DNA from: Sulfurimonadaceae bacterium
Lineage (GTDB): Bacteria; Campylobacterota; Campylobacteria; Campylobacterales; Sulfurimonadaceae
Reading direction: 5' to 3'
Assembly (NCBI GenBank): GCA_041571435.1
Contig: JBFFUI010000045.1
Span: 1 to 15,665 of the forward strand
DNA length: 15,665 bases
The notes beneath the pieces are model-generated. The model had not been told where the DNA came from and did no database searches. It saw nothing but the letters and a program-made list of their open reading frames with translations. Shown piece by piece: positions 1-15,665 of the stretch (position 1 is its first letter; the number at the start of each line of letters is the position of its first letter). The translations under genes were made by a program, and so were the position numbers.

Positions 1-30
1 ACATAATTTCATAAATAATTACTCATCTTT

Positions 31-54
31 CGTTATAATCTCGCAATTATAGCG
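31..54. promoter_or_regulatory. Inverted pair of sigma70 -10 boxes (candidate bidirectional promoter upstream of the metF-like gene)
   Basis: CGTTATAATCTCGCAATTATAGCG contains TATAAT on + at 34-39 and TATAAT on - at 51-46. AGGAA at 56-60 precedes the TTG start at 68. Confidence 0.5.
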
Positions 55-67
55 TAGGAAGCCCTTT

Positions 68-976
68 TTGTTTGAACAACTTATCGATAAACTGCAAAAC
101 TCGACATACATCACTCTTGAGACGACGCCGCCGCACTCCGCGCGTTTCAAGCCTGTAGTCGATACCATTGCAGAACTTGGGCTTGACACGATGGTCGATG
201 GCTTCAGCACCACCGACAACCCGCTTGCCAAACTTAAATACAACGCGCTGTTTGCAGCGCAGATGCTTCAGAACCGTTTTAACAAACCTGTCCTTGCCAC
301 GATGAGTATGCGCGACCGCAACCGTATTGCCCTGCAGTCCGATCTGCTGGGTGCAAACGAAGCCGATGTACGGGCCGTCTTGGCCCTGACAGGCGACCCG
401 GCCAAGATCTCGGACCAGAAAGATGCCAAAGGGGTCTTTGAAGGGGACTCGACCATGCTGCTTGACATCATCGCCGCACTCAATAGCGGTACCGATATGA
501 TGGACAAACCGTTTAAAGAGAGACCCGAGACGATCTATCCTTTTGCGGTCATAAACTCACATGCACGCAATCCGAAATCCCTGCAGAAAAAGATGCTGAA
601 AAAGGTGAATCACGGGGCTGTCGGCATCATTACCCAACCGGTGTACGACCTGGACAATGCCAAACTCCTGGTAGAGCTGATGGATAATGCAAACCGTGAA
701 AGCGACAGAGCACAAGGTGCAACGCTGATCCTGGGTCTATTTCCGATCACCAAGCTTCGTACAGCGCAGTTCCTCGATGCCCATGTTCCCGGTATCCATG
801 TCCCCTCTTACTGGATTAAGGCACTTGAAAAAGCATCTGCCCTCTCAGCGGATGAAGAGTACAAAGTCGGGTTTGCGCTGAGTAAAAAGCTCTTTGACGA
901 AATCAAAGCGGTCCATCCGAAAATACACCTGATGACCGCCAACCAGTTTCAGATCGCAAAAGATATTCTCGCCTGA
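68..976 (+). CDS. metF: Methylenetetrahydrofolate reductase family flavoprotein, 302 aa, TTG start
   Basis: MTHFR motifs TLETTPP (catalytic Glu), TDNP, MRDRNRIALQSDLLGA, LALTGDP (catalytic Asp) and IITQPVYD. The motifs resemble the MTHFR half of YitJ-type bifunctional enzymes. RBS AGGAA at 56-60. Confidence 0.88.
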   Translation: MFEQLIDKLQNSTYITLETTPPHSARFKPVVDTIAELGLDTMVDGFSTTDNPLAKLKYNALFAAQMLQNRFNKPVLATMSMRDRNRIALQSDLLGANEADVRAVLALTGDPAKISDQKDAKGVFEGDSTMLLDIIAALNSGTDMMDKPFKERPETIYPFAVINSHARNPKSLQKKMLKKVNHGAVGIITQPVYDLDNAKLLVELMDNANRESDRAQGATLILGLFPITKLRTAQFLDAHVPGIHVPSYWIKALEKASALSADEEYKVGFALSKKLFDEIKAVHPKIHLMTANQFQIAKDILA

Positions 977-1013
977 CCAAAAAGCCCTTCTTTCAAATTC
1001 CCTTCTTCTGCCG

Positions 1014-1032
1014 GCTTGTTTTTCGGGCAAGC
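1014..1032 (+). terminator. Weak hairpin after metF (possible terminator or processing site)
   Basis: GCTTG (1014-1018) pairs with CAAGC (1028-1032), extendable by G-U pairs. No clear U-tract follows. Confidence 0.25.
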
Positions 1033-1059
1033 AGATTAATATAAGATTTGTATATTTCT

Positions 1060-1068
1060 TGTTATAGT
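1060..1068 (+). promoter_or_regulatory. Extended -10 promoter candidate for the Sel1 lipoprotein cluster
   Basis: TG-T-TATAGT at 1060-1068 in AT-rich DNA. RBS AAGGGA at 1090-1095, ATG at 1100. Confidence 0.55.
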
Positions 1069-1099
1069 TAGAGTCATTTTACAAAAACCAAGGGATCTA

Positions 1100-2707
1100 A
1101 TGCCTATCTATACCGTTATCGCGACCTTCATACTTTCGCTTTTCTTTACCGCATGTACGCCGACACCCGATGTACCTCTCTCACCGGAACTGCAACACTA
1201 TGCCCTTATCAAAAAGAACTGTGAAAGCCTGCGCACAATGCCCGGTATACATGTCCCCGATGCACTTGACAAAGAGTGCCATGACTTTTTACGACGCCTG
1301 GACAAAGTCAATGCCCTGGACTATAAAGTAGCCCACTTCAATGATGATGTCGAGGACCCGTATGCAAAACCGAAACCGGAATATATTCTGCTGCAAAAAG
1401 ATGCAAATCAGCAGCACCTTATAGCCAAAGTCGAATACGAAGAACTCAGCAACACTATCAACCGTGTCTCTCTGGATGCGGTCGAACAAAACGAACTTGC
1501 CGATGTCCAACTGACGCTGCTCTTTCCCGAGACTACATTTACAAAAGCGCATTATGACTACTACAAGCGACAGGCTGCCGAGTATCATGACGTCCCTCAA
1601 TATGTCACCTATAAAAAAAATTATGCCGAAGAGTTGGTCGACCTGGGTCTGGTCCACCTGAGTGAAGGCGATAAAAAAAGTGCGCTCAATGCGTTTAAAG
1701 CAGCAGCAGAACTCAATAATGCCCAGGCCTTCTACCTTGTCGGCATCATCTATGAGGCCAAACATGTCGATAAAGCAATCGAGTGGTACACCAAAGCTTT
1801 GCAGCAGGGCATAAAAGGTGCGCGCATCAACCTCGCACGTCTCTACAACCGCAACCATGAGCCAAAAGAGGCCCAACGGCTCTATCATGAAGCGGCGGAA
1901 GACGGTGATGCTTATGCCCAATACCTGCTTTACGAACAGTACATACAGACGGACAACACTAAAACAAACGCCATGGCCCGTGAATGGGTACGACGATCGG
2001 CAGAGAACGGTTTCCCGCCGGCAGAGTATGCCTATGCAAAAATGCTCCTGAAAGAGGAGAAAAAACCCGAAGCACAAGAGTGGCTCACCAAGGCGCATGA
2101 GCACGGCATACGTGCAGCCAATGAACTCCTGGGCGACCTTTACTACAGCAACAAGCACTATGTTGAAGCTGCTGAATATCTCGGCGCTGCAGAGAGCGCA
2201 AAGGCCAAATATAAGTTGGCCGGCATGTATGAGCAGGGGCTTGGTGTCGAGACCAACTACTACCGCGCTTACATCCTCTATAAAGAGGCTGAGAGACTCG
2301 GTGAGAAAAAGGCCAAAAAAGATGTTGCACGCCTGGCTAAACTGAAAACACCAAAAGAAGAGGCCCATTATGATGCGGCAAAACGCAAAGAGAGACAACT
2401 TCTACAAGAACAGATAGAACGCAACGGAGAAGATCCGATACTCCGCAATATCAGGACCAAAGGGATGCGTGTTCACCTGCAGGGGCTGGTCATGCTGCCA
2501 TTGGAGAAGGGTCACGGCTTTATTATCCACAGTGAAGACGGCAAGAAGTTCTATGTGATCGACCAACAACAGCAGGCAGATGTCGAGCAGTACCAATATG
2601 TCGATATTACGGCAGAGGCTACAGGCAACCCTATCACTGTCAGCAACAACATCGGCCTGACGCGTGATATCTATCAATTCAGGTTTCAGAAACATTGTTC
2701 CCAATAA
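1100..2707 (+). CDS. Sel1/TPR-repeat lipoprotein, paralogue 1 (535 aa)
   Basis: Hydrophobic signal ending in lipobox LFFTA-C, then a Pro-rich tether and an N-terminal Cys pair. About 7 helical repeats follow (e.g. AQAFYLVGIIYE...AIEWYTKA; AKYKLAGMYEQGLGVETNYYRAYILYKEA). The C-terminal beta-rich domain ends IYQFRFQKHC. Confidence 0.9.
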   Translation: MPIYTVIATFILSLFFTACTPTPDVPLSPELQHYALIKKNCESLRTMPGIHVPDALDKECHDFLRRLDKVNALDYKVAHFNDDVEDPYAKPKPEYILLQKDANQQHLIAKVEYEELSNTINRVSLDAVEQNELADVQLTLLFPETTFTKAHYDYYKRQAAEYHDVPQYVTYKKNYAEELVDLGLVHLSEGDKKSALNAFKAAAELNNAQAFYLVGIIYEAKHVDKAIEWYTKALQQGIKGARINLARLYNRNHEPKEAQRLYHEAAEDGDAYAQYLLYEQYIQTDNTKTNAMAREWVRRSAENGFPPAEYAYAKMLLKEEKKPEAQEWLTKAHEHGIRAANELLGDLYYSNKHYVEAAEYLGAAESAKAKYKLAGMYEQGLGVETNYYRAYILYKEAERLGEKKAKKDVARLAKLKTPKEEAHYDAAKRKERQLLQEQIERNGEDPILRNIRTKGMRVHLQGLVMLPLEKGHGFIIHSEDGKKFYVIDQQQQADVEQYQYVDITAEATGNPITVSNNIGLTRDIYQFRFQKHCSQ

Positions 2708-2721
2708 AAGCGAGGTCCACC

Positions 2722-4293
2722 ATGCACCATATCTTTCTCATAACAGTGATGTCGATGCTGTTGACTGGCTGCCTGAGTGCACCCAAACCGCAAACACACC
2801 AAAAACTCGCCGGCTACCAGAGCCTCAAAAAAAGCTGCGAACAGACCCCACCTCAGGCAGTTCGGCAGGAGTGCGCTCAACTGATCACCGATCTTAACGA
2901 AGAGAACAGACTGCTTGACGAAATGCAGCGGATAAAAGAAGATACTAACCAAGAAGCCGCTTACATCACACTTGCTGACAAAGAGTCGATCCTGGCGCAG
3001 AAGCTTGCCGACGATAGAAAGCTTTTGGCCCAAACGTGTCAGACGCAGATCGCCGCTATCGTCGACAGTGATGACCTCAACAGTGTTGCCTTCTGTCTTC
3101 AGTTCGAAGAGAACAGCATCACCCATCATGAGTACAGCTACTTAAAAAAGCATGCCCCAAAATTTGACAGCAATCCGCAGTACAGAGCGTATGAAACACA
3201 CTATGCCAAGAAAAAGCTCAACGAAGGGATCAAGGCGATGAACAGTGGTGATAAGCGCAGTGCCCTGAATGCGTTTAAAGCCGCTTACGATGCCGGAAGT
3301 GCGGAAGCAGCCTATCTTGTCGGTATTGTCTACGAAGAAAAACAGATCAAAAAAGCGATCGCCTGGCACCAAAAAGCACTTGCCGAAGGCGTTCTTCTCT
3401 CCAAGCTCAATCTGGCCAGACTCTATCTTCGCGTCAAACTGCCGGACAAAGCAAGAGGATGGTATCTGAGTGCCGCAGAAGAGAACAACGCCCTGGCCCA
3501 ATACCAACTCTTTAAGATGGATGCAAAATCAAAAAGTCTAAAACGCCAGATGGAGGCGTTGGCATGGCTTGAGCGTTCTGCAAAGAACAACTACCCGCAG
3601 GCGCAGTATATCTACGGGCTGCAGCTCCTTAAACAGAAAAATGCACAGGAGGCGCAACTCTGGCTGGAAAAAGCCTACGCAAACGGTATCAGTGAAACGG
3701 CTGGTTTCTTAGGAAAACTCTATTTCGAAGAGGCTGCGTACGAAAAGGCCTACCCTCTGCTTGCCAAGGCCGAAGCGAGAGGCGAAGCCAACTACCTTTT
3801 GGCCAGGATGTATGAAGACGGCCTGGGGATCAAAAAGAACAGTCTCTTAGCCTATCGTCACTATAAAAAAGCGCATGAACTCGCCCATAACAACTACATT
3901 GCAGACATGAAGCGTCTACAAAAAAAGATGACTAAAAAAGAGCGACAAGCGGCCACATATATCGATAAAAAAGAGGCAGCAAAAGCGAAAGAGCTGGCCA
4001 AAAACTGCGGTCTCCCCGCCACACACAAAAATATTGCAGCAGCGAAACGAACCGTCCATATCGTAGGTGTCGCTGTCACACCTCTCGAAGAAGCCAGCGG
4101 CTTTATCGTCTATGGTGAAGATGAGAAACGTTACTATATCGTTGCCCCAGAGACGGCACCAAAGATCAAACCTTATACCTATGTCGATATCAAAGCAAAA
4201 ACGACGGGCCAAGCTATCACTGTCAGCAGTGACAGCGGAGCACTTCAACCCGTCTACCAATTCCATCTTCAAAAAAACTGTATTAACAACTAA
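2722..4293 (+). CDS. Sel1/TPR-repeat lipoprotein, paralogue 2 (523 aa; start re-assigned to ATG 2722)
   Basis: GAGG RBS at 2712-2715 before ATG 2722. The signal MHHIFLITVMSMLLTG-C is a lipobox. Colinear with paralogue 1 (GDKRSALNAFKAA vs GDKKSALNAFKAA; YVDI; TG-x2-ITVS; YQF-x3-K-x-C). Confidence 0.9.
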   Translation: MHHIFLITVMSMLLTGCLSAPKPQTHQKLAGYQSLKKSCEQTPPQAVRQECAQLITDLNEENRLLDEMQRIKEDTNQEAAYITLADKESILAQKLADDRKLLAQTCQTQIAAIVDSDDLNSVAFCLQFEENSITHHEYSYLKKHAPKFDSNPQYRAYETHYAKKKLNEGIKAMNSGDKRSALNAFKAAYDAGSAEAAYLVGIVYEEKQIKKAIAWHQKALAEGVLLSKLNLARLYLRVKLPDKARGWYLSAAEENNALAQYQLFKMDAKSKSLKRQMEALAWLERSAKNNYPQAQYIYGLQLLKQKNAQEAQLWLEKAYANGISETAGFLGKLYFEEAAYEKAYPLLAKAEARGEANYLLARMYEDGLGIKKNSLLAYRHYKKAHELAHNNYIADMKRLQKKMTKKERQAATYIDKKEAAKAKELAKNCGLPATHKNIAAAKRTVHIVGVAVTPLEEASGFIVYGEDEKRYYIVAPETAPKIKPYTYVDIKAKTTGQAITVSSDSGALQPVYQFHLQKNCINN

Positions 4294-4302
4294 AGGAGCA
4301 TT

Positions 4303-5871
4303 ATGCGTTTTTATTTTTTCGGACTTATCCTATCACTGTTTTTCACCGGCTGCGGACCGCAGCCCGATGCACCGCTGGCTCCGAAGCTGAGTGAATATGC
4401 GACGGCTCAAAAACAGTGCAGCGAATTTATATACGGCAAAAAAGAGCTAAACAGCGCTGTCGAAAAAGAGTGCGACAAATTTATCAAGCGACTTGACAGA
4501 GCAAACACAATGGCCTATAACCTGAAAAACAAAGAGTTTAAAAAAGGTGAAGAGGTCGAAAAAGAGAAAGTCTATGCGCGTGAACGTCTCAGGGTCAAGA
4601 ACCGCTTCAACAGCCTCTCCAAGGCGGTTAAAAAAGCCACACTCCTTGCCATTGAACACGACGATGTCGATCACTTTATACAGGGGATTTCCTTCCCAGG
4701 CAACACCTTTATCGCCCCCTATTATGACTATATGAAGAGCAAAGGAAGTCAGTTTACTAAAGATCCGCGATACATTGACTTTGAAGAGCAGGAGAGCAAA
4801 CGACTGATGGAAAAAGGTACGCAGTACCTCCAGAACGGCAACACGGTTCAAGCACGCGAACTCTTCGAAGCAGCTGCTGAAATGGGCAATCCGGCAGCTG
4901 CCCGTGAGACAGGGACCCTCTACGAAGAGAGTGACATCAAACAGGCGCTCTACTGGCACCATAAGGCTGTTGACGGTGATATCAAGGACTCCTATCTGAA
5001 CCTCGGTCACCTTTATGAGCGTGAGGGTCAAAACGAATCGGCACTCAACTGGTACCTTCGATCTGCTGCGGAAGAGAACGCAAAGGCCCAGTATCAGCTC
5101 TATCTCTACTTTTTGGACAAGAACAGAAGCAGGGCCGTCTCCTGGCTGGAAAAATCTGCCAACAACCAATACCCGCTTGCCCAGTACACCTACGCAAAAA
5201 TTCTTATCAAAGGGACAAAGCGCGATCAGGCCATTGAATTGCTGAAGCAGGCTTCACGCAACAACTATACGCCGGCCTCGGACTACCTCGGTACCTATTT
5301 CTATGATCTGAAACTTTATAAAAGTGCCTATACACAGCTTTCCAAATCCGAGAGTGCCGACTCTTTTTACCTGCGTGCCAAAATGCTTGAAGAAGGGACC
5401 GGTATGGAGCGAGACTATAAACTGGCATGGACCTTCTATACGCAAGCGGCTTACCTCGGTAAAAAGGGGGCCAACAACGATGTAGAAAGAGTCGATCGGC
5501 TCATGATCGAAGAGAAACGCCGTCTGGCCGAAGAGGAGAAGAAGAAGCAGAGTGCAAAGATGGCGAAGCTCGTGAAAGAGTGCGGCAAAATTCCGACACG
5601 TTCATCCATGAAAAAACGTGGCAGTAAACTCCATATCACCGGCCGGGCATCGATGCCGGTCGGCCGCCGCAGTTTTATCATCTACGGTGATGACGGCGAA
5701 GACTATTACCTGCTGCAGGCAAAAGGGATCCAGGAAGATGACTATGTCGACATCTCGGTTGTCTCGACAGGCTCTACCGCCTCGGTAAGTACCGGCGATG
5801 ATGAGAATACTGCGAATATCTACCAGTTCAGGTTTCTGAAAAAATGCGAACTTGAGGAAGACGCGCAGTAG
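4303..5871 (+). CDS. Sel1/TPR-repeat lipoprotein, paralogue 3 (522 aa)
   Basis: AAGGAG RBS and lipobox LFFTG-C. Sel1-like repeats (SYLNLGHLYE...ALNWYLRSAAEENAKAQYQL; MLEEGTGMERDYKLAWTFYTQAAYLG). Same C-terminal domain ending IYQFRFLKKC. Confidence 0.9.
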   Translation: MRFYFFGLILSLFFTGCGPQPDAPLAPKLSEYATAQKQCSEFIYGKKELNSAVEKECDKFIKRLDRANTMAYNLKNKEFKKGEEVEKEKVYARERLRVKNRFNSLSKAVKKATLLAIEHDDVDHFIQGISFPGNTFIAPYYDYMKSKGSQFTKDPRYIDFEEQESKRLMEKGTQYLQNGNTVQARELFEAAAEMGNPAAARETGTLYEESDIKQALYWHHKAVDGDIKDSYLNLGHLYEREGQNESALNWYLRSAAEENAKAQYQLYLYFLDKNRSRAVSWLEKSANNQYPLAQYTYAKILIKGTKRDQAIELLKQASRNNYTPASDYLGTYFYDLKLYKSAYTQLSKSESADSFYLRAKMLEEGTGMERDYKLAWTFYTQAAYLGKKGANNDVERVDRLMIEEKRRLAEEEKKKQSAKMAKLVKECGKIPTRSSMKKRGSKLHITGRASMPVGRRSFIIYGDDGEDYYLLQAKGIQEDDYVDISVVSTGSTASVSTGDDENTANIYQFRFLKKCELEEDAQ

Positions 5872-5926
5872 CGTGCCTTTTTCAGCCTCCACACCATCAG
5901 CGTCGCCGCTAAACTTACCTATTATT

Positions 5927-5935
5927 TGCTATAAT
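5927..5935 (+). promoter_or_regulatory. Extended -10 sigma70 promoter for serS
   Basis: Perfect TG-C-TATAAT at 5927-5935. AAGGA RBS at 5993-5997, ATG at 6003. Confidence 0.7.
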
Positions 5936-6002
5936 CCGCTAACTGTTTATAACTGCTGATAAAGAACCCTTTACCGGCGTCCATAATATTCCAAGGAACC
6001 CT

Positions 6003-7244
6003 ATGATCGATCTTAAACTTCTACAAAAAGACTTTGATTATGTCAGCAGCCAGCTACAGCGCAAGGGTGTAACACAAGAGACAATCGAATCGATTCAAGC
6101 CAAAAACGAAGCGCTGAAGAAAGCAAAAGCCGCTTTTGAGAGTGCCCAGGCAGACCAGAATGCCATGAGTAAGCTCTTCGGTGTCTATAAACGTGAGGGT
6201 AAGGATATCGCCGAACTTAAAGCAAAGGTCGATGCGAACAAGCTTGTTGTAGCAGAGGCCCATGAGAGACAGCGTGAAGCGGAAGAGGCACTTACCGCTC
6301 TTGTTATGGCCGTACCGAATATGCCGGACAGCGATGTCCCTGACGGTGAAGACGAAGAGGATAATGTCGAGATCAAAAAAGTACTGAGCCCGCGCACCTT
6401 CTCTTTCACCCCGAAAGAGCACTGGGAACTGGCGGAGACAACAGGCTGGATCGATTTCGAACGCGGTGTCAAAGTGGCGAAAAGCCGTTTCTCCGTCGCC
6501 TTTGACATGGGGGCACGCCTGGAGCGCGCCCTCATCAACTTCATGCTCGACTTCAACCGTGAACGCGGTTTTATGGAGGTCTCCGTACCCCAGCTCGTCA
6601 ACCGTCAGGCACTGGAGGGGACAGGCCAACTGCCGAAATTCGAAGATGACCTCTACGTCACGACCGACGGTATGTACCTTATCCCGACGGCCGAGGTGCC
6701 ATTGACCAACCTCTACCAGGATGAGATCATCCCCGAAGAGGCGCTTCCTATCAAGATGACAGGCTACACCTCATGTTTCCGTAAAGAGGCCGGCGCTGCA
6801 GGACGTGACACGCGCGGTATCATCCGCCAGCACCAGTTCCACAAAGTCGAGCTTGTCGCTATTGCCAAACCGGACGAAAGCGATGCTATCTTTGACGAGA
6901 TGGTCGCCTGTGCATCAGACCTTTTGAGTGCACTGGAGCTGCCACACCGCCTTGTCACACTCTGTACCGGTGACCTCGGGTTCAGTGCGGCCAAGACAAT
7001 CGACCTTGAAGTGTGGCTGCCGGGACAGAACACCTACCGAGAGATCTCTTCGGTCTCCAACACCCGAGAGTTCCAGGCACGCCGTGCGAAGATCCGTTCG
7101 AAGATCGACAAGAAGAACACGCTGCTTCACACGCTTAACGGCTCCTCGCTGGCCGTCGGTCGTACCATCGTTGCGATCATGGAGAACTTCCAGAACGAAG
7201 ATGGCACTGTTACTATCCCTTCTGCTCTACAGAAATATCTATAG
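6003..7244 (+). CDS. serS: Serine--tRNA ligase
   Basis: N-terminal coiled-coil arm plus class II SerRS motifs [59 protein letters not shown] and [12 protein letters not shown]. Confidence 0.99.
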
Positions 7245-7372
7245 TCACATCTGTTTGAACGCTGCATTTCTGTAAAATGGGGATAGCCGCGTTTCAATAC
7301 CGCAAGTTCTTCCCAAGGAGCAGCGGGATGGATTTGAAAAGCGTTATTGGCAGAAAACAACTATTTAAATAC

Positions 7373-7726
7373 TCAAGTATGTCTTACACTGTATTTGTAA
7401 TCATCACTGAGTTTTAAATTTTTACAGGGTTCGATGAGACCGCCAATCTCACAAGCGGTTCCCCCGATATGACAGATCGTTTTTCCCGTGTCATCCAAAA
7501 AGACAAAGTGTTCTCTTGCATGATCGGCCTCTTTGACATAGGGCGAGTAGATTATATAGTGGGTATCGCTCAAGATAGAGACGTGCTGACACTCCTGGAG
7601 ATAGTATTCACACGCCTTATTGACTTTTTTGATATAGAGCGTGTCTGCCTGAAGTGCCTCTTTCAATACAGGAGTCAGGTTTGGAAGCTCTTTGTCTATG
7701 TTCACATATTTTATTAGAGTTTTCAT
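7373..7726 (-). CDS. Hypothetical Cys/His-rich soluble protein, 117 aa (start re-assigned to ATG 7726)
   Basis: Strong AAAGGAGA RBS just upstream of ATG 7726 (MKTLIKY...). It fills the gap between serS and pssA. No recognised motif. Confidence 0.75.
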   Translation of the reverse strand: MKTLIKYVNIDKELPNLTPVLKEALQADTLYIKKVNKACEYYLQECQHVSILSDTHYIIYSPYVKEADHAREHFVFLDDTGKTICHIGGTACEIGGLIEPCKNLKLSDDYKYSVRHT

Positions 7727-7945
7727 CAAATCTCCTTTTGTGTTTGTACATCTTTTAACTCTATAATACACCACTCAGGCAAACAAGTATCGGTTTTAAG
7801 TGATTAAAATATATGTATTTACATTCAAACAGACGACCGGCACCCTATTTTGAAGAGTAACCGTGTCTATCGCTTAATCAAACCCTTATCGTATCTTCTG
7901 CTGCAGATGTGATACAAAAAGCGTTTTATACCAAAGCGATAATGA

Positions 7946-8668
7946 CTATTTGAGGAGCTTTGAGCGGGTGTAGAGCGCCCACAGTGAACGTATTGGGCCA
8001 TAGATGATATAGAGTGTAAAGAAGAGTGCAAACCCCTCTGTCGGGTAAATAAAGATAAACATCGCAATCGCTACAATAGCAACAAAGACACGTCGCATAT
8101 GTTTTTTATCCATGTCCACTTTTTTAAAGCTCGGGTAACGGATGTTGCTGACCATCAGCACGGCGACCATCAGTGCACTGACCAAGATGATCAGTTTATA
8201 CTCTGCAAGCATGTGATATTTCTCAAACAACAGGACCAAGATAGAGACAAAGACTGCTGCCGTCGGTATGGGAACACCGATAAATACAGAGGGTTCTGAT
8301 TCACCCGTCATCACATTGAACCGGGCAAGACGGATCCCGCCGAAGATGACAAAGAGTGCACTTGTCATGATGCCAAAACGGCCAAAATCATGGCCGGCAT
8401 AGAGATAGATCAGCATCGCGGGTGCCGCACCAAAAGCGATGATGTCCGCCAGAGAGTCAAACTCGACGCCAAACTGGCTGCAGGTGTTGGTCAGACGTGC
8501 CACACGCCCGTCCAGACCGTCAAAGAGCAGTGAAAGCAGCACCATCCATGCCGCCAGGACAAAGTTGCCTTCAATCGCAGAGATGATACTGAAGATCCCG
8601 GTAAATATACTCGCTGCTGTAAAGAAGTTCGGCAGAAGATAGGCGAGCTGATTGGGATGTTTCATCAT
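7946..8668 (-). CDS. pssA: CDP-diacylglycerol--serine O-phosphatidyltransferase
   Basis: CDP-alcohol phosphotransferase signature DGLDGRVAR-x8-GVEFDSLAD, plus RLARFN, FIGVPIP and LMVSNIRYPSFK. Multi-TM protein with ATGA overlap with the upstream gene. Confidence 0.96.
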   Translation of the reverse strand: MMKHPNQLAYLLPNFFTAASIFTGIFSIISAIEGNFVLAAWMVLLSLLFDGLDGRVARLTNTCSQFGVEFDSLADIIAFGAAPAMLIYLYAGHDFGRFGIMTSALFVIFGGIRLARFNVMTGESEPSVFIGVPIPTAAVFVSILVLLFEKYHMLAEYKLIILVSALMVAVLMVSNIRYPSFKKVDMDKKHMRRVFVAIVAIAMFIFIYPTEGFALFFTLYIIYGPIRSLWALYTRSKLLK

Positions 8669-9306
8669 TCTGTAAAGAAACCTAAAAGTGTTTCGCCGGC
8701 ACGGACCCGCTGTCCGGTCTTGACGGCCACGCGCGAATGCCCCGGCAGAATGATCACCGTCTCGCCACTGACCATCAGACCGTAACGCATGCCTTGTATG
8801 GCGGTACTTCCCGCTGTCAGGCGGTTTTGAATACCGACCGATGCCAGCTGAAGCGTGTGTATGACTCGGACCTGTTTTTCATCTTCGCCGAACAGGATCT
8901 CGCTCTGTTCGTTCAGCTTGCCGGAGAGAGGGGTGGAGAGCATAAGACGGGCGCCAGAGCGCTTTGTTACTCTCTTGACCTCAGACGAAAACGGAACACG
9001 CAGAATCGGGGTGTCTAGAAAACCGCTTTTGATCACGATCTTGAAGCTATTGTTGCCTGCATCATCTTCGAGTGTCTCGATATTTTTAATGACACCATCG
9101 GCAACACTGACAATGCTCTCCTCTTCTAAATAGGGGATGGTACGTTCAGGATTGCGAAAAGCCCAGACCGTCAAAACGGTCAGGACAACACCCAAAAATG
9201 TCAAAAACTCGGCATCTACGGTGATAAAAAAAAGCGTCAGCGCAGCTGACGCTGCAATGCATTTCATTCCATCTTTGGCAATGATGAACGTATCATTGTA
9301 TCTCAT
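8665..9306 (-). CDS. Phosphatidylserine decarboxylase-related membrane protein, apparently lacking catalytic motifs
   Basis: Two N-terminal TM helices, FRNPER, IVSVADGVI and C-terminal VKTGQRVRAGET match the short Psd family found next to pssA. The FGS autocleavage motif reads VSGE instead. Confidence 0.85.
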   Translation of the reverse strand: MRYNDTFIIAKDGMKCIAASAALTLFFITVDAEFLTFLGVVLTVLTVWAFRNPERTIPYLEEESIVSVADGVIKNIETLEDDAGNNSFKIVIKSGFLDTPILRVPFSSEVKRVTKRSGARLMLSTPLSGKLNEQSEILFGEDEKQVRVIHTLQLASVGIQNRLTAGSTAIQGMRYGLMVSGETVIILPGHSRVAVKTGQRVRAGETLLGFFTE

Positions 9307-11288
9307 GATAAAGGCTCGTCCCTGTCATCGATATTTTTTGTGTCCTGTGACATATCTTCTGCGAACTCACGCTCGTCTTCGGCTTCGACTTCCTGCTCGA
9401 CCTTGCTCTCTATGCCGTTCTCTTTTTCGAACGTCGTGATGACCTCACGCACCATTTCGCCGGAGATGTTCTCCGTTTTATAGAGCTCTTCGACCATCTT
9501 TTCGATCGCACCGCGGTACTCTTCAAGACGTGCAACGACCGCTGCATAGCGTGCTTCAAGTGTCGCCTTGATGTGCTGATCCATCTCTTCCGCCATCCTC
9601 TCCGAATATTCGCGCGGCTGTCCGCCCATCCCGCCGCCAAGGAATGAGTGACGCTGTTTTTCAAGCACCATAAGACCGGCGATATCGCTCATACCGTAGA
9701 CCTGGACCATCGATTTGATAATGTCGGTAGCCCGTTCAAGGTCATTGCTCGCACCGGTCGAGATCTCACCGATAAAGACCTGTTCTGCGGCGCGGCCGCC
9801 GAGCAGGACATCCACCTCTGCCAGCAGTTCATGTTTCTGTGCCAGGTACTTGTCCTCTTCCGGTGTGTTCAAAGTATAACCGAGTGCCGCAAGACCGCGC
9901 GGGACAATAGAGACCTTCGATACTTTCTTCGCACCTTTGGTCGTCTCGGCAAGCAGTGCGTGCCCGCATTCATGGTAGGCAACGATGCGCTGCTCTTTTT
10001 TGTTGATACGGCGGTTCTTCTTGCTGAGACCGGCAATAGCGCGTTCGACCGACTCTTGAAGATCGACCTGGCGTACCGTCTTTTGACTTTTACGTCCCGC
10101 GAGCAGTGCCGCTTCGTTGATGATGTTGGCAAGATCTGCACCCGCAAGACCGGCTGTAAGGCGTGCGATCTCTTCGAGATTGACATCATCATCCATCTTC
10201 ACCCCTCGAACATGGACTTTCAAGATGGCGATACGCCCTTCGTAGTCCGGTTTGTCGACCAGGACCTGTCGGTCAAAACGGCCCGGACGCATCAGTGCCG
10301 GGTCAAGGACCTCCGGACGGTTGGTCGCGGCCAGGATGATGATCGGCGTATCGGTGCCGAAACCGTCCATCTCTGCCAAAAGCTGGTTAAGCGTCTGCTC
10401 ACGCTCGTCGTTTCCGCCCATCATACCGCCGGCTGCACGGCTCTTACCGATCGCATCGATCTCATCGATGAAGATGATCGAAGGGGCATCTTTTTTCGCC
10501 TGTTCAAAAAGGTCGCGTACACGTGCGGCACCGACACCGACGAACATCTCGATGAAACTTGATCCCGAGACCGAGAAGAACGGGACATCGGCTTCGCCGG
10601 CGACCGCTTTCGCCAAAAGCGTCTTACCTGTACCCGGACTACCGACCAGCATCACCCCTTTGGGGATCTTGGCACCCAGTTCGACGTAGCGTGCCGGGTA
10701 TTTCAGGAAGTCAACGATCTCCTGGACCTCCTCTTTTGCCTCTTCGCCGCCGGCGACATCATCAAACTTTGTTGTCGGTTTCTCGGAGTTGACTAGTTTT
10801 TTTGAACTACCCATGCCAAGGACACCGCCGCCCATACCCTTCTGCATACGGCCTGCAAAGAACATCCAGATCGCGATGATGATCAGAAACGGAAAGAGCC
10901 AGCCGAACATATCGGTGAACCAGTTGCTCTCCGAAAATCCGCTGTAGTCGATACCTTCCTGATCCAGTAAAGGGACAAGTGTCGCATCGTTTGCAACGAT
11001 CCGTGTCGTATAGACCGTGTTTTCACCCTTTGCACGGATGTAGCTTTGGCCGATATCGACCTTTGAAACGCCTTTGTTCTTGATGAGCTCTTTAAGCTCG
11101 GCGTAACTCACCTCTTTGTGTTTGGTCGCACCTTGGCCACCGAACTGCCCGCCAATACCGCCGCCGTTCTCGCCGATCAGCGACTTAAAGATCAGGATGA
11201 CCACCACCGAGAAGATGGCAAAAGTGATCAGCGGGTTTTTGTTAAAAAAATTATCGTTTTTCGGTTCTTTGTTACTGTTTTGACTCAT
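9303..11288 (-). CDS. ftsH: ATP-dependent zinc metalloprotease FtsH
   Basis: Two TM segments, Walker A GSPGTGKT, pore motif FVG, Walker B IIFIDE, second region of homology [19 protein letters not shown] and Zn motif HECGH. Confidence 0.99.
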
Positions 11289-11294
11289 ATTTTA

Positions 11295-12128
11295 TTACTT
11301 TCCTTTTTTGGCTACGACGAGTGTGACCCACTCTTCGCGCTGAATACGTTTGACAATAGTACAATCAACATATGCTTTGAGTACTTTATCCTCATATTTG
11401 TCTAATATCCCTGAAAGTACCAAGGTACCTTCATCTTTAAGCAGACGTTTCAGGTCACTGGCAATAAAGACAAGGACGTCGGCCACGATGTTGGCGATGA
11501 CCACGTCATACTTCTTCTGCGTGCCGGGGGCCGACCCCTCCCAGATCTCTCTGAATGCAACACCGTTGACCTCCGCATTCTCAAGGCTGTTGGCAACCGA
11601 GACGGGATCGGTATCGCAGGCGTCGACGACGGCACCCAGCTTGGCTGCCGCAATACCGAGAATACCACTTCCGCAGCCGATGTCCGCGACTTCATCGCCG
11701 GTTTTGACCTCGGAGGCGATCGCCTCAAGGCAGGCCGCCGTTGTCGGGTGATGGCCGGTACCGAAGGCCAGAGCAGGGTCGAGTTCGATGTTGAGCATCC
11801 CCTCTTTCGCCTCGTCCCAGGTCGGGTGGATGTAAAACGGTCCGATCTCGATCGGCGTGATGCTCTCCTGGTAGCTCTTGACCCAGTCGCTGTTTTTCTC
11901 TTTTTTAAGCTCGATCTCGACATCGATCGGATTTTGGAGTGCCTGTTCAAGCGCCTCTTTGAACTGTTCAACGCCCCATGATATGGTCTCCAGTTCCTCT
12001 TCACTGCGCACGATGAAGGTCCCATCGCGCTCTTCAAAACCGATCGGCAGTGTGTCCGCTAGAAAGTCGGCAAAAAGTTCCGGGTAAGCCGATGGTGTGA
12101 TCCGCAGTTCATAATAGTACTCTTGCAT
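11295..12128 (-). CDS. prmA: 50S ribosomal protein L11 methyltransferase
   Basis: DPALAFGTGHHPTT, SAM-binding DIGCGSGILG, VIANI and LVLSGIL. Confidence 0.97.
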   Translation of the reverse strand: MQEYYYELRITPSAYPELFADFLADTLPIGFEERDGTFIVRSEEELETISWGVEQFKEALEQALQNPIDVEIELKKEKNSDWVKSYQESITPIEIGPFYIHPTWDEAKEGMLNIELDPALAFGTGHHPTTAACLEAIASEVKTGDEVADIGCGSGILGIAAAKLGAVVDACDTDPVSVANSLENAEVNGVAFREIWEGSAPGTQKKYDVVIANIVADVLVFIASDLKRLLKDEGTLVLSGILDKYEDKVLKAYVDCTIVKRIQREEWVTLVVAKKGK

Positions 12129-12839
12129 CTATTCGACCTCTTTCAGGGCTTTTTCCAGATCCAGCGTTCCCTCATAATAGGCCTTGCCGACAATGACACC
12201 TTCGATCTCGCCCGTCGCTGCAAGGGCATCGATGTCCGCTCTGTCTTTCAGTCCGCCGCTGGCGATCGTCGGTACACCCGACGCGCGCGCGATCTCAAGG
12301 GTAAAGTCGACGTTGACGCCGCTCAACATCCCGTCGCGGCCGACGTCAGTACAGATGATCGCTTCGACACCCGCTTTGGCAAATTCTTTTGCCAGTTCGG
12401 TCGCCTTCATCTCGCTCACCTCGCCCCAGCCTTCAACGGCTACATACCCGTCAATAGCGTCTATTCCGACAACAACCGGGTACTTTGCCGCCATATCTCT
12501 GACGAACTGCGGGTCTTTCACCGCGATCGAGCCCAGAATAACCCGGTCGATCCCCAGTTCAAGATAGCGTTTGATCGTCTCCTCGTCACGGATCCCGCCG
12601 CCGAGCTCGAGCTTGACCTTGCAGTTGGCTCGGATCTTTTTGATCTCTTCGTGGTTGACCGGTTCACCGGCAAAAGCGCCGTTAAGGTCGACCAGGTGGA
12701 CCCACTCTGCGCCCATCTCTTCAAAGATCTTTACCTGTGCGACAGGGCTTTCGTTGTAGATCTTTGCACTCTCCATCAACCCTTTCGAGAGGCGTACCGC
12801 CTTACCGTCTTTGAGGTCGATTGCCGGGAATAATGTCAT
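12129..12839 (-). CDS. hisA: ProFAR isomerase (histidine biosynthesis)
   Basis: [40 protein letters not shown] and IVGKA. Confidence 0.98.
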
Positions 12840-12848
12840 ATGCCGTCC

Positions 12849-13460
12849 TTATAATTTACTAAAATTTTCTAAAATCTGAAGGCCATTTTTATGGCTCTTT
12901 TCAGGGTGGGGCTGGATCCCCATCACGTTGTCGTGCGCGACCGCACTGGTGAAGCTGTAGCCGTACTCTGTCCGGCCGATCGTGTCGGACGGGTTCTCGC
13001 AGACCGCGTGGTAGGAGTGTACAAAGTAGAGGTAGTGCTCGTCATCAAGCTTTTCAAAGAGCGGATGCTCTTTCGTAAACATCCGGTTCCATCCCATATG
13101 CGGCACCTTCAACGGATGGTCAAAACGTGCGGTGTCAAACGCCTGCACGTGCCCCTTGATGAGCCCGAGCCCTTTGCTGTGGCCGAACTCCTCGCTCGAG
13201 TCAAAGAGCAGCTGCATACCGAGGCAGATCCCCAGCATCGGGGCACCCGATGCGGCATACGTTCTTAGTGCCTCGTCCATACTGCGCGCGCGCAGATGTT
13301 CCATCGCGTCGGCATAGGCGCCGACGCCCGGCAGGATCAGTTTGTCATAGGTGTGAAACTTGTCCGGGTCGGATTCGACAACCGCTTCATGCCCCAGCAC
13401 CTTAAACGCATTTTTAACAGAGGCAAGGTTGCCCATGTTGTAGTCAACGATACCTATCAT
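12849..13460 (-). CDS. hisH: Imidazole glycerol phosphate synthase, glutaminase subunit
   Basis: DYNMGNL, LPGVGA, GICLGMQLL (catalytic Cys), PHMGWN, YFVHSY and QPHPEKS (His-Glu). Confidence 0.98.
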   Translation of the reverse strand: MIGIVDYNMGNLASVKNAFKVLGHEAVVESDPDKFHTYDKLILPGVGAYADAMEHLRARSMDEALRTYAASGAPMLGICLGMQLLFDSSEEFGHSKGLGLIKGHVQAFDTARFDHPLKVPHMGWNRMFTKEHPLFEKLDDEHYLYFVHSYHAVCENPSDTIGRTEYGYSFTSAVAHDNVMGIQPHPEKSHKNGLQILENFSKL

Positions 13461-14368
13461 TCTCGTTCTCTCTTTCCCGTAAATTTGATGTAGATCGCCA
13501 GCGATATCATCAGCAGCGACACACTGCCGATGATATAGACCGAGTTCAGCATTTTTTCGGGTTCCGTCATGGCGAACTTGAAGACCAGCATCAGGGCCTC
13601 GATCGAGAGGGCGATGATGATGGAGCCCAGGAACCGAACCATCGTCTTGTGCGGATCGGCGGTGCTTTGGCTCTCGCTGTGGCGTCCCAGGACCTCCTCT
13701 TCAAAGAGGGTCTTCACCAGGTCGAAGATGGCGAGCGCCAGCGTCAGAAGGATGGTCGCGCTGAAGATCTCATTGATCTCGACCGTATGAAAGTCAAAGC
13801 CCTGAGAAAAGAAGTAGCCCACCCCTTTCAAAAAGAGCAGCAGCGCTACCATCGTTAGGACGAAGGTGAACGCGGCGTATCCCAGGCGGAAGAAACGGCC
13901 CGAGATCGACTTCATCGGCATCGGGTGGGCGATCTTCAAGACCGCGTTCAGCGGCATGTCCAGACAGGCGACATACTTGATGTTGCCTTCGGCATCAAAG
14001 ATAGGTTTTGACGCGGTGATCGTAAGATCCTGCGTGATCAGGGACGGATACGGGTCGGTGATCGTACAGCGTTTCTCTTTCATCGCGCGGTAGTAGTAGG
14101 CGCGGTTCGATCGGTGCTGACCGATACAGCTGTCCGTGTGCGAACCGTCCGGAAGGTAGGTCGGAGTGACCTGGTCACCCTTCTCATTGAGCAGGTAGAC
14201 CCCTTCGCAGTCCTGCAGGTCGCCCATGATCTTGCGAAGACGGTCCGTGACCGCTTTTTCGGAGATCGAAGGGAGGTTGTTCGGCAGGTTTTTCGAGAAG
14301 AGATAACAGAAGTAGGCACGCGCCTGCGTGCGGCTCTCTGCATAATGCTGCATATCGCGTGATAACAT
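13457..14368 (-). CDS. Cache/PDC sensor-domain membrane protein, resembling Campylobacter PglG (start probably ATG 14368)
   Basis: Cache-like motifs VYLLNEKG, RAYY, ITDPY and TITASKPI...VACLD, followed by about four hydrophobic helices. AAGGGAG RBS lies 5 nt before ATG 14368. The PglG resemblance is recalled from gene position and architecture and was not searched. Confidence 0.8.
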   Translation of the reverse strand: MLSRDMQHYAESRTQARAYFCYLFSKNLPNNLPSISEKAVTDRLRKIMGDLQDCEGVYLLNEKGDQVTPTYLPDGSHTDSCIGQHRSNRAYYYRAMKEKRCTITDPYPSLITQDLTITASKPIFDAEGNIKYVACLDMPLNAVLKIAHPMPMKSISGRFFRLGYAAFTFVLTMVALLLFLKGVGYFFSQGFDFHTVEINEIFSATILLTLALAIFDLVKTLFEEEVLGRHSESQSTADPHKTMVRFLGSIIIALSIEALMLVFKFAMTEPEKMLNSVYIIGSVSLLMISLAIYIKFTGKRERE

Positions 14369-14414
14369 CGTCACTCCCTTGTGTTGGTACCCTGTTGTTC
14401 GTTTAGTAGTCGCG

Positions 14415-14420
14415 ATTATA
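14415..14420 (-). promoter_or_regulatory. -10 box for the pglG-like/his/prmA/ftsH/pssA operon
   Basis: ATTATA on + reads TATAAT on -, about 47 nt upstream of ATG 14368. Confidence 0.6.
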
Positions 14421-14435
14421 GCTTAGAGTTGGTTA

Positions 14436-14467
14436 AGGACACATCAGCAAACCCTGCATACCCTCAG
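14436..14467 (+). repeat. Left terminal inverted repeat
   Basis: AGGACACATCAGCAAACCCTGCATACCCTCAG. Confidence 0.92.
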
Positions 14468-14671
14468 CACTTCAGAGAAATATACAATCAAGGCGGTACT
14501 TTGAAAGCCTAGCCCTAGCTAAGGTAAAAAGTTCCAACGCAGAGTGTGTATTTCTCTGTATTGCCCATAGGGAGGGAAAAAGAGACGCATTCTAGCACAA
14601 CACTTTTTATCCTCATAGCTTTGGCTATGGATCAAAAAAGATGTTGCACTATCTTACCTCTCTTTTACCCT

Positions 14672-14703
14672 CTGAGGATATGCAGGGTTTGCAGATGTGT
14701 CCT
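14672..14703 (-). repeat. Right terminal inverted repeat
   Basis: Reverse complement is AGGACACATCTGCAAACCCTGCATATCCTCAG, with 2 mismatches to the left copy. Confidence 0.92.
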
Positions 14704-14758
14704 TTAGGCCGTTTGCTTAGTGCTGCAGGCCGCTCAAGGGCGCTTCTAATCATCCTTT

Positions 14759-14767
14759 TGCTATAGT
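14759..14767 (+). promoter_or_regulatory. Extended -10 promoter directly abutting the waaC start codon
   Basis: TG-C-TATAGT, then 6 nt (GTCATT), then ATG 14774. No Shine-Dalgarno sequence. Confidence 0.6.
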
Positions 14768-14773
14768 GTCATT

Positions 14774-15665
14774 ATGAATAAAAAGCCCCAACGCATCGCC
14801 ATTGTCAGACTGACAGCCCTCGGTGATATCATCAACGGGAGTATCGTCCTGCAGCTCATCAAAAAGCACTACCCCGATGCCGTGATCGAGTGGTTCTGCG
14901 AAGAGGCCTTTGCCCCGATCCTGGAAAGCCACCCCGACCTGGCCAAGGTCCATGCCGTCCCGATAAAACGGATCAAAAAGAGCAAAGACCTTGCCCTTTT
15001 GAAAACGACCGTCAAAGCCCTCAAAAGTAGCGGTCCTTTCGATCAGATCATCGACATGCAGGGACTGATCAAGTCCGCGGTCGTCGCCCGTCTTATCGGC
15101 AGGAACATCCACGGTTTTGACAAAAACTCCGCACGCGAGTCCCTCGCCGCATGGCTCTACAAGAGCAGCTCCGCCATCGCCTACGAAGAGAACGTCATCC
15201 GGCGCAATATCGACGTGGTGGCAGACGCGCTGGGCTTTACGGTCTCCGACGAGGATATCCTCTCCAAAACGCCCTGCTTCGCATCGCAGCAGCGTCCCTC
15301 CTGGCTTGCCGAAGGGCAGAACATCGCTATGGTCATCGGCGCCTCGTGGCCCTCAAAAGAGTACCCCAAAGAGAAGTTCGCCGAACTCTGTCTGGCACTG
15401 GAGCACTGTAACTGTATTTTGATCTGGGGGAGCGGACGCGAAAAAGCGTACGCCGACTTCATCGCAGAACACGCCGCCAACGCCACGGTCGCGCCGAAGC
15501 TCTCACTGGCCGAGCTGAGAGCCCTCATCGAGCACTGTGACCTCACCATCGGCAACGACACCGGTCCGACCCACCTGGCATGGGCGATGAACCGCCCCTC
15601 CATCACCCTCTTCGGGCCGACCAACACCCGGATGATCTACGCAACCCCGGTCAATCTTGCCTGCG
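14774..15665 (+). CDS. waaC: Lipopolysaccharide heptosyltransferase I (GT9), truncated at the 3' end by the window; missing from the ORF track
   Basis: Manual translation is open to the window end: MNKKPQRIAIVRLTALGDII...IIDMQGLIKSA...GFDKNSARE...GASWPSKEYP...IGNDTGPTHLAWA...ITLFGPT. These are typical WaaC/GT9 motifs. Confidence 0.93.
   Translation, partial: MNKKPQRIAIVRLTALGDIINGSIVLQLIKKHYPDAVIEWFCEEAFAPILESHPDLAKVHAVPIKRIKKSKDLALLKTTVKALKSSGPFDQIIDMQGLIKSAVVARLIGRNIHGFDKNSARESLAAWLYKSSSAIAYEENVIRRNIDVVADALGFTVSDEDILSKTPCFASQQRPSWLAEGQNIAMVIGASWPSKEYPKEKFAELCLALEHCNCILIWGSGREKAYADFIAEHAANATVAPKLSLAELRALIEHCDLTIGNDTGPTHLAWAMNRPSITLFGPTNTRMIYATPVNLAC

Follow-up and report, generated by a model that had tools for sequence, protein, structure and literature searches.

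What kind of element is a 266-nt non-coding segment (14437-14702) that is paired almost from end to end, and what does its interior fold contribute? The segment lies in the window, that is, the complete stretch of 15,665 nt analysed here, which derives from a Sulfurimonadaceae bacterium. A first-pass annotation, made from the sequence alone, had described two hairpins of about 100 nt with the same cap and suggested that their structure is under selection beyond what transposition needs, for instance as a structured RNA, an RNase III-type processing site or a single-stranded or cruciform DNA substrate. Our analysis shows that the element is more than an ordinary MITE (a miniature transposable element with inverted repeats): it is a two-arm, IS5-ended variant of a folded module that occurs across phyla. 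The mechanism that we offer for its spread is a proposal.

Results

A MITE with IS5-type ends

The element is a MITE with IS5-type ends (Table 1). Its terminal inverted repeats (TIRs) comprise 33-nt arms that are 94% complementary. In most relatives, the outermost 16 bp agree with the intact IS5 end at 16 of 16 positions, as opposed to 11 and 12 of 16 in the window copy, in which four changes relative to the IS5 end are mirrored across both terminal repeats. An insertion sequence (IS) of 1264 bp has this common 16-bp end as well; it encodes an IS5-family transposase (NF033581, 254.7 bits at a cut-off of 140), is accompanied by a 4-bp duplication and lacks the module described below in its interior. 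Intact IS5 relatives are present in 4 of 61 genomes, every one of them with the ends of the element. None was detected in the element's own genome with the IS query used, and no IS with the exact end variant of the window copy was found in 301 genomes or 45 metagenome stretches.

Table 1. Features of the element and its surroundings in the window.
Feature	Position	Strand	Remarks
Cache/PDC sensor-domain gene	13457-14374	-	weak Pfam matches
Target duplication, left copy TTAA	14433-14436		exact 4-bp duplication in 17/46 copies family-wide
Left 16-bp terminal inverted repeat, IS5 type	14437-14452	+	11/16 to intact IS5 end
30-bp terminal stem, inner part	14453-14466	+	sequence variable, pairing kept; outside the IS5 ends seen
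Arm 1, 98-nt module	14467-14564	+	72.3 bits with model R1 (built with arm 1 itself)
CAAGGC, 5' half of internal-loop motif, AAG unpaired	14489-14494	+	AAG invariant in 52/52 copies
Arm 1 cap, TAGC-N4-GCTA	14510-14521	+	hand-set helices, 52 copies
AACGCAG, 3' half of motif, AAC bulge	14536-14542	+	AAC invariant in 52/52 copies
Linker mini-hairpin, CC-NNN-GG	14565-14571		loop GNA or its reverse complement in 43/54 copies
Arm 2, inverted diverged homologue of arm 1	14572-14672	-	R1 score, strand folding, relatives' motifs
Arm 2 cap	14616-14627	-	frequent loops match those of arm 1 in reverse complement (54 copies)
Right half of terminal stem	14673-14702	-	includes right repeat 14687-14702, 12/16 to IS5 end
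Target duplication, right copy TTTA	14703-14706		3/4 match to left copy
Glycosyltransferase family 9 (heptosyltransferase) gene	14774-15664	+	flanking gene

The four bases on either side of the element are identical in 17 of 46 copies (shuffled mean 3.3, maximum 10), and one pair of filled and empty sites differs by 266+4 nt. For the window's own site, comparison with genome G005 gives a difference of 266+2 nt, within flanks of low identity (77-80%). The orthologous spacer is devoid of the element in 13 of 15 relatives from the genus, one of them with 93% identical flanks. Two genomes (L076 in G013 and L078 in G006) carry an independent copy in the same spacer, at another position and in the opposite orientation, which identifies this spacer as a repeated target region.

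The genome from which the window derives contains a single copy, probably an inert passenger. Homologues with approximately 66-86% identity, often several per genome, occur in 32 of 100 relatives; most copies measure 264-270 nt, and the two-arm form is found in named GTDB records of Sulfurovum, Nitratifractor, Sulfurimonas and Sulfurospirillum, suggesting a free-living host within the Campylobacterota. Some loci hold deletion derivatives with intact ends, down to plain hairpins of about 53 nt (L106, L107, L113, L121, L122, L311), and in others an extra hairpin is inserted within an arm (L425, L426, L428, L443). At position 14446, the window has an A, which may reflect an assembly error or a variant; contigs from all three sequencing runs that cover the site have a T, making the terminal pair perfect. 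Contigs of four DNA runs contained no joint skipping the element.

Pairing is restored in the lineages that spread

All helices named in the first-pass annotation were recovered in place, including those at 14473/14545, 14498/14528, 14572/14668, 14578/14659, 14598/14642 and 14603/14635, as were both caps (TAGC-CCTA-GCTA at 14510 and CATAGC-TTTG-GCTATG at 14614). Even without the terminal repeats, the interior (14467-14672) folds better than its shuffled counterparts (z about -6.5), reaching -71.2 kcal/mol as plus-strand RNA (z = -6.71), -77.3 as minus-strand RNA (z = -6.43) and -38.6 as plus-strand DNA (z = -6.53), with 0 of 200 shuffles folding as well in each of the three cases. The proposed three-way junction was correct with respect to its two arms but not its linker of about 7 nt, which itself forms a conserved mini-hairpin, so that the junction is four-way and has no unpaired base. 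The loop of this mini-hairpin is GNA in 26 of 54 copies and the reverse complement in 17, which points to inversions at the level of DNA. As DNA, GNA triloops are stable, while their reverse complement gives an RNA UNCG loop; the linker loop therefore does not decide between DNA and RNA.

Fifty-five full copies were extracted and 52 of them aligned, leaving out one with an internal deletion (L026) and two with unreliable ends or alignment (L027, L033). Among these 52 copies, 94.1% of cells pair, compared with at most 50.2% in slid-partner controls, changes have occurred on both sides in 79 of 106 pairs, and the cap pairs of both arms are kept in 50-52 copies; the helices were set by hand, so these counts lean towards the chosen structure, a bias addressed by the slid-partner and tree controls. 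In the tree, which is possibly distorted by recombination between copies, both partners of a pair in the arms changed on the same branch 134 times, versus 25.1 ± 4.7 times for shuffled partners. The unpaired AAG and AAC are invariant, and the variable stems show an average identity of 73%. Homologues thus display both compensatory changes and a conserved cap, and the same-branch changes together with the invariant loop bases bear out the idea that the structure is selected beyond the needs of the terminal repeats.

The timing of the changes is informative as well. On the shortest terminal branches, 62 changes were one-sided and 1 was two-sided (0.5 expected), whereas short internal branches contained 17 two-sided changes versus 1.6 expected. 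New changes break pairs, and the lineages that spread have pairs restored, as would be expected if folded intermediates were selected, or repaired, at mobilisation. Alternatively, imperfect palindromes could conceivably stay paired in the absence of selection if template switching corrected them by copying one side onto the other. Such a process would account for the four mirrored changes in the terminal repeats of the window copy, a variant found in no IS among 301 genomes and 45 metagenome stretches, for the inversions of the linker loop and for the pairing base found at 14446 in three other runs. However, fresh changes on the shortest tips are one-sided. Loops, moreover, would be expected to disappear under such correction, but AAG and AAC do not vary at all and the positions of mismatches are kept. 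As this explanation also fails to account for a geometry that is fixed across phyla, we regard it as improbable.

The two arms are inverted homologues

The arms had been described as differing in sequence while sharing their length and cap. The common cap is real, but the similarity is not limited to it: the arms are inverted homologues and not parts of one RNA. Model R1 scores arm 2 at 21.2 bits on the minus strand (E = 0.0023) versus 14.5 bits on the plus strand, and five relatives (L409-L411, L413, L447) have the full motif in both arms, in inverted orientation. Arm 1 folds better on the plus strand in 46 of 52 copies as DNA and in 39 as RNA; for arm 2, the minus strand is favoured in 48 copies as DNA and in 51 as RNA. 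Likewise, G.T and A.C mismatches number 146 and 35 in arm 1 versus 30 and 56 in arm 2, whose fixed mismatches read as tandem G.A and G.T on the minus strand. In each arm, the tandem G.A is located 8 bp beneath the cap; in arm 1, the tandem G.A/A.G position joins 14503-14504 with 14526-14527, with one of the pairs being A.A in the window copy. At one locus (L032 1380-1580, in G051), both arms contain the full motif and point the same way.

The arms are thus optimised for opposite strands. According to crude gene calls, 47 of the 55 copies could be classed, 21 in divergent, 21 in tandem and 5 in convergent spacers, while 176 of 720 spacers in 25 contigs of the own genome are divergent. Copies in tandem spacers are read on the plus strand in 10 cases and on the minus strand in 11, indicating no orientation bias. 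Because divergent spacers are favoured and an orientation bias is absent, these data argue against a role in mRNA, although a preference for AT-rich targets could by itself explain the enrichment in divergent spacers. The window copy, too, sits in a divergent spacer, upstream of two putative conserved -10 boxes (14415-14420 and 14762-14767) that point away from it, and a scan of 14340-14800 for promoters and terminators called no such site. Among the functions initially considered, a single structured RNA or an RNase III-type site is thus not supported, and a single-stranded or cruciform DNA substrate emerges as the better option. Rfam 15 yielded no gathering-score match for the window or for the elements in 56 related loci; weak matches to miRNA and snoRNA families were rejected as generic hairpins.

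A different possibility is that the module works as RNA, with a folded transcript being processed or bound by a host protein, such that insertions are made harmless or transcript stability is tuned. The inverted doublet would then provide one active arm whichever strand is transcribed. The excess of G.T over A.C in arm 1 and the finding that the strands are separated more by RNA than by DNA energies fit this scenario, as do stems of about 22 and 33 bp, which are multiples of the 11-bp turn of an RNA helix. Moreover, arms without TIRs adjoin the ends of tRNA-Phe, -Asn, -Gln, -Met and -Val-like genes and of SRP RNA (see below), and the available text of one source describes an orientation-dependent effect of the enterobacterial repeat ERIC on mRNA stability (PMC2229807). 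On the other hand, the spacer distribution, the location of the window copy upstream of both putative -10 boxes and the scan without a called promoter-like or terminator-like site do not point to transcription, a constant spacing from the transposon ends makes no evident sense for an RNA, and copies are not orthologous between species. Overall, we consider a function as RNA rather unlikely.

A module shared across phyla and end types

The module, CAAGGC..TAGC-N4-GCTA..AACGCAG, was found as a strict pattern in at least 122 GTDB stretches, and the 80 stretches listed include Bacteroidota, Bacillota, Desulfobacterota, Gemmatimonadota, Myxococcota, Beta- and Gammaproteobacteria, Saccharibacteria and Campylobacterota. 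Among the matches listed, the typical form is a one-arm element of 160-170 nt, the inner stem is paired in 63 of 81 cases, and terminal repeats are present in 54 of the 60 with full flanks. In 48 one-arm elements among these matches, the motif lies 56 ± 4.5 and 55 ± 4.9 nt from the two ends, with unrelated end sequences. The stems of one-arm elements covary (score 0.596 versus 0.171 for shuffled stems), whereas conservation of motif and cap in this set is circular because the pattern fixed those letters; related caps with other central pairs also occur. In 51 viral stretches, no autonomous form with the module and a gene between the ends was detected, and matches to a loose pattern were mostly due to chance, since the model scores only 7 of the 51.

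The ends of these elements match different transposons. A search of 26 genomes for IS630 partners gave an IS630 match in 17, and in 5 of these 17 the ends of the one-arm element are those of the IS630 in the same genome (14-16 of 16 positions). Two-arm elements in the Campylobacterota show at least eight end types with unchanged geometry, one of them equivalent to an IS701 end (15 of 15) and another to the end of a two-frame IS5-type element with a 3-bp duplication (14 of 15), the corresponding IS being located in another genome in both cases. For 7 of 11 other end types tested, no partner was found among 45 loci. At one locus (L290, from 1280 onward, in G112), a one-arm element immediately adjoins its cognate IS630, and the two have the CTAG site between them in common. 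Paired copies at L034 and L035 enclose ordinary genes and no partner gene.

With IS5-family MITEs (NF033581, DUF772 and DDE_Tnp_1), the element shares its 16-bp ends, 4-bp duplication, empty sites, non-coding nature and multiple copies. In contrast to these MITEs, its interior did not arise from the IS by deletion; it shows greater conservation than the ends and recurs in elements that have IS701, IS630 or other ends. As described in the accessible parts of the literature, the repeats bcr1 of Bacillus and CIR of Caulobacter invite comparison by their two-arm, cruciform-like folds, with compensatory changes reported for bcr1 (PMC3184786, PMC2229807), but these descriptions mention neither an IS partner nor a module spanning phyla. 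More generally, the portions of the literature available to us treat ERIC, bcr1 and CIR as repeats that fold and derive the ends of MITEs from IS, with no core described across end types (PMC3733652, PMC2759123, PMC11602168, PMC10969869, PMC3184786, PMC3201880, PMC2229807). We found no paper on a structured core common to different end types, although MITE catalogues in supplements may list members unremarked.

ERIC (also IRU or RU-1), like the element, is non-coding, intergenic and paired end to end. In the available text, it is a 127-bp enterobacterial MITE, listed as MITEEc1 under IS630 (PMC11602168). In E. coli K-12, the relaxed pattern AAGGCG..TA(C/G)-N4-(G/C)TA..AACGC gave 14 matches versus 3 for a control, and these matches agree with the RU-1 sequence as printed in the accessible part of PMC2759123. 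ERIC differs in having one arm, a motif 26 nt rather than 55 nt from the end, a longer inner stem and TA ends. Only 3 of 12 ERIC-like loci reached E < 0.05 with model R1 (best score 22.9 bits), and a filtered search of the whole E. coli K-12 chromosome with this model produced no match, so that the kinship is likely but not proven, ERIC being a likely short relative. Classification of the element itself as ERIC/IRU was rejected, given its length of 266 nt instead of about 127 bp, its 4-bp rather than TA duplication and its IS5-type rather than TA ends.

The cap further recalls the substrates of Y1/HUH enzymes. As given in Table S1 of PMC3201880, the accessible part of that source, the right-end hairpin of IS608 is topped by an identical TAGC-N4-GCTA cap, carried on a C/G stem, and the left end contains CAAGGCG and AACGCC, and the strand-specific hairpins and inverted doublet of the element resemble REPINs. 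The caps might thus be binding sites for such an enzyme, as in IS200/IS605 ends or REPINs, with the IS-like ends being secondary. The element, however, has target duplications and ends that match those of DDE transposons and is not linked to a Y1 gene. A Y1/RAYT linkage was rejected because the module was absent from the flanks of all 28 Y1 loci examined in 11 of 16 genus genomes, most of which have GGGGTCAGG-type ends of their own; moreover, covariation favours a C.A mismatch below the cap, not the bulged base of IS608. A primary role of Y1/HUH enzymes is therefore the least probable of the explanations considered, and in our view very unlikely. Y1 genes of about 260 aa between GGGGTCAGG-type inverted repeats (L325-L346, and in the own genome L323 at G000:C1:587-913) resemble TIRtrons as described in the accessible portion of PMC3733652.

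TIR-less arms at tRNA and SRP RNA ends

In addition to complete elements, arms that lack TIRs but have the exact boundaries of the module adjoin the ends of tRNA and SRP RNA genes; at tRNA ends, their orientation is fixed and they are kept vertically. At 10 of 30 tRNA-Phe loci, such an arm follows 3-4 nt after the tRNA in the same orientation (own genome: G000:C29:21709-21806, L356/L359; others: L360-L367, L370, L373). Its boundaries are those of arm 1, and its cap is mostly TAC-N4-GTA, as in ERIC. Further TIR-less arms lie directly after tRNA-Asn, -Gln, -Met or SRP RNA genes or directly before the 5' ends of tRNA genes (L389-L391, L394, L396, L401, L402, L404, L444). Two of the loci (L392 and L396) have nothing but a 3' fragment of a tRNA attached to the arm, reminiscent of an attachment-site scar. 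A CCA/TGG target rule for these arms was discarded, as it fails at the SRP-side cases and at L444. Given their fixed orientation and vertical inheritance, the TIR-less arms point to an RNA role of the module; they may be captured remnants or reflect the use of the module as RNA by the host.

Discussion

The usual view of bacterial MITEs is that they arise by deletion from a single IS, with transposase-specific ends and a disposable interior. In the elements described here, by contrast, conservation resides in the interior, whereas the ends can be exchanged among four types of transposase. It is tempting to speculate that the IS5-ended element was likely moved by the IS5 transposase of a visiting IS and that the fold of the module was selected in single-stranded DNA at mobilisation. 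We favour this reading tentatively, rating it at slightly less than an even chance. The element would likely be mobilised in trans. Upon exposure as single strands or as a cruciform, each strand would fold back on itself and thereby join its two ends in a single duplex end. A putative host factor, conserved widely, might bind the invariant AAG/AAC loop together with the cap at a distance of about 55 bp and thus promote folding or synapsis, given that so short an element does not loop readily. With the inverted doublet, either strand would have one arm in the right orientation. Well-folded copies would be favoured whenever a cognate IS visits; the module is thus likely kept because properly folding copies are the ones that are mobilised. 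Pairing also allows the ends to change in concert, by which one and the same module could move among IS5, IS701 and IS630 transposases.

Several observations weigh against these ideas, among them the TIR-less arms at tRNA ends and the end types for which no partner IS was found among the loci searched. The predominance of G.T over A.C, the tandem G.A and the UNCG-like loops fit RNA equally well, and the shorter distance between motif and end in ERIC departs from the spacing of the other elements. In addition, the module is not strictly needed for moving once, because the same ends also occur on plain hairpins and on half elements. In a broader reading, one ancient module would define a pan-bacterial class of hitchhikers, with ERIC as a short member, that retains loop motif, cap and spacing while its ends are repeatedly re-fitted to unrelated DDE transposases (two IS5 types, IS701 and IS630), because these elements transpose through a single-stranded or cruciform folded-DNA substrate read by a conserved host factor. 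This reading is more doubtful than the IS5 scenario, although we deem it possible. If it is correct, ERIC, whose mobilisation is unsettled according to the available parts of reviews, would join a much larger family, and either DDE transposases could act on folded DNA or a common host factor would help very short elements to move. A direct test would be possible, as some genomes contain both an element and its cognate IS and the loop bases that do not vary have been defined.

Two further observations concern neighbouring sequences. At L418, a purD RNA motif (378-509; RF01069, 73 bits) is located right beside a one-arm element. The window itself contains, at 1100-5871, three tandem paralogous genes for Sel1/TPR lipoprotein-like proteins of 522-535 aa.
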